This document shows, piece by piece, positions 1 to 64,000 of a stretch of DNA of 64,000 nt; position 1 is the stretch's first letter; each line of letters opens with the position of its first letter. This stretch comes from a virus. The stretch spans positions 4,337 to 68,336 of the IMG/VR virus record IMGVR_UViG_3300021964_000050. The stretch is one strand, 5' to 3'. The notes beneath the pieces are model-generated. The model saw only the letters and a program-made list of their open reading frames with translations, was not told the origin of the DNA and made no database searches. The position numbers and the translations under genes were made by a program.

Positions 1-509
1 GTGACTGCGGTGTCATCTAGGTCGATAGTAACGGTGTCGCTGGCGACGGTGGCAGTAATGCCGGTGTCTCCAGCAAATGTCAGGGTGTCTGTTGCGAGGG
101 CAACGCTGTCTGAGGTCGCCCCGTCACCAGCGATAGACAACGTAGTAGTAATGCTGGCTGTGCTAGCCGCAGTAATCTGACCCTGAGCGTTGATAGTCAA
201 CACAGGAATGGCAGTGGAACTACCATAGGCTGCTGCGGTGACACCAGTAGTGTCGATGTTGAGGGTTACCGTTCCAGAAGTACCCCCACCAGCAAGACCT
301 GTACCAGCGGTAACTCCTGAGATGTCACCTTCAGTAAGGTCATCCCAACTGGTGCCGTTGTACACCTTGATATGGTTAAGGCTCCCATTTGTATCAAAAT
401 ACAATTGTCCGGCGATAGGAGCACCGGGGGCGGACGCCAGATTCTGAACGACTGCATTTTGCAACTCGTTCTGATTGAGATCTAAGTTTGTCAAGTACTT
501 CTGGGCCAT
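1..509 (-). CDS. tail fibre / virion structural protein, N-terminal part (runs off window start)
   Basis: Not in ORF track; own translation MAQKYLTNLDLNQNELQNAVVQNLASAP..GQLYFDT..GDISGVTAGTGLAGGGTSG; G/T/A/S-rich fibre-like repeats; GGAG RBS. Confidence 0.7.
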   Translation of the reverse strand, partial: MAQKYLTNLDLNQNELQNAVVQNLASAPGAPIAGQLYFDTNGSLNHIKVYNGTSWDDLTEGDISGVTAGTGLAGGGTSGTVTLNIDTTGVTAAAYGSSTAIPVLTINAQGQITAASTASITTTLSIAGDGATSDSVALATDTLTFAGDTGITATVASDTVTIDLDDTAV

Positions 510-518
510 GACGGCTCC

Positions 519-992
519 TTATGTTAAGTATGCGTACCCAGAGAAAGCCCCTGAGAACTCAATGCGAACGGTCTCGTTGTCTACGTATGTTACCTCACCT
601 ACTACTACCGAATTAGCGCTATCGACTACTGTGACTGAAGGTTTTCCTCCCAATTCGTGGGTAATTGTCCACGTAGCAGCGGGGGATGTCTGCGTATGCG
701 TATGACGTAATGTGAACTGACTGAAACGTCCGGTCGGGTCAGTAGGCCATACACCGCCTACCTTGGGGCCATAAACAGCGCTGTTATCGTCTAAGTTGAT
801 GTAGAAGTCACCGTCAACGCCGACATCACTTGTGGGTAGACCATTTCCAGATAGGAAGATCGTACCGCGAGCACCCTGTACTCCGGTGCTACTGACTTCT
901 ACCGTAGTGTCCGCAGAGGTGACCTCTAGGACGTTGGTAGTCTCGTCAACTACAACTTGGTTAGTATCGCCATAAACCTCAACATTGCTCAT
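519..992 (-). CDS. virion structural protein
   Basis: GVQGARG, G..GDFYIN..YGPK and WTITHELG..PSVTVVD motifs typical of phage structural/decoration proteins; co-transcribed with capsid genes. Confidence 0.6.
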   Translation of the reverse strand: MSNVEVYGDTNQVVVDETTNVLEVTSADTTVEVSSTGVQGARGTIFLSGNGLPTSDVGVDGDFYINLDDNSAVYGPKVGGVWPTDPTGRFSQFTLRHTHTQTSPAATWTITHELGGKPSVTVVDSANSVVVGEVTYVDNETVRIEFSGAFSGYAYLT

Positions 993-1345
993 ATTCTAAA
1001 TACGTCCGGCCTTATGACGAACGCCCCCATGAGCAAACGTGTGACCTCCCCAGAAGGGGACGTCAACTCCAGTGTGTAGGTGTATTGGCCTGCATTGATA
1101 TCCATATCAGAAGCACTTACAGACATAGTGATAGTTCCGGCAGCACCGCCAAGAGTAATGCGACCGTTTGTGGTGCTGAGGGTCAATACGACGTTAGTAG
1201 CAGTAGTCTTCTCACGGATGACCAATTCAGCGGTGTACCCGGAAAGGTTGATTAAGTTTTGATTGGCGTCTTTCCACTTGATGACTTGAGTGAAGGTGGC
1301 ACCCTTGTCAGCAGTGAAACCATAGGTTGCCGCAAGCGAAGTCAT
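989..1345 (-). CDS. virion structural protein (beta-sandwich, BppU/LtfC-like)
   Basis: DKGATF..INLSGYTAEL..G.ITM..Y.YTLEL..RLL.G.F pattern. Confidence 0.55.
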   Translation of the reverse strand: MTSLAATYGFTADKGATFTQVIKWKDANQNLINLSGYTAELVIREKTTATNVVLTLSTTNGRITLGGAAGTITMSVSASDMDINAGQYTYTLELTSPSGEVTRLLMGAFVIRPDVFRI

Positions 1346-1368
1346 CCTACATCTCCTCTACGAACCGG

Positions 1369-1399
1369 AAAGGGCGGGGGCGCTTGGCCCCCGCCCTTT
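1369..1399 (-). terminator. intrinsic terminator after major capsid gene
   Basis: 13-bp inverted repeat AAAGGGCGGGGGC/GCCCCCGCCCTTT. Confidence 0.75.
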
Positions 1400-1425
1400 A
1401 TCCAGTATCTCAATTGACGGGTCTA

Positions 1426-2508
1426 TCAGGCGATGGAGCCGCCGTAGGTGTTGAGGATGACGCGAGATTCGGCGGTAATCATGCCGAAGCCCCAGATGGC
1501 GTACCACGCCAAGCCGTGCTCACGACCGAAGTCGATCACACCACCGTCACGCAACTCAACCGGGAGGCTGATGGCGTGACCAAAGGCGTTGTCACCAATC
1601 ATGATGGCGTTGTACGAATCGGTGTGAGTGTCGCCACCAACACCAGCGTCAGGAAGGCCAGCAGCGATTTCGCTGGTGTCCAGACCCTGCGTGACCTGCG
1701 TGGTCTCAATGAACACGACGTCGTAGATACGACCGATTTCACCGAGCATGAAGTTACCGGGGGCGGCGTACTTCGTGACTTCAATGAACTCTGGCCAATC
1801 GCGCAGTGCGCGGCTCTGTGACGGGTGAACGAAGCAGACGTAGGTGTCGCCCAAGCGCGGGATGTTCTGTCCAGCGAGGACCTCAACTGCGTCCTTAACG
1901 GTAGCAGGCGAGAGGTATCCCGGCGAAGCGGCGGTACCGACCGTGCCCGGATCGTACGGGCTGATCTGCGTACGGCTTGAACCCGAGGTACGACCAAAGA
2001 CGACGCTAGGAGCGACGGCTGAGCCACCACCGAACGGAACTGCGTTCTGGTAGAGGGTGTTGCGTGCCTGTGTGTCCATGGACTGCGCCATGTGACGACC
2101 GAGGAGACGTGAAGCCGAAGCCATGACGTCGTCAAATGCTGCGTTGAGGAGGAGTTCGGTAACTGCAACAGCCTTACCGTGTTCCTTAACGGTGATCTGA
2201 ATCTGTGAAGCGGTGAGCGACACAGGCTCCATACGCACACCTTCAGTCAACTCAGAACCAGTCTGGTCGACATCAAGGTTGTTGTAACGCATGAAGTTGA
2301 TGGTCAGACCGGGCTGAACACCGAGTTCCGTCTTCTTAACAGCGAACTGCTCGAAGCGGAGAACTGGCATTGCTTGGAAAAGGATTTCCTTGCTCCAGAT
2401 CTGTTGAATTGCTGGGGAGAGTGTAGCGTCACTTGAGTAACCGGTCGTGGTAATTGAACCAAGATCGGCACCGGTAATCGCACCACCTGCTGGGGATGGA
2501 AGGGCCAT
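1426..2508 (-). CDS. major capsid protein (N4-gp56-like, HK97 fold)
   Basis: 360 aa; LRFEQFA, G.TINF.RY, LTEG, EHG, GEIGRI..V.FIET, DFGR..GLAWY motifs; follows portal and scaffold; GAGGA RBS. Confidence 0.92.
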   Translation of the reverse strand: MALPSPAGGAITGADLGSITTTGYSSDATLSPAIQQIWSKEILFQAMPVLRFEQFAVKKTELGVQPGLTINFMRYNNLDVDQTGSELTEGVRMEPVSLTASQIQITVKEHGKAVAVTELLLNAAFDDVMASASRLLGRHMAQSMDTQARNTLYQNAVPFGGGSAVAPSVVFGRTSGSSRTQISPYDPGTVGTAASPGYLSPATVKDAVEVLAGQNIPRLGDTYVCFVHPSQSRALRDWPEFIEVTKYAAPGNFMLGEIGRIYDVVFIETTQVTQGLDTSEIAAGLPDAGVGGDTHTDSYNAIMIGDNAFGHAISLPVELRDGGVIDFGREHGLAWYAIWGFGMITAESRVILNTYGGSIA

Positions 2509-2548
2509 TGTGTTATCCTCCGTGGGATATTAGGTTGATGGTTAAGTT

Positions 2549-3328
2549 TTATCGACCTCTAAATGAGGTTGATGCCAAGAGCCGGTCTCGGACTTGTGCG
2601 TACTGATCCATCGTCATCCCGGCAATATCTGCCGAAGTGTAGGTTTGCTGCTCCGTCATATTCTCCAGTGGCCCAGATGGGGTTGATCCCGTTGCGGGGA
2701 CTCCCCGCAGACGCTGCTGTTGAGGCATCGCCTGCTGGATATTCTCCAGAATAGCAGATGTTCTGGTTTTTACAGCCGAAATTGCGCTTTCAATCTCTTC
2801 TTCTGAGTTTCCTCGGATGAAGTCAAGCAACTCTGGCATGACATTGTCTTGCTCTTCTGCGATGCGGCGGGACTTGAACGACTCCAACTCCTGAAAGCGG
2901 CGCTCCTGCTCAAGCACTGCCTTCTGAGCCTCAGATTCCTGCTGGAGAGCGTTGAACTTCTCTTCCCATTCCTGCTGGGCAGTGTTGATGCGCTGTTGGA
3001 ACTCGTCCTCTTTCTTCATGAGGAGTTCCTTGGCTGACATCTCTTCTTCCTCACGGAGACGTCGCTCTTCTGCCTCACGGGCAACGACTTCTTCAGCGAG
3101 GCGCTTCTGCTCTTCGCGCTCATGGTTAAAGATTTCAACTTGATCCTGCAACTTGGAAATCTTGTCGTACAACTTGTCCTTTTCCTGACGACGAATGGCC
3201 TCTACCTCATCCTGCGAGAACATGCGAGTATTCGCTTCACGCTGAGTGGCGGGGGCTACTTCCTCAGGAGCGGCCTGCTGTACAGGGGTATCAATGGTGA
3301 CAGAATCACCAGTCATTTCTTCTGACAT
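2549..3328 (-). CDS. capsid scaffolding protein
   Basis: E/Q/R-rich coiled coil between portal and major capsid genes. Confidence 0.8.
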   Translation of the reverse strand: MSEEMTGDSVTIDTPVQQAAPEEVAPATQREANTRMFSQDEVEAIRRQEKDKLYDKISKLQDQVEIFNHEREEQKRLAEEVVAREAEERRLREEEEMSAKELLMKKEDEFQQRINTAQQEWEEKFNALQQESEAQKAVLEQERRFQELESFKSRRIAEEQDNVMPELLDFIRGNSEEEIESAISAVKTRTSAILENIQQAMPQQQRLRGVPATGSTPSGPLENMTEQQTYTSADIAGMTMDQYAQVRDRLLASTSFRGR

Positions 3329-3379
3329 TATTTCTACCTCAATGGTCGTGCTTATATGGCTTAAATAGATTCCGTGTTA

Positions 3380-5077
3380 TTAGTCCGAATCAGGCACACG
3401 TCGTTGAGCCAAGTTGGCTCCGTATGCCCTCTGCACCAGTTGATTTACTGCGTCGCCGGAAGGGGCTACCCCCGGCATTACTCCCGATCCCTCTTGTGCG
3501 GAACCGGTAGAAGTTACATCCGACCCACCTGCGCTGGTGACGCCACCTTCGCCTGCGGGCTGTGCTCCTTCTGGTGATACCATACCAGTAAGAGCCATAA
3601 CGGATGCGGATATCTGTGCGTTGAGAAGTTCCAGAGCGCCCTGATCCATAGCGTCGTCGCGCAACTCCTCAAAGACCTCGGCCATCTTCTCGTTCGGGAA
3701 CTCCTCGCCCAATGCCCTTAGAGCACCACGCTTGGATTCCAGACCCATAGCCATCTTGGCCTGCAACTCGTTCAACTTAATCAACTGGTCGACCGGCAGT
3801 GGGTCAGGCCAGTGAATAGCCGTACGGTACGTCATCGGGTCACGGGGATCTAGAATCTGCATCTGATCCGGCTCGGGGAACGTAGCCTCAGCGGGGTTCC
3901 ACTGAAGTGACTCCGGCTCGTGTACGGCCTGTGTGCGAATAATGAGTTCGTTCAGTTGAACGAGACCCTTAGTAAAGTGTGTCCGCTTCATATGATAGCG
4001 GTTCATCATTGGCTGATATTGAATGGCGAGGGCGACGCCTGATGTGTTAGAGATCGGCTGGGTCTTACCTAGCGCGGATTCCGGTACGCCGGTAATTTCG
4101 TGCATCGCCTGCTTGATGATCTGCACGTACTCCATAGCGCCAGCCATCTCGCCACGTGATTCAAGGTTGAACACACGGGCGTCCTTAGGCAGACCTGCCC
4201 AGACTTTCTTCGCCCCGCGCTCCAACTGAGAAGCCTTAGCACCTGTAATGATTGTGACGGGGGCGCTGTGGTAGTTGATGATGTCCGACACTTCGGTCAT
4301 CTTTTCGTTCAACTCACGGTTCAGCGGGATAATGTCCCAGATATCAGACTGTCCCCAAGGTGACGAGGAGATACTGACGTTAGGGATATGGATAACAGGT
4401 ACCTTACCGATGGGGTTTTCGTACTGGTCAATCAACTCGTCGTTGATGTACTGCTCAACTGTTTCATCGGTAAGGATCTCAGTGAACGTGTATACCTGTC
4501 GGGTACCTTCAGGGCTGGTGCCCCAGAACCTGTACTTCAACTTGAACCGGAGAATACGGTCTCTGTCGTGTGGGTGGTACTCGGGGAAACAGTGAGCCGG
4601 GTTCAGTGGGATCAAACGTGTCTTACCCGAGTGGATAACGCCTAGCGTGTCTTCCCAAGGCTCTTCGTACGCAACTTTGACAAAGCAGTCACCGGTAATA
4701 CCAGCCAACTGCCCCATCTCCCAGAGAACCTTCTGTTTGTCGTTGTCAACTTCCCAAACCTTCTGAAGCACGTGGGGAATAATGGCCCCAGTCGCCTCTG
4801 GGGTCTTGAACTGGACGCCACGACCAAAGCAGAAGTTTGTGATGTAGTCCGACATGGTGCGGACGTAATTCAAGTAGATGTTCTGCTCACCCATCTCACG
4901 GCGGTGAGACCAGTGGTGACCGAGATACCACGCCCATGCTGCTGAGTAACGGTTTAGGCGAGGGCCATGGATTTCAAACTCTTCGTCGGCCAGTTCAACC
5001 AAGCCAAGGGGCGAGATAGCGACGGTAAGGTCGCTGGAACTAGCCCTATAACTTGGAGACCAAAAATCAACTGGCAC
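3380..5077 (-). CDS. portal protein
   Basis: 565 aa; GITGDCFVKV, NPIGKVPVIHIPN, WGQSDI, SGVAL motifs of SPP1 gp6-like portals; position. Confidence 0.88.
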   Translation of the reverse strand: MPVDFWSPSYRASSSDLTVAISPLGLVELADEEFEIHGPRLNRYSAAWAWYLGHHWSHRREMGEQNIYLNYVRTMSDYITNFCFGRGVQFKTPEATGAIIPHVLQKVWEVDNDKQKVLWEMGQLAGITGDCFVKVAYEEPWEDTLGVIHSGKTRLIPLNPAHCFPEYHPHDRDRILRFKLKYRFWGTSPEGTRQVYTFTEILTDETVEQYINDELIDQYENPIGKVPVIHIPNVSISSSPWGQSDIWDIIPLNRELNEKMTEVSDIINYHSAPVTIITGAKASQLERGAKKVWAGLPKDARVFNLESRGEMAGAMEYVQIIKQAMHEITGVPESALGKTQPISNTSGVALAIQYQPMMNRYHMKRTHFTKGLVQLNELIIRTQAVHEPESLQWNPAEATFPEPDQMQILDPRDPMTYRTAIHWPDPLPVDQLIKLNELQAKMAMGLESKRGALRALGEEFPNEKMAEVFEELRDDAMDQGALELLNAQISASVMALTGMVSPEGAQPAGEGGVTSAGGSDVTSTGSAQEGSGVMPGVAPSGDAVNQLVQRAYGANLAQRRVPDSD

Positions 5078-5121
5078 TATGTGCTCCCGTCAGACGTACG
5101 TACACTAAACAGGATAGCAGA

Positions 5122-5289
5122 TTACTTTCCGCTCTTCTTCTTCTTTGCGGCGTTCATGTTGTCAACAAGATTCGGGTAAGGACGACCCGCTTTCTTGGCA
5201 GAAGCCTTAGCCTTGGCCTTCTGCGAGGGCGTCAACTTCTTGTCGGACTTTGTTGGGTCTTTCTTGTCCCAGACCTTTTTCTCTGCCAT
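5122..5289 (-). CDS. small basic hypothetical protein
   Basis: 55 aa, own translation MAEKKVWDKKDP..AKKAGRPYPNLVDNM; start overlaps upstream stop. Confidence 0.6.
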   Translation of the reverse strand: MAEKKVWDKKDPTKSDKKLTPSQKAKAKASAKKAGRPYPNLVDNMNAAKKKKSGK

Positions 5290-5567
5290 TACTTCTTTCC
5301 TCTATTACGAGCACGGTTAGTGCTGGGGTCCTCTGCGACGAGTTTCCCACTCTTGGTGTGGGACATATCTTTCTTCGCTACTGGTTTCTTGCTGTTCTTG
5401 TCGTTGGGGCCGTCGATACCACGGTCACGACGCTCAGAACGACGTTCGACCTTCTTGTCCTTGACGGACTGCTTCTGGTCGTAGTCCTTCTGGTACTCGG
5501 CTTTCTTCTTCCGAGCGTCAGGATTGTCTTGGTAATACTTGGCTGTTTTACGGGGGGCCATCACCAC
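5289..5567 (-). CDS. basic hypothetical protein (HNH-like remnant)
   Basis: KDMSH..NRARN resembles degenerate phage HNH-like proteins; stop/start coupling. Confidence 0.55.
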   Translation of the reverse strand: MVMAPRKTAKYYQDNPDARKKKAEYQKDYDQKQSVKDKKVERRSERRDRGIDGPNDKNSKKPVAKKDMSHTKSGKLVAEDPSTNRARNRGKK

Positions 5568-5857
5568 TTCTCCTTGTCAGCCCAATAGGCGGCTGACATC
5601 TTGCCCTTTTTGATATTGGCACTGTGGCGAGCCTTAAATGAGGCACGTTTCTTCTTCATGGCCTCTGACTCGCCCGCCTTAGGCTTACCGGCGGTCTTGG
5701 CACCCTGCTCACCAAAGCGAATCAACTTGACTTGATCGCCCTGCTTAGCCAACACTGCGTGCGACTTGGTGGGGTGGCCGGGGGTCTTCTTGGGCTTGTT
5801 GTAGCCCTCGAAATTAATACCGCCTCGGGTGTACTTAGGTTTCTTATCTTCTGCCAT
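5561..5857 (-). CDS. conserved basic phage protein
   Basis: KSHAVLAK..KLIRFG..SFKARH..SAAYWA..KW pattern common in aquatic phages; AGGAG RBS. Confidence 0.7.
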   Translation of the reverse strand: MAEDKKPKYTRGGINFEGYNKPKKTPGHPTKSHAVLAKQGDQVKLIRFGEQGAKTAGKPKAGESEAMKKKRASFKARHSANIKKGKMSAAYWADKEKW

Positions 5858-5866
5858 GACTTACTC

Positions 5867-6607
5867 CTAGATAGGCTTGTCGTCTACTTTACCAACAGAC
5901 TTGGACACCCTAGAGTACCCATTACACTTCTTACACTGAATAATTTGGTACGTAGCCGTCGGTGTGTGGGCGAACCCTCTCTTTACTACGTCTGTGTGCC
6001 CGCAACGAGGGCAAGCGTTAGGGTCGCCACCGTATAGACCACGGTGTGGGTGGTTCTTGATCCACGGTAGTAGGCGCTCGTAAACCTTCTCTGTAAGTAC
6101 AACGTCCTGCATGTTGTACTTCTTCATAGTAGACCAAGCCTTGTGGTCTCCCTTCATACAACGCACCCACAGGTCAAACCCATCATGCTGAAGTTTGGAA
6201 CCGATGCCCAACTCTGTGGAGACATGTTGTAACTTGTTGCTGGTGAAGCGGAAGCGTTGCTTAACCACGTTCATCAAGTCAATGTCTGTATAAGGACTCG
6301 GTGGTGGATATCCCGCCAATACGAACTCCCTATTCAAGTGCTTCATGTCAAACGCCTTGCTGTTGTACCCAACGACAGCATCCGCTTCGTCTAGCAGTTC
6401 CCACGCCTGTCTAACCATGTCGTCATGACCGTCGTGATGGTCAGAAGCGAAGTACACCTTCTTCTCTCCGTGCCACTTAGCGGCCCATGAGATGACGGTG
6501 CCAAACTCCTCAACTTGATTGAGTCCGACGTTCTGATCCCACAGTCCCCAGACGTAAGCCAGACTGGGGCGTGTCTCAATGTCTATAGTGAGTATCTTTA
6601 TGCCCAA
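5867..6607 (-). CDS. RNase H-like / DnaQ-like exonuclease with C-terminal Zn ribbon
   Basis: IDIET, GYNSKAFD, YNMQDV exonuclease motifs; CPRC..CKKC; AAGGAGG RBS before TTG at 6607. Confidence 0.8.
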   Translation of the reverse strand: MGIKILTIDIETRPSLAYVWGLWDQNVGLNQVEEFGTVISWAAKWHGEKKVYFASDHHDGHDDMVRQAWELLDEADAVVGYNSKAFDMKHLNREFVLAGYPPPSPYTDIDLMNVVKQRFRFTSNKLQHVSTELGIGSKLQHDGFDLWVRCMKGDHKAWSTMKKYNMQDVVLTEKVYERLLPWIKNHPHRGLYGGDPNACPRCGHTDVVKRGFAHTPTATYQIIQCKKCNGYSRVSKSVGKVDDKPI

Positions 6608-6654
6608 GTGGGTACCTCCTTGTGGCACGTGTCACGTTACTGTAGCATACACCC

Positions 6655-6810
6655 ATGAGTCAAGAAGAATGGGTACGTGTCAGAAAAACGGACTGGGACA
6701 CCATTGTTGAAGCCGTGCTGCACTTTAGCGAAGAAGTCGACATGGACACCATTGAAGAGACCTTGGTGCTGATGGAAGACGCTTGGGATATAGTCAGAAC
6801 GTACCTGTGA
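6655..6810 (+). CDS. small acidic hypothetical protein
   Basis: 51 aa, own translation MSQEEWVRVRK..; TAGCAT -10 six nt before ATG (leaderless). Confidence 0.5.
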   Translation: MSQEEWVRVRKTDWDTIVEAVLHFSEEVDMDTIEETLVLMEDAWDIVRTYL

Positions 6811-7683
6811 TTAACCGAGTAGATGAGGATTTAGGTTGCCTCGGCTATCCGTGTAGCGCTGTCCCTCTCTCTTAGGACCTTGCTTGGCAACACCGCCGCC
6901 GCGCTCCAACCATTTACCTCCGACCCACAAGACCGCCTGCATGTCATGGGGGAGGATGTCAGTGAACCGGTCGTCACGTCTACCGGCAGAGCGGCCAGCA
7001 GCACGAGTGATATCTTCCATGACCTCGTACCGTGTGGGCTTACCATCCTTAGTAGCGGCACTGCTAATGCCTCGGTTGTAGTCAGTCCAACTACGCATCT
7101 TGTTCACAATGATGTCGTGATGGCGACCGTCTACAGTTACACCGGTATCACGTCCCGGTTCTGCAATGTTCAAGGCGAAGTGGTGCGTTTTGGGAGCGGT
7201 TTTAATTGGAAGAACGTCATGCCACTGCTCACCGGCCATGATCCTCTGTGCCTTCAGCAGGTTTCGGTCACCCTGAACGGACATAGAAGGAGCGACCTCA
7301 CGAAGCATTGAACGTGCCTCTTCGGTACGGTTCTTTTGCCCAGTACTGTGCCTCAAGATATCCCAATGCTCTTTGGTCATACCCTGCAACTCACCTAAAG
7401 CCTTGATGTTTTTACCTTCAAAATCCATGGAAGGTGAAACAGCAGCAACGACTCCTGCGGCTTGGTGGATATCCTTGATTTTGTGTCCCTCAGCCGTTTC
7501 AGAGCCAATGAACTTAGCGCTTGCCTCATGGACTTTTGGATACCATTGCTTACCCTCTTCCACTAAGTGGTCGGGAAGAGTCATACCCATGTTTGCTAAC
7601 CGGCGAGCGGTAGCGGACACTCGCTGACGGTGTGCTGGTGCGGTAAAGTCAGACTTCTTAGTGGGTATGTTAAAATCTGGCAT
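6811..7683 (-). CDS. DUF7178-like protein (possible HhH glycosylase-like fold)
   Basis: QWY..AAGVVAAVSP..PKT..F..NI..VTVD..QAVLW pattern. Confidence 0.55.
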   Translation of the reverse strand: MPDFNIPTKKSDFTAPAHRQRVSATARRLANMGMTLPDHLVEEGKQWYPKVHEASAKFIGSETAEGHKIKDIHQAAGVVAAVSPSMDFEGKNIKALGELQGMTKEHWDILRHSTGQKNRTEEARSMLREVAPSMSVQGDRNLLKAQRIMAGEQWHDVLPIKTAPKTHHFALNIAEPGRDTGVTVDGRHHDIIVNKMRSWTDYNRGISSAATKDGKPTRYEVMEDITRAAGRSAGRRDDRFTDILPHDMQAVLWVGGKWLERGGGVAKQGPKREGQRYTDSRGNLNPHLLG

Positions 7684-8219
7684 TATTCCCCGCCTTTGAT
7701 CTGCTTCCATACGGGGTCGACACCCCTACCGCCACGGCTAGACGCCCAAGAAGCATCAAACAAGTCAGGATTGCGTCCAGACTGGGGCGCACCTTCTTGG
7801 TAGTAGGGATAAGACATATCCCCCGAGTACTCGCCCTTCTTAATAACGGCGACTGCTTCTTGGTTACGTTCTGCGGCGGCGAGTCGACCTGCATAACGAG
7901 ATGCTGGGTTGCGGGTGCTGTATGCCTCCGACGCATCGAACGACTGTCGTGGTGGTTCCGAGCCTTGCCAACCACCTAGATACACATTCGGCTCGCTCAA
8001 CACTGGGGCAACATCTGCTCTGCTGGCGAAAGAACGAATGTCGGTGTCGGTCATGGCTGGTTCGGGATCAAAGTCACCGCTAACGCCCTTGTAACCACCA
8101 ACCATGTAGGCGTCGCCCTTGGGGCCGCTACCAGCACCGGGACCGGCTACCTTGCGAGAAAACCCACCTTGTGCGAGTTCCTCGCCTAGCCCAATAAACT
8201 CTTCTGGGTTCAATTTCAT
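7683..8219 (-). CDS. hypothetical protein (weakly SAM-lyase-like family)
   Basis: GGFS..YMV..YLGGW..FDAS..NQEAV pattern; AGGAG RBS. Confidence 0.5.
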   Translation of the reverse strand: MKLNPEEFIGLGEELAQGGFSRKVAGPGAGSGPKGDAYMVGGYKGVSGDFDPEPAMTDTDIRSFASRADVAPVLSEPNVYLGGWQGSEPPRQSFDASEAYSTRNPASRYAGRLAAAERNQEAVAVIKKGEYSGDMSYPYYQEGAPQSGRNPDLFDASWASSRGGRGVDPVWKQIKGGE

Positions 8220-8224
8220 GGTGG

Positions 8225-8428
8225 CTATCTCCTACAGTTCTCAGCAAATTCTTGAAAGCAGTACCGTCGTGAATACCGCGCAATGGCGTAGGGAGCGACG
8301 GGGAGCGGGATTTGCTCGGTACCTGTCAAGTGCTCACCTACGCCATCGACGGCGACATCAGTTCCTACCGCATCTCCCGATGCGGCAACATCTCCACCTG
8401 ATGGAGCGGCAGTTGCGCCGCCCTCCAT
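8225..8428 (-). CDS. hypothetical protein
   Basis: TGATG coupling to upstream gene; fills gap. Confidence 0.4.
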   Translation of the reverse strand: MEGGATAAPSGGDVAASGDAVGTDVAVDGVGEHLTGTEQIPLPVAPYAIARYSRRYCFQEFAENCRR

Positions 8429-8841
8429 CAGCCGTCGACGCGGACTGGGTTCGGACGGTTCATGTGCATACCTGAGTTTTGAGCCGTCTCAAAGGTAGGC
8501 ACGCCATCACCAGCAGTAGCACCAGTGACGAAGTCCGAGAGCACGCCGGGTGCCTCAATCCATGAAGCAGAACCGACATGAGCGCGCTCACGCATGGTCT
8601 GCTCGGCTGGCTTGTACAGAGCGCCAGCGTTCGGATGGTTCATACGGCTCGGAGCCGGAGAGGTGTCGGCGTAAGCGCCTTGACCAAAGTCCATCGTCAC
8701 ATCTGTCTCGGTAGCAACGCCCTCTTCAAAGCGAAGTGGCCCACGGTTACCGGGGATGCTCGGTGCCATAGTGCGCTCAAAGACGTTACGCATTGCCTCA
8801 GGATATGGGTTCTGAGGGGCGACAGTCGGGTTCATGTCCAT
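8428..8841 (-). CDS. conserved hypothetical protein of actinobacterial myoviruses
   Basis: RGPLRFEEGVATETDV and ERAHVGSASWIEAP; GGAGGAG RBS before ATG 8841. Confidence 0.7.
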   Translation of the reverse strand: MDMNPTVAPQNPYPEAMRNVFERTMAPSIPGNRGPLRFEEGVATETDVTMDFGQGAYADTSPAPSRMNHPNAGALYKPAEQTMRERAHVGSASWIEAPGVLSDFVTGATAGDGVPTFETAQNSGMHMNRPNPVRVDG

Positions 8842-8916
8842 AAGTAACTCCTCCATAGGGGTTCGTATGAAAGCCATAGTACCACTACGTATTTATTGGG
8901 TAGCCCGTTTTAGCCC

Positions 8917-10497
8917 TTATTCAAAGAACGGATTTTCGTAAACGCTAACCGTGGGCATAACATCCGCAACGGTAAGAGAGCAAGCAATAGCCAAAGAGTC
9001 GGGATAGTCGTCAAATGCCCCGCGCTCGTCTGGAGCGGCGGCGAGCATGTAAGGACCACGGTTGACTTTTTCAAGTTCGGACATTTGTTGGTTGAACTTT
9101 CGCCAGCGCTTAGTGCGGCGGGCCTTACTATGGCCGGGGACAATCAACTGCTCACGCTGAATCAACTGGGTCAAATGAGTCCAGCGTTCATTCTGTGCTT
9201 TTGCATCTGAGGACACGGCCATAACCTCAATCTGTGGCATAAGAATCTGTAGACGCTCTGCTACGGCACCACCGACACCTTGAGCGTCAACACCAACCCT
9301 GTACACGTCATAGTTCCGTAGGAAGTCGATGATCTCAAAGTACTGCGACTCCCATTCCACATTATTGATTTCATGCCAGTTGAGTACGCGGTGCTCGTAG
9401 AAACCAAAAGGGTCTGGGTGATCCCAGTCAACCCACACCGGTGTAATTACAGTACTGTCGTTTGTACGGGCCACGTCGATACCGACCACGATAGGGGTTT
9501 TCCACCACTCTGATACGAGTGGCATACCGGGGTCATACAGCCGATCCAAGCGCTCTTCAGAAACGAACATTCCTTTTTCAAGCATCCATCGGTTGCAATA
9601 AGACATCTGGAACTCGTCAGAATCCTCACCGATACGTAACTTCTCTTTGGAAATGAAGTCGGAGTAGTTCTTGTTGTACTTAGCGGCTGTTCGCCAGTCG
9701 TACTCATGGTGGTGAATTTTGTGAGTACGGCTGTTGATATCTCGGCGCTTGTTGTACTGAATAGCGTTGTAGAAGTACGACTTGTACCGCTGGGCTGTGC
9801 CACCTAGAACGATGCTACCGTTGTTCCACGCGAGCATCGGCTTGATCGACTTAGCGATCATGGTCTCGTCGGCTTCCTGCGCCTCGTCAATGAAAGCGAA
9901 GTGATACGTCTTTGACTCAATCTTGGCCTTCGGGTTACAGGTCTGCATACGGCATAGGGAGCCAGACTTTTTCAGGGTGATGATCTTACCCTTACCACGG
10001 GTACCGCCAGCAGTGGCCTTGTCGTCAATTTCTGGGTCTAGGAGGAACTCGGTTGCGTGCTCGCTAGTCAACTTAGTTACCACACGACCAAACACGGTTT
10101 CTGCCTGATCTTCGGTGGGGGCGAAGACTCCGACCCAGAAGCCTTTCTCAAACTTCTTCAACCACGTCGGGTAGACATTTGCCAATCTAGGCAAGATCAC
10201 CATCAAACCAGCGATGATGTTAGAAATAACTTCAGACTTACCTGACTGACGAGTGGCAATGAGTGTCTTTTCCTCACCGTCGCCCAAAACGATCGACTCA
10301 ACAATACTGTGAGCAATAGGTATCTGGTAGGGGAATAACTCGGTGTCACAGAATGTCTGAATGAATACGAGCAACTTGTTGACGAGATCATCAACGAACT
10401 CTGCCGTGGTCTCGTCTAGTTCAACGTCAAGTTCTTCAAGAGCATCTGCGTACTCAAGATTGGCTTCTTCGTCTTGCTGCTCAGCAACAGTATCCAT
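8917..10497 (-). CDS. terL: terminase large subunit
   Basis: Walker A RQSGKS, Walker B FIDEAQ, nuclease GIDVAR and DDYPDS. Confidence 0.93.
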   Translation of the reverse strand: MDTVAEQQDEEANLEYADALEELDVELDETTAEFVDDLVNKLLVFIQTFCDTELFPYQIPIAHSIVESIVLGDGEEKTLIATRQSGKSEVISNIIAGLMVILPRLANVYPTWLKKFEKGFWVGVFAPTEDQAETVFGRVVTKLTSEHATEFLLDPEIDDKATAGGTRGKGKIITLKKSGSLCRMQTCNPKAKIESKTYHFAFIDEAQEADETMIAKSIKPMLAWNNGSIVLGGTAQRYKSYFYNAIQYNKRRDINSRTHKIHHHEYDWRTAAKYNKNYSDFISKEKLRIGEDSDEFQMSYCNRWMLEKGMFVSEERLDRLYDPGMPLVSEWWKTPIVVGIDVARTNDSTVITPVWVDWDHPDPFGFYEHRVLNWHEINNVEWESQYFEIIDFLRNYDVYRVGVDAQGVGGAVAERLQILMPQIEVMAVSSDAKAQNERWTHLTQLIQREQLIVPGHSKARRTKRWRKFNQQMSELEKVNRGPYMLAAAPDERGAFDDYPDSLAIACSLTVADVMPTVSVYENPFFE

Positions 10498-10510
10498 CGC
10501 TAAAAGAATA

Positions 10511-10738
10511 TCATACGGATAAGCGCGACTCTATTACAGACCATAGCGCCACTAAAGCATCTACACACAGTGTCACATCTTCGGAGGGACCGTTGTTATG
10601 ACGCCAGTCGTCTAACGCACGGTGAAGAGATATTGCGATGGAGTCCATGTGCTCGCCAACCGCCGCATCGGGAATGGACTCAGCACGCTGCATGTACCTG
10701 ATGTCAATTTTCCGCAGGGCTACGTCGTCCATTACCAA
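10511..10738 (-). CDS. hypothetical protein
   Basis: AGGAG RBS, operon packing. Confidence 0.55.
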   Translation of the reverse strand: MVMDDVALRKIDIRYMQRAESIPDAAVGEHMDSIAISLHRALDDWRHNNGPSEDVTLCVDALVALWSVIESRLSV

Positions 10739-11052
10739 CTCCTGATCTCTTTAGCGTCGGCGTCCAAGTCACGACCACCCACTTGGTCCAGCAGGCTGTC
10801 TGCGCGCCGCAACAAAACACCGACCTGAAAGGTGTACTTAGCGGCCCGGAACTGAATACCCCGTCCTTGCCACCACGGTTCTGCGGTCTGCCGCATGAAG
10901 CCAACAGACACCGCTGGGGTACCGGCAGTGGCGTTGTTGCGAGTGATCCAATACAACCTCAAGAACTGGATGTACTGTATGCGGTTCATTGTGTCACGGA
11001 ACAAGAAATACGCAGCGATTAGGACTGCGCCAAGTACTAGCCATGTAGTCAT
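10732..11052 (-). CDS. hypothetical protein with N-terminal hydrophobic segment
   Basis: operon packing; WLVLGAVLIAAYFLF. Confidence 0.55.
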   Translation of the reverse strand: MTTWLVLGAVLIAAYFLFRDTMNRIQYIQFLRLYWITRNNATAGTPAVSVGFMRQTAEPWWQGRGIQFRAAKYTFQVGVLLRRADSLLDQVGGRDLDADAKEIRSW

Positions 11053-11061
11053 GTGTATACC

Positions 11062-11490
11062 TTACCAGCGTGCTCGTAAACCTGCGGGGTCGGGGCTTCC
11101 ATAACGGTCTCCGTAGAAATACTTCTGCAACTCGTTATCGTCAGCAGGGTGGTAAGAGAATGTGTTGAGAGTTGAGTTGATGTACTGACCCAATGACCCT
11201 GAAGTAATGAACTGCTGGTAAACGGGCGGAGGTACATTCTCGTAGACGTAACACAAACCCAAGTTGCGTCCCAACTTGAAGAACTTGACGGCTAACTTTT
11301 CTTCATCGTAGTCGTACCTTACGTACTGCACACGTGTAGATGACGGGTACTCGGGGTCAGTGACACCTTGAACTCGCCCCGAACTAACAGCACCTACATC
11401 AACTTCTTCAAACTGGCGACTGTAACTCTTGGCAAACTTACCGGTACCTACTTCTCTAAAACGACCTTGTTCGTCCTTATAAACTTCCAC
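11062..11490 (-). CDS. KTSC domain protein
   Basis: SSTRV..V.YD..L.V.F..Y.YENVP..VY..F..S.SLGQYIN KTSC signature. Confidence 0.8.
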   Translation of the reverse strand: MEVYKDEQGRFREVGTGKFAKSYSRQFEEVDVGAVSSGRVQGVTDPEYPSSTRVQYVRYDYDEEKLAVKFFKLGRNLGLCYVYENVPPPVYQQFITSGSLGQYINSTLNTFSYHPADDNELQKYFYGDRYGSPDPAGLRARW

Positions 11491-11697
11491 TTATCTATCC
11501 TTGTCTAGGTGCCACGAGATGTGGTCATCCACCCTTTCGTCAATCTTGTCAATCTTCCCGTCAATCTTTCTTAGCAGTTCGGCATTACTGGCGTGGTCAC
11601 GGTTGTTCTCCCGCCGTGTCCGCTCAATCAATGTGACGATGACTCCACCGGGAGCGAGAATGGCTACAGCGATACCGATCCACAGTTCCACGTTCAT
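11491..11697 (-). CDS. small membrane protein with coiled coil
   Basis: N-terminal TM helix, then KIDGKIDKIDERVDDHISWH. Confidence 0.65.
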   Translation of the reverse strand: MNVELWIGIAVAILAPGGVIVTLIERTRRENNRDHASNAELLRKIDGKIDKIDERVDDHISWHLDKDR

Positions 11698-12086
11698 GCA
11701 CGAGCCACCAGTGCTGTCGTCTGACCATCCGAATCCATGGGGGTCAGATTACCAAATGTCTCTACATTCAGTTTTCCGTAGACAACCAACATCTCCGATA
11801 GCGGCGTAGACGTGAGCAGTGCTGAGCGGCTGACAGTGGCGACCATGTCCCAATCGTACTCTCCAGCAGGCAACCACTCGGTGTTCTCTGCTGACATGGT
11901 GAGAAGTACAGCCCCTTCAGACGTCACCTCGCTGGGCAGCACGTACACAGTGTCGCCAACTTTGACGGATGCGGATACCTCCGTCGGTACTCGGTTACGG
12001 TGGGTGCGGCGGTCTTTGAGAACGACAAGGCGCTCCCAAAGTTCCCCACGATCAACTGTGTAGTCAATCCTAGACTTTCTTGCCAT
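11694..12086 (-). CDS. virion structural-like beta-sandwich protein
   Basis: GEYDWDM..G.L.V pattern similar to 989-1345; AGGAGG RBS. Confidence 0.55.
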   Translation of the reverse strand: MARKSRIDYTVDRGELWERLVVLKDRRTHRNRVPTEVSASVKVGDTVYVLPSEVTSEGAVLLTMSAENTEWLPAGEYDWDMVATVSRSALLTSTPLSEMLVVYGKLNVETFGNLTPMDSDGQTTALVARA

Positions 12087-12127
12087 GACGGCCTCCTACA
12101 AGAACGGGTGACTCTATTATGCCTGAT

Positions 12128-12141
12128 AGAACGCACGTTCG
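12128..12141. promoter_or_regulatory. LexA (SOS) box-like site
   Basis: AGAAC-GCAC-GTTCG versus actinobacterial CGAAC-N4-GTTCG, in a divergent intergenic region. Confidence 0.5.
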
Positions 12142-12327
12142 GGGGCCGATTCCGGTCGTTGAACAATTAGTTCGCAGGGTACTTGACAAGGTTGCTAAAC
12201 TGGAAACTGATAGAAGGGAAGGGGGATGTTTCCCCCACCGCTTACAGACAGCGACGAGCGTAGCGAGTCGCCCCGTAGGGCAGGCTCCCTATGGTCGCCT
12301 GTGACTTCCAGTACAAGGAGTAAATAG

Positions 12328-12660
12328 ATGATTTCTCACGTAAATACCGGCCTCTACATTTTAGGACCGGGGGAAACCGTTCAGGAGGTTTCCAAGAAGG
12401 TCTACAACGATGTCCACAGGTACCAAGCCTTGCTGAAAGCGAATCCTGACTGCCGGTGGGAAGTCGGGGACATCATCAAGGTCAACAACGTAAGAGGTCG
12501 TACCACAGTTGTCCTAGATGGTGAAACCACCGCAGAACTGATATCACGTGTGTACAAGGGTCACATGGTGCACCAGTTCATCGACAAGTACCTACTGTGG
12601 AACGGTGGTAAGTTGGCAGAGGAACTCGTCGGTACCGAAGTTTTTATTCCTGAGCGCTGA
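12328..12660 (+). CDS. tandem LysM-like domain protein
   Basis: two repeats of GET..E.S..VY..Y..L..N..G..I.V/IP; AAGGAG RBS. Confidence 0.6.
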   Translation: MISHVNTGLYILGPGETVQEVSKKVYNDVHRYQALLKANPDCRWEVGDIIKVNNVRGRTTVVLDGETTAELISRVYKGHMVHQFIDKYLLWNGGKLAEELVGTEVFIPER

Positions 12661-12937
12661 AGTCTTCTAAACAGCCGAGCACAGTCACGCTTTGAACCAT
12701 TCCCGTAGGTATATGGAGAATGTGGTCTAGGTAGACGTCGGCAATACTACGCGCCACAGATACGTGCTCAGGCTTAGTATCAGCAGGTAACAGTATGCCC
12801 ACAGATATAACCATGTACGGGTCGGGGTCAATTTGATCTCGCTCCACCCACGATGCTGACCCATCGTCGTGAGCGTCGTACCAGACGACAGCGACAATAG
12901 AGGTCTTAGGCTCTTTTTGCTTCTTCGTCTTACGCAT
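12644..12937 (-). CDS. hypothetical protein
   Basis: V.WYDA..SW..SVG.L..IP.GMV..V pattern common in phages; TAATCT -10 six nt before ATG. Confidence 0.6.
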   Translation of the reverse strand: MRKTKKQKEPKTSIVAVVWYDAHDDGSASWVERDQIDPDPYMVISVGILLPADTKPEHVSVARSIADVYLDHILHIPTGMVQSVTVLGCLEDFSAQE

Positions 12938-12964
12938 GTACGTAGATTAGCCTAGACAACAGAA

Positions 12965-12990
12965 ATGGGAGCGGTAATTACCGCTCCCAT
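12965..12990. terminator. perfect 26-bp palindrome, probable terminator
   Basis: ATGGGAGCGGTAA/TTACCGCTCCCAT downstream of whiB. Confidence 0.6.
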
Positions 12991-13028
12991 CCCTTCTACT
13001 ACCTAGTTTAGTAGCAAATAAACAAATG

Positions 13029-13301
13029 TCAAGTACCTCGCCGTTCTTTTACCCGAGTCCTCACTGATACACCTCCCCAGAAGCCGTGTCGCTCCATCTC
13101 ACCGTACTCGCGGCACTGTTTAGTAACTGGGCATCCATTGCAAATGCTTTTAGCCAGTGTTACAGTACTGGTGTCACCACGTTCGGGAAAGAAGATATTG
13201 GAATCCATCCCCCTACAAGCAGCGTCTTTAATCCATTCACGCTCTCGGTAGTCGGACAAGAATCCCTCAATTGTGAGTAGGTCGTCGTTGTAATCCACCA
13301 C
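13029..13301 (-). CDS. whiB: WhiB family transcription factor
   Basis: AACRG..FFP..CNGCPVTKQC..GFWGG (4 Cys plus G-x-W-G-G). Confidence 0.9.
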   Translation of the reverse strand: MVDYNDDLLTIEGFLSDYREREWIKDAACRGMDSNIFFPERGDTSTVTLAKSICNGCPVTKQCREYGEMERHGFWGGVSVRTRVKERRGT

Positions 13302-13330
13302 TATAGATTAGTGGCTAAAACCCTTAGTTG

Positions 13331-13537
13331 TCAACGACTAACGCGACCAGATAGGTCGTTGAAGTACTCCGACTTACCGGTGTAATCGCCACCATCGTCC
13401 ATGCCGCAACCCATAAGATCGACTCGCAAACCCGTTCCAGTGAAGTTGGGGCGAAGGCCCTTCTTGACGGCAGTGCGGCGTCCGTGCTCGATCTGCTCGT
13501 AGCCCTTATGGGTTGAAATTGGGCGCTTGTCTTGCAT
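13331..13537 (-). CDS. hypothetical protein
   Basis: GGAGG RBS and upstream promoter. Confidence 0.55.
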   Translation of the reverse strand: MQDKRPISTHKGYEQIEHGRRTAVKKGLRPNFTGTGLRVDLMGCGMDDGGDYTGKSEYFNDLSGRVSR

Positions 13538-13572
13538 ACCGGCCTCCGTAAATAGGTGTACAGAGAAACGGT

Positions 13573-13600
13573 ATCATACCCATATCCATAGGTATGTCAA
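13573..13600 (-). promoter_or_regulatory. housekeeping-sigma promoter
   Basis: TTGACA-N16-TATGAT. Confidence 0.55.
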
Positions 13601-13653
13601 TAAACGGCCTTTTTAGACCCTACCTGTGGATAACTCCTGATATGAGGGTGATA

Positions 13654-13872
13654 TCAGGCCGGAGACACTTCTATGGTGTACTCACCGGGCCGTGGAGCAT
13701 GTAGAAACTCCACTTCTACTACGTCTTTGGTGACGGTGTTGCTAAAGATCAGTACGTACTGGTTGTTCTGGTCGTAAGCACCGACCTGTACATCTTCAGT
13801 CCCAAACAGGTGTGCTACTGAGTACTTTGTGCTGATGCCGTTACCGACGACTTGTGTCTTTCTCATAGTCAT
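13654..13872 (-). CDS. small structural-like beta protein
   Basis: GNG..Y.V.H.FGT.DV.V..YD resembles C-terminal domains of phage tail proteins. Confidence 0.5.
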   Translation of the reverse strand: MTMRKTQVVGNGISTKYSVAHLFGTEDVQVGAYDQNNQYVLIFSNTVTKDVVEVEFLHAPRPGEYTIEVSPA

Positions 13873-14007
13873 AACTTACCTCTTCGTAATCCCACTCGTC
13901 AAGGGTGGGGCCTTCTCGTTTACGTGCTGGGATGGTCTGTGCCCGTAGCCGTTGTTCCATGGCGACTCTCGTCTCCTCTTTAGACCAGCGACTACGGACA
14001 CGTCTCA

Positions 14008-15933
14008 TCACTTAACGGGGCAAGCGCCCCCGGCGCACTCACCGAAGTCCACATCCTCAGACACTGAAGTCTGTACCAGCGGAACATCGAAGTCAATTGA
14101 TGAAAGCATCTTGTTGTAAGTCTCCTCGTCACATTCCTCGTACGGAGCGAGCGGGAAGTTGTGGTCGCTGTGCAGGAGGAACGACACCGACTTCAAGCCC
14201 TTGTCGTAGTTTTTGCTCAGCCACTCCTTAATGGAGTCCAACTCATCCATGCGGTAGTAGACGGTGACAGACACGGCGTTGTCGGCCCACTCTGTCTGCA
14301 TCTTCTTGACCCATTCCATCTGCTCTACAGCGGTCATTTCCTTGGCGAGGGTAGAACCCTCAGGGGACTCGCACGGGAACTCAACGACGTAACTGGAACG
14401 GTCTTCACGACCATCAAGGCCACGGTCGAACTGGATCTTGTAGCCACGACGACGACAAGCGTCCACCAACGGGTCAGTTGACCGGAAGCGGACACGACGG
14501 ATGTAGTGACGTGCGTACGCTGGGTGAACACCCGGAGTCACGCCCGGAAGCAGAGCCAACGTCCCCGACGGTTGCACCGTGGTGAGGCGGACACTGACAG
14601 GGAGATCGTTCTCATTGGAGTACTGCTCGTCAAAGTCCCTCAGGTACTCGTAGGTGGGGGAGAGCCATGACAATTGCTCCTCGTTGCACTGAAGGATGCC
14701 TGTCACGCTTTGTCCAAGTCGTGCGTTCTTGTTAACGATCTTCGTCGTCTTTTCGTACGGATACTCAAGACGGGTGATGTTCTTCTGCGTCAGGTACAGC
14801 AACCGGCTGATCTCCATCATCTGCTCCATCGACTCAATGTTCGGGAGGAAGATGGTGGCAAGGTTGCATGACTCCCCGTCGCCAAGAGCAATCTCGGCGC
14901 ATGGGTTGTAGCCCTCAATGCTGTTGTCAGCCTTGCGCTCTCCGAGTCGTCCGTACTGGCGAGCCAACTTGCGGTTCAAGAGACCGTATGGTTCACCAGA
15001 CCCGTCGTAGCCCTTCCAGAGTTCTGGCATGATCTCTTCGTACGAGTCTGCGTAGATACTGTTGTTGGAGTTTGAACGCCATGCGGGGACGTTGCCGCTA
15101 CCCCAGTTCTTAGCACGGAGGAAGAGGACGTCGTCTGGGTCGCCAATAGCGATCTGTGCAGAGCGTCGGCTAGATCCTGACACGACTACGCGCCCGATGA
15201 TGTTGCAGATGTCCAACACGTCGATGGAGCGCAACTTCTTACCAACACGACCATCCATCACCTTGCAGATGTCTTCGACACCGTCGATGAGAGCCTGCGG
15301 TCCAGATGCAGTACCACCGAAGGTCTTGAGTGGTGCGCCGAACTCACGGATGAGAGCAGTGCTGTAAGTGAACGGCTTGCCGGTATCGAAGTACGACTTC
15401 AACACTGAGTGAAGCAAGCGGCTCCAACCCTTGCGGCTGTCGGGGACGATGATGTCAGCATCGTGAGTCTTTTCGTGTGTGATGCTGACTCCAGACTTGA
15501 TCTTCGGAAGGTCGTGGATCTTGGAGCGTTCAACAGAGAAGCCAACGCCCCCACCAAGCATGAGCATGTCGAAGAGGAACTCAAAGTCTTCGATCTTCTC
15601 AATATTGACGAAGTAACAGTTGTTCAACGATGCACCGTTCAACTGTTGGACCAGAGGAGTACCCAACTGCCAGAGCGCACGACCGCTCATAGAGCAACGC
15701 AGGTTAAACATGTGGTCGAACAACTTCTCTGCCTCTTCCTGCGTGTACGGGGCACCGATTTCAATGGCACCATTGATTACCCGCTGGATGGTCTCAGGCC
15801 ACGTCTCGTTCTCGCCGTTGTCCTTCTTACGACTGTAAGTGCGGAGAAACACGACTTCGCCCATTCCACCAAAACCCCATGGTGGTGTAAGACCGTTGTA
15901 CAGGGACACGTAATCATCATCAATATAGGCCAT
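14008..15933 (-). CDS. nrdJ: class II (adenosylcobalamin-dependent) ribonucleotide reductase
   Basis: RTYSR, LNNC, GGGVG, RRSA, NPCAEI thiyl motif, TTVQPSGT, C-terminal CAGGACP; no nrdB nearby. Confidence 0.92.
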   Translation of the reverse strand: MAYIDDDYVSLYNGLTPPWGFGGMGEVVFLRTYSRKKDNGENETWPETIQRVINGAIEIGAPYTQEEAEKLFDHMFNLRCSMSGRALWQLGTPLVQQLNGASLNNCYFVNIEKIEDFEFLFDMLMLGGGVGFSVERSKIHDLPKIKSGVSITHEKTHDADIIVPDSRKGWSRLLHSVLKSYFDTGKPFTYSTALIREFGAPLKTFGGTASGPQALIDGVEDICKVMDGRVGKKLRSIDVLDICNIIGRVVVSGSSRRSAQIAIGDPDDVLFLRAKNWGSGNVPAWRSNSNNSIYADSYEEIMPELWKGYDGSGEPYGLLNRKLARQYGRLGERKADNSIEGYNPCAEIALGDGESCNLATIFLPNIESMEQMMEISRLLYLTQKNITRLEYPYEKTTKIVNKNARLGQSVTGILQCNEEQLSWLSPTYEYLRDFDEQYSNENDLPVSVRLTTVQPSGTLALLPGVTPGVHPAYARHYIRRVRFRSTDPLVDACRRRGYKIQFDRGLDGREDRSSYVVEFPCESPEGSTLAKEMTAVEQMEWVKKMQTEWADNAVSVTVYYRMDELDSIKEWLSKNYDKGLKSVSFLLHSDHNFPLAPYEECDEETYNKMLSSIDFDVPLVQTSVSEDVDFGECAGGACPVK

Positions 15934-16035
15934 CGGCACTCCTTAGATACAGAAACCCCCTCCGAGTGAGGGGGGATTTGACCATCCTAGCGCAACGTGT
16001 CAAGGAGGTGTCTTACTACCGCTTGTGCTTTTCAG

Positions 16036-16569
16036 TCACAATTTGATGCCGACGACACAACATTGTGTGTCAACGTACGAAGTGACCGGCCATGCTCCTA
16101 GTTTGGACCTGTTGACTGGTACTGCTTCGATAGCACCTATGCCTGCGTGTACTGCTACGTCGAATACCCGTTGTTCATAACAGTTCCACTGATGACGCGC
16201 ACCGTCCCACTCACCAGCGGGTTGGAATGAGGTGTGGTTTTCTAACGCCCCCATTACGTCGTCCCAACTAAGTTGGTCATGCTTCCACTTGGCTACGGAC
16301 TTTCTTATGTCAGGGCCGACGATGGCTATCTCTGCTCCCACCTCGCAGATGTCTAGAACCTGCTGTAGGAAGTCAGGCACGAGTTCCCACTGGATGTGCT
16401 CAAGCACGTGCCCCATGTAAACCTTTGTGGCACCGGTCAGGCCCCAAGTCTCCGGCCAGATACTCGGCACAACTACATCAGGCTCAATATGGCCTTCGAT
16501 ACGAACAACATCAAGGTTGACCCACGGACTAGGTGCTCGGAATGGTCCGCAACCAATGTTGATCTGCAT
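16036..16569 (-). CDS. class I SAM-dependent methyltransferase
   Basis: INIGCG, WVNLD, HVLEH motifs. Confidence 0.75.
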   Translation of the reverse strand: MQINIGCGPFRAPSPWVNLDVVRIEGHIEPDVVVPSIWPETWGLTGATKVYMGHVLEHIQWELVPDFLQQVLDICEVGAEIAIVGPDIRKSVAKWKHDQLSWDDVMGALENHTSFQPAGEWDGARHQWNCYEQRVFDVAVHAGIGAIEAVPVNRSKLGAWPVTSYVDTQCCVVGIKL

Positions 16570-16626
16570 AGGAGTATCTTACTCTTCCTTAGGAAGCACG
16601 ACGACTACCCATGCCAGTTGGGTCAG

Positions 16627-16803
16627 TTATGAGCACACTTTCATTTTTCCCGTGGTTGCCCGTCATGAGAGGCAAGGAGGCAATAGAGACACTTTCATTT
16701 CGTGAGTGGTGCCCGTCAGGGTAAGTATGAGCGACTTTCATGGAGACGTTTTCTGCACCATTCATCCATACAGGGCTTTCATTCCGGTACCCGATGCCCG
16801 TCA
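16627..16803. repeat. four bipartite direct repeats CTTTCAT-N11/12-TGCCCGTCA
   Basis: CTTTCAT at 16638, 16692, 16735, 16776; TGCCCGTCA at 16657, 16710, 16795 (degenerate at 16754). Confidence 0.75.
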
Positions 16804-16912
16804 GCATCCTTATAAGGACAAGTTATTTACAGATCTTCATTGGGAGGGCTAACCCCAATGATGTAACAGTAGGCCAGCACAAGGTTGGCCTCTTATCAGA
16901 CAGGATAAACCT

Positions 16913-17332
16913 ATGTCAAACACAGAATACAACCAGACCATTGCCGAGATCTTCGAGGACTTGGAGATGTACATCACAACCGCCAAGAACTACCTCAAGG
17001 TGTCTCTTGGCCATGAGTTCAACACCGGCGCAGTAGATGGGTACACCAGTGCCGTCAGTGCCCTGAAGTCCTTAGAAGAACTGAAGGACCGGTGTACTGA
17101 AGTCATAACCGTGTCCAAGGAAAACGCCGGGGCGGAGCGGCTGCTGCGTATCATCACAGAGGAAAGCGTGAAAGAAGACATCAAGAAGTACAAGCGGCTG
17201 GTTGAACAGTACCGTAAGGGTGTTCCTTACCACGTTGCCATCAACTCACTTCTTGATGGCGAAGTTGATCCTGAATACGATCACGACGCCATTCTCCGCA
17301 GCATCGAACGTGAAGAGGCAGGCGTAGAGTAA
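16913..17332 (+). CDS. helical hypothetical protein
   Basis: 139 aa, against local strand, AGGA RBS, followed by terminator. Confidence 0.7.
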   Translation: MSNTEYNQTIAEIFEDLEMYITTAKNYLKVSLGHEFNTGAVDGYTSAVSALKSLEELKDRCTEVITVSKENAGAERLLRIITEESVKEDIKKYKRLVEQYRKGVPYHVAINSLLDGEVDPEYDHDAILRSIEREEAGVE

Positions 17333-17340
17333 CAACCTAA

Positions 17341-17371
17341 AAGGGGGGACCCTATTCTTGGGGTCCCCCTT
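17341..17371. terminator. terminator between convergent genes
   Basis: AAGGGGGGACCC/GGGTCCCCCTT hairpin. Confidence 0.7.
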
Positions 17372-17439
17372 CTTTAGGAAGCACGACAACAACCCACGAG
17401 CGGGTTCCGTCTGGATTCTCTCGCCAGTATCCTCGTGTC

Positions 17440-17763
17440 TTAGCCATTTGGACTCCAGTTCTTGAAGTTAGAGGGCACATCGTCTAGCGCTTCAGTAACC
17501 CGGAAACCGCTAGATGATGTACGTTGGGTTGTGTGGATGTCTGGGGTCTCGGTCTCCCCGATGGGTTCAACCTTGTACACCTTCCCAAACAGTCGCCCCT
17601 GATCGGCCTTCTTGTACCCAATAGCAGCCTGCTTCTCTGCTACTGAGCGGTCGGTTGTAGCGTAAGCCACACCACCACCACCACGGGGTTCTATAACGTC
17701 CCCGACTTTGAGGTCGATAGCACCACTACCGTGATACAGGGAAAACTGTGGTCCTAAAGTCAT
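17440..17763 (-). CDS. Arr-like ADP-ribosyltransferase
   Basis: LYHGS..L.VGD.I.P, AYATT, G.VY.VEP.G as in rifampin ADP-ribosyltransferase Arr. Confidence 0.65.
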   Translation of the reverse strand: MTLGPQFSLYHGSGAIDLKVGDVIEPRGGGGVAYATTDRSVAEKQAAIGYKKADQGRLFGKVYKVEPIGETETPDIHTTQRTSSSGFRVTEALDDVPSNFKNWSPNG

Positions 17764-17767
17764 GGCG

Positions 17768-18379
17768 TCAGTCTACGATAAACCCAAGTCTGGGAACCAC
17801 TAAATGGCCGTCTGCATCATCAAAGTCAGGTTCATACCCTTCAATTACGTCGTCTGCCCATACTGGGACGATTCTGTGCGCCCCATCGGGGTCAGGAGAC
17901 GGCCTCAGATGTACTTCGATCACCTTTTTGCCAATAAATTCGACGTTGATTAACCCAACATCGCCCAGTTCCCGCAGTTTGTACATACGAGGCGCGTCGG
18001 CCAACGGTTTTTTCTCCCACTTACTGAACCGCGACAGATTTTCAGCGCTATTGAACCCCTCCCACACTAAGGTAGCACGCCATTCACCCTCCCAGCGCTT
18101 ACTCCACTCGTAGGTAACGCTCAGATGCGGCCCCTCTAACCACTCCGACCAGAAGTATCCCGGCTCTACTGACCGGATATCGCCCTCTTCGATCCACTGC
18201 TTGCGTGCCCCGATGCCCATACCGGACAGGTTCATCACTGGACGTACGCAGTACCATCCACTCACTGGTGGTGCAACGCCCCCCGGCCCAGAGATAACAC
18301 CAAATAGACGAGATACAAAGAGTTTATTGAAGAACTGATGATGCTGTGGGTACTTTTTCCATGCTTCAGCGTCAGTCAT
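17768..18379 (-). CDS. ATP-grasp fold protein
   Basis: VRPVMNL.GMG.G, FWSE..EG.HLSV, INVEF..IEVHLR. Confidence 0.65.
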   Translation of the reverse strand: MTDAEAWKKYPQHHQFFNKLFVSRLFGVISGPGGVAPPVSGWYCVRPVMNLSGMGIGARKQWIEEGDIRSVEPGYFWSEWLEGPHLSVTYEWSKRWEGEWRATLVWEGFNSAENLSRFSKWEKKPLADAPRMYKLRELGDVGLINVEFIGKKVIEVHLRPSPDPDGAHRIVPVWADDVIEGYEPDFDDADGHLVVPRLGFIVD

Positions 18380-18437
18380 TGAGGATCAGATTACTATCTC
18401 AGCACTCGTTAGGGGGCCGAATTGACCAATCTAGGGG

Positions 18438-18722
18438 CTACTGACGCTTGCGTACGTAAAAGTACCCGCCGTCTTGGTCTGCGTGTAGCGGACGTGCTCC
18501 TGCTAGGTTAACGTCGACAACAGAACTACGAGGACCATACCTCATGGCATCTTTGATTGTGTGAGTTACCCAAATGCCTTCGTGGTCGCCTAAATGAGAG
18601 ACATCAGGGAACTCATTTCCCTTATCAAGTTCTTCTCGTGCATGATCCTGTACACCCCACCACTTGCTGTGATCGGTGCGGTACCCTACCTCTTTAGATT
18701 TGAACTGCGGTCCAAGGGCCAT
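18438..18722 (-). CDS. hypothetical protein, weakly ADP-ribosyltransferase-like
   Basis: GYR, GIWVT, AMRYG strand pattern; TGATG coupling. Confidence 0.5.
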   Translation of the reverse strand: MALGPQFKSKEVGYRTDHSKWWGVQDHAREELDKGNEFPDVSHLGDHEGIWVTHTIKDAMRYGPRSSVVDVNLAGARPLHADQDGGYFYVRKRQ

Positions 18723-19177
18723 CAGTCCTCCCGGTTGTTCGCAATAAAGTTTTCTCGCTCATCACCGGTCAACATGGCACCAAAGTACGCCGTCCTTGGC
18801 ACGGTAGTCTCGTGGATCTGTCCGCCACGACGCACCCACGAGTGGTTACGCCAGAGACCGTCATCTGATGAGGCATACCCGGACCACAACTCCGTATCGG
18901 GTTCACGTGCGGCACAGTTGGCGCTGTTGCCGTGACACCTGCTCATTTCTCCGGGCATCGGTACCGACTGTCCACCGTGAAGAACGCCACGAGAAACGAG
19001 TCGACGGTTAAACGCCGCTTCGCCCGCCGCCGGAACTAGCAGGGACTGCTCGTGTCCGGGCAGACCCTGTATATGACGCTCTAATCCGGTGTGCGCTTCG
19101 ACATCTTCGGCAGGCCAATCTGACATGCGAGTCTGAAAGAACTGTTGTCGGTTGAGTCGGTCTGGTCCGCTGAGCAT
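18722..19177 (-). CDS. transglutaminase/papain-like Cys-His protein
   Basis: CHGNS..GYA..HSWV..ETT; TAAATT -10 six nt before ATG. Confidence 0.55.
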   Translation of the reverse strand: MLSGPDRLNRQQFFQTRMSDWPAEDVEAHTGLERHIQGLPGHEQSLLVPAAGEAAFNRRLVSRGVLHGGQSVPMPGEMSRCHGNSANCAAREPDTELWSGYASSDDGLWRNHSWVRRGGQIHETTVPRTAYFGAMLTGDERENFIANNRED

Positions 19178-19377
19178 TGGGCCAATTTACCATACCCATA
19201 TAGGGGCCATAGCCGCCTTTGTTACGCAAAATGGCTAGGGGCGCGTGATAATTGTCACGACACACAAATGGTTGAGGTGAACGGGCCTATGTGTTTATTG
19301 TCACAACGGTGTGGCTATTTCGCGGGGGCCTACATGGGGTCGTTTTTTCGATTATTGGGGGGTGTCATCTACCCCCC

Positions 19378-19740
19378 TGTGGATAAACTTGTGGACAACT
19401 AATGGTGGGGGGGTCTCCCTGTGGATAACTTTACTTGACAAACCTGTCAACCCCTGTTCCACCCTTATTCCATAAGGGTTTCGTGACTTTGCGTTATCCA
19501 CAACCCCTGTGGACAGTGAATCGAACACCTGTTCGTCAAGGGGTGTCGATGTGACATTTGTCACGCTGAGTTATCCCCAGAACATATGTTCTTGTGGAAA
19601 TCGCCCCCGCAAACCCTTATTCCACCGTAGATAGGGGGGTCAAACCTGTGGAAAAGCCTGTGGAAGCCAATCTTTAGTGCTAAATGCGTTTGAGCCTTAT
19701 GCCGTAAGGGTTTCAGCAGTTATCCACTGGTTGTGGGAAA
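19378..19740. promoter_or_regulatory. DnaA-box cluster (~11 boxes; origin-like or datA-like)
   Basis: TGTGGATAA 19378 and 19420, TTATCCACA 19494, TGTGGACAA 19390, near-matches at 19508, 19571, 19593, 19647, 19659, 19720, 19732. Confidence 0.85.
19521..19592. promoter_or_regulatory. two LexA (SOS) box-like sites
   Basis: TCGAAC-ACCT-GTTCG 19521-19535; AGAAC-ATAT-GTTCT 19579-19592. Confidence 0.7.
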
Positions 19741-20122
19741 CGCGCTGGTAGCCCCCCGATAGCCAGCAAGCACTGCCACACCAGAATCGACCTACGCCGC
19801 TCAGCGGGGCTTCTGGGGGGCAATGCGGTGTCAAGTGACATTTGTCACACTTATCGACCTACGTTCGGGCCTACTGTGACATTTGTCACACCAATCACCG
19901 CTGTGTGGGTAGGAAACCGAACACTTGTACCCCCCACCCCCAGTTGCTATCACCCTGTGACCTTTGTCACATCCCCTCCCCATACATACATATGTCCTCT
20001 CTCCCATGACCTTTGGATTCGGGGGCGACCTTGGGGCGACCGAGGTGTGACAAACGTCACACAAACTTTCTTCCCCGACATGCACGAGTTGCTGGGTCGC
20101 CATGGCACCTTGGAACCATGAA

Positions 20123-20670
20123 CACCGGCCAGCACGGTCGGCCTCATACCGCTGGAGTGCACATGACAAAGCGCAAGCGACCTCCCCCAATGACGGGGGC
20201 GGGGACAGCACTCCCACTGACTACGAGTCATCACCTCACTGGGTATCCGGTGACGGTGGTGCCTGCGTATGTCTTGCCCACCTACGGGAACGACGGGGGC
20301 GGTACAACGAGCGGACAGAACGACGCTCCACATCATTCACATCTGCGTGCAGGACTTCCCCTTGGCTGGGGAGCACTTCGGTGGCCTGCACTCACGACGT
20401 ACTACAGACCTGCGGAACTCTTACCGCCACCAACCCATCGGATGCCCGAGTGTTGGGGGCGACCACGAGCAACGAGATCGACCACTACGTCCGACAGCAA
20501 CGGCAACGACGGCATCACCACCGTCCGACTGTTCGTAAAGCACGCAGGCATGAGTCAGTCAGTCCCCTTGGCAGGGGACAAGGTGACGACGACTCAGCAC
20601 CCTCGCCGGAGGGTGCGCCCACCATTCACTGACGTCAGCCGGTGCATGGTGGGGGCACACTCCGGTGCCC
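20123..20670 (+). ncRNA. candidate large structured RNA (~550 nt)
   Basis: more than 12 abutting helices, including a 10-bp long-range pair 20259-20268/20542-20551 and a C(UUCG)G loop; no credible ORF. Confidence 0.6.
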
Positions 20671-20697
20671 ATCCCACAAGCCTGAGGAGGCAACACC

Positions 20698-21024
20698 ATG
20701 GAAGCAACCATCTCAATCACCCTCACCGACCAAGAGGCCGAGGACATCCTCGTCACCGCCTTGGAAGGGGGCATCAACTACTGGGCAGACGTCATCTCAT
20801 CCGGTCGCAACGACGGCGTGCTGATGGCGCACATTCGCCCCACCGAAGGGGACGACTTCGAGCCAATGCTCATCCACCCCGGCCACATCCAGCAGGGCGT
20901 CGACCGGCTCTGCGCCAGCGAGTGCCAGTGGCATGTCACTGACCTACTCAACGACAACGCCGACGCCACCACCGCCGACGTCATCGTGCAGTTCGCAGTG
21001 CTTGGTGACATCATCTTCGGATGA
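20698..21024 (+). CDS. early hypothetical protein
   Basis: GAGGAGG RBS; ALEGGINYW..DA..AD.I.Q.A.LG.I.FG phage family pattern. Confidence 0.8.
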   Translation: MEATISITLTDQEAEDILVTALEGGINYWADVISSGRNDGVLMAHIRPTEGDDFEPMLIHPGHIQQGVDRLCASECQWHVTDLLNDNADATTADVIVQFAVLGDIIFG

Positions 21025-21082
21025 CAGGACGAAACACCCGCAAGGGTGTCACGGGGTGGTAGCCCCGTCTGATGAGTCCATC
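21020..21082 (+). ncRNA. type II hammerhead ribozyme
   Basis: GGAC-GAAA-CACCC(GCAA)GGGUG-UC^ACGGGG(UGGUAG)CCCCGU-CUGAUGA-GUCC; full core and three stems; predicted cleavage after C21050. Confidence 0.93.
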
Positions 21083-21107
21083 AGCCCACGAGCCTTAGGA
21101 GGCCACC

Positions 21108-21314
21108 ATGCAAGTAACCGTCAACCGCCAGCAACTCGCCCACAACGCCCTGCGCCGTCGTGCCGATGGTATGCGCCGTGAGATCGACGCCTTCATCGAC
21201 GCCTGCGAGGGCATGGACGTCGATGAGGTGGCCTACGCCATCGTTGACCTTCGTGACGCCTTCGACCGATTCCGCAAGGCCGGTATCAACCTCGTGAAGG
21301 AGGCCAACGCATGA
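21108..21314 (+). CDS. early hypothetical protein
   Basis: AGGAGG RBS, biased codons. Confidence 0.75.
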   Translation: MQVTVNRQQLAHNALRRRADGMRREIDAFIDACEGMDVDEVAYAIVDLRDAFDRFRKAGINLVKEANA

Positions 21315-21429
21315 CCGGCAACCAAGGTCACAAGCCCATCCGACGCCCCATCGACGCCACGGCCTCACGGTTCGTGGCATCGGGGCGTCACCACGCCCAG
21401 CACGGAAGCAAACCCACCAAGGAGAAGAA

Positions 21430-22092
21430 ATGAACGCCATGACCAACCGCCAACAGTCCCTCATCCACCGCCTCTGCAATGAGCGGATGGGGGCGCTGAC
21501 CACCACTCACGCCCACCTGCTCCAGCAGGAGATCGTCACCACTCGTGACGCCTCGCAACTCATCGACGCCCTCATGGCAGTGCCGACTGACCCCGTTGAG
21601 GTCGATCAGGCCGAGCAGGGGCGCATTGAGGCTCTCAAGGCCAACGTGCCCAACCTCTCCCCCAAGGACGCCACCTTCGCCCTGTCGCTCATCAACCAGT
21701 TCGACAGCAAGGGTCGCCTGAGTGAGAAGCAGTGGCCTCACGTTGACCGCCTCGCACGGCCTCAGGCTGAGGCCAAGTGCGACCCTCAACCGTTGGACAT
21801 CGTAGACGTCGATGGCGACCACTACCTCGTTGCCCGTAGCCAGCCAGAGCGTGGTGGTCGCTTGTACGCCAAGCGCCTCATCGACGGCAAATGGTCGTAC
21901 GAGGCCGGTGGCATCGACCGTGCCCGTCAGGGTCATATCCTGACCGGTGACGCTCTCGCAGAGTTCGCCAGCAAGCAAGGCCACACTCACGGTCACTGCG
22001 TGTTCTGCGGTCTTGAGTTGACCGACGAGCGTTCAGTCACCGTTGGCTACGGCAAGCACTGTGCCGAGCGACGCTCCTTGCCTTGGGGCTGA
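21430..22092 (+). CDS. DUF6011-like Zn-binding protein
   Basis: C-terminal CVFCGLELTDERSV..GYG.HCA; LSEKQW motif. Confidence 0.75.
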   Translation: MNAMTNRQQSLIHRLCNERMGALTTTHAHLLQQEIVTTRDASQLIDALMAVPTDPVEVDQAEQGRIEALKANVPNLSPKDATFALSLINQFDSKGRLSEKQWPHVDRLARPQAEAKCDPQPLDIVDVDGDHYLVARSQPERGGRLYAKRLIDGKWSYEAGGIDRARQGHILTGDALAEFASKQGHTHGHCVFCGLELTDERSVTVGYGKHCAERRSLPWG

Positions 22093-22158
22093 GTCATCGA
22101 CTACCGTCCATATCCCATCAACCCATACCCATACCAACCCGAGCCTCAGGAGGCCACC

Positions 22159-23625
22159 ATGTCCACACTCGCAGACCTACTCGCTGGCAACGCCAGCACC
22201 CCGGCGCCATCGACGTTCACTGACGTCACGCCGGTTGACCTCGCCATTCCCCTGATGGACTTCCAGCAGGAGGCAGTAGCCCACGCCCTTCGCCCAGTGC
22301 AGGGTTCGCCCTACGCCTACCTCGCACTGGACATGGGTCTCGGCAAGACCCCCTGTGGCATCGCCATCATCGCTTCGTGCCACAAGGCGCAGGGTGGCAA
22401 GCACCTCGTCGTGGTGCCTCCGTCGCTCCGCATCAACTGGGAGCGTGAGTTCGCCAAGTTCGCACCGTGGCTCTCAGTCGCCATCCTGACCGGCACCAAG
22501 CCATCGGCACTGCCCGATGTCGATGTGCTCATCATCGGTGACAGCACTGTCGCCCACTGGGAGTTGGCTCTCATGGGCAAGGTTGAGTCCCTCGTGGTCG
22601 ATGAGGCACACCGCCACAAGAACGGCAAGAGCAAGCGTGCCAAGGCACTCGCCAACATCGCCAACACCGTGCGGGGTGCCCGTGTTCTGCTCTCAGGCAC
22701 GCCGACTCCCAACGGTCGCCACTACGAACTGGCCTCGCAGTTCGACATCCTTGGCAAGCGTGCTTGGAACGACATCGGTGGCGTCGGCACCTTCTGGGGG
22801 CGCTTCTGCCCCAAGACCGACGCATGGGGCGGGCGTGGCAACGCTGAGGGCGATGTCCTGCACGCCTTCATGACCGACACCTTCATGATGCGCCGTCGCC
22901 GTGATGACGTCATCGACCTCCCCAACAAGGGTCGGTCGGCAGTGTCGATGGAGTGCGCTGGCAAGGCCAGTAAGGACTACATCTCCGCTGAGAATGACCT
23001 CATCGCATGGCTCTCCGATCAGGGTCGTGACACCCGTGGCGCTGAGCGTGCCGAAGCCCTCGTCCGCATGAACACTCTCCGACGCCTCGCTGGTGAGGCC
23101 AAGGTTCAGGCAGTCGTGGAACACGTCAAGGAACTGCTGGAGGACGGCAACGGCGGTGTGTTCGTCGTCGCTGAGCACAAGGACGTCATGGACAGGCTCA
23201 TGATGGGTCTCGCTAAGTACGCCCCCGTCAGTGTTCAGGGTGGCATGTCCGACAGTGCCAAGCAGGAGGCAGTCGATGCCTTCTCATCAGGCCAGAGCCG
23301 GGTCATGGTCGGCCAGATCATTGCGGCTGGTGTCGGCCTCACGCTCCACGGCAACGGTCTCAACCACCGTGTCGTCGTCGTCCAACTCCCATGGACACCG
23401 GCTGACCTCCGTCAGGCAGAAGATCGCCTGCACCGCATCGGTCAGACCAACGACGTCGAAGTCGAAGTGGCACTCGCCCACATCGACGGTCGCTGGACTA
23501 TCGACGAGCGTCTCTGGACAATGCTGGAGAGCAAGAACTTCGCCACCGGCGAGGTCATCGACGGCTCCGGTGATTACCTGCTGGACAACAGCACCGCTGA
23601 CGGTGTGTTGGACACCTACCGCTGA
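22159..23625 (+). CDS. SNF2-family helicase / annealing ATPase
   Basis: DMGLGKT, VVDEAH, LSGTP, QAEDRLHRIGQ. Confidence 0.9.
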   Translation: MSTLADLLAGNASTPAPSTFTDVTPVDLAIPLMDFQQEAVAHALRPVQGSPYAYLALDMGLGKTPCGIAIIASCHKAQGGKHLVVVPPSLRINWEREFAKFAPWLSVAILTGTKPSALPDVDVLIIGDSTVAHWELALMGKVESLVVDEAHRHKNGKSKRAKALANIANTVRGARVLLSGTPTPNGRHYELASQFDILGKRAWNDIGGVGTFWGRFCPKTDAWGGRGNAEGDVLHAFMTDTFMMRRRRDDVIDLPNKGRSAVSMECAGKASKDYISAENDLIAWLSDQGRDTRGAERAEALVRMNTLRRLAGEAKVQAVVEHVKELLEDGNGGVFVVAEHKDVMDRLMMGLAKYAPVSVQGGMSDSAKQEAVDAFSSGQSRVMVGQIIAAGVGLTLHGNGLNHRVVVVQLPWTPADLRQAEDRLHRIGQTNDVEVEVALAHIDGRWTIDERLWTMLESKNFATGEVIDGSGDYLLDNSTADGVLDTYR

Positions 23626-23703
23626 CAACTGGAGGGGGCGCAAGCCCCCTCCCCTTACCCATACCAAACCCATACCAATCAAGTCCTAAGGAGGACAACT
23701 GAC

Positions 23704-24006
23704 ATGACCACCACCTACAACCACGAGGCCGTCGAACTTGGTCTCTACATCGACAATGACCACGCCACCTACGAACTCCGGTGGGAGTACTTCGCCACGC
23801 TGGACAAGCACTGGCAGAGGGGGCGCTTCTCCAAGGAGCGTGCCCTCGTCCTGCTGGAGCGCTACGTCCAAGAGGGTGCCAAGCGCCACCACGCTGAGCA
23901 CGGCACCCCCGGCGACAAGTGGTACACGATCTTCACGCCAGTCACACGGCGTGAGGTAGCCGAGGCACTGTTGGACGAATACATCGACCAGCAACAGATT
24001 CACTGA
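23704..24006 (+). CDS. early hypothetical protein
   Basis: AAGGAGG RBS; ELGLYIDND phage family pattern. Confidence 0.75.
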   Translation: MTTTYNHEAVELGLYIDNDHATYELRWEYFATLDKHWQRGRFSKERALVLLERYVQEGAKRHHAEHGTPGDKWYTIFTPVTRREVAEALLDEYIDQQQIH

Positions 24007-24020
24007 CGTCGCCGGGGTGC

Positions 24021-24050
24021 TTGACCAGTGTCACACCCCGATGACATACT
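24021..24050 (+). promoter_or_regulatory. housekeeping-sigma promoter
   Basis: TTGACC-N18-CATACT. Confidence 0.5.
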
Positions 24051-24106
24051 CCATTCATACCCAACCCATACCAACACCAATCCCAACCAGCCCAAGGAGG
24101 GCAATC

Positions 24107-25393
24107 ATGCAAGTCAAGCACCTACAAGCCGGACTCCAAGTCCACATCATCGACGGGCCGATGCAAGGCTTCACCGCCACCGTCATCGACCCGAACGTCA
24201 TCCCTGACGGCCAGCCCAACCAGCGCAAGGTCGCTGTCGATATCAACGGTGCCGGTGCCAACGGCTCCAACCTCCGGTCGTACATCCTGCCCCGGCAGTT
24301 GGACGTCCAGCCGGTAGCCCCGGCACCTGCCCCGATGCCGGTCGCAGTGCCAACTGCCGACAGCGCTGACCTGACGGTCATCCGTAACGGCGAGGTTGAG
24401 GTCGCAGAGCCGATCACTGACCCGATGCACCCAGCGTTCGACTCATGGCGTCCTGACCCTGCCATCGTCAAGGAGTACGTCAGCCGTACCCTTCCCGGTG
24501 GCTTGTCCGACATCGACTACCTGCTCCACCTCCGTGACATGCGTGACGACAACGGGTACTCACCCAACGTCGCCTTCGTCGGAGAGACGCAGAGTGGCAA
24601 GACCATGCTCGTCCGGGTGCTCGCAGTGCTCAGCGCATTGCGTGACGGTATGCCCAAGCCATACCCCGTCTTTACCCTCAACGGCGAGGTTGGTATCTCG
24701 TCGTACGACCTCTTCGGTCAGCCATCCACCGTCGTCATCGACGGTGTGGAGACCATCGTGTGGTGCGAGGGTCTTGTTCCCCTCGCCCTCAAGTGTGGTG
24801 GCTTCCTCTACCTAGACGAGTGGAACGCCGTTGCCAGCGGTCAGGCCGTCGCCCTGCACACCGTGCTTGACGACCGTCGTGAGTTCACCAACCGCCAGCG
24901 TGCGCTCCCCATCCCCGGTCACCCTCATGGGTTCATGCCGGAGACGGTCAAGGCTCATCCAAACACTTGGATTATCTCCACCATCAACCCCGGCTACAAG
25001 GGGACGCAAGCCATGGCAGAAGCCAGCACCAACCGCTTCCGGTGGGTGCCGTGGGACTACGACGACACCGTGGAGGCCACGCTGGTTCCCAGCGCCACCA
25101 TCCGCTCGTTCGGCAAGGCTCTGCGTGAGGCTCGTGCCCAGCGTGCCCTGACCTTGCCAGTCGGTTCGTCAGCGCTCCGTCGCCTCAACGAGGACTGCGC
25201 CACATTCGGTGTGGACAGTGCCATGTGGTCATTCACCGCCATGTTCCCACCTGCGGAGCGTGAGCGTGTGCAGACCATCGCTGAGGACAGGGGCTTCATT
25301 GACCTGCTGAAGGCTGAGTACCCCAACCCAGTGTTCGCACCTGTTCAGGACGAGGCTGACCAGCCTGTCGCTGAGGATGCCAACGCCTTCTAA
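24107..25393 (+). CDS. MoxR/CbbQ/CobS-like AAA+ ATPase
   Basis: Walker A GETQSGKT, Walker B LYLDEWN, TINPGY.GT, NRF; AAGGAGG RBS before ATG 24107. Confidence 0.85.
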   Translation: MQVKHLQAGLQVHIIDGPMQGFTATVIDPNVIPDGQPNQRKVAVDINGAGANGSNLRSYILPRQLDVQPVAPAPAPMPVAVPTADSADLTVIRNGEVEVAEPITDPMHPAFDSWRPDPAIVKEYVSRTLPGGLSDIDYLLHLRDMRDDNGYSPNVAFVGETQSGKTMLVRVLAVLSALRDGMPKPYPVFTLNGEVGISSYDLFGQPSTVVIDGVETIVWCEGLVPLALKCGGFLYLDEWNAVASGQAVALHTVLDDRREFTNRQRALPIPGHPHGFMPETVKAHPNTWIISTINPGYKGTQAMAEASTNRFRWVPWDYDDTVEATLVPSATIRSFGKALREARAQRALTLPVGSSALRRLNEDCATFGVDSAMWSFTAMFPPAERERVQTIAEDRGFIDLLKAEYPNPVFAPVQDEADQPVAEDANAF

Positions 25394-25470
25394 CCCTGAG
25401 AGGGGGGCGCTACGCCCCCCTCTCCCATACCCCTCTCATACCCATTCCGTATCATCCCAAAGGAGTCATC

Positions 25471-27546
25471 ATGGCTAAGACCAAGAACTACAACAAGCAC
25501 CTCCGCCCACAGCGTGGGCTGGGTCAGGCAGTCAGCCGTCAGCGCAAGCGTGCTACCGATCAACTCAAGCGTGAGTCTCAGAACCGCCGTGACCGTGAGC
25601 GTGCCATGGCTCGTGAGTTGTTAGACCAGCGTCGTCGTCAGAACCCACAACAGCGTGCGGAGCATCTGTGGCGACACAACGTACTCAAGGCCACCATCGA
25701 CCATCAGACTGCCGTCATGAAGTCGTACGGCATCAACGTGCCAGTCAAGACTTCCTTCTCTTCCATGTTGTGGGGGCGTCAAAAGAGTCTCAAGGCTTGG
25801 ACAGACCACCAGCAGATTGTCATTCAGTTCCCCGAACATCTGTTGCCGGTTGACCGCACCAACACCGATGCTCTCGTGGACGGCATCGCCACCTTGCGTG
25901 GCGTGTTCCAACACGAGTTGGGTCACATCCGGTTCACCACCCCGTTCCTACAACTGGGCTGGGTAGACTTCACTGACGTCCCGATGCGAGAACTGCACTG
26001 GCCGTGGAACTGTCTGGAAGATCAGCGCATGGAGTCGGCAGTCGTTGCTGACGTGCCTCGTCTGGCTTCGTACTTCACGACGATGATCGTGGAGCACATC
26101 GTCAAGGGCAACGATGCTGACCGCTCGTGGCTCTTGCTCGCCGGTCGGACGTACCTACCCACCATCCTGCGCCAGCAGTCTCGTGACCTCTTCGTAAGCA
26201 TCTACGGAGAATCGTTGGCACGGCGTTGGGAGTCTGAGGTGCAGACGTACATCGGTGCCAAGTCCCACGACGAACTCCGTGAGTCTGTCATCCGTGCCCA
26301 TGCTCTTCTGCAAGAGATCAAGGCTGACATGCCGTCGCCATCAGTTGATGAGCACCACGGAGAGACTGGTCAGTCTGACCCCTCTGATAGTGCTACCGAT
26401 ATCGACAACGACGACTTGGAGAAGGACGAGTCGGGTGACAGCACCGGCACTGCCGATGGCACCGGCGATGAGTCAGACGACGAGGGCGCTGGTGCCGGTG
26501 AGTCCGGCAACGAGTCAGACGCTGACAGCACCACGTCATCCAGTGACGGCGACGAGTCCAGCGACGGCGACGATGGTCAGTCCACCAGTGCCAACGCCGA
26601 CGCTGGTGAGTCCGATCAGGATGCTCAAGCGCAGTCATCGGGCAACGGTGCCACCACTGGCTCTCTTGACACGAGCAACATCCGTAGAGAGATGGAGAGC
26701 ATCATGCGGGAGGCGATAGACGAAGCCATCAACGAGATGCGTGCAGACAGCACCAACAACGAAATCCTCGTTGAGGCTAACGAACTCAGCAATGATACGG
26801 GTTCCATTCCATTCCTTACCGGCCACTCAGCACCTATGTCTGCCGATATGCAGGCAGACGCAGAGGCGCTGGCTGTCGGCATGGAGAACGCACTCAATGA
26901 CTTCGTGTCCGCTAGCCAGCCGGTGTGGATGTCTCATCAGGAGCACGGCATCATCGACCCCATCGCCTTCCGTACCAAGTCGGTCGGTGACATGGACTAC
27001 CGCCGTGGTCTCACCGGAGACTTCACCGAAGGTCTTGACATCCACGTCTCGCTTCTCTGCGACGCATCGGTGTCGATGGAGTACGAGCCGATGCAGGCTC
27101 TGTCCAAGGTCATCTACGCCACCTCCAAGGCGTGCAACAACCTTGGCATCGGCCTGACCACCACGTTGTGGTCATCAGACAGGGACACCTACCGCCTCAG
27201 TCCAGAGGATGTCGGTGCGCCCGTTGTCTACGAAACGCTTGGCGGTACTGACCCCACTGAAGCGCTGGATGATCTGGACAACCACGACATCGGTAACGTG
27301 GAGAACCATCTCGTCATCATCTTCACCGATGGTGACTGGAACAGCGACTTCCCCGGTGTTCATCAGTGGGAGCGCCCCGGTCGCCACACTGTACTCGTGC
27401 AATACAACGGGTACTGGCAGAACATGACCGGCGTGCTGGGACGCACCAGCGACACTCGTGGGTGCGACGAGGCGTTCCGTATCGGAGACGTACTCCAACT
27501 TCCGGTGGAGATGACCAGCGCCATCGCCGGTCTGCTCTCCAAGTGA
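25471..27546 (+). CDS. vWA-domain protein with N-terminal metallopeptidase-like domain (CobT-like partner)
   Basis: HELGH, NCLED.R.E, acidic linker, MIDAS DASVS, GGT, FTDG. Confidence 0.82.
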   Translation: MAKTKNYNKHLRPQRGLGQAVSRQRKRATDQLKRESQNRRDRERAMARELLDQRRRQNPQQRAEHLWRHNVLKATIDHQTAVMKSYGINVPVKTSFSSMLWGRQKSLKAWTDHQQIVIQFPEHLLPVDRTNTDALVDGIATLRGVFQHELGHIRFTTPFLQLGWVDFTDVPMRELHWPWNCLEDQRMESAVVADVPRLASYFTTMIVEHIVKGNDADRSWLLLAGRTYLPTILRQQSRDLFVSIYGESLARRWESEVQTYIGAKSHDELRESVIRAHALLQEIKADMPSPSVDEHHGETGQSDPSDSATDIDNDDLEKDESGDSTGTADGTGDESDDEGAGAGESGNESDADSTTSSSDGDESSDGDDGQSTSANADAGESDQDAQAQSSGNGATTGSLDTSNIRREMESIMREAIDEAINEMRADSTNNEILVEANELSNDTGSIPFLTGHSAPMSADMQADAEALAVGMENALNDFVSASQPVWMSHQEHGIIDPIAFRTKSVGDMDYRRGLTGDFTEGLDIHVSLLCDASVSMEYEPMQALSKVIYATSKACNNLGIGLTTTLWSSDRDTYRLSPEDVGAPVVYETLGGTDPTEALDDLDNHDIGNVENHLVIIFTDGDWNSDFPGVHQWERPGRHTVLVQYNGYWQNMTGVLGRTSDTRGCDEAFRIGDVLQLPVEMTSAIAGLLSK

Positions 27547-27638
27547 CAGAGGTGAGGGGTGTGGATGTCACACCCCTCACCTACTGTTGCGTTATCAACC
27601 CATACCCATACCAACCCATCCCAAACAAGGAGAATCCA

Positions 27639-28175
27639 ATGCCCAACTGGTGCTCAAACCACATCACTATCTCTTCGACCAACGAAGAGTCCATCGACCA
27701 CATCTGGAACGTCATCCACGCTGATGACGACCTCAACCTCATGGGCTTGCGCCCTCGCCCCGATGACGTCGGGGACGGCTGGCACGGCTGGTCAGTCCAA
27801 CACTGGGGTACCAAGTGGTCGCTGGACATCCACAACATCGACCTCGCTGAGTTCTTCGGTGAGTTCACCATCAGCATCGGTGCCGACTCAGCGTGGTCGC
27901 CACCACTGGAACTGCTGGCGTACATCACTGAGCGTTTCACTGACGTCAAAGCCGACATCTCATTCCACGAGCAAGGCATGGACTTCATAGGGTTCGCCCA
28001 CTGTGAGGACGGTCAATACGTCCTCAGCGATGGCTCCATCTCTGACAACCTCCCAGCCGACTTCGACTGGGACAGTGACGACGCCCAAGATGTCGTCAAT
28101 GACACCCTTGACATGTTGCTTGACCAACATGAGACACACGTAATGACCCAACTAACAATGAAAGCAGGTAACTGA
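27639..28175 (+). CDS. DUF1281/YubB ferredoxin-like protein
   Basis: MPNWCSN, W..W...WGTKW, SAWSPP, E.GM.F.G. Confidence 0.8.
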   Translation: MPNWCSNHITISSTNEESIDHIWNVIHADDDLNLMGLRPRPDDVGDGWHGWSVQHWGTKWSLDIHNIDLAEFFGEFTISIGADSAWSPPLELLAYITERFTDVKADISFHEQGMDFIGFAHCEDGQYVLSDGSISDNLPADFDWDSDDAQDVVNDTLDMLLDQHETHVMTQLTMKAGN

Positions 28176-28176
28176 C

Positions 28177-28344
28177 ATGGGGAAATACACCATCACCGTC
28201 TTAGACGAGATCTACACACACAAGTTGGTCGAAGCCGACAGCGAGGAAGCCATCCACGTTGGTGACTACAACGTCATCGAAGAGTGGGAGGCCAACGCTG
28301 GAGAGTGTGACCAAATCATCAACATCGAAAGGAACCCGAAATGA
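28177..28344 (+). CDS. hypothetical protein
   Basis: 55 aa own translation; ATGA coupling downstream. Confidence 0.55.
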   Translation: MGKYTITVLDEIYTHKLVEADSEEAIHVGDYNVIEEWEANAGECDQIINIERNPK

Positions 28345-28601
28345 TATCCCTATCAAACGAAGAGACATCCCTGTTGGACGACGAAGAGACAGCCCTGCTG
28401 GGCAACGAGTACGTCGTCACGTTTATCGCAGACAACTGGAAACTGTCTGTCTGTGTGAAAGGCGTGCAGGATTACAAGTGCGCCGACGAGGGCGAGTTAG
28501 CCATCTGGCTGGCTGACAACCTCATGTGGCACAAGTTGGGGTTCCGTCCCCGAGACATTGCAGAAGTAATCGAATACTACAAAGAGGAGGGAGGTGAATG
28601 A
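28341..28601 (+). CDS. hypothetical protein
   Basis: operon packing, AAAGGA RBS. Confidence 0.65.
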   Translation: MISLSNEETSLLDDEETALLGNEYVVTFIADNWKLSVCVKGVQDYKCADEGELAIWLADNLMWHKLGFRPRDIAEVIEYYKEEGGE

Positions 28602-28917
28602 AATAAACACGCTAACGAAAGATGACTTCGCCACTGAGGTGGCGTACGTCTTGTACTACAACCGTCATCGACTGCCTACGGGCTTCGACACCGACCCTGA
28701 CGACGAGTGGAAACTGGATAGTAAGCAGTGGGAGGAACAAGTCCCCAAATACATCCGTGACCTCGTTGAGCGAGATTTCTACGACAGAAAACTCAACGGT
28801 GAGAAAGTATTCGGCATCGACCCACAGAACGAGTATGTATGGACAATGTTCTGTCTGTGGGAGATGCTGAACGAGATGGGTCTAGAAACAGAAGATGACC
28901 ACCGTCCCTCAGAATGA
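28594..28917 (+). CDS. hypothetical protein
   Basis: GAGGAGG RBS, packing. Confidence 0.65.
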   Translation: MNEINTLTKDDFATEVAYVLYYNRHRLPTGFDTDPDDEWKLDSKQWEEQVPKYIRDLVERDFYDRKLNGEKVFGIDPQNEYVWTMFCLWEMLNEMGLETEDDHRPSE

Positions 28918-28989
28918 GGGAGTATCCACTAACCCAACTACACCTTGATAGGTAACCCCTATCCACGACAATCCGAAAGGACACTCAAC

Positions 28990-29232
28990 ATGAAAGTACC
29001 AAAGGTATGCCCTCTCTGTGAGGGCTGGATTCCCAACAACGAGCAACCGGGGGCGTATCCCGGTGCGCTCTCCCGGCGTGACAATAAGACGGAGATCTGC
29101 TCCGCTTGTGGCACCGCTGAGGCCGTGGAGGACTACTACACGGACATCTACGGGCAGGAAGCCCGTCTTGTACCACTCACCGAAGAGCGAGCAGATAAGT
29201 TGCTCAAAATGATTCTGGAGGACGAAGAGTGA
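28990..29232 (+). CDS. small Zn-finger protein
   Basis: CPLC..ALSR.DNKT.ICSACG. Confidence 0.7.
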   Translation: MKVPKVCPLCEGWIPNNEQPGAYPGALSRRDNKTEICSACGTAEAVEDYYTDIYGQEARLVPLTEERADKLLKMILEDEE

Positions 29233-29459
29233 GTTCATACGACAACTGGAAATGCACCGACCCTGCCCTTGAGGGGGCAGAGGATTGGGAGCGTGAGTGC
29301 GAGGCGTACGAGGACTCCCCCGAGTACGCCACCGACCTAGAGCAGTGGCTCAAGGAGGCGCACGAAGAAGAGCCTGACGAGACCTTCACGGAGGAGGACT
29401 ACCAGCGCTCTTCTGCGTACGAGAACATCATCGAAGAACGAATGAAACCGGAGTACTGA
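29229..29459 (+). CDS. acidic hypothetical protein
   Basis: GTGA coupling; YDNWK motif. Confidence 0.65.
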   Translation: MSSYDNWKCTDPALEGAEDWERECEAYEDSPEYATDLEQWLKEAHEEEPDETFTEEDYQRSSAYENIIEERMKPEY

Positions 29460-29460
29460 T

Positions 29461-29742
29461 ATGGCTACGACACTCAAGAACCTACTCATCACCGCACTCT
29501 ATGCAGACGACAAGGTGCGGACAGGTAACTGGACTGCTCACCGCAACCTCTATCGACCACAGTGTGTGCTCGTGTTCCACGGCACCAAGGTCATCATGGA
29601 AGTTGATATGCAAGATAAGACCGTCAACTCGCTCACCTACAAGGTTCCGAAGGCAAAAGAGATGGAGAGCATCTCACGGATCTTGGCTGGCGGCGGGATT
29701 GAGCAGAAATATGAACCAGCACAGAAAGGCATAGGGGTATGA
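29461..29742 (+). CDS. hypothetical protein
   Basis: GGAG RBS, packing. Confidence 0.65.
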   Translation: MATTLKNLLITALYADDKVRTGNWTAHRNLYRPQCVLVFHGTKVIMEVDMQDKTVNSLTYKVPKAKEMESISRILAGGGIEQKYEPAQKGIGV

Positions 29743-29894
29743 CATCGCTACTGGCTTGGCTTGATGACCTGCCTGAGGGCGCAACGCCCGTGACCGAGTG
29801 GACGCCTCGTGCGTTCCTAGCCATCGGCGTGGCCTTGACAGGTATCGCCTACATCATTTACTTTTACAAGACCGACCCCGGAGAGGAGGAATGA
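29739..29894 (+). CDS. small membrane protein
   Basis: 51 aa own translation with one TM segment; ATGA overlaps both sides. Confidence 0.55.
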   Translation: MTSLLAWLDDLPEGATPVTEWTPRAFLAIGVALTGIAYIIYFYKTDPGEEE

Positions 29895-29974
29895 CAATGA
29901 TTGACTGGATGCAGACCATCGCCATCGTAGGGCTGACGCTCTACCTCATCATCTACAAGAAGAAGGAGAAGTAA
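29891..29974 (+). CDS. 27-aa membrane peptide
   Basis: MTMIDWMQTIAIVGLTLYLIIYKKKEK; GAGGAGG RBS; coupled both sides. Confidence 0.5.
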   Translation: MTMIDWMQTIAIVGLTLYLIIYKKKEK

Positions 29975-30258
29975 TGTACGAACTCAACGACCTGCTCCGT
30001 GAGTGGGCACAGAAGCACCAACGGGTGCTGACCGATGACGCATTGGACAACGCTGTCCACGCCGTCAGCGAAATGCTCCCCAGCAAGAAGATGTCACGCC
30101 ACAACGTGCTGACACGCCGTGACGGTAACTACGTCGTCACCGATGGACAGCGTACGTACGTGGCTGGCTCGTTCCGTGAGGCCAAGTATGTGATGGACGT
30201 CTGCCACGCAGAGAACCTTCCAGTCGCTGGCTACATCGCCATGTATTGCGAGGGGTGA
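29974..30258 (+). CDS. hypothetical protein
   Basis: AAGGAG RBS, TAATG coupling. Confidence 0.65.
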   Translation: MYELNDLLREWAQKHQRVLTDDALDNAVHAVSEMLPSKKMSRHNVLTRRDGNYVVTDGQRTYVAGSFREAKYVMDVCHAENLPVAGYIAMYCEG

Positions 30259-30264
30259 GCAGAT

Positions 30265-30519
30265 GTGGAACTTATCTCTATCATCACTAGCAACAATCGC
30301 CCTACGGAGTACACAGGGCTAGGCAACCTTGGCTTCCTATGGATAGTCGGGGCGGTACTGTTAGCAGGCTACATCGCCTGTTTTCTCGTTGGCCGACAGA
30401 TCGGTAAAGCATGGAACAGCGACGACCCACCTTTCGCTAAGAAGGTCATCGACAGCATCGTCAAAGGCAACGCTCCCAAACTCAAAGACCCATCCCATTA
30501 CATGAAAGGCAAGAAATGA
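30265..30519 (+). CDS. membrane protein
   Basis: one TM segment. Confidence 0.6.
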   Translation: MELISIITSNNRPTEYTGLGNLGFLWIVGAVLLAGYIACFLVGRQIGKAWNSDDPPFAKKVIDSIVKGNAPKLKDPSHYMKGKK

Positions 30520-30803
30520 GTATCGAAGTAAAGTCACACAAGCACGAGAAGATGACCGTCGTGTGTGTCACTGGAGAGTCAGAGGCCGTCTCAGAGATCG
30601 GTCTGGACATCCACGACAACGGTACGTCGTGGGCAATCGTTGGCTGGAAGGGCAAGGGCAAGAGCGCCGTATGGGAGTACTTTCTCCCTGAGGGGGCGCA
30701 GAGTACCCTGCTTCACCTACTGTCCACCCAGTCCATGGGTAAGACCGCATGGCATATCAAGCGCATTGCTGAAGAGGCTCGCCAACTAGGTGGTCAGTCA
30801 TGA
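30516..30803 (+). CDS. hypothetical protein
   Basis: ATGA coupling. Confidence 0.6.
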   Translation: MSIEVKSHKHEKMTVVCVTGESEAVSEIGLDIHDNGTSWAIVGWKGKGKSAVWEYFLPEGAQSTLLHLLSTQSMGKTAWHIKRIAEEARQLGGQS

Positions 30804-30892
30804 CCGCTTGGGCGATCTTCTTAGGCGGTGTCGTACTGCTCTCGTATCTCCGCTGGAGATGAGCGTGCTACGGTATCGAAGGAGGTCTAACC

Positions 30893-31024
30893 ATGGCTAA
30901 GAACAGCAAGACATATGAGTGCCCCAACTGTGGCACAACAATCACAATCAACGTCAAGCCGACGTACCCACCAACGTGCAGTAAGCACACCGGCGGTGGC
31001 AAGTTGATGAAAGAAAAGAAGTAA
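30893..31024 (+). CDS. small Zn-ribbon protein
   Basis: 43 aa own translation YECPNC..PTCSKH; AAGGAGGT RBS. Confidence 0.6.
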   Translation: MAKNSKTYECPNCGTTITINVKPTYPPTCSKHTGGGKLMKEKK

Positions 31025-31087
31025 CAATAAGGGCGCACCCAACATCCGGCATACCATACCCATACCCGTACAAAGAAGGAGCACAAC

Positions 31088-31537
31088 ATGCAAACATTCG
31101 CACCCGAAGGTCGTGCCATCGACCACGGCTTCCGAGCACTGGACTACCAACGCTTAGGCAAGCAACGTGTTGAGGCGTGGCAGATTCTCAACGTCCTGCG
31201 TGGCGTAGACAACGAAGGCAACCCCAAGAACCACAAGGGCTGGGTCAACCACCCTGCCACCCGTATGTGGGACGGTCACATCGCTGGCCTAGCGTTCTAC
31301 GGGATGCTCTGCTGTAAGGAGTGGATTAGTCGTGGCTACAACGACTCCATGCTTCACCGCTTTGAGGCCGTCTACGTCAAATACACCGACTGGGGCGACG
31401 ACCCCACACCCCCAGCGTTCTTAGACGACATCTGTATCTCGCACCGGAGCAACCTCATCCGCAAGTTGCCCGAGCATTACCAACCTCTATGGCCTGATAC
31501 ACCGGCAGACTTGCCGTACGTCTGGCCTGTAGCGTAA
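31088..31537 (+). CDS. pyrimidine-dimer DNA glycosylase-like protein (MSMEG_6728 family)
   Basis: MQTF..LD..RLGKQRVEA.QI, GW.NHPA..MW, SHRSNL.RK, LPYVWP. Confidence 0.85.
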   Translation: MQTFAPEGRAIDHGFRALDYQRLGKQRVEAWQILNVLRGVDNEGNPKNHKGWVNHPATRMWDGHIAGLAFYGMLCCKEWISRGYNDSMLHRFEAVYVKYTDWGDDPTPPAFLDDICISHRSNLIRKLPEHYQPLWPDTPADLPYVWPVA

Positions 31538-31655
31538 GGAAGTCAGGTCGGTAACCTAGGTAACCGTGCGTTCTCATTACGCCTCCTTTCGCCTTGGTGA
31601 CTTCCTCCCCTCTCACTCTCTCGTGCAGTCGCAGTGAGAGGGGTGATACCGACCT
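31537..31655. ncRNA. candidate pseudoknotted RNA element
   Basis: crossing 9-bp and 8-bp helices plus an 11-bp hairpin within 120 nt. Confidence 0.45.
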
Positions 31656-31657
31656 CC

Positions 31658-31687
31658 TTGACACCATCCCAACTACAAAAGTAAGGT
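31658..31687 (+). promoter_or_regulatory. promoter for leaderless gene
   Basis: TTGACA-N18-TAAGGT, ATG seven nt later. Confidence 0.6.
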
Positions 31688-31694
31688 TCCATAC

Positions 31695-32210
31695 ATGAAC
31701 ACATTTCATTCCACACATACCACCCATCTCGCACTACGCAATGCCCTGAAAGAGGCATGTTACGAAGTGCTCAAGACCTTTGAGGATCAAGTGCTGACCA
31801 CAGGCGAAGTAACCGAACTGGTCAAGGCAGAGTACCCCGATTTGGTTGACTTCATAGACGCCCCGCAGTCCGATAAGTCACCAGTATCTTCAGTGCTCTT
31901 CCAGATTGCGTCCAACACTAAGGGACAGTTTACGTTCATCAAGAACGTGCGAAAAGGGGAATACGTATTCACGAAGAAGCGTGTACCAACTCGTACTGAC
32001 ATTATGACGTACAACCCTTCGCTTAGGAATAAGAAGAAGAAGGGTGTACAAACAAGGGTGGCCGAGCCGGTCACTGAGAGTGTCACTGTACAACTTCCTG
32101 CCATCAGCAATGCCCCGCACTTCTCGTTCGTGGGCAAGATTGACGGACAACTTGTTATCAAAGACGAGAGAGAGAATCTCTACGTAGTCCAGCCAGCGAA
32201 ACTGGCTTAG
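31695..32210 (+). CDS. hypothetical protein, possible winged-helix DNA-binding domain
   Basis: LTTGEV..V..YP..VSSVL..V.KGEY pattern. Confidence 0.6.
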   Translation: MNTFHSTHTTHLALRNALKEACYEVLKTFEDQVLTTGEVTELVKAEYPDLVDFIDAPQSDKSPVSSVLFQIASNTKGQFTFIKNVRKGEYVFTKKRVPTRTDIMTYNPSLRNKKKKGVQTRVAEPVTESVTVQLPAISNAPHFSFVGKIDGQLVIKDERENLYVVQPAKLA

Positions 32211-32218
32211 CAGTAATG

Positions 32219-32251
32219 AAAGAGGGGAGGCTTCGGCCTCCCCTCTTTTTT
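32219..32251. terminator. terminator at convergence of early island and minus-strand arm
   Basis: AAAGAGGGGAGGC-TTCG-GCCTCCCCTCTTT plus T tract. Confidence 0.9.
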
Positions 32252-32266
32252 GCGTTCTAGGGTCAT

Positions 32267-33004
32267 TTACCAGTCAACCAGCAGGCAGTTATCCCCCAGC
32301 ACTGCCTTGGGGTTATGCACCCCACGGGCGTAGTTCGCCCCTAGTCCGGTAACCCAGACATCGCGCACTTGAGTGTCGTAATGGTGGTGGTAGTGCCCGT
32401 GATACACCTCGCATACGGGGGTGTTATCCACCACAGACAATACCGCTTTACGATTCTGCTCAGAGGCCCTGTCGATTTTGTAGCCCTGCTCACGCAGCCA
32501 GCCACGCAGCGAAGAGTTTGCTGGGGCGTCATGGGACAGGAGTATGTCTGCCCTATGGCCGTTGTCGATAGCCCTATGAACGTCAGCGGTACTAACGCTC
32601 TCTTGAGGCCACCAGTTCACGCCTTGTTGACGTCGGTGATAATCGACGCTCACAGCACCGCCTAGGAACAGCACTGTTTTGTTGCCGATCTTCAGTGTGC
32701 TCCCACGGGGGCAGTAGAACATACGTTCGTGGAAGTGCTTGATCGGCTTCTTGGGGTGCTTACCTTTCCGTATCTCTGAACGGATGTAGTCGTGTTGGTC
32801 GTGGTTACCGTCTAGCCATAGCCATTTGCGTCGCTCGTCAGCATCCAGCCATGCCCTGATCGACGTCAGTACGTTAGGGCTGAAGTCGTAGCCGAAGTCA
32901 CCCAGTTGGATGATGTATGTCGCCCCATGTGTCTTGGCTAGTCGGTTGATGCTGGAGATGAACTTAGCGTCGCCGTGGGTATCCCCGACGAGCAGTACCT
33001 TCAC
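32267..33004 (-). CDS. metallophosphoesterase (calcineurin-like)
   Basis: GDTHG, LGDFG, DGNHD, SHDAP, HGHYH. Confidence 0.9.
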   Translation of the reverse strand: MKVLLVGDTHGDAKFISSINRLAKTHGATYIIQLGDFGYDFSPNVLTSIRAWLDADERRKWLWLDGNHDQHDYIRSEIRKGKHPKKPIKHFHERMFYCPRGSTLKIGNKTVLFLGGAVSVDYHRRQQGVNWWPQESVSTADVHRAIDNGHRADILLSHDAPANSSLRGWLREQGYKIDRASEQNRKAVLSVVDNTPVCEVYHGHYHHHYDTQVRDVWVTGLGANYARGVHNPKAVLGDNCLLVDW

Positions 33005-34074
33005 TTCATGGACTCCAATAGGTCTATGAGAGCCTTAGCGCCAATGGCTATGTCTCTCTGTCGGACAAGTTCTAACAACGCTTGCTGGTACTCTTCACGA
33101 ATACCCTTGTCCAACATCTTAGTCAAAGCCTTTATCCAGTCTCGTGGACGCTTAGCCAGTATGAATCCCGTACCCCAGTCCTCGTGGAGTTCCTTGTATG
33201 CCGACAATGGGGAGGCTATGAAAGGGATACCAGCAGAAGCGTATTCCAGCCCCTTGATATCGCTCTTAGCATGGTTGAAAGGTATGTCATTCAGGGGGAC
33301 AAGGCCAACATTCATCGTCAGCATCTCTTGATACTGGTATGAGGGGCGTAGTGGAGTAGTCCCCACTAGTGACTCATCAACTTTCAGGGCATCGGCAAAC
33401 TTGGGCGCACTCTCATCATGACCGGCATGAAGCAACTTGATACTGTCGTTACGTAAGAACTGCGGGAAGATTCCAGAGAGAATCTCAAGATCACCGGAGC
33501 GGTGAGCAGTAGACCCTACCCACCCTACGGTAGGGGTATCGGGCTGATCTACCGCAGAGAACTTAGCGGTATCGACAGTGTTCTTCAGTACCGTCGTAGG
33601 CACCTTGAACTTCTCCCTAACTTTCTCAGCGATGTAAGGTGTGCTAGAGATAACGAAGTCACAACTCGCCACATTACGTGCGTAGAACACCGTGTTCTCT
33701 TCTTTGTTGTATTTGGGGTGCGATACCTTCCAAGCGTTGTTGCGTGGGTCTAGCGCCCAGTACCAGTCGTCAATGTCGTGTACGACAATCTGACCAGCCT
33801 CCTGAGCCAGTCTCGTAGTGTCGGCTACACCTTCGTGCATAATGCGCTGAACGATGAGGAGGTCGGGGGACATCTTTTCTTTGGTGTAGCCATCTGCCAC
33901 CTCAATGTGGTCTCTGACCTTCCACATGGTGCCAACTGTGACTTCATGCCCAGCCTCACGGAGGTATGGGATGTATTGACCGATGCGTGCCCAGCCAGCG
34001 CCTCCCCACTGCTCATTGCCTGTGGGGGACTTCTCAGGTCGCAGGTAATCGGCGCTTGCTACGCCTATCTTCAC
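33001..34074 (-). CDS. GT-B glycosyltransferase
   Basis: DIDD, VGWVGS..H..DL, PL....FN..KS.IK.LEY...G.P.IAS. Confidence 0.85.
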   Translation of the reverse strand: MKIGVASADYLRPEKSPTGNEQWGGAGWARIGQYIPYLREAGHEVTVGTMWKVRDHIEVADGYTKEKMSPDLLIVQRIMHEGVADTTRLAQEAGQIVVHDIDDWYWALDPRNNAWKVSHPKYNKEENTVFYARNVASCDFVISSTPYIAEKVREKFKVPTTVLKNTVDTAKFSAVDQPDTPTVGWVGSTAHRSGDLEILSGIFPQFLRNDSIKLLHAGHDESAPKFADALKVDESLVGTTPLRPSYQYQEMLTMNVGLVPLNDIPFNHAKSDIKGLEYASAGIPFIASPLSAYKELHEDWGTGFILAKRPRDWIKALTKMLDKGIREEYQQALLELVRQRDIAIGAKALIDLLESMK

Positions 34075-34331
34075 AACGCCTTGCGCTCCTTGGCGGTGAG
34101 GCCACCCCACACGCCGTCACGTTCGTCGTTCTTGGTAGCAAACTCTAGACAATGCTCTACAACGGGACAGGTGGCGCAGATGGCTTTGGCTTCTGCCACA
34201 CGCTTCCAGTCAAAGAAGATGTCACCGTGCTCAGCGCAGGCTGACAGCAGACGCCACGACGAGTCATCGTCGTTGAACTTGAGAGATGGCAGGTCGGTGT
34301 AAAGTGGGAGTGTATCTTCGGTATGGCTCAT
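34071..34331 (-). CDS. whiB: WhiB family transcription factor
   Basis: SAC..AKAICATCPVVEHCL..GVWGGLT..ER. Confidence 0.92.
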   Translation of the reverse strand: MSHTEDTLPLYTDLPSLKFNDDDSSWRLLSACAEHGDIFFDWKRVAEAKAICATCPVVEHCLEFATKNDERDGVWGGLTAKERKAL

Positions 34332-34363
34332 GGTGTCAGCATACAGGCTACGTGTGGCAATGT

Positions 34364-34729
34364 TCAAGTCTTACTTCTTGGCCTGCGCTTCAGATGCTTA
34401 CGTATCTCCATCCGCAACTCTGTGATGGACAGGGCAACCTCACTGTCGGCCAACGGCATGACGCATAACTTGTCTAGTGGCAGATAAGTCTTGGTCTTTC
34501 GGTAGACGTTATTACGGCGCTCCTTAGGGGTTTGCCCGCCCCACATACCGTACTCTTCGTCCTGCCCTGCTTCATGGCACTCGTTGATGACCGGGCAGTG
34601 CTCACATACCAGTTTCCCTAAGTCGTAGTACTGTGCTTCGGGGGCAGTGCGCTCTTCCTTGAAGAGGGGTGGATACCACATCTCACTGTGCATACCACGG
34701 CACAAAGCATCGTCAGACCAATGAGCCAT
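34364..34729 (-). CDS. whiB: WhiB family transcription factor with C-terminal extension
   Basis: ALCRG..VCEHCPVINEC..GMWGG.T..ER. Confidence 0.88.
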   Translation of the reverse strand: MAHWSDDALCRGMHSEMWYPPLFKEERTAPEAQYYDLGKLVCEHCPVINECHEAGQDEEYGMWGGQTPKERRNNVYRKTKTYLPLDKLCVMPLADSEVALSITELRMEIRKHLKRRPRSKT

Positions 34730-34731
34730 TA

Positions 34732-35037
34732 CTAGTACGTGTTCTCCACGCAGTCCCAGCCACATGCCGCATAGCCAGCCAGATCAACCCAGTTGTCACG
34801 GCGGTCAGGAGACCATGCAATACGACTCAACTTCAGCATCGACATCAGTACAGCAACGTCGTGGGGTAGTAGGTGGTCACGGTGCTCGTAGACCGACTTG
34901 AGGTAGATGTCCCACATACCTGCGGTCTTACGGAAGTCATCGTTGGGGTCGCCGTAATCGACGTTACGGTCACCGTTGATGAGGTCGTTGGCCTCGTTGA
35001 GCACCTCAGTGCGAGTCTGTCCGGTATTAGCGTTCAT
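34732..35037 (-). CDS. DUF6378-like protein (nucleotide pyrophosphohydrolase-like helical domain)
   Basis: L.EA..LINGDR..DYG.P..F..A..W, K.SR, D.W.DLAGYAA. Confidence 0.8.
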   Translation of the reverse strand: MNANTGQTRTEVLNEANDLINGDRNVDYGDPNDDFRKTAGMWDIYLKSVYEHRDHLLPHDVAVLMSMLKLSRIAWSPDRRDNWVDLAGYAACGWDCVENTY

Positions 35038-35049
35038 GATACCCCTATG

Positions 35050-36483
35050 TTATTCGTCAATGATGTCAGCGTTGAGTATGTACTCGTCTAACTGCTCCGT
35101 GGTTACCGGCTCCGACAACTCATTGGCCTTAGACCCGGCCTTATCACCGAAGATGCGACTCAGTACGCCAGCAGACCCCTTGGCTTCCATCTCAATGCGT
35201 ACAAGGTCACGGGTATCTTCAATATCCTTGAACTCTTTGACCAACTTGAATAGGCGATCCATCTCTTGAGACAGGTTGGGGTCCATACCCTGACCTTCTA
35301 GTTCTTCAGCGAAGCGAGCGAACATCACACGGCTGGTTTGCATCTCCAGCATGGCCGTCAGGACGGCTTGCAGTTGTTGCTTAGTCCGTATCTCAACTGG
35401 AATACGATAGGCACATTCTACATGTTCCTGAAACGAGGGACAGCGGGGTGCTAAGTAGCAACTATCACAACTGCGTATGCCGGACGTGTTGTGACGCAGT
35501 ATCTCTACCTCATGTCCTTGTGTTTCCTGCACTTCATCGCCATCAGGGGTGGTGAAAGTACCCTTCTCAACCACCCTTTCTATGCCTAATACCGGTAGCA
35601 ACTTTCGGTCACTGTCGTGCCTACTTTGAGGGGGGTCGGTAGCAAGAGCCGGGGTGCTAGAAACCGGAAAAGACGATGTGGCAGTTAGGGGGGTGATATC
35701 AACTACACCCCCCTCATTAGGGGCTAAGAACTCGCTCTCGTCGTCCTCGCCTGAGGGGTGATAGGCCGAAGTATTGAAGGTATGCGACTCCCATGCAAGC
35801 CATGATTTCACTGCTAGTCGAGCCACTTCACCGACGTCATCGGCCTGTATGGCTTCGTAATCTACCCCTATGCGTACGATATCGTTACGGTGACTACGGC
35901 GTGCAGTCTCCTTCTTCTGAGCGGGGTAGCGGCGGAGACCGTGGCCGTCCCAGATCTGAGTCTCGCCGTATCGTACGACACTCGTCCATGAGGATACGAT
36001 AACGGTATCAAACTCCACTGATTCGATGGTATCGACCTTACTGGTGATACCCAGCAGCAAGGCTCCCCACCTTTGCTGCAACTGCCTGATGCGTGGAAGA
36101 GTTTTGGCGTTGATAGCCCTGTCACTGATGGCCGCACGTCCATACTTCTGGCAGAGATAAGCCAGACGTTCTACGTCATGTTCGTCGTTCCATAGGGGTA
36201 TGTACTTCTCCCCCAGCCAGTCTCCGTTGTAGTCGGGGCGACCAACGACCATAGTGATGTCGTCAGCATGGGTACGGATGAACTCGTCAAACTTGTTGAC
36301 GTCCTCGTCCCCGTCACTGGTGTAGACGTAGATTTCAGCACCCCCCAACAGTTCCTTGAGGTCAACTGTCTTAGTCTTAGGGATATTGTATTGGGTGATA
36401 TTGAGGGCGATACGGGGGGCATTGTTAGCCGTAAGGATGTTACGGTACGTCCCCTTTTCACCACCAGAGAGGGCGATCTTCAC
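35050..36483 (-). CDS. conserved hypothetical protein; possible TGT/DpdA-like barrel plus Cys4 Zn site
   Basis: 477 aa; SSW.S..RYGET..WDG; CDSC....RC.......C. Confidence 0.6.
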   Translation of the reverse strand: MKIALSGGEKGTYRNILTANNAPRIALNITQYNIPKTKTVDLKELLGGAEIYVYTSDGDEDVNKFDEFIRTHADDITMVVGRPDYNGDWLGEKYIPLWNDEHDVERLAYLCQKYGRAAISDRAINAKTLPRIRQLQQRWGALLLGITSKVDTIESVEFDTVIVSSWTSVVRYGETQIWDGHGLRRYPAQKKETARRSHRNDIVRIGVDYEAIQADDVGEVARLAVKSWLAWESHTFNTSAYHPSGEDDESEFLAPNEGGVVDITPLTATSSFPVSSTPALATDPPQSRHDSDRKLLPVLGIERVVEKGTFTTPDGDEVQETQGHEVEILRHNTSGIRSCDSCYLAPRCPSFQEHVECAYRIPVEIRTKQQLQAVLTAMLEMQTSRVMFARFAEELEGQGMDPNLSQEMDRLFKLVKEFKDIEDTRDLVRIEMEAKGSAGVLSRIFGDKAGSKANELSEPVTTEQLDEYILNADIIDE

Positions 36484-36959
36484 TCTAGTTCTCTCCAGTT
36501 CTTCTCAGACTTAGCAAGTGCTTGGCGGTCAATCTCTTCTACCAGAGTATCCCACCCACGCATCTTCTTCTGTGTACTCCACTCAGGGCGCACCACGAAT
36601 GGCTGACATACCAATAGGGATGGAATACCACTAGCATATGCCTCTGATACCGTCGCTGGGTCGGTATCGAAGTACATACTGCGTCCACCCGCCGCTGCAA
36701 GAATACTTGCTACTTTTTCGGCGTTTACCCTAGGTTCCCTTGTTCCAACAATGTCGTACATGATGGCCTTGATACCGTTGATCTTTAGCCAAGTCTCTAA
36801 CAACATCGTGTCAGTGATGTCCTCAGACATAATGACTGCCATCTGACCGATAGTAGTTTCATGCAGGGTACGCCATAAGTACATACCCTCGGGGTCAGGT
36901 ACTCTCGCCCCCAGTTCTTTACCGGGGCGGGCCAGCACATCAAAGTTGAATACGATCAC
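36480..36959 (-). CDS. HAD-like fold hypothetical protein
   Basis: IVFNFD, WL..NG, YFDTDP..G.P.L. Confidence 0.55.
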   Translation of the reverse strand: MIVFNFDVLARPGKELGARVPDPEGMYLWRTLHETTIGQMAVIMSEDITDTMLLETWLKINGIKAIMYDIVGTREPRVNAEKVASILAAAGGRSMYFDTDPATVSEAYASGIPSLLVCQPFVVRPEWSTQKKMRGWDTLVEEIDRQALAKSEKNWRELE

Positions 36960-37150
36960 TGTTCCATAGGCTCCAAGAAGTGCCAAGAGATGTAGCCACA
37001 CCACATCCATAAGAGACCCTTACCAAAGGGCTTACTACCCACGAGCCTCAGCACACGAGTAATAGTAGGGATCTTCCTCGTCAGGAGGGCGACGATCTCA
37101 TAGGCGCACCCTAACAACAGGGCTATGTTCATAGCCTGCTGTCGGTTCAC
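36956..37150 (-). CDS. small membrane protein
   Basis: YE..AL..IPTIT..W.HF; GTGA coupling. Confidence 0.6.
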   Translation of the reverse strand: MNRQQAMNIALLLGCAYEIVALLTRKIPTITRVLRLVGSKPFGKGLLWMWCGYISWHFLEPMEQ

Positions 37151-37629
37151 CCGATACCAGCCTTCTTACGTCGGTAGTGCTCCACGTAGGAGTTGTACGG
37201 ACAGAAGTCACACATGTGGCTCCACTCATTCTTCGGGATACCAGTAGTACGCCCAATGGCTCGGTGGTCTGCCTTGTAGTCAGCGCACCCTGAGCCGTAG
37301 CCGATGCCGTACGTGGGGCGGTTGTGCAGTTCGTAGCACTTCAGAGCGTCGTTCTTGTAGTTCTCACGCTCTTCCTTTAGGAAGTTCTCAAGACGGTTGT
37401 CGTGAACTGCCTGCTCTAAGCGAGACTTGTCGATGAGATCCAGTTCATCGTCAGCAATGCTGAATAGGTTGGCCTTATGACGCTCCATAGGGCCACCATA
37501 CTGACGGATATGCTTGTCAATAGCGTCACGCAGACTGTGGTCGTGCTTGGCTTCGGGGTCGTTCTCTGCCGCATAGTTAGGCAGAGTATCGACAGTTTTG
37601 CAGGTGTTGCAGATAAGCAATCGTGCCAT
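37147..37629 (-). CDS. Cys-rich hypothetical protein
   Basis: RLLIC..C, C...H.RP, C.DY, CDFCP; GGGAG RBS. Confidence 0.75.
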   Translation of the reverse strand: MARLLICNTCKTVDTLPNYAAENDPEAKHDHSLRDAIDKHIRQYGGPMERHKANLFSIADDELDLIDKSRLEQAVHDNRLENFLKEERENYKNDALKCYELHNRPTYGIGYGSGCADYKADHRAIGRTTGIPKNEWSHMCDFCPYNSYVEHYRRKKAGIG

Positions 37630-37676
37630 GTTGTGCTCCCATATGTTGCTCGGTGTACGAGCACCAGTGTACTAGA

Positions 37677-37904
37677 TCAGGCGTGCTCTGAGAGTGATGC
37701 TACACGAGCACCAGCGTAAGGCTGTGCAGGATTAGCCCCAGCAACAGCGTCGTAGAGTTCCTGACTGAGTGAGGAGCGAACGGCTGAGGCGCAATGTGCG
37801 TCAAAGAGGTCACCACCACGGTCGGGGGCAACTTTCTTCACCATGCCATCGGTGATCCCCTCGCGGAGATCTGCGTTCATACTGCGGGTTTCATTTACGG
37901 CCAT
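37677..37904 (-). CDS. conserved hypothetical protein
   Basis: MAVN..RS.N..L..G.TDG..KK; TAGGAT -10 six nt before ATG. Confidence 0.65.
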   Translation of the reverse strand: MAVNETRSMNADLREGITDGMVKKVAPDRGGDLFDAHCASAVRSSLSQELYDAVAGANPAQPYAGARVASLSEHA

Positions 37905-37927
37905 AGGAGTATCCTATCACTATTGAA

Positions 37928-38911
37928 CTAGGCGTTAGGGTCAAAAAGACCCATCTGATTAGGGTCTCTGGTTGCTCGGCGCTCACCACGGGTTGCAGTG
38001 CGTCCCAACTTCGCCCCCAAACGAGGGTTGTAATTGGGGTACTCAACGGACGACGCCATTTCAACCACACGAGGTTCTGCTTCAGTTCCTGCTGTGGTTC
38101 TCGGGTTTACTGCACGACCAGTGCCGGGGGGCGTACGACGTGCATTAGGAGCCTGAGTAACTGGTTGTTCTCTCTGAACTCCTGCTACTTCTTCCAATTC
38201 ACCAGCAAATTGGATGGGGCCTTGCTTGATAGCACCGGTACCACGGCGTTGTGTAGCAGTATCATCATACCCATACTGGTTGGTGCCCATACCCTGTTTG
38301 GTACCAGAGCGCCATTGAGAGTCCTCGGGGGCAGAACCCATTCGGATAGCACCGGTGCCAAGTTGCAAAGGAGCGTCGGGTCCAGCCCCTAGTGCGCCAC
38401 TAGGAGCAGGGCCTGCTGGCAGTGATGGCTGAGGGCCAATTTCACCCTTGAAACGTGCCGGTCCCGGCCCCAGCGCTAACCGTGACTCGGGTACCTCTGG
38501 TGCTGGCTTCGGCTTTCTTTCCCGGCCCGTCCATGCTAACATACCTCCGACGATGGCCGCACCTGCCGCTTTACCCAAGAGATTGGTGGTTTGACCCCAG
38601 TTAGGTACTTGAGGGGGCGATACGTTGTAGTTACCTGCTACACCCTGAGCCATAGCAGAAGGACCAGACGGGCCAGTGTGTCCAGAGATCTTTGGCTCTG
38701 TAACAATAGGGGCAGGGCCTTGTCCGGGCATACTGGCGTAGCCACCACGAGCCTGAGCACGGCTTACAGTAGAAAGGTTTTGGTAGGAACCACCCGTAGT
38801 GCGTTCCATCTGGCGACGACGGCTAAACAGTCCGGCAGAACCGTAGCCACCCAGTGCGGATGTGTCGCCTCCCCAGTCTCTCTGACCAGAGCGGTCCTGA
38901 TCTTCAGCCAT
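37928..38911 (-). CDS. G/P/R-rich low-complexity protein
   Basis: 327-aa ORF in tightly packed operon. Confidence 0.65.
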   Translation of the reverse strand: MAEDQDRSGQRDWGGDTSALGGYGSAGLFSRRRQMERTTGGSYQNLSTVSRAQARGGYASMPGQGPAPIVTEPKISGHTGPSGPSAMAQGVAGNYNVSPPQVPNWGQTTNLLGKAAGAAIVGGMLAWTGRERKPKPAPEVPESRLALGPGPARFKGEIGPQPSLPAGPAPSGALGAGPDAPLQLGTGAIRMGSAPEDSQWRSGTKQGMGTNQYGYDDTATQRRGTGAIKQGPIQFAGELEEVAGVQREQPVTQAPNARRTPPGTGRAVNPRTTAGTEAEPRVVEMASSVEYPNYNPRLGAKLGRTATRGERRATRDPNQMGLFDPNA

Positions 38912-39224
38912 AGATACCGCCAGCCTTTCTTACTTCTTCTGGGGGGTTGATATCCATACTAGCCATCTTCGTACGCCCCATAGAACGGCTGTCTACACGC
39001 ACGTTACGTAGACCAAAGGGGTCAGCGGCACGCTCTCTTTGCCGCATGGTGTTGTCGAAAGATCCACCAGATTCATAGGGGTCACGAGCAAACGAGCGCC
39101 CCTGAGAGCCTGCGATACCGGCTCCATACCCACTATCGGACATTTGGCGGTGGAAATCACGGTCAGGGTTAACGGGGGCCGTGGCTAGAGACTGTGTGTA
39201 TGATTCTTTTTCGTTCATTACCAA
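38904..39224 (-). CDS. hypothetical protein
   Basis: operon packing. Confidence 0.6.
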   Translation of the reverse strand: MVMNEKESYTQSLATAPVNPDRDFHRQMSDSGYGAGIAGSQGRSFARDPYESGGSFDNTMRQRERAADPFGLRNVRVDSRSMGRTKMASMDINPPEEVRKAGGIYG

Positions 39225-39517
39225 GTCCCTTCACTCATCGCATTACGCGCAGTACCAGACCAACTCTGGTCAGACATGACGCTAGGCATAACCGGCATAC
39301 CACTCATCCACGTTCTGTAAGTGGGGTTATATCGGTCGATATTCATAACCTCGTGGATGTTCCATTCGTTCTTTACGAACCCACGTCGTTCGGGGAAGGG
39401 GTTCTGCGGGGCGGCGACTGGACGCATTGTACGTAACTCGTCAGGAGTCGCCGCAAGAGCGCTTTCCAATGCGAGGTCAACAAGGTACTCACTACGGGAC
39501 TGCCAAGGCTTAGGCAT
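39218..39517 (-). CDS. hypothetical protein
   Basis: KPWQS..E.LVD.AL..RP..FP; packing. Confidence 0.65.
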   Translation of the reverse strand: MPKPWQSRSEYLVDLALESALAATPDELRTMRPVAAPQNPFPERRGFVKNEWNIHEVMNIDRYNPTYRTWMSGMPVMPSVMSDQSWSGTARNAMSEGTW

Positions 39518-39713
39518 ACGGGAGACCTGCTTCCATACAATCTAGGCATGTAGTGTCGGCCTCCTCCGCAACAGGCGTGTTACAAGCATGACAGCGCCCA
39601 TGGGGCGTGTTGGGGTCAGGCTTGTTGACCATAGGTGCTGGTTCTAGCAGACCACGGAACTGATGCGGAGATACATTCAAGTCAGATCTCGTCTGCTTGG
39701 TTGTACACGCCAC
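39510..39713 (-). CDS. small Zn-finger protein
   Basis: CHAC..CLDC; start uncertain. Confidence 0.45.
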   Translation of the reverse strand: MACTTKQTRSDLNVSPHQFRGLLEPAPMVNKPDPNTPHGRCHACNTPVAEEADTTCLDCMEAGLPYA

Positions 39714-39930
39714 GGGATACTACTGCACCCATGTATTCGCCCAGTGACTTACCGTCTGGACGTGGTGTACCTTGCGGGTTGTTGCCCTCGCCTACAGCGA
39801 TCGTAGGGCGCTGACGTGACTTAGTATGTACAGGAATCATAGGGCGTGCAGTCTTGGGGTCGTCCTGATACACCTTCTTTGTAGCAAGACGTGGGCGTTG
39901 GATGCCCTGTGGGTTTGCGTCATCACTCAT
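39682..39930 (-). CDS. hypothetical protein
   Basis: AAGGAG RBS. Confidence 0.6.
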   Translation of the reverse strand: MSDDANPQGIQRPRLATKKVYQDDPKTARPMIPVHTKSRQRPTIAVGEGNNPQGTPRPDGKSLGEYMGAVVSRGVYNQADEI

Positions 39931-39940
39931 TACGTTCTCC

Positions 39941-40396
39941 TTAGGCGAACTTGTCTGGTCTGCGGTTAGGGTCTAAACGACCACTGTCGGGTTCAGGGGC
40001 GTTAAAGATGTCACCGGGAGTCTTAAGCATGTCATTGACATACTTTCCAGCGTCCCTACCGTAACCTGCCTGATTGGTTGCGTTAGAACGCTCCTGAGTT
40101 GCTTGGGCTTCCATGGAACGATCTGCTCCACGGGCACGATCAGCAAGACCACCCTGCCCATACAAAGATTGAGTACGTGCTTCTGCTTGACGACGGTCAT
40201 TGGCGGCGTTTGGCATCAGCGCATCACCAACCTTGCGAGCCATGCGGCTCAGACGCTGACCTGTGGGCATACCACTGCGGACGTGCTCTGAGCCTACGTG
40301 CATCGCCTCAGAGTTACGCCCAGTAACTGGTGTAACAACCGGTGGACGGCCAGTTAGTGATGGATGTAGCGGTTCTGCAAATGGGTCATTAGCCAT
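39941..40396 (-). CDS. hypothetical low-complexity protein
   Basis: GGAGGT RBS before ATG 40396. Confidence 0.65.
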   Translation of the reverse strand: MANDPFAEPLHPSLTGRPPVVTPVTGRNSEAMHVGSEHVRSGMPTGQRLSRMARKVGDALMPNAANDRRQAEARTQSLYGQGGLADRARGADRSMEAQATQERSNATNQAGYGRDAGKYVNDMLKTPGDIFNAPEPDSGRLDPNRRPDKFA

Positions 40397-40401
40397 GTTA
40401 G

Positions 40402-40899
40402 TTACCTCCAACCGGGGGCTAGTCGCTTCAGCATTGAACGCCTCTGCATGTCGATCTGTTCTTGTTGAGGGCGGTCAAGTCCTCGTGGAATACCACGGGG
40501 GCCTGCTTTGCCGTCATTTGTGAGTCTAATCGGTTCCGCACCGGGGGGAGCGAACTTTAGACCCTGAGCCTGAAGTTCTAATCCGGTAAAGAGGTTCATC
40601 TCTTCAGGCCACAAATAGTCGCCGGGGTTGACTCGCTCACCCTTATGGACGCCACGGCTATATGACCTATGGTTCTGTCGCTTAAGGCTATTAAGCAACT
40701 TATCCTGACGGCGGTTGCTGGACTGAACCCCTAAATAGCCATCGGGATACTGCGTGTCGGGGGTGGCTCCGAAAGCGGCGAGGCGGCGATCCTTAGCGTC
40801 CCTAAACATGGGTGAAGGACCCAGTACTGGCTGGGATTCACCGCCTTGGGGGTCGTAGCCCCCGGCCCAGTTACCAAAGGTTTGGTTATTACCTGCCAT
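40402..40899 (-). CDS. conserved hypothetical protein
   Basis: YPDGYLG..RR.D.LL..RSY.RGVHKGER..P.DY.WP. Confidence 0.7.
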   Translation of the reverse strand: MAGNNQTFGNWAGGYDPQGGESQPVLGPSPMFRDAKDRRLAAFGATPDTQYPDGYLGVQSSNRRQDKLLNSLKRQNHRSYSRGVHKGERVNPGDYLWPEEMNLFTGLELQAQGLKFAPPGAEPIRLTNDGKAGPRGIPRGLDRPQQEQIDMQRRSMLKRLAPGWR

Positions 40900-41074
40900 T
40901 AGCCGTACCAGTGCCTGCTGTAAAAGCCATAAGGGAGCCACCCCTACCCCCACCAATGTTGGAGATGGGGCGTGGCTTACCTGCCGCCTCGGCTGTGAGG
41001 CGGGCACGTTCTTCTCGGTTTTGCTCACCGATCATGCGGTTAGGTGGGCGTTGGATAAGCATTAGTCCCACCAA
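40889..41074 (-). CDS. hypothetical protein
   Basis: operon packing. Confidence 0.45.
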   Translation of the reverse strand: MVGLMLIQRPPNRMIGEQNREERARLTAEAAGKPRPISNIGGGRGGSLMAFTAGTGTANGR

Positions 41075-41206
41075 TCCTTTCCTCGGTTGATCTTCTCAAA
41101 GTCATCAGCATCGTAGAGATCCCGGTACTTGCTTGGGATCTTCTCTGCGAACTCATCTTCCTCCAGACGTTCCTGTTCGTCTTCGGGCATGGTATGCATA
41201 TGATTC

Positions 41207-41437
41207 CTACTTCTTATCCTTCTTCAACATTGAGTCGCCTAGTTGAGAGATAGCCCCGCCGCCCGGTGCCTCGCGCATCATGGCATCAAATGCCATGGTG
41301 TTCATGTACGCACGTTCCTGCTCAGGAGTCAAAGTCGGCTCCTGCATACGACGCTCGGGGACCTCGTTGTACGGGCGACCGACCTGACGTCGGGAGTCCC
41401 GTGAGCGGTCTGGGTAGGACTTTCCATGACTAGCCAT
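41207..41437 (-). CDS. hypothetical protein
   Basis: AAGGA RBS before ATG 41437. Confidence 0.55.
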   Translation of the reverse strand: MASHGKSYPDRSRDSRRQVGRPYNEVPERRMQEPTLTPEQERAYMNTMAFDAMMREAPGGGAISQLGDSMLKKDKK

Positions 41438-41438
41438 C

Positions 41439-42452
41439 TTAATACAATTCCTTTGTGTATGGGTCGTACGTACGGCCACCTGACTCTGCGGATAGACCGG
41501 CATCGAACTGAGGTAGCGAGGTTATGGATTTAATAGCCTCGTTACGCTTAGTCTCAACCTTTTGACGCTTAGCGATTTGTTTGTTAGCACGCTCAGTGTG
41601 CTTTGCCTTTGACATGGTGGTACGGCGTCCAGTAGGCACAAGGCGCTCACGACCGCTTTCGTCGGTTTCCACTTTGCCCTTAGAGACAGTCACCGTACTC
41701 ATGCGCTCTTGCATCTTCGGACTAATCGGAGAGGACTGTTCTCCTGCCCTGAACTTCTGGATACCTTCTGCACGAGGGGGGCGCACCGCTGAGCCACGAG
41801 CCATACCACCTACGGCCTCAATACGGGTCTCTACAAGGCCAGCCGCTGTGATGTCAGCCTCCGATGCACCAGCAAAAACGCCCGTCGCTCCGGGGTTCAT
41901 ACGGTCACCACGGAGGCCAGCAGGGGTAGCAATTGCAGCAACCTGACGCTTGGCTTGCATACCCGTATTGTCTCTAGGCTGGATAGCAGTACCCAATCCG
42001 ACGTCTTCTGTCCTATCTTTACGACCCATACTGCCTCCCACTCGTTGCACAGCAACAGTCGCTTCGGCTGGGTAGATAGTCTTACCAAATAGGTATTGGT
42101 GTCTACCCACTTCAGCAGCAAGGGCGGCTGCGGAACCGTGTCCTCTGGTGGCAGTGCTACCGGCAGGACGGAATAGGTTAGGAGCACGATCCTCAGGTCG
42201 CACGTTGGGTGACTGGGGGAGTCTGCTGTGGTCAACAGGCAGTGAGACAAGGTTGCGATTAGTGGCAGAAGACATACCACGGGGGGCGCTCAGACCGGCG
42301 TCCACAGATGGGATAGACTGGACACGCTGTAGTGACTCAGCCTTGCGCTCGCTCATGGTAGAACCCATACGAGGCCGTGGTTCCCGATTGAGGTCGGGTC
42401 GTAGCACCCTATCTTCAGGCTTGCTTTTAGGTTGTGCTTTCCGTGCCATCAT
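41439..42452 (-). CDS. basic low-complexity protein
   Basis: 337-aa R/A/G/P-rich ORF; GAGGT RBS. Confidence 0.65.
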   Translation of the reverse strand: MMARKAQPKSKPEDRVLRPDLNREPRPRMGSTMSERKAESLQRVQSIPSVDAGLSAPRGMSSATNRNLVSLPVDHSRLPQSPNVRPEDRAPNLFRPAGSTATRGHGSAAALAAEVGRHQYLFGKTIYPAEATVAVQRVGGSMGRKDRTEDVGLGTAIQPRDNTGMQAKRQVAAIATPAGLRGDRMNPGATGVFAGASEADITAAGLVETRIEAVGGMARGSAVRPPRAEGIQKFRAGEQSSPISPKMQERMSTVTVSKGKVETDESGRERLVPTGRRTTMSKAKHTERANKQIAKRQKVETKRNEAIKSITSLPQFDAGLSAESGGRTYDPYTKELY

Positions 42453-42591
42453 TGACCTCGCTGAGGGATCGAACTTTCACAGGTCCTTCTCCAGTAACGG
42501 GGTCAATCGCTGATGGGATCTCACGCCCACTAGGCAACACCAACACGTTTTTGTACTTCTTTTGTTCCATGTCAAAAGGGTAGCATATGGG

Positions 42592-42876
42592 TTATCGTGC
42601 GACGGGCTTCCATGTCATTGAAGAGATAGTTTCACCAGTCTCTCCCTCAATGTCATCAAACCCGATAATAAAGGTCAAGTCGATACCACGGGGGGCCACA
42701 AAGCCACGGGCGATAGCACAAGCCTTAGATGCCTGATTGACAGCGGAGGCTCCGATAGCACGCATCTTGGGGGTTTGTCCAGCGACAACTGCCCTTGCCA
42801 AGATAGATCCTACAGATGACGGGTTACTTGACCCGGATACCTTGATAACGTCTTCAGTGGTTGATTCTTCTGCCAT
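42592..42876 (-). CDS. spoVS: SpoVS-like (Alba-fold) nucleic-acid-binding protein
   Basis: IKVS..S.P.SV, AIGA.AVNQA.KA.AIARGFVAP.G.DL. Confidence 0.9.
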   Translation of the reverse strand: MAEESTTEDVIKVSGSSNPSSVGSILARAVVAGQTPKMRAIGASAVNQASKACAIARGFVAPRGIDLTFIIGFDDIEGETGETISSMTWKPVAR

Positions 42877-42918
42877 GGGTTACTCTTTCTATTCGCGTAT
42901 ATACCCTATAGCAGTATA

Positions 42919-43287
42919 TTAGTTGTATCCGGCTTCTTTGAGTAGGCTACTTAGGTCTTCTAACCGAAGAATCGCGTAAGTCTCTCCTAGCGTCTTTTCT
43001 CCCACTCCGGGGCGTTTGACTACCAAGATTGGTAAAGCGTTCCCCCCGACTTCCTCCTGCTGTGCCTGCGATACAGCATCATTGAGCCAGCCTGAGAGGT
43101 CGAACTTGCGCTGGTTCTTGCACTGAATGATTGCTTGACGACGAGGGCTAGTAATACCGTTGATGTCACCGCTGTCGTACTTACCAGACAGGCTAGGCCG
43201 AAAAGCCTTCTTGAAACTGCGGCTACGTAGGTACCTGACGATGAGCGTCTCAAACGATGTGCCTTTAGCCTTGTTCTTGTTTCCCAT
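42919..43287 (-). CDS. Holliday junction resolvase-like PD-(D/E)XK nuclease
   Basis: KAKGTSFE..V.YL, D.GDI, IQCKN. Confidence 0.8.
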   Translation of the reverse strand: MGNKNKAKGTSFETLIVRYLRSRSFKKAFRPSLSGKYDSGDINGITSPRRQAIIQCKNQRKFDLSGWLNDAVSQAQQEEVGGNALPILVVKRPGVGEKTLGETYAILRLEDLSSLLKEAGYN

Positions 43288-43492
43288 TGTGATTCTCCGA
43301 ACTGCAACAGCCTTTATGGCATTGCCACTCGAACATATAGTATACATTGTCGGGGCGACCACATATGTATATGACCTTGCTATCACCGTGCATCAACTGG
43401 TGTTGTACACCATCGACAACCCACGGATAGTTGATGTCTTTGGTACCAGTGCGGAACTCGGTACCGATCTCGGGGGCGCTACCGATTGCCAT
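43265..43492 (-). CDS. hypothetical protein
   Basis: operon packing. Confidence 0.5.
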   Translation of the reverse strand: MAIGSAPEIGTEFRTGTKDINYPWVVDGVQHQLMHGDSKVIYICGRPDNVYYMFEWQCHKGCCSSENHNGKQEQG

Positions 43493-43670
43493 GGATGCGG
43501 TTAATTGGTAGGTGTGCTTTCAACGGGGTGTACGGGAGGAACGCTCCGCAAGTACCACACTTGTAGTACCTGAATGATTTACCGTTCTCTCCTAGCGAGA
43601 GATTGACGAAGCCGGGGGTGCCTGACCCCTCGCAGACTACGTCCTTTGCATCATCATGTACGATATCCAT
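43479..43670 (-). CDS. small Zn-finger protein
   Basis: CEGSG..C..C..H. Confidence 0.45.
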   Translation of the reverse strand: MDIVHDDAKDVVCEGSGTPGFVNLSLGENGKSFRYYKCGTCGAFLPYTPLKAHLPINRIHGNR

Positions 43671-43876
43671 ATATAACCTTCCATCATGGTAATCAGGTCG
43701 TGCAGTTGGTCGTCATCTAACTCTTTCCACGAACCTCCGTCGTCTTTATCAACTCGTGGCAGCATGAGTGCGAGTTCATGACGCTCGTCGTTAGACAGGC
43801 CCAGTTCCTCTTTGAGGACCATAGCCTTACGATAACGGTTAGAGCGTACGTCAGGTGACGTCACAACGCTCTCCAT
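43637..43876 (-). CDS. Mu GemA/Gp16-like small helical protein
   Basis: ELGLS.DER..S.KEL...QL..LI. Confidence 0.55.
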   Translation of the reverse strand: MESVVTSPDVRSNRYRKAMVLKEELGLSNDERHELALMLPRVDKDDGGSWKELDDDQLHDLITMMEGYIWISYMMMQRT

Positions 43877-44094
43877 CGAGACGGAGCATGATTGTTCTCT
43901 ACGGAAAACTTATGCTCATCATTATCGTAACGACGGAAGATCCACTGGCATGGGTCTTCGCCTTCTTCCCAACCAGCCTCTTCCTCTTCACTCATAGGTA
44001 TACCGTCGTGCGTAGAGCAGACGAGGGGACCAATCCAGCCCCTCTGCTGCCCGTAGCGCACCCATTCGTCGTAGTCGACGTGATATGTCATCAT
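43861..44094 (-). CDS. hypothetical protein
   Basis: EW..YG...GW..C.THDG.P..EEGEDPC. Confidence 0.65.
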   Translation of the reverse strand: MMTYHVDYDEWVRYGQQRGWIGPLVCSTHDGIPMSEEEEAGWEEGEDPCQWIFRRYDNDEHKFSVENNHAPSRWRAL

Positions 44095-44978
44095 TTTGTG
44101 CTCCAGCAGTGTGTCTTGTAAGCGCAGAACTTACAGGTTGAACAGGACTTATGGGTCGCAGAGTCGGGACGCACAGGAACCTCGTCGTTGTCCATACAGT
44201 CGATTACATAGTCAATACCGTCAAGAATGGGGGCAACGAGTTCCTTGTCATACTTGAGGTGGAACTCCTTGACGTCCTGAGATGGCTTCCACTCGTATAT
44301 GACCACGGCTTCTTCGATACCTAGACACAGCATGTACAAGTTGACCTGCCGACGGTGTGTAGTGAGGGGGCGCTTGACGCGCTTCCATAGATCGTCCAGC
44401 GTCAGATCACCGTTGGCATATCCCTCATACAACTTGGGCGCATCCCACCGAATAGTGCCGAGTCCCACAGACTTGATCTCCACAACGGCTCTACCTTGGG
44501 AGTCTTCCCACACACCGTCAGCGTGCCCGACAATGCGGTAACGCTCGCTGTGCAGGGGTACTTCCTTGTACTTCAAGTCGTCTGAACCGCAGTGATTACA
44601 GCCTTCGGGGGAAGTGCCCTCAAACTTGGCATCGCAAGAGTTGCAATGCCAGTTACCAAACAGGCCACCGGCTTTCCACATCCACCTTTGCCATTTGTCG
44701 TGGATGTTGTGCCCCTCAGCAAAGATGTTCATACGCTTGAGGTTCATCGACTGTGGGTCGCTCTCCTCTGTGTCCATGATCTTGTACCACGTTGAACGGG
44801 GGCACCATTCGTCTTTAGCCATCTCGCTGGAGTGGAAGTGCTTGGTATCCCTATGCGAGTTGCGCTCAGCCTGCTCTAGGGCTAGCGCCACCTCAATCTT
44901 CGACAGGATGCGCTGAGTGTCTTTAGCACTAAATTGCTCCTGATAGTTCTTCATGTACCACGGTTTGTCAGTCACCAA
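44091..44978 (-). CDS. Cas4/RecB-like PD-(D/E)XK exonuclease
   Basis: H.SE..CPR, G..IH, GHADG, EIKS, Q..LY, C..C.Y...C. Confidence 0.85.
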   Translation of the reverse strand: MVTDKPWYMKNYQEQFSAKDTQRILSKIEVALALEQAERNSHRDTKHFHSSEMAKDEWCPRSTWYKIMDTEESDPQSMNLKRMNIFAEGHNIHDKWQRWMWKAGGLFGNWHCNSCDAKFEGTSPEGCNHCGSDDLKYKEVPLHSERYRIVGHADGVWEDSQGRAVVEIKSVGLGTIRWDAPKLYEGYANGDLTLDDLWKRVKRPLTTHRRQVNLYMLCLGIEEAVVIYEWKPSQDVKEFHLKYDKELVAPILDGIDYVIDCMDNDEVPVRPDSATHKSCSTCKFCAYKTHCWSTK

Positions 44979-45282
44979 TAATCTCCAAGAAGTCGTCTTC
45001 GGGCAACACTACATAACGGTGCCCAGCCAAGTCAATCTGCAAGAGGGGAATCCTGCCCTCTAGCCGTGCTCTCTTCGTCAGGTCACGCATGTCCACAGCC
45101 TTTACGCTGTACGACTTAGCATTGGGGTCCATCTTGAGTTTGTTCTCAATCATGAAGTCCTCGGTGCGGACGTCTGCTTTACGCATCCACCCAGCACCTG
45201 ACATCACATTGCGGCTACCCTTGTACGACTCTGCCGTACGTTTCTCTTGTTTGATGGACTTCTTTTGGGACTCAGTCGCCAT
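44968..45282 (-). CDS. resolvase-like PD-(D/E)XK nuclease
   Basis: QE...A..SGA...KADV..IENK. Confidence 0.7.
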   Translation of the reverse strand: MATESQKKSIKQEKRTAESYKGSRNVMSGAGWMRKADVRTEDFMIENKLKMDPNAKSYSVKAVDMRDLTKRARLEGRIPLLQIDLAGHRYVVLPEDDFLEIIGD

Positions 45283-45583
45283 CGTCAGTGCCTGCGATGA
45301 GGAGGTCGATCATGTCGGTGTTCTCCTCTAACAGTTCGTACAACTCCCCAATGGAGTTACCCTGCTTTTCCAGCAGGTTCATCATTACAATAAGCAAGTC
45401 CTTGACCATGCCTAGGTCGTGTGCGTACTTCTCGCTGATCTTGATGAGGGCCTTATTGCCCTCGTCCATATCTTGGTCATACGGTTTAGACTTCTTGCGC
45501 TCATCCCAGTACCCGTCTTTAGGGTAAGAGAACTGTGCCTGCTGGTTAAAGTAGGCTTTCCATGCCGGATGGTTCTCACTCAT
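45272..45583 (-). CDS. hypothetical protein
   Basis: fills gap after recA; start moved to ATG 45583. Confidence 0.55.
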   Translation of the reverse strand: MSENHPAWKAYFNQQAQFSYPKDGYWDERKKSKPYDQDMDEGNKALIKISEKYAHDLGMVKDLLIVMMNLLEKQGNSIGELYELLEENTDMIDLLIAGTDDGD

Positions 45584-46631
45584 TTTCTGCACCAACTTCT
45601 GCTGTTTCTTCTTCCCCAAGTACTGCCGCCATGGCCGCGTCACGAAGCGCCTGCTGAAGACCCAAGTCTTGTCGAACCATGTCATACAGTTCCTCTTTCT
45701 TGCTGGCGATACGTTCTCCTCGGAACTTATAGCGTCCCTCAAACAACTCTAGTGCAAGAGCAACATTCACAATGTCCTTAGCCATGTCGAAGTCGCCCTT
45801 CTTGTATCCCACTGTGTCAGCAAAATAGAAGTCTGCTTGTGCCACCTGCTGGGGGCGGTATGTCTTGTTCTTCATAACACGCATCTTGATGGTCTGACCA
45901 ACACGGGTATCCAACTTGGAACCCTCAGCGATCCACTCATCACGGCGCACCTCTACACGAATGAAGTAGTAATAGTTCTTGGCCTTACCACCGGGAGTGG
46001 TACGGGGGTCACCGAACATGACACCGATCTTGTCACGCCACTGGTTGATGGCTATGAGTGTGCAGGGGCGGTCGTCCTCTGTCAAGGAACGACGTTGGGC
46101 CTTGGCACATTTCTTGAAGAAACGACTGAGGATCTGAGCGCCAGTAGCGACACTGGCCTCATCCATAGCCTTATTGACCTCGGTCTCTGTGACAAGGGCT
46201 GGAAGGCTGTCCAACACAACGCAGTCTACGGCACGGTTTGATACGGCTTTGAGAACAAGGTCTAAAGCGGCCTCCATCTCGTTCGTCTCTACGACCCATA
46301 GCCGGTCTAAATCCACCCCAAATGATGCGGCATATTCAGGTACATACTCTTCAGCCGCAACCCACAAAGCAAGATACTCAGGGTCTTTTGCTTGATTGGC
46401 GGCAATGGTCTTGTAGGCAATAGCCGTCTTACCCGACGACTCTTCACCCACGATCTCGTTCCACTGGTTGGATGCCCAACCACCGCCGAGGGCTAGGTCA
46501 AACGCCAGCACACCTGTTGTGGTGTGGGGGATTTCTTCCTTGGCGTCACTCCCCTTGATGAGTATGTCTTCTCCGTATTTCTTGTTGATTTCCGCTGCTA
46601 GTTCTTCGATTAGTGCCAGATTGTCTTTCAC
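45576..46631 (-). CDS. recA: RecA recombinase
   Basis: TG...DLALGGG, GEESSGKT, VLDS, INQ.R.KIGVMFGDP.TTPGG, KNK; AAGGA RBS before GTG 46631. Confidence 0.92.
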   Translation of the reverse strand: MKDNLALIEELAAEINKKYGEDILIKGSDAKEEIPHTTTGVLAFDLALGGGWASNQWNEIVGEESSGKTAIAYKTIAANQAKDPEYLALWVAAEEYVPEYAASFGVDLDRLWVVETNEMEAALDLVLKAVSNRAVDCVVLDSLPALVTETEVNKAMDEASVATGAQILSRFFKKCAKAQRRSLTEDDRPCTLIAINQWRDKIGVMFGDPRTTPGGKAKNYYYFIRVEVRRDEWIAEGSKLDTRVGQTIKMRVMKNKTYRPQQVAQADFYFADTVGYKKGDFDMAKDIVNVALALELFEGRYKFRGERIASKKEELYDMVRQDLGLQQALRDAAMAAVLGEEETAEVGAENE

Positions 46632-46639
46632 GCTTGTCC

Positions 46640-47128
46640 TTATGACCAGTTGGACTCCATGCCTTGTGCGTAGGAGCCGTTGTACCCACACTCAAAGCAG
46701 TGTGGGCGTGGCTGTTGCCCATTGACACGTGCGGCACCAGCCGCCATGCCTGAATAGGCTGTGTAGCCAGTCGTGCTACCGCAAGATGGGCACGCCATAT
46801 GCCCCTCAGTGCGGTGCGCTTCACCCCCACGCCACAGACGCATAGCATCACTCATGCTGACTTCGGCGTTAGGGTCTCGGTTGGGGTCCAGTACCTCTTG
46901 GCGCTCCCCAGTTTGGAGAGGGACACCAGCCATAGATTGTTGTACAGCAGGTTGTTGCACCGGTTGCTGTACCGGTTGTTGAGTCTGTACGGGCTGAGGT
47001 TGTACAGGTTGCACAGTAATACCACGGGGTTGGGGCTGTTGTTGGCTGAGTTTGTTAGCCCACCACGAGGAACTATTTGTCATCGTCATCGTCCTCCAGC
47101 ATAGACTGTAGGAAGGTAAGGATGTCAA
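46640..47128 (-). CDS. Q/P-rich Zn-ribbon protein
   Basis: WWANKL, CPSCGS..CFECGY. Confidence 0.7.
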   Translation of the reverse strand: MTSLPSYSLCWRTMTMTNSSSWWANKLSQQQPQPRGITVQPVQPQPVQTQQPVQQPVQQPAVQQSMAGVPLQTGERQEVLDPNRDPNAEVSMSDAMRLWRGGEAHRTEGHMACPSCGSTTGYTAYSGMAAGAARVNGQQPRPHCFECGYNGSYAQGMESNWS

Positions 47129-47555
47129 GGTCCTTTATAGAGAAATCTTCACCTGTAGAGAGTTTGAACTCTGGAAGTTCTGGGGGGTTCTTGATCTCCA
47201 GAAGCCCCGCTTCTACCAGCGCATACACCACGGTAACCGCAAAAGAGGTCATACGATCTAGGTATGTAACCCCTTCGGTAGCCCCAAACTTATTGTCTGG
47301 GTCCATGTACTGGGTCATCCACCACGCTGAGTCTGCAAGGATTTCACCCGCTTCAGTCTGCTGTAAAGTCATCCAGAACTTGAGAATGTCACGAATCTCA
47401 ATCTCTGCGAGGTCTTCAGACGGTGCAGTAAACCCACCCTCTTCAACAGCGATCTCGTGACCCTCTAACGGGGACATGTACAGATAGAAATTACGCTGTC
47501 GTTTACGTCTCTTCTCGGACTCATCTTGCATGGTTATCCCTTCGCCTCGGACCAT
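47073..47555 (-). CDS. hypothetical protein
   Basis: operon packing. Confidence 0.65.
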   Translation of the reverse strand: MVRGEGITMQDESEKRRKRQRNFYLYMSPLEGHEIAVEEGGFTAPSEDLAEIEIRDILKFWMTLQQTEAGEILADSAWWMTQYMDPDNKFGATEGVTYLDRMTSFAVTVVYALVEAGLLEIKNPPELPEFKLSTGEDFSIKDLDILTFLQSMLEDDDDDK

Positions 47556-49630
47556 GATCCTGCGTGGTGCGCTTCTACTTCAAGTGAAACACCCATGATA
47601 ACCCTACCATTTCCCATGTACTCTTCGACCATGGGTTCCCACTTGTTGAGTTCGTCTACGGGAACGCTAATAACGATCTCGTCATGAACCTGTACTAACA
47701 TCTTACACTTCGGGTAGTCCAGTACTGAGGACAGTTTGACCATGGCTTCTTTACAGATCTCAGATGCTGTGCCCTGAATGATGGCGTTGATCGCCTGCCT
47801 CTCAGAGCGTGACTTGGCAGCGAAGTCGTCAGATTCCAAGTCAGGAACACGGCGACGACGACCAGTCATAGTCTCTACATATCCCCTACGGCGACCTTCA
47901 GCGATGGCCTTGTTCTTCCACGCTGTGAGACCTGCGTAGCCTTTGTTGTAGTTCTCTACGACAACACGAGCCTCATCAAGAGATAACTGGCCGTTGGTAG
48001 AATCAACGAGACGCTTAGGACCACCACCATATCCCATGAGAAAGTTTGGCGTTTTCCCATAAATGTTGCGCTCCTCGCTAGTGATCTCTTCAGGTGGTTT
48101 GCCTAGGATAACACTGGCAGTACCGGCGTGTACGTCAATGTTGTTCTCAAAGATATTCAGCAGTGCAGGGTCTTGGCTGTACATAGCCATAATACGCATC
48201 TCAATCTGGCTGTAGTCGGCCACGATTAGGGTATTCCCCGGCTCTGCTACGAAGAGTCCACGCACCCGACCGTCACGTGGGATGTTCTGTAGGTTAGGGT
48301 CGCTGGCTGACAAACGTCCCGTGGCAGTACGTGACAGGTGGAACTGAGGGTGTAGTCGCCCCTTGTTCATCAACGGCATAAGCCCGTCAACGTAGGTGGA
48401 CTTCATTTTCTTCAGTTCTGCGTACTCCATCAGGTAGTCGATAATGGGGTGCTGACCTTGCAACGACCTGAGGGAATCCTCGTCAACGCTGGGGTTACCC
48501 TTGGCTGTTGTCTTCTTTGGTTTTAGGCCAAGACCACCCTCACGCTTCTTGTTAAACAAGAACTCCACTTTGTGTGCATTGCTATCAGGGTTGAACCCGA
48601 TGGGGGCGTAGTAGGAGATATCAGCCAATTTGTTGTTGATGTCAAGGTCTAGAGCCTTGCCCAACTTCTTGATCTCACGCTGGTTGACAGCGATACCGTT
48701 CATCTCCATCTGTGCCAGTACTGACAGCGTGTCACTGTCTAGGTACATGGCTTTCAGTAAACCATCATGGTTTTTGATGTACCGAGTCAGGCGCTGGTAA
48801 ATGAGCCATGCCCACCTACAGTCATAGTGTACGTACCTACACGCCTTGCTAAACGGTTCGGTGGTTATCGTCTTACCGATCTTACCGTCCCTGTGATAGG
48901 GGTCGAAAGAGAACACACGTTCGATGATGGGGCCGAGGCTGTACGAGGACAGGTTCTCGTCAACGAGGTGCATCAGCACCATCGTGTCGATATACCGCCC
49001 CTTAGGTAGTACGCCCCCATAGTACTTTGATATGGACTTAGCGTCGAACTTGATGTTCTGGTTGATCTTCACGATGCCCTCGTCCATGAACAGCGGCTCA
49101 AGAGCGGTGAACACTTGTTCCTGAGTCAGTTGCTCTGGGGCTTCGGTGAACGTAGCCGGAATGAAGTACTTAGACCTAGCCATGGACTCCTTACCAGAAG
49201 AAAGGATAGCCCTATGACCCTCGGGGGGTATGGTTGACCCGTCTCCACGCTGCTCTTTGACAAGCACTTCTCCGTTGGGGTGCCCCATCGGGATAGCCCA
49301 CGACTTACCTCGTGTAGCAATACCAATCCAGAACACCTCGTTACGTAGTGTGTCTAGCGCCAGATTGCCACGCCACTTGTCTTCAATAGCCTGTCGTGAC
49401 TTCTGGACAACTGTGGGGTGGTCGCTCTTCAGCGAGGCTTGCTTAGCCTCCCACTCATCTTCCACAATTTGCATGATGTCAGGGTGACGGTCGATGTGAC
49501 CACGTGTCTCTACGTCAAAAGAGAACGCACCCTCTGCTTTTACCGTATCGACAATTGTCGATATCTCGTCTAGAGACAGAACGGCGGGGGCACTAGGCCC
49601 CCGCCGTCCGCTCGCACTGTTGGGTTCCAA
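47534..49630 (-). CDS. polA: family A DNA polymerase with 3'-5' exonuclease
   Basis: FDVET, N.KFD, TATGRLS, PNLQNIP, DYSQIEMR, K..NF...YG, QG.A, VHDE; start uncertain. Confidence 0.95.
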   Translation of the reverse strand: MEPNSASGRRGPSAPAVLSLDEISTIVDTVKAEGAFSFDVETRGHIDRHPDIMQIVEDEWEAKQASLKSDHPTVVQKSRQAIEDKWRGNLALDTLRNEVFWIGIATRGKSWAIPMGHPNGEVLVKEQRGDGSTIPPEGHRAILSSGKESMARSKYFIPATFTEAPEQLTQEQVFTALEPLFMDEGIVKINQNIKFDAKSISKYYGGVLPKGRYIDTMVLMHLVDENLSSYSLGPIIERVFSFDPYHRDGKIGKTITTEPFSKACRYVHYDCRWAWLIYQRLTRYIKNHDGLLKAMYLDSDTLSVLAQMEMNGIAVNQREIKKLGKALDLDINNKLADISYYAPIGFNPDSNAHKVEFLFNKKREGGLGLKPKKTTAKGNPSVDEDSLRSLQGQHPIIDYLMEYAELKKMKSTYVDGLMPLMNKGRLHPQFHLSRTATGRLSASDPNLQNIPRDGRVRGLFVAEPGNTLIVADYSQIEMRIMAMYSQDPALLNIFENNIDVHAGTASVILGKPPEEITSEERNIYGKTPNFLMGYGGGPKRLVDSTNGQLSLDEARVVVENYNKGYAGLTAWKNKAIAEGRRRGYVETMTGRRRRVPDLESDDFAAKSRSERQAINAIIQGTASEICKEAMVKLSSVLDYPKCKMLVQVHDEIVISVPVDELNKWEPMVEEYMGNGRVIMGVSLEVEAHHAGSWSEAKG

Positions 49631-49633
49631 GGC

Positions 49634-50305
49634 TCAGTTGTAGTCCATGTCCTCAGCGGCAACACCCTGTAGGGTCGTACGGCTGGGGATCGGGACAATA
49701 CTGGCATCGTATGCCTGCTCTTTCAGGCTGTCGATGTCGTCCTCGCTGAGGGGGGCGATACCCCACTCTTCCTCAAGGTCACGGTCACGCACCATCTGAT
49801 GGTTGGTTTGTGATGTCGGTCCCTTACCACTACGGGAGACTGCCCAGTAGTGCTTGGGAAGTGGCCCCTGTCGTGGGTCTTGATGGAAGTTCTTGAGGCT
49901 GTCGATCACACGAGGGCCTACTTCGTAGGAGCGTACAGCGCTGTCGCCATCCTCGTTGAGGAGAATAACATTGAAAGCGAACCGTGCGCTCGGACGATGG
50001 CCTGCGTCGCACAACGGGCATCCCTTGGGGGACATGTCTGCGATGCAAGTGAATGACTTCTGCCCTTGACGTTCTACCCAGTGTTGGCGGTAGGAGGTGT
50101 AAGGCTCATCCTCTAGGAACTTCACGATGACGGGCTTGTCATCAATCTTCAGACGCTGAGCGTAGGGGCTGTCGGCTTGCTTAGTGCTGTCGACATTGCC
50201 CCAGCCACGCTTAATGACTCGTCGTGCCTCAGCACGATCTAAGTCAGTGTCGTCGTCACGGACAGCAACTGCGCCCGTGTCTTCATCGTCATCGAATCTA
50301 CCCAT
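49634..50305 (-). CDS. ssb: single-stranded DNA-binding protein (gp32-like)
   Basis: KFL, QHW, C..CPLC, FNV, SRSG.G; acidic; next to polymerase. Confidence 0.75.
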   Translation of the reverse strand: MGRFDDDEDTGAVAVRDDDTDLDRAEARRVIKRGWGNVDSTKQADSPYAQRLKIDDKPVIVKFLEDEPYTSYRQHWVERQGQKSFTCIADMSPKGCPLCDAGHRPSARFAFNVILLNEDGDSAVRSYEVGPRVIDSLKNFHQDPRQGPLPKHYWAVSRSGKGPTSQTNHQMVRDRDLEEEWGIAPLSEDDIDSLKEQAYDASIVPIPSRTTLQGVAAEDMDYN

Positions 50306-50326
50306 GTCGGTAACTCTTTTCTCTTG

Positions 50327-50794
50327 TCAGTGTCGTGGATAATTGTCTTTGATGTGTTTCCGAAAGCCTTCCCAATCAGGAGAGTTTGGGTCGTCAATCT
50401 GAAACGTCATCATAGCCTCTACAAGGAAGACAAGTTGTGCTTCGCTGTAGAGTCTCCGACCTTTTACCGCCTTACCGGGGACTGTCTCCCCTCGGGGGGC
50501 TGGGGTACGGAAACTTGCTGGTGGTAGCCAGCCGTTGGCTTCCCATTTCCTAATGGTAACGGGTTTCCTGTTGAGTGCCATTGCCAACACGCCGATGGTG
50601 TAGAACTTCTTCACCTGACCGTTGACTAGGTACTCAGAGGACTTTAGAGACTGTAGCCACTCATGTTGGCGGCTGTCAAGGACCTTCCCCCGGTTTCTCG
50701 GGGATGTGCTACCGGGGAAGTCCGGCCCTTCCGCCATATGCTGTCCGATCTTGGAAGGGATACCGTTAAAAACGTCTAGCGGATCTGTACTCAT
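50327..50794 (-). CDS. MerR-like HTH DNA-binding protein
   Basis: YTIG.LA.AL.R...TIR.WE..G.LP..RRLYS. Confidence 0.8.
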   Translation of the reverse strand: MSTDPLDVFNGIPSKIGQHMAEGPDFPGSTSPRNRGKVLDSRQHEWLQSLKSSEYLVNGQVKKFYTIGVLAMALNRKPVTIRKWEANGWLPPASFRTPAPRGETVPGKAVKGRRLYSEAQLVFLVEAMMTFQIDDPNSPDWEGFRKHIKDNYPRH

Positions 50795-50927
50795 TGCATG
50801 TACCTACTGGCTTTCTTGAAAGCGCCACGGCGAGTGCGAGCATTGAATCTGTACAAGATTCTGTTGCGGTGAACGTCTACACGATGGTTGAGCCAGCCTA
50901 TCTTTGTGTACTCGTAGGTGGGTTCCA

Positions 50928-51350
50928 TCAGTAATCGTAGTTCTCTTCTTCAACGGGTTTCATAAAGGCGTAGGAAATGGGGGGCGTGTCATGTAACTCT
51001 TGAAACGCTTCTTCCAAACCTTCTTCGTGGCGGTTGTCGTAAATATAGCCTACCAGCGCATCCTCGTCAAGGACCTCCACGGTGCGTGACACCTCATTCC
51101 AGATACCACGCTCTCTGGCCCATTCTTCGGCCTTAGCGAGGTTGAGGGTCTTCTTACCCTGTCGGCGCTGACGCTGAAGCAAGTACTTACCAGCAGGAAG
51201 CCACTGATGTCCTTTGTCATCCTCGTCACCCTGCTTCTCTACTAGGGCGTTGAGTTGCTTCTTGTACTCACCAATGATCCTCTGTAGCACCTCAACGTGG
51301 TTCAGGTGTTGCATGTACTCGGATGTGATGCGTTCGATGTCTTCGCTCAT
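50928..51350 (-). CDS. hypothetical coiled-coil protein
   Basis: G..DDKGH.W, E.LDED; ATGA coupling. Confidence 0.7.
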   Translation of the reverse strand: MSEDIERITSEYMQHLNHVEVLQRIIGEYKKQLNALVEKQGDEDDKGHQWLPAGKYLLQRQRRQGKKTLNLAKAEEWARERGIWNEVSRTVEVLDEDALVGYIYDNRHEEGLEEAFQELHDTPPISYAFMKPVEEENYDY

Positions 51351-52885
51351 ACTCGTGATTCTCTCAGAAAGCCACTCAAGGTGTCAAGGGATAGATCCAT
51401 ACTTCCATCATTGTCGTGGTGCTTGCCGTCGATGAACGCCTCATTGACAGAGCGCTTCACCTGAAGCATCTCGTATTGACGCTCTTCGATACTGCCCTGC
51501 ATCACGAATGTGGCAATGGTTACGTGGGGGAACTCGGAGGACAAGCGAATGATGCGAGCCTCTCGCTGTTCTAGTTTCCCGCTACTCCATGGCAGGTCGT
51601 AGGAGATTAGGTAGTTAGCCATAGGTAGGTCAACCCCATATCCACCGGCGTCCGACGACAGGAACAACCGACAGTTGGGGTCGGTAGCAAACTTCTGCTT
51701 CGATGCGTCTCTAGCCGCGGCATCCATACCGCCCATAAACAGCACACTGTCAGTCATGTTAGAAGTGGCCTTCTGAATAAGTCGTAAGTTCTCTTTGAAG
51801 AAGGAGAAGAGAACAACTTTGTTTTGGGGGTCCTCTGATAATGTGGATTCGATGTACGCGATGCAGGCGTCCAATTTGGGAGTGGTATCAACACCTGATA
51901 CCCACCCCATATGCGCTATATCATGAGCATATTGGCTTCCATCCTTCACATTTGGGTCAGCGTACTTCTGGGCTGAGATCCTCACCAACTCGGGATTATC
52001 ACATAACATCCGCAGTACAGTCAGGCGTGACATTATTTGCCCCTGCGCCTCATCACCGTCGCCACCGTTGTAGTGCGCCCACAGACTAAACGCTCCTTTA
52101 CCCTTACCCATAGCCTCGCTGATTTTGGCTAGAAGATCGTTAGATATCTGCCTGTAGAGGGTGGCTCCCCTATTATCAAATGGTACGGGTACAACCTGAT
52201 GAATGATGTCAGGTAACTGGTCCTTGATGTCGTCGCGGGTTTTACGGATCATACACTCCTTCATCACCCGGTGCATCTTGTCCAAGTTGCGGTATCGCAT
52301 GGGTTTGCCCCATGTATCGCGGACTATGAATGTCCTATCGAATGTCTTGAAGTCACCCAGAACCTGCTTGTCGACGAACTCCATGATGCTGAACAGTTCC
52401 TCGGGGCGGTTCTCAATAGGCTGGCCGGTAAGGGCGAAGCGATAGGGCACTGTACGCCCTACCTTTTTCAACAGTTTCGACCGCTTGGCTGTGCGGTTCT
52501 TAATCATGGTGCTCTCGTCAATAACGACGGCTTGAATGGTGCCGATCTTGTCGACGTCGTTAGCCAGCGTTTCTGCATTGACGATGACATACCTACTGTT
52601 CAGAGACATGCGCCACTGACCGTCACGTTTAGCCTTGGTGCCGTCAATAACAGTGGCTTTAGCGTCAGTAAACTTGGCTATTTCTCGCAACCACTGGAAC
52701 TTGAGAGAAGCGGGGACGACAACTAAACACCGTTCTACCTCCCCTTCTTCATGTAGGGATTCAATTGCGCCCAACGTCGTGGGTGTCTTACCTGCACCCA
52801 TGACCATACCCAGCAGCATCTGACCACGGTCGACCATGCGCTCGACCGCTTCTTGCTGGTAAGGCCATAGTGTTCCCTTAAACAT
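51347..52885 (-). CDS. SNF2-family helicase
   Basis: MGAGKT, IDES, LTG.P.EN, SSDAGGYG.DL, QR..RI.R. Confidence 0.9.
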   Translation of the reverse strand: MFKGTLWPYQQEAVERMVDRGQMLLGMVMGAGKTPTTLGAIESLHEEGEVERCLVVVPASLKFQWLREIAKFTDAKATVIDGTKAKRDGQWRMSLNSRYVIVNAETLANDVDKIGTIQAVVIDESTMIKNRTAKRSKLLKKVGRTVPYRFALTGQPIENRPEELFSIMEFVDKQVLGDFKTFDRTFIVRDTWGKPMRYRNLDKMHRVMKECMIRKTRDDIKDQLPDIIHQVVPVPFDNRGATLYRQISNDLLAKISEAMGKGKGAFSLWAHYNGGDGDEAQGQIMSRLTVLRMLCDNPELVRISAQKYADPNVKDGSQYAHDIAHMGWVSGVDTTPKLDACIAYIESTLSEDPQNKVVLFSFFKENLRLIQKATSNMTDSVLFMGGMDAAARDASKQKFATDPNCRLFLSSDAGGYGVDLPMANYLISYDLPWSSGKLEQREARIIRLSSEFPHVTIATFVMQGSIEERQYEMLQVKRSVNEAFIDGKHHDNDGSMDLSLDTLSGFLRESRV

Positions 52886-53783
52886 ATACTGAAGTGACGC
52901 TCGCTATTCCCTTAATAATCTGACCATCTGTCATATCGCCCAAGTCCTTGACCTCATCGCAGTACTTCCAGTATTTAGTCCCCCGCCTAAACGAGGGAAG
53001 CGATTTGGCTAAACGCTTAGTCTCTATACGGCCTGTTTGGTCATTATCTAGTGCGATAATAACCCCGTCAAACCGGTCTGATAGTAGGTTGATCTGTTTT
53101 GTGGAGATATTGGCCCCAAATGACGCCACGGCAGAGATATCAGATCCACCGTATACGCTATGAAACCGCACTACATCTAAGGGAGATTCTAGCAGAAGAG
53201 CAGTGGGACCGAACGCACGTTCGATACCAAATACGGTATCACCCTTATGTACACCCTCAGGGTGGTTACGCACCCAGCCAGTCTTCTTGAGTTGCCACCC
53301 CCACAGTTCCCCTAGCGGAGATACGATAGGTATAACAGTGGCCTTGCGTTCGTCGTCCCACTTAATGCCGTACCTACGAGATGTCTCCTCATCTAGCCGA
53401 CGATGCCGAAGCATCTTGTCAGGTAGAGGTTGGAAACGGCTGTACTGTCCCCAGTCTACTTGGGGGCGTACCTCGTGAACCTCTTGCTCTTCAGCAGTCA
53501 GTCTCTGTAGACCGGAGGTAATGAGGTGTGACTGGATACTCCATAGAGCAGAAGGATCGTCAGTTAGTTGGCTGACGAGCATAGACAGGTTGCCACGGGC
53601 ACCGCAGGAGAAGCAGTACCACAGGCCACTATCAGAGTTTAGATACCACGAGTAACGAGAACTTTCACGACCTTTAGTTAGGTGGTGTACCGGGCACCGC
53701 CCGTTGATCTCGTCGTTCTGCACACGGTGTACCTCTACACCTAGACCCGACAGGACCTCAGTCAGGTCGTCGCTGTGACTCAT
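52878..53783 (-). CDS. dnaG: DNA primase (Zn finger + TOPRIM)
   Basis: CPVH..CFSC, LES.LD, ALDND..G, KDLGD. Confidence 0.88.
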   Translation of the reverse strand: MSHSDDLTEVLSGLGVEVHRVQNDEINGRCPVHHLTKGRESSRYSWYLNSDSGLWYCFSCGARGNLSMLVSQLTDDPSALWSIQSHLITSGLQRLTAEEQEVHEVRPQVDWGQYSRFQPLPDKMLRHRRLDEETSRRYGIKWDDERKATVIPIVSPLGELWGWQLKKTGWVRNHPEGVHKGDTVFGIERAFGPTALLLESPLDVVRFHSVYGGSDISAVASFGANISTKQINLLSDRFDGVIIALDNDQTGRIETKRLAKSLPSFRRGTKYWKYCDEVKDLGDMTDGQIIKGIASVTSVYV

Positions 53784-53893
53784 ACTCTGCGAGTGTTTCT
53801 CGTAGTTTCCTAATGTACTGAGCCGCTTCTCTCAACAACGAGATCTCTGGGGTACTCATAGATGCGTACTCCAGTCGCTCAACGATGTCCATA

Positions 53894-55144
53894 TCAGTCG
53901 AATGATGGGTCAATTTCGTCCACCTCGTAAACTTCCTCAAATTCCATGGTCTGCCAATCCCACTTGACGTGGACTTCGGCATGGGGGGCAGTTCGTGCCT
54001 CCACTACACGAATAATGGCTTGGTCATCTAGGTCAGGGTTACGTTCAACACCCAGCACGAGGTCTGCGTCTTGGACGAATGATGAAGTGTAGCCGATGCT
54101 GTCGGCGGTGATTGCTCGCGTACGCTTGTTGTTAAGTTTCCACGACAACACCTGCGAAGTACCTACGATAGGTATATCAAACCGCTGTGCGAGGCGCTTC
54201 ACTCCACGAGTAATGTTTGTCAGAGCCTGCGGCGATCCTTTTGGCTCACCGTTCTCATCATCCATCAGATACATACCGTCGATAAACACGGCGTCAGGCT
54301 GGTACTCCTGAATCTTGTTGCCGATAGCGCTAATGGTCGTGAGACTGCTGGAGTCCTCCGACATCATGAACGGTTGCATGTTCTTCATCATCCGCATGGA
54401 CTTCTCTAGGCGGTCGAACTCTTTGTCCGACATCTGTCCGCTGAGGATGCGTTCGTACGGAATCTTGGCGATAAGAGAATAGAACCGAGACCTCTGCTCC
54501 GCTACCGACATCTCAAAGGAGATAAACAAAGGAGTAAGTCCATGGCGGTGGCAAGCATTAGCCATAATCAACTCAAAGAGAGACTTACCACGCTTAGGCT
54601 CACCTACCATAACGACGAACTGTTGGGGGCGCAGGCCGTAGGTCACTCTGTCCAGACCAGCAAAGCCCGTGGGGATACCTTGCAAGGCGTTGGGGTTGTC
54701 TTTCATCTCCCGGTACATCTGCAACTGCTCTTCCCAACCTTCGATGATGTTGAAGTCACGTAGGCGGGCAGTGTCAGCACTGGCCGACTGGAGACCCTTG
54801 GCGAGGATAGCGATGGCCTCGGACACGTTGTCCTTGTCAAGTGGTGCCATGGCGTCGCTGATAGAGGATGCCACGGTACGAGTACGGTAGGCGTCGATGA
54901 GTTCCTTGAACAGACCGCTGAACGACTCAGCAGTCGTATCCACGATGTCGATGTCACCGTAAGCCGTATGAAATGCCCTCTCGCTGGGGACATTGCCGTG
55001 TTCGTTGTTGTAGTTCAACACCCATTGGTAGATGCTTTCCCAGTCGCCGGAGAAGTACATGGGCTTGATACCCGACTTCACGGCTTCGTTGAGGGATTGC
55101 TCCTCAATAACCTTGCTAATTACTAGGTGCTCAATAGATGCCAT
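53894..55144 (-). CDS. dnaB: replicative DnaB-like helicase
   Basis: GIPTGF..LD, GEPKRGKS, SFEMS, FIDG.YL, QDAD. Confidence 0.92.
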   Translation of the reverse strand: MASIEHLVISKVIEEQSLNEAVKSGIKPMYFSGDWESIYQWVLNYNNEHGNVPSERAFHTAYGDIDIVDTTAESFSGLFKELIDAYRTRTVASSISDAMAPLDKDNVSEAIAILAKGLQSASADTARLRDFNIIEGWEEQLQMYREMKDNPNALQGIPTGFAGLDRVTYGLRPQQFVVMVGEPKRGKSLFELIMANACHRHGLTPLFISFEMSVAEQRSRFYSLIAKIPYERILSGQMSDKEFDRLEKSMRMMKNMQPFMMSEDSSSLTTISAIGNKIQEYQPDAVFIDGMYLMDDENGEPKGSPQALTNITRGVKRLAQRFDIPIVGTSQVLSWKLNNKRTRAITADSIGYTSSFVQDADLVLGVERNPDLDDQAIIRVVEARTAPHAEVHVKWDWQTMEFEEVYEVDEIDPSFD

Positions 55145-55596
55145 TAGATTCCAAACGTCCCATCTGGGAGGGCGACCGTGGCCCTGAACCCGAGTATTGC
55201 AGCGTCCTCTTCATAAGGAGTGAAGAGGGTGTGTACGTCACGGTTGTACTTAAAGTCGTCTCTCAACGTGTCCAAGTCAGGGTAGGCGTACACGCTCACA
55301 TTGATGCCCTTACGTGCGAGCCAGTGCTCAACGGATTCCACGAGGTCATCCTCGTAGTACGTGTATACCTCTACCCCTAGGTCTAATTGATTGACCATGT
55401 GGTACACCGATTTTAGAGGCATCTCGTTGACACGCCAGCGTCGTACTTCCTGCTTAACCCACTCGTCGTCGGTCAACTCCTTGTCACGACGAAAGAACCG
55501 GCGCTTAGGTGGTTCTTCCTGACGTGTAATCAGCAAGTCCTCAAACCAACAGGCGATGTGCTTGTGGACTGTGGGAGCGATGTCACCTTTTTCCAC
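55144..55596 (-). CDS. hypothetical protein (possible HAD-like fold)
   Basis: packing within replication operon. Confidence 0.65.
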   Translation of the reverse strand: MEKGDIAPTVHKHIACWFEDLLITRQEEPPKRRFFRRDKELTDDEWVKQEVRRWRVNEMPLKSVYHMVNQLDLGVEVYTYYEDDLVESVEHWLARKGINVSVYAYPDLDTLRDDFKYNRDVHTLFTPYEEDAAILGFRATVALPDGTFGI

Positions 55597-56182
55597 GAAT
55601 TACCTCATGGTCAAAGTCAGCGAGAGGGTTGGCTAGTCGGGAACCGTACCGGTTCTTAATATCTTGAATGGACAGGCGTGAAGTAATGATCGTGGCCTTA
55701 CCCTTGTCGTACCTCTTACGGATTAGGCTACCCAACTCATGCTGTGCGAACCCTAGGTCCTCGCCGTATTTGGGGCTGAGGCGCTCCTCGCCTAGACCGT
55801 CGATGACTACGATGTCAAACACTGCCTTGACGTATTTCACGATGTGTGGGCTGGAGTACATCTCGGGGAGATTGCCGTCAGATGTATCAAACGAATCCTT
55901 AAGCATCTCAATGTAATCATCTGCCTCAATCCACCTCCCAGAACAGTTGTGCTCAGATACTAAGTGCTTCAAGGTACTTGCGGCTATCAAAGACTTGCCA
56001 CACCCTGAGGGTCCCTGAATGAACAGGTTAGGTAGGTCTATCTTGTGGGGGCAGTGGTGCCACCCGTCCATGTTTTCGTAAATACGCTTCGGGATGTGCA
56101 TGTGGTGCAGGCGTTCATCTTTAGGACGATTACGCCACCACGCCTCGCTCTTCCATTCCAACGGTGTGCTGTAGTTCACCAA
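55583..56182 (-). CDS. DnaC/IstB-like helicase loader ATPase
   Basis: GPSGCGKS, VVIDGLGEE, RY....TIITS; upstream of dnaB. Confidence 0.8.
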   Translation of the reverse strand: MVNYSTPLEWKSEAWWRNRPKDERLHHMHIPKRIYENMDGWHHCPHKIDLPNLFIQGPSGCGKSLIAASTLKHLVSEHNCSGRWIEADDYIEMLKDSFDTSDGNLPEMYSSPHIVKYVKAVFDIVVIDGLGEERLSPKYGEDLGFAQHELGSLIRKRYDKGKATIITSRLSIQDIKNRYGSRLANPLADFDHEVIRGKR

Positions 56183-56895
56183 TTCTCCTTGTTACGTCTG
56201 ATCGGGATAGCAATAATGGCCTGCTTGACAGTCTCGTGCTTCTTTCTGATGCTCTTTGGAGACCGCCCCGACGAGGCCAGTTCTTTTGGAAGAGTGATAC
56301 TAGCAAGTGCCTCATGGAGTTGTCCAGTATCTCTCTCATGGGTTCCGAGATTCCATGCGATGAGTTCTTCTAAAGCGGCAAGTCGGTCGGATGTATACGG
56401 CTCTGGGTCATCAGTGCGGAGAATATCTGCCACTACCTCAGGGTATCTCAATAGGGCTTCCTCACAGTACAGCAACACTGCCTTACGCATCTCACGGGTA
56501 TCGGAGAACAGACCGTCGTTGGGCATACCGTCTAACAACCACTGTAGTACCTCATCGTCTTTGGTCACATCCGCATCGAACATCAGTTCGTTCTGCACGT
56601 CATTGGTACAGAACAGTGGTGCTGGCATGGCAACCTGACCTGCCGATGATTGGTAAAAACGATCAATGACGTCCTTGAGTATGTCAGCGCTAAAACCCTG
56701 CTTCAAGCGTCGTGAGAAGAAGATGTTCAACATACTCTTGTCATCCTCGTCACAACGCTGACTCATACGCATATCACGGTGGTATGCGAAGTAATTCGTC
56801 AAGTCCCTAACGGGGCGACTGACGTATCGATTACGTGGTGCGGTGTCTGTCCAACCCATATCTTGCTCCTCTGGATCTGCTCCGAATGTTGGCAT
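56176..56895 (-). CDS. hypothetical protein, possible replication initiator
   Basis: first gene of replication operon, directly upstream of loader; function from position only. Confidence 0.55.
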   Translation of the reverse strand: MPTFGADPEEQDMGWTDTAPRNRYVSRPVRDLTNYFAYHRDMRMSQRCDEDDKSMLNIFFSRRLKQGFSADILKDVIDRFYQSSAGQVAMPAPLFCTNDVQNELMFDADVTKDDEVLQWLLDGMPNDGLFSDTREMRKAVLLYCEEALLRYPEVVADILRTDDPEPYTSDRLAALEELIAWNLGTHERDTGQLHEALASITLPKELASSGRSPKSIRKKHETVKQAIIAIPIRRNKENW

Positions 56896-56988
56896 TTATA
56901 CCCCTGCATGAGGAACGGCCCCCCGGTTTCCCGAGAGGCCGTTCACCCATACCGTTGAAAGAGACACCATCCCAAGGTGCCCACAGTT

Positions 56989-57017
56989 ATAGTACCAGTT
57001 AGTGACAGCCCTGTCAA
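56989..57017 (-). promoter_or_regulatory. strong housekeeping-sigma promoter of replication operon
   Basis: TTGACA-N17-TACTAT with TG extension. Confidence 0.8.
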
Positions 57018-57020
57018 GTA

Positions 57021-57845
57021 TCACTCAGATAACGCCTTCAACATCCACAGGCGAGCCTGCCCGAGAACAAGGTGCGCCATGTCAGTGTTAAACCCCGGCT
57101 TTTGATGTTGCTGGAAGTCGTGAATAAGGTTGACTAGTTGAGTTCCCCATTCAGTAGGGTCAACAAACTGTACGGTAGGGGGATCGACCTCACCGGCGAT
57201 AACGGGGGTGTCGTCCTCAACTGGGGCTGGGTCATCGGTTTGTACGTCTTCAACCTGACCAAACAACTCTTCGATGATGCCGCTCTTGGTCTTAGCCGAA
57301 CACCCTATGCGCTCGCCGTACCGCTTGACTGCGCCCGCCGTCATGACCTCCAACTCGTCACGGGTAAAGCGGGTGTCATCCTCTTCTTCGTCGCTTTCCG
57401 CAGGTGCCGGTTCTGGCTCTGGCATCTCATAGTCAATGACGATGGGGGCAAGACCATTGCTGAGTTCCTTGACCTGCACGCCCTCCTTAAGGTGATCCAT
57501 GACGTATTGGATTAGGGATGGGGTGGCGTCGTTCTCGTCGTCATCCCACAAGAACAATACTTCGTCGGCTTCCTTCAGCATGGCGTCGACGGGATGACGG
57601 CTCTGTGTGACTACACAGTTATCTGCATCACGGAAATGCCGTGTAACTTCCTGCTCGGGGCGGTGGTACAGACTGAACTGAATCTCGTTGTCCAGCAAAT
57701 ACCCATAGACGGTCTCCATAGCCTCAGGCATGGGGCGTCCGAACCAGCCGACCATAATGGTGTCGTCAGGAGACAACACATCGTTCAGTGACTCTTTAAT
57801 GGCGGCTTCGCTAGCGGCTCCGGTGCCAATGATGGCGTACTTCAT
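57021..57845 (-). CDS. hypothetical protein
   Basis: AAGGAG RBS; Rossmann-like start, acidic linker. Confidence 0.7.
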   Translation of the reverse strand: MKYAIIGTGAASEAAIKESLNDVLSPDDTIMVGWFGRPMPEAMETVYGYLLDNEIQFSLYHRPEQEVTRHFRDADNCVVTQSRHPVDAMLKEADEVLFLWDDDENDATPSLIQYVMDHLKEGVQVKELSNGLAPIVIDYEMPEPEPAPAESDEEEDDTRFTRDELEVMTAGAVKRYGERIGCSAKTKSGIIEELFGQVEDVQTDDPAPVEDDTPVIAGEVDPPTVQFVDPTEWGTQLVNLIHDFQQHQKPGFNTDMAHLVLGQARLWMLKALSE

Positions 57846-57886
57846 AACTCTCCTTCGTGGACGGGAGAGTTACCCTACCGCCCTAC

Positions 57887-59830
57887 TCAGGGAGTCGTCA
57901 AGTAGGTGTCAATGGCGCTCTGCCCGGGGATGGCGTCAGTCGCCACAACGGTGTAGTAATCCTGTAGTGTCACGGGCAGTGCGCTGGCGAAGAAGTTAAT
58001 CAACAGCGCCCGAGTACGTTGATATTCCTCGCTGTAGATAGAAACTGATTGATATGAGTTACCGTTATTCTCACCCTCATAAGACCAGCGGTAGTCGCTG
58101 ACTGTGTCACCATTTTCATCTACAATCCATCCACCGCGAGTGCTACTGCCGTCAAAGTACTCACCGATATGGTTGCGCTCAGCCAATAGTGACGACAGTT
58201 CGTAGGTAGTGACAGAACCTAGGTCCACCAAGAACTCGATAAACCCGATAGTCCATTCGTCAGTTGTCGATAGGTTATCTTCTACGGTAATGCCTGCGGC
58301 TGGGGAGTCCCCTGCGCGTGTCAGAGTAGTGGATCTTCCGATGATGTTTCCGGTCTCATCTACCAGTCTTGCCCACTTCAAGGCACCTGTCCCCACGGCA
58401 CTGTGTACGGAGAAGTACACCGTATCATCTTCTTTGACCGGAATGGGGCAGTCGATATGGAACATGACGTGAGTAACGCCGACGGAAGCCCCTGTTCCCT
58501 GAGAGACATACGAAGCACCCGTGTTTGTGTAGGAACCTGAGTACGAAGAGTAGTTCGTAGCGGAGAAGGCGTAACCCGACACTCCAAATGCGATGTCCCC
58601 TGCGGAGTCGGTGTACGCAACAATGTAGTCATTAACGTCAACAGGGATGCCCTCAAACGTAGACGCTGACGCTGACGTCCAGTACATACCGGGTAGGTAC
58701 TCATCCAGTGTAGGCGGGTAAGTATCCTCATCGTTAGCGTCGTAGGTCGTTGGGTCGTAATTACCCTGAGAGTAGATAAGTCGCTGTGACTCACACTCGT
58801 GCGCCGGTCGGTGCGTAACGGTGCAGTTAGTGATATTGGCGTCTCGGGGATCGGTGATGTAGTTGACACGCTGTGAGTAGAAAGTTATCTCACGATTAGC
58901 CGTATCCACAGACAGGTTGCTTCCAGACAATGCCCTACCATAAGCCTCAATTCCTTCAAGCGTACCTTTAGAGCGCCTTAGGTACCCGATGTCGTCAAGG
59001 ATGGCTCTGATACGGGAAGAGTTGATAAGGGCAGAGTTAGCGCCCACACCAATGGTACGTGCAATGGCGTCTAGCACTTCGGTATTTGCTGACGTTGGAT
59101 CACGAGACACCATCACGTAGTCGATAAGGGTTCGTGTGGTATCCATTTCAAATCCGAAAATAGATAAGAACTTAAATAGGGGGCCGACGTAATTACCCGC
59201 AGGCAGGCATCCCAGTTCTTTTACGGCGTAGTCCGACGTTGGATCAATGTATTCACCAATAGATTGGTCTTGTTGGCGATAGTACTCCGGTATCCGGCTC
59301 CATAGCAGCAATGTCGACTTATAGTTCTCGGGGACAATTACCTCAACACTCGCCGCTGGCTCGTAGTAGTCATCCCCAGCAGTGGATTGGTACCGCACAA
59401 ACAGGGTGTAGTAAGCCCACTGACCGCCTACCAACTCATTCTGTGTGTACGTGAACGACGTAGAACCTTCGGACAAGACGGTTCCAGAAGAAATAGTTGC
59501 TGCTGGCCCGTAGGGTGAATAGACCAGCAAGGTCTCTGATGGGGCAGGGTTTTGTCCTAGAGCAACCAGTGGAGCACCCCAGTTAATCTGCACAGTTCCG
59601 TACGTGACAGGGAACGCCTCTAAGTAACTTTCGACATACTCAATCGGTGGTAACTGATAACCGTCAGAACGCAGCGAAGCGTCTGAGTCACGATCTGCGG
59701 CGTATGTCCACGTACCAGCAGAGGCAGAGTTACCAGCACTAGCGGCGGTGTCGTACGTATCGGTATCAAACCGAACATATGAACCTCGGTCAACAGTACT
59801 ACGACGAAGGGTAAAAGATACGCGAGCCAT
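57887..59830 (-). CDS. baseplate wedge / tail protein
   Basis: IPEYY..D, L.KFLSIFGF..D, KGT..GI; follows baseplate J. Confidence 0.7.
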   Translation of the reverse strand: MARVSFTLRRSTVDRGSYVRFDTDTYDTAASAGNSASAGTWTYAADRDSDASLRSDGYQLPPIEYVESYLEAFPVTYGTVQINWGAPLVALGQNPAPSETLLVYSPYGPAATISSGTVLSEGSTSFTYTQNELVGGQWAYYTLFVRYQSTAGDDYYEPAASVEVIVPENYKSTLLLWSRIPEYYRQQDQSIGEYIDPTSDYAVKELGCLPAGNYVGPLFKFLSIFGFEMDTTRTLIDYVMVSRDPTSANTEVLDAIARTIGVGANSALINSSRIRAILDDIGYLRRSKGTLEGIEAYGRALSGSNLSVDTANREITFYSQRVNYITDPRDANITNCTVTHRPAHECESQRLIYSQGNYDPTTYDANDEDTYPPTLDEYLPGMYWTSASASTFEGIPVDVNDYIVAYTDSAGDIAFGVSGYAFSATNYSSYSGSYTNTGASYVSQGTGASVGVTHVMFHIDCPIPVKEDDTVYFSVHSAVGTGALKWARLVDETGNIIGRSTTLTRAGDSPAAGITVEDNLSTTDEWTIGFIEFLVDLGSVTTYELSSLLAERNHIGEYFDGSSTRGGWIVDENGDTVSDYRWSYEGENNGNSYQSVSIYSEEYQRTRALLINFFASALPVTLQDYYTVVATDAIPGQSAIDTYLTTP

Positions 59831-61317
59831 TACGTGCTGGTGATGCCGCCAACGACGGTGACATTCACCGTTCCTTTCTTAGGCAATTCATAGTCACCAA
59901 CAGTAATGGTGGTCTGTGTGGATTGCGGAGATGCATCGTAATGATCTAGTACGGTGATATTTGCGTAGTCAACGCCCCGCACTCCCATAATACCCCGGTA
60001 CAAACGGCCTAAAGAGATTGTCTGACCGAACCGCACGTTGTTAAAGTCAAAGATGCTGTCAATTACTGCCTCTACGTCCCGTTGTACGTACAACGCCACA
60101 TACGAAGACAATACGTTTACAGTTACTACGACGTCAATGGGCTTCCAAGTAATCGTTGAAGCAGCAGTAACATCAACACCTAGCATGGAGCGAGGCGTAA
60201 GCGTAGACACGATGGAGTCTTGAGTAACGGCGTCTACTGTCTGAGAGGTATCGGTGGTCGTGAGATAGTCATTAGACCTATCGGTCTGTGCGTACACGGT
60301 GACGCTAGCATTACCCGCTGAAGCGCCTCCAGCGGGGTTAGGTGTGTACTGAACTGCGGCCTTCTGTACTCCGTCTACGCTCAGAGCGAGGTTCGTGTAG
60401 TCGTTTAATGTAACTGCACGGTTCTGCGAGGCGATGATAGACGGGACAGTGTTACGCATCGACTCAATTGACTCTGCCTCACGACCACCAGAGAGAGCAG
60501 AAGATGACACGATAGTCACATTTTCGGGGGTGCTCTCTCGGAAAGCAGTGACGGAGTTAGCAGGTAGGTTGCCCAATGAACCGCTTGAGTAGGCATATGT
60601 AGCGGTAATGATGGAGTTAGCCGGGGGCACGAAACCGCGACTAGCGGTACCGAACAGTACTTCCAGATACCCCAGCGGCGTAGTGTTGAGAATGAACACA
60701 CGTTCCCCCGGCACTGCGTCTGTCAGGCGGACGACACGGCGGTAGTTAGTGGGCGTTACGCCATCCTCGTAGACGGTAATCACAACCGAGTCTTTGACGG
60801 CATTGAGATTAGCCAATCGATAACGCTGGGCCTCTACGCCGGTCGAAGAGTTAGTCAACGTCTCTGCTGGGGATGAGACGATTACACCTTCAGAAACACT
60901 CACCGTAGTGCTTGAATTAGCACTAAGAGTAATTGCTTCCCGTGAATACAACTGGTAAGTAGCACCGTCGTAACGTGCAACAAACCGCGTGTACTGAGGT
61001 AGTGACACTGCCGTACCGCTGTTATTAAGAACCACGGTACCCCTTGCGCCTGTTCGACTAGCGGGATCGTAGTCGAACAGTCGTGCATATGCCAGTACCG
61101 ACTCACGTTGGGTAGCAGTTGGTAGGAATACCTCACCAGCAGCACGGTCCACGTAGTAATGCAGTACGTCACCCATCTGTGACCATAGGTCTACCAGTAC
61201 CATACCGAAATCGGCTTGGTCTCTGTCTGTCCATTCGGGGGCAATTCGTCCAGCACGAGCCAGCAGATCAGCCTTGATCGTGTTGTAGTCCCTACTGGAA
61301 TAGTCAAAGGATGGCAT
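59830..61317 (-). CDS. baseplate J-like wedge protein
   Basis: DYSSRDY, PEWTD...DFG, E.FL.TA, GG..AES, RAVT..DY. Confidence 0.9.
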   Translation of the reverse strand: MPSFDYSSRDYNTIKADLLARAGRIAPEWTDRDQADFGMVLVDLWSQMGDVLHYYVDRAAGEVFLPTATQRESVLAYARLFDYDPASRTGARGTVVLNNSGTAVSLPQYTRFVARYDGATYQLYSREAITLSANSSTTVSVSEGVIVSSPAETLTNSSTGVEAQRYRLANLNAVKDSVVITVYEDGVTPTNYRRVVRLTDAVPGERVFILNTTPLGYLEVLFGTASRGFVPPANSIITATYAYSSGSLGNLPANSVTAFRESTPENVTIVSSSALSGGREAESIESMRNTVPSIIASQNRAVTLNDYTNLALSVDGVQKAAVQYTPNPAGGASAGNASVTVYAQTDRSNDYLTTTDTSQTVDAVTQDSIVSTLTPRSMLGVDVTAASTITWKPIDVVVTVNVLSSYVALYVQRDVEAVIDSIFDFNNVRFGQTISLGRLYRGIMGVRGVDYANITVLDHYDASPQSTQTTITVGDYELPKKGTVNVTVVGGITST

Positions 61318-61703
61318 TAGAGCGGACTTTCTTCTGTAAGTTGGCTAGTAACAGTAAACGTCAGCGTTTGCGCTGGGCTTAAAGGCAACGAATAGATGAC
61401 CGTGATTTCCGCTGTGCTTTCGTAAAACTCATTTTGACGTATAGAGATGTCGTGGATAGACACCCCAGATACCCTGTCTTGAAGTTCCATAATAGCATCT
61501 GTCTTGAAGTCAGCCTCTACTAGATCGTCAATCGACTCAAAAAGAAGTGAGTAAAGACTCGCCCCGTAATTAGGTAGCCCCATACGTTCCGGGGGGCTGG
61601 TGGTTAGAACATCAACAATCTTTTGACGAACAATAGCGTCATAATTGCGTGTTGATACAACACGTCCACCAGAGAACCTAAATGGAATAGAGATACTTTT
61701 CAC
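61317..61703 (-). CDS. baseplate gp25/W-like protein
   Basis: I.IPF.F, L.T...ER...P.YG..L..LLFE. Confidence 0.88.
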   Translation of the reverse strand: MKSISIPFRFSGGRVVSTRNYDAIVRQKIVDVLTTSPPERMGLPNYGASLYSLLFESIDDLVEADFKTDAIMELQDRVSGVSIHDISIRQNEFYESTAEITVIYSLPLSPAQTLTFTVTSQLTEESPL

Positions 61704-61711
61704 TCATGCCC

Positions 61712-62674
61712 TCAGAACATCTTTGCCCAAGTCTTCGGACCGACAATACCGTCTGCAAGAAGACCGTTCTTGCGTTGCCATGCCTTGATACGGCGCTCGC
61801 TGGCTGGTCCAATCCACCCGTCTTGCTTGGCACCAACGACTTCCTGCACCATCTTGGCGTGCTCACCTCGGCTACCGCGCTTGATCGGTTCTCCGGGGTA
61901 GGCGTCATCCTTGATATCAGGAGAGTCTTTAGGGGTGTCACCGTGCTTACAGTTCTCTGAGTGCTCTTGCGATCCGGGACCCCAAATACCGTCTACATGC
62001 TGATCGTGCTCAGCCTGCCATTTCTTGACGGCCTCTTCAGTCTTAGGACCATAATTACCGTCTGCTTTAGCGCCGACGATCTCTTGAACCTCCTTGACTT
62101 CAGTGCCCTTGCTCCCAACTTGAAGCCATGGCTTCTTACCTGCGGGGGCCTTAGAGACCTTCTTGGCAGGGGCTGGCTTTACGGCAGCATCTCCCAACTT
62201 ATCTTTGAAGAAGTCGATGTAGTGCTGGGGATCATCTGCCCACTCATTTGACGCCTCGATGTGTACCCAATCGCCGCCGGGTGCACCGCTGAAGGCTTTC
62301 TTGTCATAGACAAGCCAACCGTTATTACCATTGTCCTTACGATTGCACAACCAGCCACGGCCCCATGGCGCTGGGTAGTAGTCGAATACTGCTTCGATAC
62401 CCAGTTCATAGGCGTTATCTACTAGCCAATCAATCATACGACAGGCATCTGCATAGTCACCAGTACCACGATATGGCGCACCACGCCAACTAAGGTCACC
62501 GGCTCTACCCGTGGCGTGGACAGACATAGAGGACTTACCGCGCTTGGGCCTTACCCCATAAGTACCGTTATTCCAGAGGCCGAAATGGGCTTCAAGAAGA
62601 TCGATGAGGGTCTCAAACCCGGCGCGCTTACCATCGGCTGTCCTGTCATACCCCGTATAAGGCATGTTAGCCAT
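61712..62674 (-). CDS. endolysin: M15-like peptidase plus peptidoglycan-binding domains
   Basis: SVHATGRA.D..H.E; repeated GS.G..V..VQ..DG..GP.T..V..WQ..DGI.GP. Confidence 0.85.
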   Translation of the reverse strand: MANMPYTGYDRTADGKRAGFETLIDLLEAHFGLWNNGTYGVRPKRGKSSMSVHATGRAGDLSWRGAPYRGTGDYADACRMIDWLVDNAYELGIEAVFDYYPAPWGRGWLCNRKDNGNNGWLVYDKKAFSGAPGGDWVHIEASNEWADDPQHYIDFFKDKLGDAAVKPAPAKKVSKAPAGKKPWLQVGSKGTEVKEVQEIVGAKADGNYGPKTEEAVKKWQAEHDQHVDGIWGPGSQEHSENCKHGDTPKDSPDIKDDAYPGEPIKRGSRGEHAKMVQEVVGAKQDGWIGPASERRIKAWQRKNGLLADGIVGPKTWAKMF

Positions 62675-62679
62675 CTAGA

Positions 62680-62910
62680 TCACTCTCCAAGGTTGACAGC
62701 GCTGGCCGAGGTGTCACCGACTGGACCCTTAGCAGCAGCAACGGACTTAACGACCGAGAGACCAGCGGCAACGGCAGCGGCTTTTAGAGAGTCGCCAATG
62801 CCAACCGATAGGATGTCGACAGCGTTAGTACCAACGAGTGCAACGAGCGTCTGTGCGAAAGTTGCAACAGCGCGTTCAGCAACGTCTTTAAGGAACTTTG
62901 GTTCAAACAT
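62680..62910 (-). CDS. holin (r1t-like)
   Basis: ERAV.TFAQ.L.A, LSV.KS; GGAGGT RBS; next to endolysin. Confidence 0.85.
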   Translation of the reverse strand: MFEPKFLKDVAERAVATFAQTLVALVGTNAVDILSVGIGDSLKAAAVAAGLSVVKSVAAAKGPVGDTSASAVNLGE

Positions 62911-62975
62911 GGATACCTCCATAGATGTATCGGACATACATACCCTACCATACCGGTAAGAGGTTATTGCGATAT

Positions 62976-63227
62976 CTAGTTTCTGGTTATCTTTGCTCCC
63001 AGAAATGCTTCGTCGATCTCGTCCGCCGTCAAATCGCCGTCAATAGCGGCGGCGGCTAGGCGCTGAGCGACATTGGCTACGGCCACAAAACCTGCTAGTA
63101 ATGCGGCTTTGTACATAGGGATATCACCAATGATGGCCGCACCGGAGATAATACTCAGGGCTGAGGCAGTGAAAGTAGCGAATAAGCGAATACCGATGTC
63201 GCCAGCAATACGTACTTTACTCTTCAT
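62976..63227 (-). CDS. membrane protein (holin-associated)
   Basis: two TM segments, DG.LT..EID.AF tail. Confidence 0.65.
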   Translation of the reverse strand: MKSKVRIAGDIGIRLFATFTASALSIISGAAIIGDIPMYKAALLAGFVAVANVAQRLAAAAIDGDLTADEIDEAFLGAKITRN

Positions 63228-63393
63228 CTGAGCCACCCCAGATGGCGAACCCAATCATGTGGGCCACAATGGATGCACCACTGATCCACAGTGCGTATTT
63301 TAGGACATCTCCCGAGAGTGTGATTAGTACTAAAGCCGTACCAGATACCGTCCATACGAGGGCATACCCCTCTTTGAAGAGTTTCTTCAGCAT
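63217..63393 (-). CDS. two-TM membrane protein
   Basis: 58 aa own translation MLKKLFKEGYALVWTVSGTALVLITLSG..; TGATG coupling. Confidence 0.6.
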   Translation of the reverse strand: MLKKLFKEGYALVWTVSGTALVLITLSGDVLKYALWISGASIVAHMIGFAIWGGSDEE

Positions 63394-64000
63394 CAGCGTC
63401 TCCTTCTGCCACCTCCTGTGGGGGCGGCGGCGACTGCCGAAATGGAGGCTGTTACAGCGACAACAGTTCTTCTGGTCCCTACATCAATCTTTGAGCCAGT
63501 GGGGACGTACGTATCAAACGATCCCTCAAACACGTTTACTTCGCTCTCAAATTCCTCTTTAACCTCGTCTGGAGCCTCGGATAGAGCCGCACTGACGGCC
63601 TCTAGAGTCTCCTCATCAAGGCTGTCGAAGTCCTCATTGTCAATCACATTGTGGAGTACTTCTACAGTTATTTCATCTTCGTCACTCAACAACTCGCCCA
63701 TTGACTCGGCAAGTTCTTCGTTCTGTATACGAGTAATCATAGCCGCCACAGCAGGAGCGGGGGCTGGTTTAGGGGGTTCAGTCGTAGTTGTGGTGCTTGT
63801 TGACGAGGTGGTGGTCGTTGAGGTGGTTGTCGTTGACGGCACCGTCGTGGAAGTGGTCGAAGTAGAAGTCGTCGTAGAAGTCGTCGTAGAAGTCGTCGTA
63901 GAAGTCGTCGTTGGGGGGACTGTCGTAGTCGTGGTTGTTGACGTAGTCGATGGCGGCGGCGGTGGAAGCGTTGTCGTCGTGGTGGTTGTAGTGCTTGTTG
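63393..64000 (-). CDS. Thr/Ser/Pro-rich protein, C-terminal part (starts beyond window)
   Basis: frame stays open to window edge; TTTTLPPPPP and (STTT)n linker, acidic domain, hydrophobic then RRRR tail. Confidence 0.75.
   Translation of the reverse strand, partial: TSTTTTTTTTLPPPPPSTTSTTTTTTVPPTTTSTTTSTTTSTTTSTSTTSTTVPSTTTTSTTTTSSTSTTTTTEPPKPAPAPAVAAMITRIQNEELAESMGELLSDEDEITVEVLHNVIDNEDFDSLDEETLEAVSAALSEAPDEVKEEFESEVNVFEGSFDTYVPTGSKIDVGTRRTVVAVTASISAVAAAPTGGGRRRR
63862..63909. repeat. 12-bp tandem repeat x4 (encodes TTTS)
   Basis: GTAGAAGTCGTC x4. Confidence 0.9.

Follow-up and report, generated by a model that had tools for sequence, protein, structure and literature searches.

A candidate replication origin, a long leader and a predicted type II hammerhead ribozyme at the start of a putative early operon in an uncultivated phage

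Bacterial and phage genomes contain thousands of hammerhead and twister ribozymes, and this locus bears on the role that they play. It lies in a 64-kb window, i.e., the whole stretch of DNA that was analysed, from a tailed phage that has not been cultivated, occurs in estuarine samples and carries a baseplate gene of the contractile-tail type; the best matches of the phage genes are to phages of Actinomycetota. A non-coding hub, a leader, a gene for a 108-aa protein and a hammerhead ribozyme are arranged in this sequence along one strand, and no obvious terminator separates them. The preliminary description of this DNA regarded them as a single integrated system, and it has to be asked whether they form one device or are separate parts that happen to stand in a row.

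The row is flanked on the left by the first gene of a divergent, leftward operon (18722-19177, minus strand, 151 aa) and on the right by the second rightward gene (21108-21314, plus strand, 68 aa), both taken from the list of open reading frames (ORFs) and both without a family match in Pfam or PHROG. The genes that follow (21311-23625, plus strand; ORF list, Pfam and PHROG) open the replication module: a 40-aa ORF, which is conserved in the closest relative (L008), a DUF6011 protein (21430-22092) and an SNF2 helicase (22159-23625). One contig from an independent run of a later study is identical to the window over 19883-21077 and keeps the order of elements first described, so that this physical order is not an assembly artefact. 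Megablast found no close DNA relatives among cultured phages, and scans of IMG/VR by exact peptide and exact 30-mer gave no matches. In runs X7 and X8, cover is absent over 19936-20559, and no contig bridges the gap.

A divergent hub of DnaA boxes and palindromes

The hub (19178-20061) is a divergent non-coding region in which a DnaA-box cluster has 16-bp TGTGAC-N4-GTCACA palindromes on either side. Seven boxes, in both orientations and with at most one mismatch to TTATCCACA, occupy 19376-19730; these approximately 350 nt hold 7 of the 14 such matches in the window, as well as three of its four exact matches. The pattern TGTGA-N6-TCACA, again at up to one mismatch, is expected by chance about 3.5 times in the whole 64 kb, and six of its seven matches in the window fall within 19290-20061 (approx. 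770 nt). A seventh, weaker palindrome of the hub starts at approx. 19244 and forms with the copy at 19290 a left pair (19244-19305), 70-130 nt from the start of the leftward gene. One palindrome lies within the DnaA-box cluster (19550-19565), and four, starting at 19834, 19875, 19956 and 20046, make up a right group at the rightward edge of the hub (19834-20061). The array of regulator sites claimed in the preliminary description is therefore present, as seven boxes and seven palindromes clustered in 19178-20061.

The same compound hub is found in three related IMG/VR contigs (L209/G081, L173/G083 and L247/G084), which match the window at 40-80% amino acid identity over numerous genes for structure and replication and are three of the 89 contigs in which the exact palindrome was found. 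Each has 6-10 exact DnaA boxes and 5-7 palindromes with the same half-site at a divergent junction, and the sequence surrounding the last palindrome of the right group (20046) can be aligned with L209. In the window, G083 and G084 the DnaA cluster has palindromes to its left and to its right, and in G081, the fourth genome, the first two lie between DnaA boxes. Positions 6 and 11 of the palindrome (C and G) are also conserved, which extends its arms to 6-7 bp. Judged from these arrangements, the DnaA-box cluster most likely marks a replication origin, and the flanking palindromes are most likely operators at which a dimeric regulator would control two divergent early promoters. Two properties of the hub count against this reading. 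No AT-rich unwinding element is clearly identified, the GC minimum being only approx. 0.46-0.49 (19360-19540) and no repeated AT-rich motif having been identified, and the cumulative GC skew falls monotonically through the hub without a turn, which is a weak test for a phage.

It is possible, although doubtful, that the palindromes are not phage operators but sites for a host protein of the CRP/FNR family or for a phage replication initiator; sites of the latter kind would make the hub an origin that pairs DnaA boxes with initiator sites. The six sites within 770 nt do fit the CRP-family consensus, and binding by an initiator is equally possible, which weighs against the operator reading; the palindromes intermingle with DnaA boxes in each of the four genomes, their half-site is constant although the proteins of the relatives are only 40-60% identical, and the conserved genes adjoining the hub are those of the replication module. 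However, with positions 6 and 11 conserved, the motif specifies more than the CRP core does, the grouping of palindromes beside each divergent gene start is operator-like, and no CRP-like or initiator protein was identified in this analysis.

Hubs of this general kind have precedents. DnaA boxes occur together with initiator-binding repeats in phage and plasmid origins such as P1 oriR and lambda ori. The window resembles them in having a DnaA-box cluster together with repeated sites for a second protein beside replication genes; unlike them, its repeats are perfect 16-bp palindromes in two flanking groups rather than tandem direct repeats, and no initiator gene is identified here. A second parallel is the untranslated repeat region of T5-like phages, which, in the part of the source drawn on here, contains 8 DnaA boxes and many palindromes, forms part of the terminal repeat and has been suggested to halt the injection of DNA (bioRxiv 10.1101/866236). 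Both regions are non-coding on a kilobase scale, carry ordered DnaA boxes and palindromes, are conserved better among relatives than many genes, and have an unproven role. In contrast to the T5 region as described there, the hub is internal (at approx. 77 kb in a complete 99-kb relative) and lies between divergent early operons, beside replication genes.

The leader and its 3' hairpin cassette

The region 19178-20697 shows no codon periodicity and no ORF led by a ribosome-binding site, and none of its 10 mechanical ORFs has a PHROG match (E<=0.01); it is thus taken to be non-coding. Its right part, between the last palindrome and the 108-aa gene, is a leader of 636 nt (20062-20697), of which 20062-20584 (plus strand) is GC-rich, has the base composition of the downstream genes and contains no demonstrable conserved structure. 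The preliminary description placed here a structured RNA of about 550 nt, and this claim survives in part. The sequence is indeed non-coding, and as a whole it folds better than shuffled sequences (z -4.7 on the plus and -2.7 on the minus strand, from only 20 shuffles), but among 120-nt windows only 20500-20680 stands out (z -3.3 to -4.8), with values of +1.4 to -2.3 elsewhere. Significant structure is limited to the last approx. 140 nt of the leader. Rfam gave no match to the leader at the gathering score, and at E<=10 over 18900-21400 it returned, besides the hammerhead, only chance-level matches to microRNAs and small RNAs.

The element at the 3' end is a portable leader cassette (20585-20697, plus strand) consisting of a long irregular hairpin, a C/A-rich spacer and a Shine-Dalgarno site. 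The hairpin (approx. 20604-20667) has two 1x1 mismatches and z values of -3.2 and -4.8. The same architecture recurs in L008 before a different gene, with compensatory changes: both hairpins have a common lower stem, two 1x1 mismatches and an upper stem, and at least six base pairs are changed on both sides according to a reading of the two folds. The cassette is also present in the X3/X8 variant contigs, where it precedes another gene and where differences in the hairpin are restricted to its apical part. Within the leader, this cassette is the only element with evidence of selection. Having some 20 or more pairs, internal mismatches and a conserved shape, it reads as a processing or stabilising hairpin of the RNase III type. 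In the early mRNA of phage T7, RNase III cuts processing hairpins; these are likewise long, irregular and mismatched, they lie in intergenic or leader positions of an early polycistronic transcript, and in both cases the products would be hairpin-capped. The two are unrelated in sequence, and the RNase III role of the cassette is a putative one.

For the remainder of the leader, two translation searches of 5.8 billion proteins found a sole counterpart, P0022, which comes from a near-identical contig of 1257 nt and spans three different reading frames of the leader. A tblastn comparison of the leader with the genes on either side of the 108-aa homologue in L008, L012 and L209 gave a best E value of 0.39. 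A small 6-bp hairpin (20562-20579, plus strand), with a similar copy at 20356-20373, shows one compensatory change from U:A to C:G, deduced from the P0022 translation. Among the other genomes that bear the hub, the first rightward gene starts approx. 755 nt after the last palindrome in G084, approx. 470 nt in G083 and only approx. 115 nt in G081. No sequence similarity is detectable among the leaders, whose alignment scores equal those of shuffled sequences. An idea that the leader serves for Rho loading was dropped (its C/G ratio, approx. 1.2, is that of the genes), as was homology between the first rightward genes of G081 and G083 (BLASTP, E 1.5).

Two readings of the leader go beyond, or fall short of, a simple untranslated leader, and neither is likely. 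According to the first, the stretch 20062-20584 has no function in its own right, being either a neutral spacer or the remains of a coding sequence that has decayed. Its composition matches that of adjacent genes, it retains long open frames that lack codon periodicity, its relatives in the translation search are limited to the one near-identical contig, and it is missing from L008 and G081. However, there is no remnant similarity to genes of L008, L012 or L209 or to any PHROG, and the independent long leaders of G083 and G084 would require repeated decay. The second reading, which appears somewhat less probable still, is that the leader is functional, either as an origin-associated transcript (a primer, an R-loop RNA or a means of transcriptional activation) or as a regulatory RNA that evolves fast and is kept by position. 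Long non-coding stretches occupy this position in three of the four hub-bearing genomes, and those of G083 and G084 hint at a role for the leader beyond the preferred explanation; the near-identical relative retains the leader despite frame-breaking indels and with the one compensatory change, and an identical leader was recovered in the independent run. Against this stand the unalignable sequences of the relatives, the short leader of G081, local folding that is unremarkable outside the 3' cassette, a base composition no different from that of neighbouring genes, and the C-rich plus strand, which is unfavourable to R-loops.

The 108-aa gene and the hammerhead ribozyme

The first gene of the rightward operon (20698-21024, plus strand) was correctly recognised in the preliminary description. 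It has strong codon periodicity and a Shine-Dalgarno site, and its 108-aa product belongs to PHROG 2355 (E 4.6e-19), a widespread phage family. No match was found in Pfam, a profile search of the PDB gave only a chance match (E 0.2), and all neighbours in the ESM Atlas are unnamed viral clusters. At the nucleotide level, blastn found only matches of approx. 68 nt, at the 3' end of the gene, in phages of Microbacterium, Streptomyces and Rhodococcus. A scan of genome contigs for a host found only full-length homologues that are 26-34% identical, in very diverse bacteria, together with two short partial matches.

Three nucleotides after the stop codon of this gene begins a type II hammerhead ribozyme (RF02276; 21027-21090, plus strand). 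Its core consists of CUGAUGA (21069-21075) and GAAA (21031-21034), with A21034 paired to U21049, and the cleavage triplet GUC (21048-21050) predicts a cut between C21050 and A21051, where the preliminary description had placed it. All core nucleotides are canonical and the G10.1-C11.1 pair is present. Stems III (6 pairs) and I (6-7 pairs) are loop-closed, and stem II is open, with four pairs between 21027-21030 and 21076-21079. The score of 34.3 bits is below the Rfam gathering score of 37; the E value is 0.0036 for the 64-kb window and 1.4e-4 for 2.5 kb, and no other Rfam match in the window reaches E<=0.01.

Comparison with other copies adds to this. L012 carries a 98.5%-identical hammerhead (68 nt, 34.5 bits), even though its counterpart of the 108-aa protein shows no more than 42% identity. 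In L257 the core and stem II are the same, and stems I and III differ at every position and are still paired. An alignment of nine sequences contains double changes in four of the six predicted pairs of stem III. Together, the canonical core, the L012 copy and the compensated stems of L257 point to selection on the ribozyme fold. The L257 copy was missed by the genome search and seen by inspection, and a strict pattern scan missed Rfam-supported copies in L100, L138 and L147; all hammerhead counts given here are thus lower bounds.

It is very unlikely that the hammerhead is an inactive relic or that its effect comes mainly from an alternative hairpin, with a role such as that of a structural 3' end for the gene. 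Three features would be in keeping with such a fate. The score falls under the Rfam cut-off; in the minimum-free-energy fold the CUGAUG core is sequestered in an alternative 6-bp hairpin; and the pseudoknot between loop I and the 3' tail, which according to the part of PMC3088659 used here is found in most type II members, is short, with approx. 3 possible pairs only (UGG with CCA, by inspection). A relic, however, would hardly be expected to keep a catalytic core that is canonical at every position, a nearly unchanged copy amid diverged flanks in L012 and fully compensated stems in L257. The modelled alternative hairpin could instead mean that the hammerhead is slow or regulated. The sequence evidence confirms 21027-21090 as a genuine type II hammerhead, predicted to cleave itself.

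Similar ribozymes are known from prophages. In the portion of Perreault et al. (2011) considered here, type II hammerheads of prophages flank single genes or short blocks whose gene identities vary, and are proposed to cut long phage transcripts into gene-length mRNAs (PMC3088659). The copy in the window shares with those described there the permuted architecture with open stem II, the core, an intergenic position in a phage operon, an inconstant neighbour gene and the same proposed role. It differs from them in its 4-bp stem II and a score 2.7 bits below the cut-off, in being a single copy in the 64-kb window rather than one of a flanking pair, and in following immediately upon the opening ORF of the early operon. 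The same portion of that paper describes the HHphage hammerhead of haloviruses HF1 and HF2, which lies 13 nt ahead of the first ORF of an early helicase operon, with a 5' end mapped to within 3 nt of the cleavage site (PMC3088659). Like the copy in the window, that ribozyme of a lytic virus is in an early region just before replication genes that include a helicase; it is, as described, a different variant in a virus of an archaeal host, whereas the copy in the window follows the first ORF.

Assortment of the parts and punctuation of the early operon

If hub, leader, gene and ribozyme formed one system, they should travel together, and a synteny check in relatives found that they do not. L008, the closest relative (75% amino acid identity), has neither hammerhead nor leader, and has a gene and other spacers upstream. 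G081, G083 and G084 possess the hub and no ribozyme; the homologue is the fifth gene in G081 and is absent from the examined parts of G083 and G084. In Microbacterium phages the homologue overlaps the next gene, so that a ribozyme would not fit between them. Among the 80 IMG/VR records that have a homologue, at least four contain a type II hammerhead and only one has it adjacent to the homologue, the latter again a lower-bound count. In L012 the hammerhead stands before, not after, the homologue, directly 3' of a different first small ORF (83 aa), and in L138 it lies 43 nt upstream of the homologue. The X3/X8 variant contig is consistent with the layout of a first small ORF followed by a hammerhead, and contig joints in run X3 show hammerhead and leader in other orders.

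The same slots are filled in relatives by another hammerhead, twister ribozymes, tRNA-like minihelices or nothing. In L016 the homologue is flanked by two twister-P5 ribozymes (62 and 55 bits), and in L008, L011 and L012 it is adjoined by tRNA-like minihelices of 46-48 nt that lack a D arm. A review reports, in the part drawn on here, that bacterial twister and hammerhead ribozymes share gene neighbourhoods (PMC6765202), and the homologues bordered by hammerheads (window, L012 and L138) or by twister-P5 (L016) are alike in this respect. Their exchange fits the notion that cleavage matters and the motif does not. Unlike the neighbourhoods described in that part of the review, the slots here also hold the minihelices and the long hairpin cassette. 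Both hammerhead and cassette are thus portable intergenic modules: they are present, conserved and mobile among the relatives compared. The parts assort independently in related phages and are therefore ordinary modules rather than one new system, and every part has a described precedent.

The most far-reaching claim of the preliminary description, that hub, structured RNA, gene and hammerhead are a co-evolved takeover or anti-defence module that releases a functional RNA of approx. 930 nt, is highly improbable, since its elements, although ordered on one strand without an obvious terminator, with a whole-leader fold of z -4.7 and with a hammerhead after the first small ORF that recurs in L012 and is consistent with the variant contig, do not co-occur in L008, G081, G083 or G084, and the leader is structured at its 3' end only, without an Rfam match. 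Nothing was found that points to a defence link or to host takeover, and the integrated reading is largely refuted by synteny. One component of it is better placed. A predicted cut of the early rightward transcript after its first ORF agrees with the recurrent layout in L012 and with the X3/X8 variant.

The explanation that we favour, with moderate confidence as a whole, is that an origin and operator hub leads into an early operon, with the transcript of the operon cleaved at intergenic RNA elements that can replace one another. The region would be a divergent early control region and the start of a rightward early/replication operon. Host DnaA would bind the boxes of the hub as a replication origin, the palindromes would serve as operators for the divergent early promoters, and transcription starting from the hub's right edge would yield one transcript for the genes of the operon, with the long 5' leader 20062-20697. 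The cassette hairpin would be cut or stabilised in the manner of RNase III substrates, the 108-aa gene would be translated, and the hammerhead would then cleave the RNA at 21050/21051. This would leave a 2',3'-cyclic phosphate on the upstream product, which would end in the hairpin of stem III, and a 5'-OH on the downstream product, which would start at the hairpin of stem I, 57 nt ahead of the next start codon. Both products would thus be hairpin-capped, and their stability and translation would be uncoupled; the ribosome-binding site of the 68-aa gene falls on the predicted 3' cleavage product. Besides the ambiguity of the palindromes and the lack of a clear unwinding element or skew turn, several observations weigh against this explanation, namely the sub-threshold score of the hammerhead, the alternative pairing of its core, its approx. 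3 possible pseudoknot pairs, the long leaders of G083 and G084, and a simple sigma-70 scan of 18900-21500, which found no promoter (1.0 expected).

A broader and distinctly more tentative proposal, which is rather unlikely to hold in full, is that the early operon is punctuated by interchangeable cassettes that make RNA ends and swap between slots (type II hammerheads, twisters, tRNA-like minihelices, which are presumed substrates of RNase P/Z, and the conserved long hairpin), together with a leader conserved in position and free in sequence. If true, it would define a new kind of origin-proximal leader, and hammerheads and twisters would share neighbourhoods because any maker of defined, hairpin-capped ends suffices. 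The natural comparison is the array of small genes separated by a hammerhead, twisters, tRNA-like elements, a plain hairpin or nothing, and such a comparison across relatives could test the idea of mRNA punctuation. For this uncultivated phage family, which has no cultured representative, the hub provides a candidate origin and operator set.

The divergent junction and its DnaA-box hub

The window (64 kb) comes from an IMG/VR virus record of 68 kb (completeness estimate, 72%), and no DNA-level similarity between the window and cultured phages was found. The nearest relatives of its baseplate protein are from Streptomyces myophages (approx. 30% identity), and those of the SNF2 helicase, at a similar approx. 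30%, are from human-gut, Thermus, Bacteroides, and Arthrobacter phages, with Gordonia phages contributing the most numerous matches; the CobT-like protein matches Gordonia phages only (approx. 28% across one quarter of the protein). The minus-strand genes stop at 19177, and from 20698 to approx. 32210 the plus strand carries a block encoding a DUF6011 protein, the SNF2 helicase, an AAA_5 ATPase, and the CobT-like protein. The G+C content of 0.59-0.63 in the first approx. 8 kb of this block (20001-28000), vs. 0.51-0.55 elsewhere in the window, suggests a mosaic origin of the rightward module. A strong bidirectional terminator-like hairpin with U-tracts (32210-32267) lies at the convergent junction that closes the rightward operon.

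The host-factor site array of the preliminary description is real and conserved: its boxes are clustered in 19290-20061, within the hub (19178-20061), and a compound hub recurs in three relatives. Half of the window matches to the DnaA box TTATCCACA at up to one mismatch (7/14), and three of the four exact ones, fall in 19378-19728. Six of the seven window matches to TGTGA-N6-TCACA at up to one mismatch lie in 19290-20061 (3.5 expected over the whole window), and a seventh, weaker palindrome copy starts at approx. 19244; the true consensus is longer, TGTGAC-N4-GTCACA. Scanned with this exact 16-mer, IMG/VR yielded 89 stretches, most of them single matches due to chance; three of the 89, the contig loci L209, L173, and L247, combine 5-7 palindromes and 6-10 exact DnaA boxes inside 1 kb. 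Their full records (G081, G083, and G084, respectively) have most structural and replication genes in common with the window, at 40-80% amino acid identity, and G081 is a complete 99-kb record with terminal repeats. In all four genomes, the hub sits between divergent genes; the palindromes flank the DnaA cluster on both sides in the window, G083, and G084, and in G081 the first two lie among the DnaA boxes.

We read the hub as a putative DnaA-dependent origin with flanking operator groups for both early promoters. The palindromes may instead bind a CRP-type protein of the host or an initiator of the phage. In T5-like phages, non-coding regions on the kilobase scale that combine DnaA boxes and palindromes provide a precedent (10.1101/866236). 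The G083 hub also carries a further family of palindromes, of the type TTGTAC-N3-GTACAA (L173:11740-11900). A 16-nt direct repeat (14/16 identical) joining the hub (19740-19755) and hammerhead stem I (21051-21066) is probably due to chance. On the leftward side, early genes of the window (17440-17763 and 18438-18722) and of relatives (L209:3706-4116 and L173:10550-11059), all on the minus strand, share an N-terminus of the M-x-L/R-G/x-P-Q-F type. One of them, encoding 107 aa, has a weak match to Arr-ms, a family of rifampin ADP-ribosyltransferases, that falls short of the cut-off (E 0.008), and the set may comprise paralogous ADP-ribosyltransferase-like host-modifying proteins.

The leader, the hairpin cassette, and other intergenic elements

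Neither codon periodicity (adjacent genes show G+C of approx. 0.65/0.42/0.80 by codon position), nor a ribosome-binding-site-led ORF of note, nor a PHROG match was detected in 19178-20697, and the base composition of the leader (20062-20697) is that of the adjoining genes. When two leader frames were searched against 5.8 billion proteins, a single counterpart was found (P0022, encoded on a 1257-nt contig), which aligns to three different window frames with a 5-residue insertion; because it maps to three frames, the relative must carry frame-breaking indels, and no reading frame is kept. Judging from the translation, two P0022 substitutions would turn a U:A pair of the hairpin at 20562-20579 into C:G.

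The suggestion of a large structured RNA of approx. 550 nt is mostly unsupported and stands for one part of the leader only. The fold of the whole 636-nt leader has a z-score of -4.7 on the plus strand and -2.7 on the minus strand (20 shuffles only). Evaluated in 120-nt windows against 60 dinucleotide shuffles, the leader is exceptional at 20500-20680 alone (z -3.3 to -4.8), and the remaining windows range from +1.4 to -2.3. The non-coding distance from the last palindrome to the first rightward gene is 636 nt in the window, approx. 755 nt in G084, approx. 470 nt in G083, and approx. 115 nt in G081, i.e., the stretch is long in three of the four hub-bearing genomes, and no mutual similarity among these leaders was detected; in composition they resemble the genes next to them. 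The long leaders might be functional leaders, origin-associated transcripts, or decayed genes. The G083 leader (L173:11950-12320) contains three copies of the palindrome GTTCCACGTGGAAC.

The last approx. 110 nt of the leader (20585-20697), here called the cassette, align with the spacer before a different, 75-aa gene in L008, the locus closest to the window (score 45; shuffles 20±2). Both copies fold into a lower stem of 7-8 bp and an upper stem, separated by two 1x1 mismatches with 3-4 pairs between them, and in our own reading of the two folds at least six pairs have changed on both sides with pairing kept. In variant contigs from two sequencing runs (X3 and X8), the cassette, altered in its apical part only, precedes yet another gene. 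We interpret the cassette as a candidate processing or stabilising hairpin, RNase III-like in kind. In L008, the same approx. 20-nt sequence (58-77 and 830-849) borders both a cassette-bearing spacer and a cassette-free one, and the junctions show a short direct repeat; these look like the filled and empty sites of a small insertable hairpin element.

Other intergenic elements were also observed. In three regions examined in the rightward operon (22092-22158, 23626-23703, and 25394-25470), CCCATACC-like motifs recur in a C/A-rich leader ahead of a strong Shine-Dalgarno site, and the last two regions also contain a GC-rich hairpin without a U-tract. Over approx. 22 nt, the leader of the gene at 21108 is nearly the same as that of the gene at 22159, a likeness that gives spurious joints in read mapping. 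In G081 (L209:5665-6440), a GTCTCA-N3-TGAGAC hairpin with a 6-bp stem stands just 3' of the stop codon in three successive intergenic regions and is another repeated intergenic element of the same operon type. Finally, tRNA-like elements of 46-48 nt lie intergenically, on the coding strand, immediately beside the homologue of the 108-aa protein in L008 (420-466), L012 (832-879), and L011 (5725-5770), with another at L173:12291-12361. Each is built from an acceptor-like stem of 6-7 bp, a single small hairpin, and a canonical T-arm, lacks a D-arm, and ends in A-C; the 46-48-nt elements are not called as tRNAs by ARAGORN, and between L008 and L012 the acceptor stem shows a compensatory change. 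Scanning IMG/VR for the exact T-arm gave 62 occurrences (4 in real tRNAs, 24 in similar armless minihelices, and 34 others), and some of the 34 may be tRNA 3' halves duplicated in attachment sites.

The 108-aa gene and the hammerhead ribozyme

The 108-aa protein (20698-21024, plus strand) belongs to PHROG 2355 (E 4.6e-19), a family of no known function; it matches no Pfam family, a PDB profile search gave nothing meaningful, and its ESM Atlas neighbours are unnamed viral clusters. Homologues are common in viral contigs: of 249 candidate stretches from IMG/VR, 198 were confirmed, and of 222 from metagenomes, 157. They are also encoded by cultured Achromobacter, Microbacterium, Faecalibacterium, and Streptomyces phages.

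The sole Rfam match in the window at E<=0.01 is Hammerhead_II at 21027-21090 (34.3 bits vs. a cut-off of 37). Its core, GUC triplet, and G10.1-C11.1 pair are canonical, as are its stems (I and III closed, II open with 4 bp), and the predicted cut at 21050/21051 agrees with that proposed earlier. The L012 copy is 98.5% identical over 68 nt, while the 108-aa homologue of that locus is only 42% identical; in L257, the core and stem II are the same and stems I and III differ at every position with pairing kept. In the minimum-free-energy fold, the CUGAUG core pairs with the following CAUCAG, and the usual pseudoknot has only approx. three possible pairs. Judged by its sequence, the hammerhead is genuine; it is a further example of an already described ribozyme type.

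The following course of events is drawn from the anatomy of the region and general knowledge of RNA decay. The rightward early transcript would probably start at the right-hand palindrome group and carry the leader and cassette, and then the 108-aa coding region. The hammerhead would cut it 26 nt past the 108-aa stop codon, leaving an upstream product closed at its 3' end by the stem III hairpin, and bearing a cyclic phosphate there, and a downstream product whose 5'-OH lies right at the stem I hairpin, 57 nt ahead of the next start codon. Since stem II is an open helix, stems III and I would form the product ends, and both ends would therefore be protected by hairpins, so that stability and translation could diverge between the two RNAs. 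A ribosome that terminates at 21022-21024 would partly overlap the ribozyme, and translation could thus delay ribozyme folding.

Association of the parts in relatives

The proposal that hub, RNA, gene, and ribozyme form one integrated system fails in synteny, because the parts do not co-occur in relatives; the observation itself is confirmed in part, for the box array, the gene, and the hammerhead, and most of the large structured RNA is not supported. L008 (75% amino acid identity; 81% at the nucleotide level across the gene) has the 75-aa gene and other spacers 5' of the homologue and a plain 45-nt spacer followed by a different gene 3' of it, with synteny resuming at the 40-aa and DUF6011 genes; no Rfam ribozyme was found there at E<=1. 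The L012 hammerhead precedes the homologue and sits where an unrelated 83-aa gene stops. In G081, where the leader is approx. 115 nt, the homologue comes fifth in gene order, and no ribozyme was found; neither homologue nor ribozyme was found in the available parts of G083 and G084 (44% and 61% complete). The homologue of three Microbacterium phages has a stop codon that overlaps the gene after it.

A type II hammerhead was detected at E<=0.01 in four of the 80 IMG/VR records with a homologue (three above cut-off) and adjoins it in one (L138 of G051). Among the nine of 80 metagenome loci covered by the Rfam scan, one (L012) has a hammerhead and one (L016) has two type-P5 twisters flanking a homologue 35% identical to the 108-aa protein, the second 4 nt past the end of the match. 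Both twisters (L016:182-236 and 893-947; 62 and 55 bits) score above cut-off. A strict scan of 257 loci added hammerhead candidates in L021, L045, and L084, 0.4-5 kb from the homologue; its counts are lower bounds because it missed known copies.

A hammerhead directly 3' of the first small ORF is shared by the window and L012. Contig joints in X3 are consistent with the order cassette, 83-aa-like gene, hammerhead, and at other joints the hammerhead is followed at once by the leader of the 40-aa gene. These arrangements are in line with earlier accounts in which the genes beside phage hammerheads vary in identity (PMC3088659) and in which hammerheads and twisters occur in common neighbourhoods for reasons unknown (PMC6765202).

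Follow-up and report, generated by a model that had tools for sequence, protein, structure and literature searches.

Host-type DnaA, CRP/GlxR and LexA motifs cluster in a non-coding region between two divergent gene blocks of an uncultured relative of Streptomyces phage BRock

Judged from its sequence, the non-coding region at 19240-20065 of the phage DNA analysed here, which we call the hub, has a genuine role in control or in starting replication and is no product of chance, since its motifs are dense and non-random and since the same layout is found in distant relatives. The DNA is a window of 64,000 nt, the whole stretch that was analysed, from the linear, 68,336-bp and 72% complete record IMGVR_UViG_3300021964_000050. 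The gene-free gap that contains it (19178-20697) may well serve for divergent early control under the influence of host regulators, a reading that we hold with as much doubt as confidence, and its array of DnaA boxes possibly also acts as an accessory origin.

The phage is an uncultured estuarine or marine relative of Streptomyces phage BRock, its nearest cultured relative by terminase (45% identity), and the two WhiB proteins that it encodes indicate that its host is an actinobacterium. BRock itself has neither a DnaA-box cluster, its 8 copies of TTNTCCACA being dispersed across 112 kb, nor a palindrome cluster (2 one-mismatch sites). A comparison of the DNA of 19000-20300 with 50,697 deposited phage records gave no similarity match. 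The reductase protein found nothing in a collection of species-representative genomes and therefore gave no hint at the host by that route, the SNF2 protein has just two relatives (25-26% identity), and tRNAs are absent from the window. A temperate or plasmid-prophage lifestyle was considered as well; a tyrosine integrase and a CI/Cro-type HTH are both missing from the 68-kb record (72% complete).

Results

Perfect DnaA boxes (TTATCCACA) occur four times in the 64-kb window, and three of them are located in the hub (Table 1), as the initial annotation had claimed. Its estimate of about 11 boxes is a fair count too, given that 13 of the window's 199 boxes with at most two mismatches lie in the hub. 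A scan of the rest of the window, which had been proposed as a check, revealed strong clustering: boxes with at most one mismatch are in no genome-wide excess (14 in the window vs 12.3 expected from shuffles), and 7 of these 14 fall into the 826-bp region that makes up 1.3% of the window (binomial P = 1.9e-10). Box pairs with a gap of 3 bp are likewise present, at 19378/19390, at 19647/19659, where the second box is degenerate, and at 19720/19732, where the pair is inverted. The exact 23-mer of the first pair has no match in viral contigs. Over the 37 boxes of four mapped hubs the extended consensus is C-TGTGGATAA-C, with C at -1 in 28/37 and at +9 in 25/37, and the spacings between boxes are often 11-12 or 20-24 nt.

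A co-occurring strain variant differs by ten changes, two of which hit DnaA boxes, both at box position 3 and both keeping the box; position 3 is also the variable one in the T5 consensus TT(A/T)TNCACA, as given in the available part of the T5 study (10.1101/866236). The high-affinity box of Mycobacterium tuberculosis and Streptomyces coelicolor is TTGTCCACA according to the available text of PMC4285127. This sequence is found at 19390, whereas most hub boxes are TTATCCACA, unlike the box of these two model actinobacteria, which counts against the proposed host-regulator reading. Outside the hub, a single CCTGTGGATAAC (window 13625) lies 24 nt upstream of a TTGACA-16-TATGAT match (11/12) at 13573-13633.

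The seven CRP/GlxR-type palindromes described earlier were recovered as five strong sites of the form TGTGAC-N4-GTCACA (19550 and the four in Table 1) and two weaker ones. At up to one mismatch, 5 copies are present in the window vs 0.46 expected, a number reached in 0 of 100 shuffles, and the 68,336-bp record contains no strong site outside the hub. A perfect core TGTGA-N6-TCACA is present at 19875, 19956 and 20046, and a core with one mismatch at 19550, 19834 and 19290; this core is the GlxR consensus in the available part of PMC7999487 and overlaps the mycobacterial CRP motif (PMC5758884). Beyond this core, a C....G is conserved within the spacer. The full spacer CATTTG, which had been called conserved, is found in three of the five strong palindromes but not in the other two. 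The half-sites are unchanged across relatives with differing neighbour genes, and the palindrome is present at least 3 times in 23 of 89 viral loci, all of them fetched for holding one exact copy. GTCACA is also the half-site of MtrA, whose family binds direct repeats; as the palindromes are dyads, MtrA was set aside as their reader.

Both LexA-type (Cheo-type) boxes, CGAACACCTGTTCG at 19522 and AGAACATATGTTCT at 19579, have perfect GAAC-N4-GTTC cores and flank a palindrome in a symmetric trio with centres 28 and 29 bp apart. The Cheo box is given as GAACn4GTTC in the available text of PMC2248561. We regarded as a LexA SOS box a GAAC-N4-GTTC, ideally CGAACRNRYGTTYC, at a promoter, and the overlap of the hub boxes with promoters is putative. 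The two good boxes and the weaker one that had been noted are all there; they are, however, not special to the hub, since the core is over-represented across the whole window (10 vs 1.13 expected, about 9-fold, with 10 reached in 0 of 100 shuffles) and 7 of the 8 cores outside the hub fall within called genes.

Table 1. Features of the hub and its flanks (window positions)
Feature	Positions	Strand	Details
First gene of leftward block	18722..19177	-	151 aa; no Pfam or PHROG match
Candidate leftward promoter-like element	19175..19189	-	-10-like TAAATT at 19184-19189, 6 nt before ATG at 19177
Two degenerate palindromes	19244..19305	.	CGTGATAATTGTCACG at 19244 (3 mismatches); TGTGTTTATTGTCACA at 19290 (2 mismatches)
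Conserved scaffold	19283..19377	+	From motif map of 7 hubs; GGGCCTAT 19283; ACGGTGTGGCTA ~19306-19317; GGGCCTAC 19326; T-rich 17-mer 19340-19356; G-run 19357; CTACCCCCC 19369
DnaA-box array, perfect and one-mismatch boxes	19310..19740	.	Perfect: 19378 (-), 19420 (-), 19494 (+); one mismatch: 19390, 19571, 19647, 19720
DnaA-box array, two-mismatch boxes (4-6)		.	19310, 19508, 19593, 19732
Palindrome TTGACA-AACC-TGTCAA	19435..19450	.	Read from sequence
Hairpin-forming inverted repeat CCCTTAT-tcc-ATAAGGG	19462..19478	.	Followed by GTTATCCACA and TGTGGACAG
Symmetric trio	19522..19592	.	LexA-type 19522-19535; palindrome 19550-19565; LexA-type 19579-19592
Second hairpin-forming repeat CCTTA-tgccg-TAAGG	19695..19709	.	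Followed by GTTATCCACT and TGTGGGAAA
Four strong palindromes TGTGAC-N4-GTCACA	19834..20061	.	19834, 19875, 19956, 20046
Conserved rightward module	19867..19914	+	GGGCCTAC, palindrome at 19875, then GGGTAGGA
Weaker LexA-type box	19918..19931	.	CGAACACTTGTACC; one-mismatch core at 19919
GC-rich stretch without convincing coding signal	20062..20697	+	Ends at ribosome-binding site GAGGAGG
First clear gene of GC-rich rightward block	20698..21024	+	108 aa; no Pfam match

The non-coding nature of the region was confirmed, and the gene-free gap is in fact larger (19178-20697, about 1.5 kb): codon-position GC periodicity is absent in every ORF of this gap, and its two long ORFs have no Pfam and no PHROG match. 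To the left of the gap is a long block of minus-strand genes and to the right a GC-rich block on the plus strand, so that the hub does lie at the divergence point of two transcription blocks, as had been stated; the same layout is found in G001, a complete, syntenic relative of 99 kb. The hub adjoins a compositionally distinct gene block of 12-16 kb and is the sole repeat-rich non-coding region found in the window.

On the left side, the 151-aa protein has no relatives among viral contigs. A -10-like TAAATT only 6 nt ahead of the ATG suggests a leaderless-type start of the leftward gene, with a putative promoter function, and TAAATT, TACGAT, TACAAT or TATGAT is located 6-7 nt before the first minus-strand ATG in the relatives L137, L043, L007 and L081. 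Of the scaffold parts, ACGGTGTGGCTA is conserved in L136 and L137 and has one mismatch in L134. The palindrome TTGACA-N4-TGTCAA was found as previously read, and in L043 and L007, too, an inverted DnaA box comes after a hairpin.

On the right side, GGGCCTAY and GGTAGG lie 39-40 nt apart in the window as well as in L043, L007, L137 and L134, and the conserved module that contains this pair is a likely candidate for an early rightward promoter with its operator. A sigma-70 consensus scan of 18900-20400 gave no promoter match, and the proposed -10-like GGTAGG is without the usual final T. The GC-rich stretch downstream probably is a long leader. With fold z-scores of -3.8 (plus strand) and -3.2 (minus strand), its RNA is more stable than shuffles on either strand, so that the fold identifies no RNA; Rfam had no match in the hub and leader of the window, nor in L007, L043, L081 or L137. 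The gene that follows shows a GC content by codon position of 0.63/0.39/0.83.

The grammar of the hub recurs in L043/G001 (7 boxes and 5 palindromes), L007 (12 and 6) and L081 (11 and 7), boxes being counted at up to one mismatch, although the proteins of these phages are only 27-83% identical to those of the window. The perfect TTATCCACA of each record are concentrated in its hub (6/7 in L043/G001, 9/9 in L007 and 8/8 in L081). Seven to twelve near-perfect boxes per hub seem to be more than simple promoter control needs, which counts against such a use.

Palindromes and the fixed scaffold are present in every relative recovered. The hubs of the closest relatives (L095, L134, L136 and L137, terminase 87-93% identical), on the other hand, are without DnaA boxes, suggesting that the array is dispensable in this lineage, and LexA boxes have been gained and lost among the relatives. 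The small intergenic region of L096/L097 has one site of each type (LexA box, DnaA box, palindrome) in about 100 bp, a further four LexA boxes precede the first rightward gene of L096, and G001 has further hub-type sites at a promoter-like place (72501/72531). Such sites, singly or in threes at other promoter-like places, fit a use by transcription factors. The more distant L131, L115 and L103, which share the reductase gene, have tight DnaA-box arrays beside other direct repeats, and L103 combines LexA-type and DnaA boxes.

Searches of the 68-kb record (72% complete) for proteins that might bind these sites detected neither domain IV of DnaA nor a CRP-type HTH, nor the DNA-binding domain of LexA (PF08299, PF13545, PF01726 and PF01381 all absent), nor a Rep-type binder; given its completeness, a binder might sit in the missing part. 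An HTH_3 protein and DnaA domain IV are absent from both the window's genome and G001. At 21007-22323, just upstream of the helicase loader gene, the latter encodes a protein of 438 aa whose winged helix is of the Crp type (PF13545 28.4 bits by six-frame search and 25.4 bits by hmmscan; PF00325 21.0 bits), with a helix that reads GISRETVIRS. The window's ortholog is without this domain, and the motif S/T-R-E-T/S-V/I/L-x-R/K is found in no other ORF of the window or G001. A winged-helix DNA-binding domain is carried by 17 of 19 database homologs and is lacking in the window's initiator-like protein (56176-56895); among the 17 full-length homologs the recognition helix varies (SRETV.R, SAKTVKR, SVATVKR, SKETTKR and others). 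Five other partial relatives, whose records are 30-61% complete and therefore say little on this point, did not show the N-terminal winged helix that the initiator-like protein of G001 has.

Discussion

What is observed are the motifs, how they cluster, where they lie and that relatives have them too; that proteins bind them, where the promoters are and in which direction control runs are inferences of the following proposal. Every relative recovered shares a base that consists of a putative leaderless-type leftward promoter at the left edge, a scaffold of GGGCCTAY, CTACCC and a G-run, putative operators of the form TGTGAC-N4-GTCACA and a probable long leader ahead of the GC-rich rightward genes, and the one operator inside the fixed GGGCCTAY...GGTAGG frame of 39-40 nt would likely mark the rightward early promoter. 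To this scaffold the lineages would add different host-regulator sites, here about 11 DnaA boxes and 2-3 LexA boxes, so that the host's DnaA and LexA, as well as a protein of the CRP/GlxR type, would bind the hub and early transcription in both directions would respond to the replication status, DNA damage and cAMP state of the host. In addition, the array, with a putative outward-firing promoter on either side, may carry a cooperative DnaA oligomer that opens the duplex to the phage loader and helicase, which would make it an accessory origin.

The host-state sensor of the initial annotation thus stands in part: the motifs match host-type sites, are clustered at the divergence point, and no phage-encoded binder domain was found in the record. 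What did not stand as proposed concerns the DnaA boxes, which are absent in the closest relatives, and the LexA-type core, which is common throughout the genome; its roughly 9-fold excess, mostly inside genes, weakens a hub-specific SOS reading.

The hub might instead be mainly a DnaA-dependent replication origin, at which host DnaA oligomerises on the array and opens the DNA, helped by outward transcription from the flanking promoters, and an IstB/DnaC-like loader then loads the DnaB-type helicase; palindromes together with LexA boxes would control when it fires. We consider this possible but clearly less probable than divergent control. With their tight packing, good matches, common orientation and helical-phase spacing, the boxes look more like an oriC than a promoter, neither iterons near the initiator-like gene nor comparable tandem arrays elsewhere in the window were seen, and the distant L131, L115 and L103 have their tight arrays beside direct repeats. 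The phage moreover encodes its own DnaB-type helicase, IstB/DnaC-like loader, DnaG-like primase and Pol I, as had been stated earlier, and its initiator-like protein is without the winged helix of most homologs. That the array is missing from the four closest relatives argues against an origin; the RecA and Cas4-like nuclease of the phage could, however, support recombination-driven replication that makes an origin dispensable, which would explain this loss. Also against it, G001 has an array together with an initiator that carries its own DNA-binding domain, suggesting that DnaA does not simply replace a lost domain, and no conserved AT-rich unwinding element or DnaA-trio run was seen: the window has only a T-rich patch of 17 nt, separated by 22 bp from the first box, and this has no conserved counterpart in L043, L007 and L081. 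The GC-skew check proposed earlier, a weak test for phages, gave no support either, since the skew does not turn at the hub, be it in the window or in the complete genome of G001. A bolder version, which we regard as rather improbable, would see in the hub a portable host-origin mimic of widespread uncultured marine and estuarine actinobacterial phages, gained and lost by lineages, that captures DnaA, starves the host origin and allows replication without a phage origin-binding domain, its firing being conditioned on host damage and cAMP state.

That the palindromes, and perhaps other repeats, are operators for phage proteins only, their likeness to CRP sites being convergent or due to a captured CRP-type helix, seems unlikely to us. 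The initial annotation had considered this to be the case that would overturn its reading. The Crp-type winged-helix protein of G001 could read the palindrome, the central C....G extends beyond the CRP core, and repeated copies, as in 23 of 89 loci, are typical of phage operators. Against this, the record encodes no CRP-type HTH, HTH_3 protein or DnaA domain IV, the latter two being missing from G001 as well; the window's ortholog lacks the domain and no other ORF has the motif, and the recognition helix varies among homologs while the half-sites are constant among hubs. Still less probable is a sponge in analogy to datA or DnaA-box clusters, as the initial annotation had suggested, in which multiplying genomes would soak up host DnaA, and LexA and CRP as well, thereby blocking host initiation and derepressing SOS. 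The many predicted high-affinity sites per genome, their gain and loss among close relatives, as expected of an accessory host-manipulation trait, and the excess of LexA-type cores even in genes would agree with it. A sponge does not, however, need sites exactly at a promoter-bearing divergence point and in fixed order relative to promoter-like modules; single boxes at other promoter-like sites suggest local action, and a pure sponge role gained no support of its own.

One of the closest known likenesses is with T5. As described in the available part of the T5 report, an untranslated region beside the first-injected genes contains repeats, palindromes and, interspersed with these, 8 DnaA boxes that are paired at a distance of 3 bp, and it is conserved among relatives (10.1101/866236). 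By analogy, DnaA boxes in the hub, which likewise borders a distinct gene block, might hold the entering genome at membrane-bound DnaA and thereby stop or stage injection. This we regard as very improbable: the T5 model itself is an unproven proposal, the closest relatives lack the boxes, and the G001 record, although classed as having terminal repeats, shows no identical ends of 50-500 nt. As far as the available T5 text goes, both regions are large, gene-free parts of a lytic phage with repeats, palindromes, about 8 DnaA boxes and 3-bp pairs; they differ in host phylum, in phage lineage and in position, the hub being an internal divergence point and the T5 region a terminal repeat. The hub moreover contains LexA boxes and palindromes of the CRP type; its DnaA boxes number up to 12 per hub, at up to one mismatch, among the four mapped, and some close relatives have lost them.

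In E. coli datA and the DnaA-box clusters of B. subtilis, high-affinity boxes within a few hundred bp bind DnaA without starting replication. The hub resembles them in its many predicted high-affinity boxes over a short span; those clusters belong to host chromosomes, whereas the hub belongs to a phage, where it occupies a divergence point with putative promoters and is interleaved with other operators. Phage P1 oriR and the plasmids pSC101 and F have DnaA boxes beside repeated sites of a second DNA-binding protein. The hub also has a second repeated site; this is a dyad palindrome and not a direct iteron, there are far more DnaA boxes, and the record encodes no Rep-type binder, the initiator-like protein being without a winged helix. 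Promoters of Bacillus phage GIL01 and of CTX phage contain SOS boxes that let host LexA set phage expression. Both are temperate; in the record of the phage studied here (72% complete) neither an integrase nor a CI/Cro-type protein was found, and its LexA boxes are only one variable component of the hub. With actinobacterial CRP/GlxR operators the hub shares a core that is perfect in 3 of 5 strong sites; its predicted sites add the C....G in the spacer and form arrays of 4-7 on phage DNA. In the full-text literature on DnaA boxes of phages and actinophages, with subscription journals and supplementary files outside the search, no description of such a region was found.

Conclusion

Phage control regions normally use phage-encoded repressors, and phage origins normally use phage initiators. 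Here, by contrast, a non-coding region is built largely from consensus sites of three host master regulators and is conserved despite a protein identity of 27-83%. If host DnaA, LexA and CRP do bind it, these phages would read replication status, DNA damage and cAMP directly, and abundant environmental actinobacteria would face a phage that competes with the chromosome for the initiator. [quoted passage not shown]

Sequence elements of the hub

The hub, a gene-free gap with DnaA boxes, CRP/GlxR-like palindromes and LexA-type boxes, is non-coding as stated in the initial annotation, but its extent had been set too small (19240-20065, 826 bp) and really covers 19178-20697, about 1.5 kb. Open reading frames within these limits show neither codon-position GC periodicity nor a family match, and the first convincing rightward gene begins only at 20698, after GAGGAGG. 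All hub elements listed initially are present in the sequence.

With one mismatch or none, the palindrome TGTGAC-N4-GTCACA was found five times versus 0.46 expected, a number reached by none of 100 shuffles, and all five copies lie together (see table), with none outside this stretch in the whole 68,336-bp record. The palindrome core corresponds to the GlxR consensus TGTGA-N6-TCACA as given in PMC7999487 and overlaps the mycobacterial CRP motif of PMC5758884. Its half-sites are identical in every hub.

Perfect DnaA boxes TTATCCACA occur four times in the window, three of them in the hub. When one mismatch is allowed, 14 boxes are found in the window versus 12.3 expected and there is thus no overall excess; seven of the 14 are, however, located inside the 826-bp segment (binomial P = 1.9e-10), which contains 13 boxes at up to two mismatches. 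Outside the hub there is only one perfect box, CCTGTGGATAAC, positioned 24 nt upstream of a promoter match (11/12 to TTGACA-16-TATGAT) which faces a minus-strand gene. The consensus of 37 boxes pooled from the four box-bearing hubs is C-TGTGGATAA-C (28/37 have C at -1 and 25/37 at +9); in the E. coli origin, the two strongest boxes lie in this same context. As a caveat, the hub prefers TTATCCACA and not TTGTCCACA, the strongest box listed for M. tuberculosis and S. coelicolor (PMC4285127, Table 1); the host of this phage may prefer either.

LexA-type boxes were correctly noted in the hub, where two perfect copies of GAAC-N4-GTTC are arranged symmetrically about the palindrome at 19550 (centres 28 and 29 bp off). 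They are however not specific to it, as this core is 9-fold over-represented window-wide (10 versus 1.13 expected) and 7/8 of the copies beyond these two lie within called genes. Four copies have the 14-mer [A/C]GAAC[A/G][C/T]ACGTTCG in common, and GAACACACGTTC recurs beside palindromes in two viral loci, L012 and L046.

The hub is micro-diverse among contigs from four independent runs. A second haplotype shows 10 differences, and both changes that fall in DnaA boxes affect box position 3 and keep the box (TTATCCACA to TTTTCCACA and CTGTCCACA to CTATCCACA), which is compatible with selection on the boxes, although not significant alone; at this position the T5 preprint quotes a consensus, TT(A/T)TNCACA, that allows more than one base (10.1101/866236). 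One contig skips 151 nt containing the second hairpin and two boxes. In one run the summed depth of hub pieces reaches up to 370 versus 25 for the flanking contig, suggesting that other co-occurring genomes share hub modules.

Phage, host and genome layout

The viral record is linear, has an estimated completeness of 72% and belongs to a tailed phage encoding a portal, large terminase, baseplate wedge, DnaB-type helicase, second helicase, Pol I, DnaG-like primase, IstB/DnaC-like loader, RecA and Cas4-like nuclease, as well as a class II ribonucleotide reductase and an SNF2 helicase. Two encoded WhiB-family proteins, a family not known outside actinobacteria and their phages, identify the host as an actinobacterium. 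By terminase, the closest cultured phages are BRock-type Streptomyces phages (45% identity). The stretch is present in public runs with estuary or marine metagenome labels; at least half of the sampled words were found in six runs, two of which may be the source of the record.

Nearly all genes are carried by the minus strand, with the exception of a plus-strand block whose first 8 kb have 58-63% GC versus about 52% elsewhere in the window. This compositional split is conserved in the complete relative G001, the GC-rich block starting from the hub in both (58-65% GC, third-position GC about 0.7-0.8, rest of the genome about 52%). On both strands, the 636-nt GC-rich stretch preceding the rightward genes has a more stable predicted fold than shuffled sequences (z = -3.8, -3.2); it shows no Rfam match and no coding signal. 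Between the first two rightward genes lies a candidate type II hammerhead ribozyme, a full-length model match at 34.3 bits versus a gathering score of 37 (E = 1.7e-4) with GAAAC and CUGAUGAG; no counterpart was found in the corresponding part of G001. A queuine tRNA-ribosyltransferase-like protein may point to modified DNA bases, and the encoded RecA and pyrimidine-dimer glycosylase would fit a link to DNA damage.

Hubs of related phages

Since the hub DNA aligns with nothing, relatives were reached via flanking proteins and the palindrome. Searches with the reductase protein gave 40 viral loci and with the gene 0.9 kb left of the hub eight metagenome loci, and a scan for the exact palindrome gave 89 viral loci; at least three near-copies occur in 23/89, which is not an unbiased frequency as the set was chosen for one exact copy. 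Four of the 40 reductase loci (L094-L097) are close relatives (terminase 87-93%, portal 91-93% identical). In the closest relatives with the hub on the contig (L095, L134, L136 and L137), left edge and scaffold are as in the window, and the hubs contain 3-4 palindromes whose spacing is conserved (three of these relatives show distances of 56, 27 and about 229 bp). LexA boxes, and DnaA boxes with one mismatch or none, are absent from these hubs. In L096 and L097, an intergenic unit of 100 bp carries CGAACATATGTTCG, CCTGTGGATAA and TGTGACGGAAGTCACA. On the longer contig, L096, four LexA boxes and two GTCACA-N3-TGTGAC dyads occupy another intergenic region ahead of the first rightward gene.

Full hubs were found in three more distant relatives (L043, L007 and L081), with boxes and palindromes interleaved in the window's order; 6/7, 9/9 and 8/8, respectively, of the perfect TTATCCACA in these records lie within the hub. 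G001, a 99,044-bp record classed complete which contains L043, is syntenic with the window from end to end (terminase 78%, portal 76%, helicase 61%, polymerase 53%) and shares its two-block layout, with a GC-rich plus-strand block of 16 kb that starts from the hub. Tight DnaA-box arrays also exist in three remoter phages with only the reductase in common. BRock has neither such arrays nor palindrome clusters. Another palindrome, GTTCCACGTGGAAC, which was not seen in the window, occurs three times in the hub leader of L007.

The hubs share a common anatomy. A -10-like hexamer (TAAATT, TACGAT, TACAAT or TATGAT) is placed 6-7 nt ahead of the ATG of the first leftward gene, which suggests a leaderless start, as is common in actinobacteria. 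It is followed by one or two GGGCCTAY (two in the window), CTACCC, an interval of about 33 nt, which contains two DnaA boxes in box-bearing hubs, and a G-run. Behind this lies the palindrome zone, with or without DnaA boxes, which in the window, L043, L007 and L081 has a hairpin-forming repeat and then an inverted box GTTATCCAC (degenerate in L043, followed by TGTGGnnA in the window and L007); the window has two copies of this unit. In the five hubs where both outer elements of a GGGCCTAY-palindrome-GGTAGG module were found (window, L043, L007, L137 and L134), these are a constant 39-40 nt apart, and we take the module as a candidate rightward early promoter with an operator over the -35 zone. 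Finally, a long leader (from 130 to over 700 nt) precedes a GC-rich gene.

Coordinates of features in the window and in related loci
Sequence	Position (strand)	Feature	Detail
Window	13573-13633 (-)	promoter match	
Window	19244, 19290	palindromes	degenerate
Window	19378, 19420, 19494	DnaA boxes	perfect
Window	19408-19521	second haplotype	
Window	19523, 19580	LexA-type boxes	perfect
Window	19550-20061	palindromes	5 copies
Window	19665-19815	segment skipped in one contig	
Window	19919	LexA-type box	one mismatch
Window	12129, 32717, 48911, 49109, 53211, 56578, 60694, 62893	GAAC-N4-GTTC outside hub	
Window	20062-20697	GC-rich stretch	
Window	20698 to ~32200 (+)	plus-strand block	GC-rich to ~28000
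Window	21027-21090 (+)	hammerhead candidate	
Window	31088-31537 (+)	pyrimidine-dimer glycosylase	
Window	34071-34367, 34364-34765	WhiB-family proteins	
Window	35050-36483 (-)	queuine tRNA-ribosyltransferase-like protein	
Window	45576-46691 (-)	RecA	
Window	56176-56895 (-)	protein upstream of loader	
G001	21007-22323 (-)	438-aa protein	
G001	72501/72531	palindrome and DnaA box	
G001	77700-93700 (+)	GC-rich block	
L043		hub	7 boxes, 5 palindromes
L007		hub	12 boxes, 6 palindromes
L007	11960-12310	hub leader	
L081		hub	11 boxes, 7 palindromes
L131	1985-2052	DnaA-box array	12-nt period
L115	4909-5056	DnaA-box array	11-nt period
L103	150-290	DnaA-box array	interleaved with LexA-type boxes

Candidate binding proteins

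No DnaA domain IV, CRP-type HTH, LexA DNA-binding domain or Cro/CI-type HTH was found in the window's 72% complete record, and neither DnaA domain IV nor a Cro/CI-type HTH in the complete G001. Directly upstream of its loader, G001 encodes a 438-aa protein with a match to Crp-type HTH models over residues 70-105, scoring at or close to the threshold (helix GISRETVIRS). The C-terminal half is homologous (28% identity, E = 6e-18) to a window protein just upstream of the helicase loader which is without the N-terminal domain. The missing part of about 200 residues, including the Crp-type winged helix, is present in 17/19 database homologs, which are full length, the other two being short like the window protein. 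This 438-aa protein more probably acts as an initiator-like factor on sites of its own than as the reader of the palindrome, because its recognition helix varies among full-length homologs whereas the half-sites are constant across hubs, and because the palindrome is present in the window without such a domain.

Possible functions of the hub

The minimal claim, based on position, conservation and promoter-like modules, is that the hub would be a divergent early control region. All three site classes recur outside the hub at promoter-like places: the window has its lone DnaA box ahead of the promoter match, G001 has a palindrome and a DnaA box together away from its hub, and the three-site unit of L096 and L097 represents a further such occurrence. 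This combinatorial and local use argues for a transcription-factor function; of the DNA sponge or host-state sensor proposed initially, the sensor is thus favoured and a pure sponge appears less probable.

An accessory DnaA-dependent origin, either as a second function of the hub or as a rival to its reading as a control region, has to be considered seriously, because each of the four hubs contains 7-12 near-consensus boxes (up to one mismatch) in phased arrays, seemingly beyond the needs of promoter control, because these boxes lie between two outward-facing candidate promoters, and because this lineage lacks an origin-binding domain although the phage encodes a loader and a helicase. However, GC skew, which had been proposed as a check and was mapped on the window and the complete G001, shows no turning point at the hub in either, no conserved unwinding element was seen, the array is lost in the closest relatives, and the phage RecA and nuclease could make an origin dispensable.

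The hub has one feature in common with each of three known types of region: DnaA-box clusters on chromosomes, iteron origins that carry auxiliary DnaA boxes, and phage promoters under LexA control. Among described cases, the untranslated injection-stop region of T5-like phages comes closest; it has eight DnaA boxes in pairs 3 bp apart, amid repeats and palindromes, and the preprint offers its function only as a hypothesis (10.1101/866236). Openly searchable article texts on DnaA boxes in phages or actinophages gave no description of such a hub. What would be new is that consensus sites for three host regulators make up a control or origin region of a phage, a type of hub that appears to be modular across the lineages of an uncultured marine actinobacterial phage group.

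Follow-up and report, generated by a model that had tools for sequence, protein, structure and literature searches.

A lineage-restricted non-coding leader with predicted RNA hairpins at the head of an estuarine phage early operon

The early operon of an uncultivated estuarine phage is preceded by a long non-coding leader, which extends on the + strand from the last of a series of operator-like palindromes to the start codon of the first gene (20064-20697; all coordinates refer to the window, i.e., the 64-kb stretch analysed here, which comprises bases 4337-68336 of a 68,336-base IMG/VR virus record that is ~72% complete). The pattern of base changes in natural variants suggests that this leader is a structured + strand RNA, which we regard as likely. 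As to its role, our preferred reading, held at a probability of roughly 45%, is that it constitutes the long 5′ leader of the early operon and acts in cis. By comparison with related phages and metagenomes, it appears to be restricted to one phage lineage.

The stretch is present in estuary and marine metagenome runs; none of the 20 runs listed is on record as RNA. The GC content amounts to 50-57% over most of the window and to 58-63% in an island at 20001-28000, in which A exceeds T and C exceeds G on the + strand and which forms a tightly packed + strand operon of the early/replication type. The operon encodes, in this order, gene 1 (108 aa, phrog_2355), a 68-aa gene, a DUF6011 protein, an SNF2-family helicase, a 100-aa gene, an AAA_5 ATPase and a 691-aa protein, the last of which shows distant likeness to CobT-like proteins of Gordonia phages; the early genes of this estuarine phage show distant likeness to those of actinobacterial phages. 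Upstream of the operon lies a gene-poor region of 1.1-1.4 kb. It contains a cluster of DnaA-box-like sites (TTATCCACA, allowing at most one mismatch) at 19378-19728, into which 7 of the 14 matches in the window fall, including three of the four exact ones; the total of 14 is not above chance, so that it is the local clustering that stands out. Moreover, all five exact copies of the palindrome GTGACnnnnGTCAC in the 64 kb (repeat family D1) sit within 19551-20060, starting at 19551, 19835, 19876, 19957 and 20047, the last one (20047-20060) directly before the leader. As putative operators, these palindromes would mark a divergent control region; a repressor gene was not recognised, and no sigma-70-like promoter was found in 19400-21500. 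The first-pass annotation had placed a large structured RNA (20123-20670) at the head of the early region, and this position, at the head of the + strand early/replication operon and just after the five GTGACnnnnGTCAC palindromes, was confirmed. A 43-nt cassette carrying the ribosome-binding site (RBS) is repeated at 20670 and 21082.

Two long open reading frames (ORFs), 20013-20942 and 20102-20632, overlap the leader. Their lack of codon bias, which had been noted before, is reflected in a flat GC content over the three codon positions (0.62/0.61/0.62), compared with ~0.65/0.44/0.77 in five downstream genes. No Pfam domain was found in these ORFs, and a tblastn search with them against 50,697 phage records gave no match. 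The 22 substitutions that distinguish natural variants within 20123-20670 are synonymous in only 5/22, 8/22 and 8/22 cases across the three frames, i.e., there is no synonymous excess, and the indels of the variants (-1, then +15 or +8, then -4) do not keep the reading frame. In a protein collection search limited to proteins of 0.55-1.75 times the query length, 2/136 and 2/58 candidates passed, and the sole relative of the 176-aa leader ORF among 5.8 billion proteins was P0003, which groups three near-identical ORFs of 164 aa found on short metagenome contigs. P0003 starts in the frame of ORF 20102 and switches after residue 29 to the frame of ORF 20013, as one would predict from the deletion of 1 nt in the contigs of the variants. 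The flat codon-position GC, the missing synonymous excess, the frame-breaking indels and the frame switch in P0003 together show that the leader 20064-20697 is non-coding.

Evidence for base pairing comes from a comparison of contigs of four metagenome runs over 19900-21200, which yielded the close variants X9, X18 and X19. One contig of X9 covers 19978-20677 and differs by 32 substitutions and 21 indel letters; X18 and X19 carry overlapping subsets of these differences. The 22 substitutions in 20123-20670 were mapped onto a minimum-energy structure of 168 pairs predicted from the reference only; the covariation test worked from the table of differences and covers local hairpins only. Eight of the 22 substitutions of X9 fall into four compensatory pairs, one (20433) is kept as a G.U wobble with 20453, nine are unpaired and four, at 20199, 20473, 20475 and 20533, break predicted pairs. 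Compensatory base changes, which the earlier reading of this stretch as a structured RNA had led one to expect, are thus present in predicted helices as four double changes: in P2b 20186 C>G with 20197 G>C (X9 and X18), in P6 20311 G>A with 20326 C>U (X9 and X19), and in P10 both 20553 A>G with 20594 U>C (X9, X18 and X19) and 20563 U>C with 20578 A>G (X9). Upon random reassignment of the same changes to positions with the same base a mean of 0.096 compensatory pairs was obtained; none of 20,000 randomisations reached four such pairs and 0.4% reached two. As to the pair-breaking changes, in our reading 20199 G>A together with the 1-nt deletion at 20185 re-registers P2b with U20183-A as the closing pair.

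X18 and X19 carry 20578 A>G alone, which leaves a U.G pair on the + strand and an A-C mismatch on the - strand. Mapped onto the fold of the - strand, the changes give three compensatory and eight broken pairs, compared with four and four for the + strand. The + strand is favoured, since the U.G at 20563/20578 and the G.U at 20433/20453 pair only there. Furthermore, the X19 lineage differs by 4.0-4.4% in the leader (19/480 and 8/181) compared with 10.1% (55/544) in 20657-21200. Each double change probably reflects a single event, the contigs being closely related and covered at a depth of 3-17x. The variants are invariant over the three-way junction, the long-range helices and the long 3′ hairpin, so that the support from variation refers to P2b, P6 and P10. 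Taken at the level of the compared sequences, several of the leader hairpins appear to have been selected to stay paired.

Folding energies were compared with those of dinucleotide shuffles, and the thermodynamic signal of the leader is modest. The minimum free energy of 20123-20670 is -239.4 kcal/mol compared with -211.3 ± 7.5 kcal/mol for 100 shuffles (z -3.75). The stretch thus folds moderately better than its shuffles, and the opposite strand does nearly as well (z -3.31). All complementary segments that had been proposed for the stretch are present at their positions, with one G.U each in TCACTGG/CCGGTGA and GTGCCTGCGT/ACGCAGGCAT. Perfect inverted repeats of 7 nt occur 22 times compared with 13.0 ± 4.5 in 300 shuffles, 4.3% of which reach this number, and those of 8 nt occur eight times with 3.4 expected (reached by 6.7% of the shuffles). 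A hairpin that had been described as repeated was likewise recovered, CCCCTTGGCWGGGG occurring exactly twice in the 64-kb window, at 20358 and 20564, with 0.08 copies expected and two copies in 0/100 shuffles. The signal is distributed unevenly: windows of 150 nt reach z-scores of -0.1 to -2.4 over 20075-20599 and of -3.7 to -4.8 over 20525-20749, and those starting at 20300, 20375 and 20450 (z -0.1 to -1.5) lie within the range of downstream coding windows of the same size (z +0.95 to -3.5). By far the most stable part is formed by the 3′ ~123-125 nt (20548-20670; -73.5 kcal/mol, z -6.6), which consist of P10 and a 64-nt hairpin.

The individual helices are predicted with different confidence, pair probabilities of at least 0.96 being obtained for P1, P2b, P4, P6, P7a and P12, and 0.89 for the outer helix of P10. 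P1 (CCGGCC/GGUCGG, 20125-20141) has a mean pair probability of 0.97 and shows no variation. P2 (GGAGUGC/GCACUCC, 20154-20214; -26.9 kcal/mol, z -2.2 for the local fold) encloses two small hairpins; its pair probability is 0.36 compared with 0.56 for a rival pairing of 20150-59 with 20658-67, and the variant changes at 20162, 20169 and 20170 fall into its unpaired part. One hairpin in this region is the covarying P2b ((U)CCCCC-AAUGAC-GGGGG, 20183-20199, probability 0.96). P4 (UCACUGG-GUAU-CCGGUGA, 20236-20253, probability 1.00) lies inside a 110-nt stretch that is identical in the variants. The covarying P6 (GAGCG...CGCUC, 20309-20328, probability 0.96) has a variable loop with insertions of +15 nt in X9 and +8 nt in X19. 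A predicted three-way junction (GUGCAGG/CCUGCAC, 20347-20391) is arranged around UUCCCC-UUGGCU-GGGGAG and CAC-UUCG-GUG; its local fold has -24.0 kcal/mol (z -2.1, 7/200 shuffles being as good) with pair probabilities of 0.72, 0.96 and 0.82, and it lies inside a 94-nt stretch invariant among the variants. It is followed by a long irregular central hairpin (20396-20491), the prediction of which is weak (z -0.1 to -1.5 in 150-nt windows) and in which 20433 A>G keeps its pair as G.U and two changes, 20473 C>A and 20475 A>C, disrupt predicted pairs. P10 (20551-20596) consists of an outer helix UGAGUC/GACUCA and an inner hairpin GUCCCCU-UGGC-AGGGGAC and covaries at two pairs.

The long-range pairings fared less well than these local hairpins. 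A possible outer closing helix between CACCGG at 20123 and CCGGTG at 20662 has a mean pair probability of 0.00 and is not supported. The 10-bp helix 20259/20542, thought to close a domain of 290 nt, is predicted at a probability of 0.65 and faces a competitor, 20343-50/20540-47, at 0.27. No variant position lies inside either of these two long-range helices, so a closed 290-nt domain is without support. From the multi-domain architecture originally envisaged there remain the local hairpins with their compensatory changes; the long-range closing helices show no covariation. In a longer construct, a pairing of 20085-20111 with 20580-20605 was predicted, which is broken by substitutions at 20093-20097; the dense variant changes at 20093-20105 disrupt this pairing of the 5′ end, and the structured part therefore starts after ~20106. 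The leader contains two copies of GGAG(N)GUGC and three of GCAC(N)CUCC, for which alternative pairings are predicted, i.e., 20154 with either 20208 or 20658, and 20609 with either 20597 or 20654.

The near-perfect 64-nt hairpin at 20604-20667 ends 18-20 nt before the Shine-Dalgarno sequence of gene 1. Folded alone, it reaches -47.5 kcal/mol (z -6.6; 0/200 shuffles as good) and it corresponds to the inverted repeat I2 with 24-nt arms that are 88% complementary. A small hairpin, GCACCCUC-GCCG-GAGGGUGC (20597-20616), competes with it. The segment 20595-20682 shows no difference among the variants, so that the long hairpin is without covariation support. With ~27 predicted pairs and small internal loops, it is longer than the ~20 bp of near-continuous duplex that an RNase III-type site needs at least, and its predicted shape is that of a processing or stability element of the RNase III type. 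At E≤10 the hairpin matches miRNA-precursor models of Rfam only, far below threshold; these matches are a matter of shape, RNase III enzymes being known to cut long, near-perfect duplexes such as this one. The tip of the hairpin carries the first copy of the 11-mer TCACTGACGTC (20626-20636). Five exact copies of it, all on the + strand, are found at 20626, 22217, 24000, 25970 and 27937; a common RNA fold around them was looked for and none was found. As a further observation on this region, 20001 seems to be fused directly to 20597 in one X9 contig, the 595 nt in between being absent, a junction that is unreliable as its shorter side comprises 24 nt at 80% likeness. Loose ends of X18 contigs carry 20595-20629, or 20450-20675 followed by another first gene, which hints that the 3′ hairpin may travel as a separate module.

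Gene 1 (20698-21024, +) is preceded by the Shine-Dalgarno sequence GAGGAGG at 20685-20691, shows a GC content of 0.63/0.38/0.83 by codon position and matches phrog_2355 with an E-value of 4.6e-19. Directly 3′ of its stop codon a candidate type II hammerhead ribozyme was found (21027-21090, +). It scores 34.3 bits against RF02276, below the gathering threshold of 37 (E-values from 1e-5 up to 4e-3, according to the search space), and cmscan aligns it with the model over the full length (positions 1-66 of 66). [quoted passage not shown] The sequence folds into a three-way junction of -26.6 kcal/mol (z -3.5), and a pseudoknot may form between GUGG in loop I and CCAC in the 3′ tail. According to PMC3088659, the type II hammerhead consensus includes a pseudoknot between loop I and the 3′ tail, and hammerheads occur in intergenic regions of phages and flank genes in polycistronic RNAs of prophages. 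The candidate resembles these hammerheads in its full core, open stem II, possible pseudoknot and location between two genes of an operon; it differs in that it scores below the 37-bit cut-off, and it belongs to the neighbour of the leader, not to the leader. No second CUGAUGA core was seen by eye in the stretches read. As there is a single hammerhead copy, gene 1 is not flanked by two ribozymes.

The first-pass annotation had been unable to match the stretch to tmRNA, RNase P or an intron, and this was borne out with Rfam 15: none of the 4227 models matched anywhere in the window at the gathering thresholds. These models presumably include GOLLD, ROOL, HEARO, OLE, raiA and group I/II introns as well as, we assume, tmRNA, RNase P, riboswitches and C4. 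At E≤10, only miRNA-precursor and snoRNA models were obtained on 20060-20700, at 10-26 bits compared with cut-offs of 40-168; a riboswitch, intron or ribozyme within the leader was likewise rejected, with no such Rfam match at E≤10. A tRNA or tmRNA was also rejected, ARAGORN finding none in the window and none in the related locus L025.

Searches for homologues of the leader yielded no further sequence of this RNA. A blastn search in distant mode with 19700-21100 against the 50,697 phage records gave no match to the leader, the only match being 68 nt inside gene 1 in Microbacterium phage Tempo. From IMG/VR, stretches were retrieved with the gene 1 protein (16 stretches, no relative), the DUF6011 protein (5 stretches, no relative) and the SNF2 protein as probes (3 stretches, with L003 and L004 as two distant relatives). 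Nothing was retrieved with a 26-mer taken from the junction, each of the 20 loci obtained with the hairpin motif TCCCCTTGGCWGGGGA had a single match that did not extend past 16-20 nt, and the translated leader (open frame, degenerate probe of six peptides) gave 5 stretches and no relative. The operator 16-mer led to 53 loci with one true relative (L054), and an alignment of DUF6011 to 43 stretches and 6 loci, none of these loci being leader-like by blastn or nhmmer. In JGI metagenomes, the gene 1 probe gave 156 stretches with one relative (L025), and in genome contigs the translated leader gave 75 stretches and no relative. Rfam at E≤0.01 had no match in six related loci (L083 left out). The family of homologues that had been anticipated thus did not emerge: in the collections searched, the leader has no relative beyond a population that is at least ~93-95% identical.

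The two related loci nevertheless show what the operon looks like elsewhere. L054 (also L079) is a 99-kb IMG/VR contig with the same operator palindrome, GTGACnnnnGTCAC, upstream of its early operon, six exact DnaA boxes at the corresponding place and, in unchanged order, proteins of the DUF6011 (38% identity) and SNF2 types (56-61% identity). Its homology to the window stops at the last operator, where a hairpin leader of ~115 nt and a 237-aa gene follow; its intercistronic spacers contain a repeated GUCUCA-N3-UGAGAC hairpin. L025 encodes a gene 1 homologue that is 75% identical; upstream of it there are small ORFs that share the RBS cassette, and the locus has neither leader nor hammerhead. 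A remnant of genes that L054 or L025 carry at the same place was rejected as the origin of the leader, tblastn showing no similarity in any frame. Since the leader is missing in both loci, it is regarded as a lineage-specific accessory at a recombination-prone cassette boundary, and from this comparison it appears dispensable for operons of this type.

If the leader acts in cis, as we prefer to read it, it would be transcribed from the operator-controlled region just upstream, and the resulting + strand RNA of ~590-630 nt would fold into about ten hairpins in series, most of them local, and not into a single closed, ornate domain. It might act on the early transcript through processing, stability or elongation. 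The 64-nt hairpin might be processed by RNase III-type cleavage, and this hairpin and the hammerhead together would set free a discrete mRNA of gene 1 as well as a separate leader RNA of ~580 nt. Moreover, competition between pairings of the GGAG(N)GUGC and GCAC(N)CUCC segments could serve as a gate on elongation or processing.

Such a released RNA might itself be the product, i.e., a stable structured non-coding RNA acting in trans, possibly as a decoy or sponge that captures a host defence factor or an RNA-binding factor, or as a regulator of phage or host transcripts, much as immunity RNAs derived from leaders do. We consider this alternative unlikely. The leader would be transcribed first upon entry if the promoter lies at the operators, candidate processing signals are found on both sides (the long hairpin, and the hammerhead after gene 1), the invariant stretches of 110 and 94 nt, the second of which is weakly folded, could be binding surfaces, and the element is an accessory missing from relatives, as anti-defence cargo usually is. 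However, neither a target or partner nor a repeated unit resembling a decoy was found, no family exists outside the one population in the collections searched, and no terminator-like 3′ end was found. In its boldest form, in which the leader is a free-standing RNA of ~580 nt without relatives that is cut at the long hairpin, the mRNA behind it being trimmed by a hammerhead, acts in trans at the start of infection and represents a new class of large phage non-coding RNAs, the proposal is very improbable; examples of its action would be a decoy against host nucleic-acid-sensing or RNA-targeting defence, or a takeover RNA.

Two further explanations dispense with a functional RNA. The stretch might work as DNA, as part of a replication origin or of a protein-binding array, its palindromes serving for binding or extrusion and transcription being incidental. 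A DnaA-box-like cluster just upstream, shared with L054, and the replication-type genes that follow would fit this explanation, as would the similar z-scores of both strands and the four further copies of TCACTGACGTC on the same strand, which, lacking a common RNA fold, point to linear or duplex recognition. Yet L054 possesses DnaA boxes and operators without the leader element, and the leader itself has a GC content of 62% with neither an AT-rich unwinding element nor direct-repeat iterons. In addition, the variants exchange both bases of a pair (C-G to G-C, A-T to G-C) and keep the hairpins rather than a fixed protein half-site, and the G.U intermediates fit one strand only, as RNA. As the changes preserve pairing and not half-site identity and the wobbles are strand-specific, a role as DNA becomes less likely, and we rate it as quite improbable. 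The other explanation sees in the leader a neutral spacer or the remnant of a decayed gene in a GC-rich acquired module, with hairpins arising by chance. The leader and the coding DNA next to it have the same composition (62% GC, A>T and C>G skew), the excess of inverted repeats is marginal (p ~0.04-0.07), the central windows are unremarkable and the element is missing from relatives. This is contradicted by four compensatory pairs where 0.1 are expected, by a divergence below that of the adjoining gene and by 3′ hairpins reaching z -6.6, and a gene remnant also by the lack of residual codon periodicity and of protein similarity to the L054 or L025 genes at this place, which leaves chance hairpins in a neutral sequence as a most improbable account.

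Compared with known systems, a cis-acting leader of the kind proposed here is reminiscent of several phage early leaders. The leader of the lambda N operon contains nutL and a hairpin cleaved by RNase III ahead of the N ribosome-binding site. Both leaders are non-coding, lie below an operator-controlled early promoter (putative in our case) and carry a long duplex before the first Shine-Dalgarno sequence; the leader described here differs in its length of ~630 nt with about ten hairpins and shows no recognisable nut/boxB, N-like protein or sequence similarity. The put RNAs of HK022 are antitermination leaders of ~70 nt with two stem-loops, which act in cis on the transcribing polymerase, and they share with our leader the location of a structured RNA at the very start of an early operon, whereas no excess of terminators is found downstream of the leader here. 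For the CI RNA of P4 and c4 of P1/P7, the latter of which we take to be the C4 family of Rfam, a small immunity RNA is cut from the early leader and complementary repeats pair alternatively. Repeated complementary segments with alternative pairings are common to these leaders and ours, in which they are predicted only; our leader differs in having no Rfam match, and its alternative pairings show no covariation. It therefore belongs to none of the lambda N, HK022 put or P4/P1 types of leaders, nor to any Rfam family.

GOLLD and ROOL, which are associated with phages and prophages, had been suggested for comparison. They are described as large, ornate RNAs in PMC12286853. The leader shares with them a size of several hundred nucleotides and the non-coding character; it differs in that GOLLD and ROOL are widespread and deeply conserved with many covarying long-range helices, whereas the leader has no Rfam match, no relatives beyond ~5% divergence and support at local hairpins only. 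As the leader has no family, the likeness is not borne out in either conservation or architecture.

Antitermination, immunity RNAs and processing signals were all first discovered in the early leaders of phages, and to our knowledge almost all examples stem from a few cultured coliphages. The phage described here would place three RNA-level devices into the first kb of its early transcript, namely an unusually long, hairpin-rich leader whose pairing is maintained by compensatory changes, a duplex shaped like a miRNA precursor ahead of gene 1 and a candidate hammerhead behind it. If the processing model is true, this would be a compact natural case in which a site for a host RNase and a ribozyme carve up a polycistronic transcript, and if the leader acts in trans, a large orphan non-coding RNA would be added to the phage repertoire. 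As things stand, the leader is a real, non-coding and lineage-restricted element of the early operon, several hairpins of which appear to be under selection.

Three bases 3' of the stop codon of gene 1, the first gene of the plus-strand early operon, starts a complete type II hammerhead ribozyme (21027–21090, plus strand), which was recognized by a match to the Rfam model and is predicted to cleave after C21050. Its score of 34.3 bits compares with an Rfam cut-off of 37 bits, so that the ribozyme is missed at gathering thresholds. Close metagenome variants of this region also carry the hammerhead in slightly changed form, and it is absent from two relatives, the JGI metagenome contig L025 and the 99-kb IMG/VR phage contig L054/L079. 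In the latter, a hairpin GTCTCA-N3-TGAGAC was identified by eye at five spots (L054 4905–6570), i.e., in the leader, in the next three spacers and just within the DUF6011 gene. These hairpins may act as a processing or protein-binding signal located where the window phage has its hammerhead.

Moreover, a translation-initiation repeat, CCCACnAGCCTnAGGAGGCnAC..ATG, is found at gene 1 (20670–20712) and at gene 2 (21082–21122), the two copies being 84% identical. The cassette is also present ahead of genes in L025 and in the loose end of one variant contig, and it has the appearance of a boundary element in the shuffling of cassettes.

The 11-mer TCACTGACGTC occurs in five exact copies, all on the plus strand (20626, 22217, 24000, 25970 and 27937), which are spaced by 1.6–2.0 kb and confined to the GC-rich early operon; a scan of the 68-kb record revealed no copy on the reverse strand and none elsewhere. 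Three of the five are located inside genes, where they are read in the frame F-T-D-V, another runs across a stop codon, and the remaining copy sits at the tip of the long hairpin of the leader, the non-coding stretch ahead of gene 1. The SNF2 copy is conserved in L025, and the copies have no RNA fold in common. After the SNF2 stop codon follows a GNRA-capped hairpin, GGAGGGGGC-GCAA-GCCCCCUCC (23632–23653, plus strand). Just 3' of the third 11-mer copy lies a sigma-70-like promoter match, TTGACC-18-CATACT with a TG (24021–24050, plus strand), the only one within the GC-rich island 20001–28000; promoter matches are no more numerous in the scanned region than expected by chance.

The control region contains a cluster of DnaA-box-like sites (19378–19728) and five GTGACnnnnGTCAC palindromes (19551–20060), and both sets of motifs are also present upstream of the early operon of the 99-kb relative (L054 4190–4840). 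This arrangement may constitute an origin or a DnaA-responsive switch adjoining the putative operators.

Finally, the nearest cultured relatives of the early-operon proteins are found in Microbacterium and Gordonia phages. The early operon (20001–28000) has a GC content of 58–63% compared to 50–57% in the remainder of the phage, suggesting that the whole early module including the leader was acquired from a phage of higher GC content.
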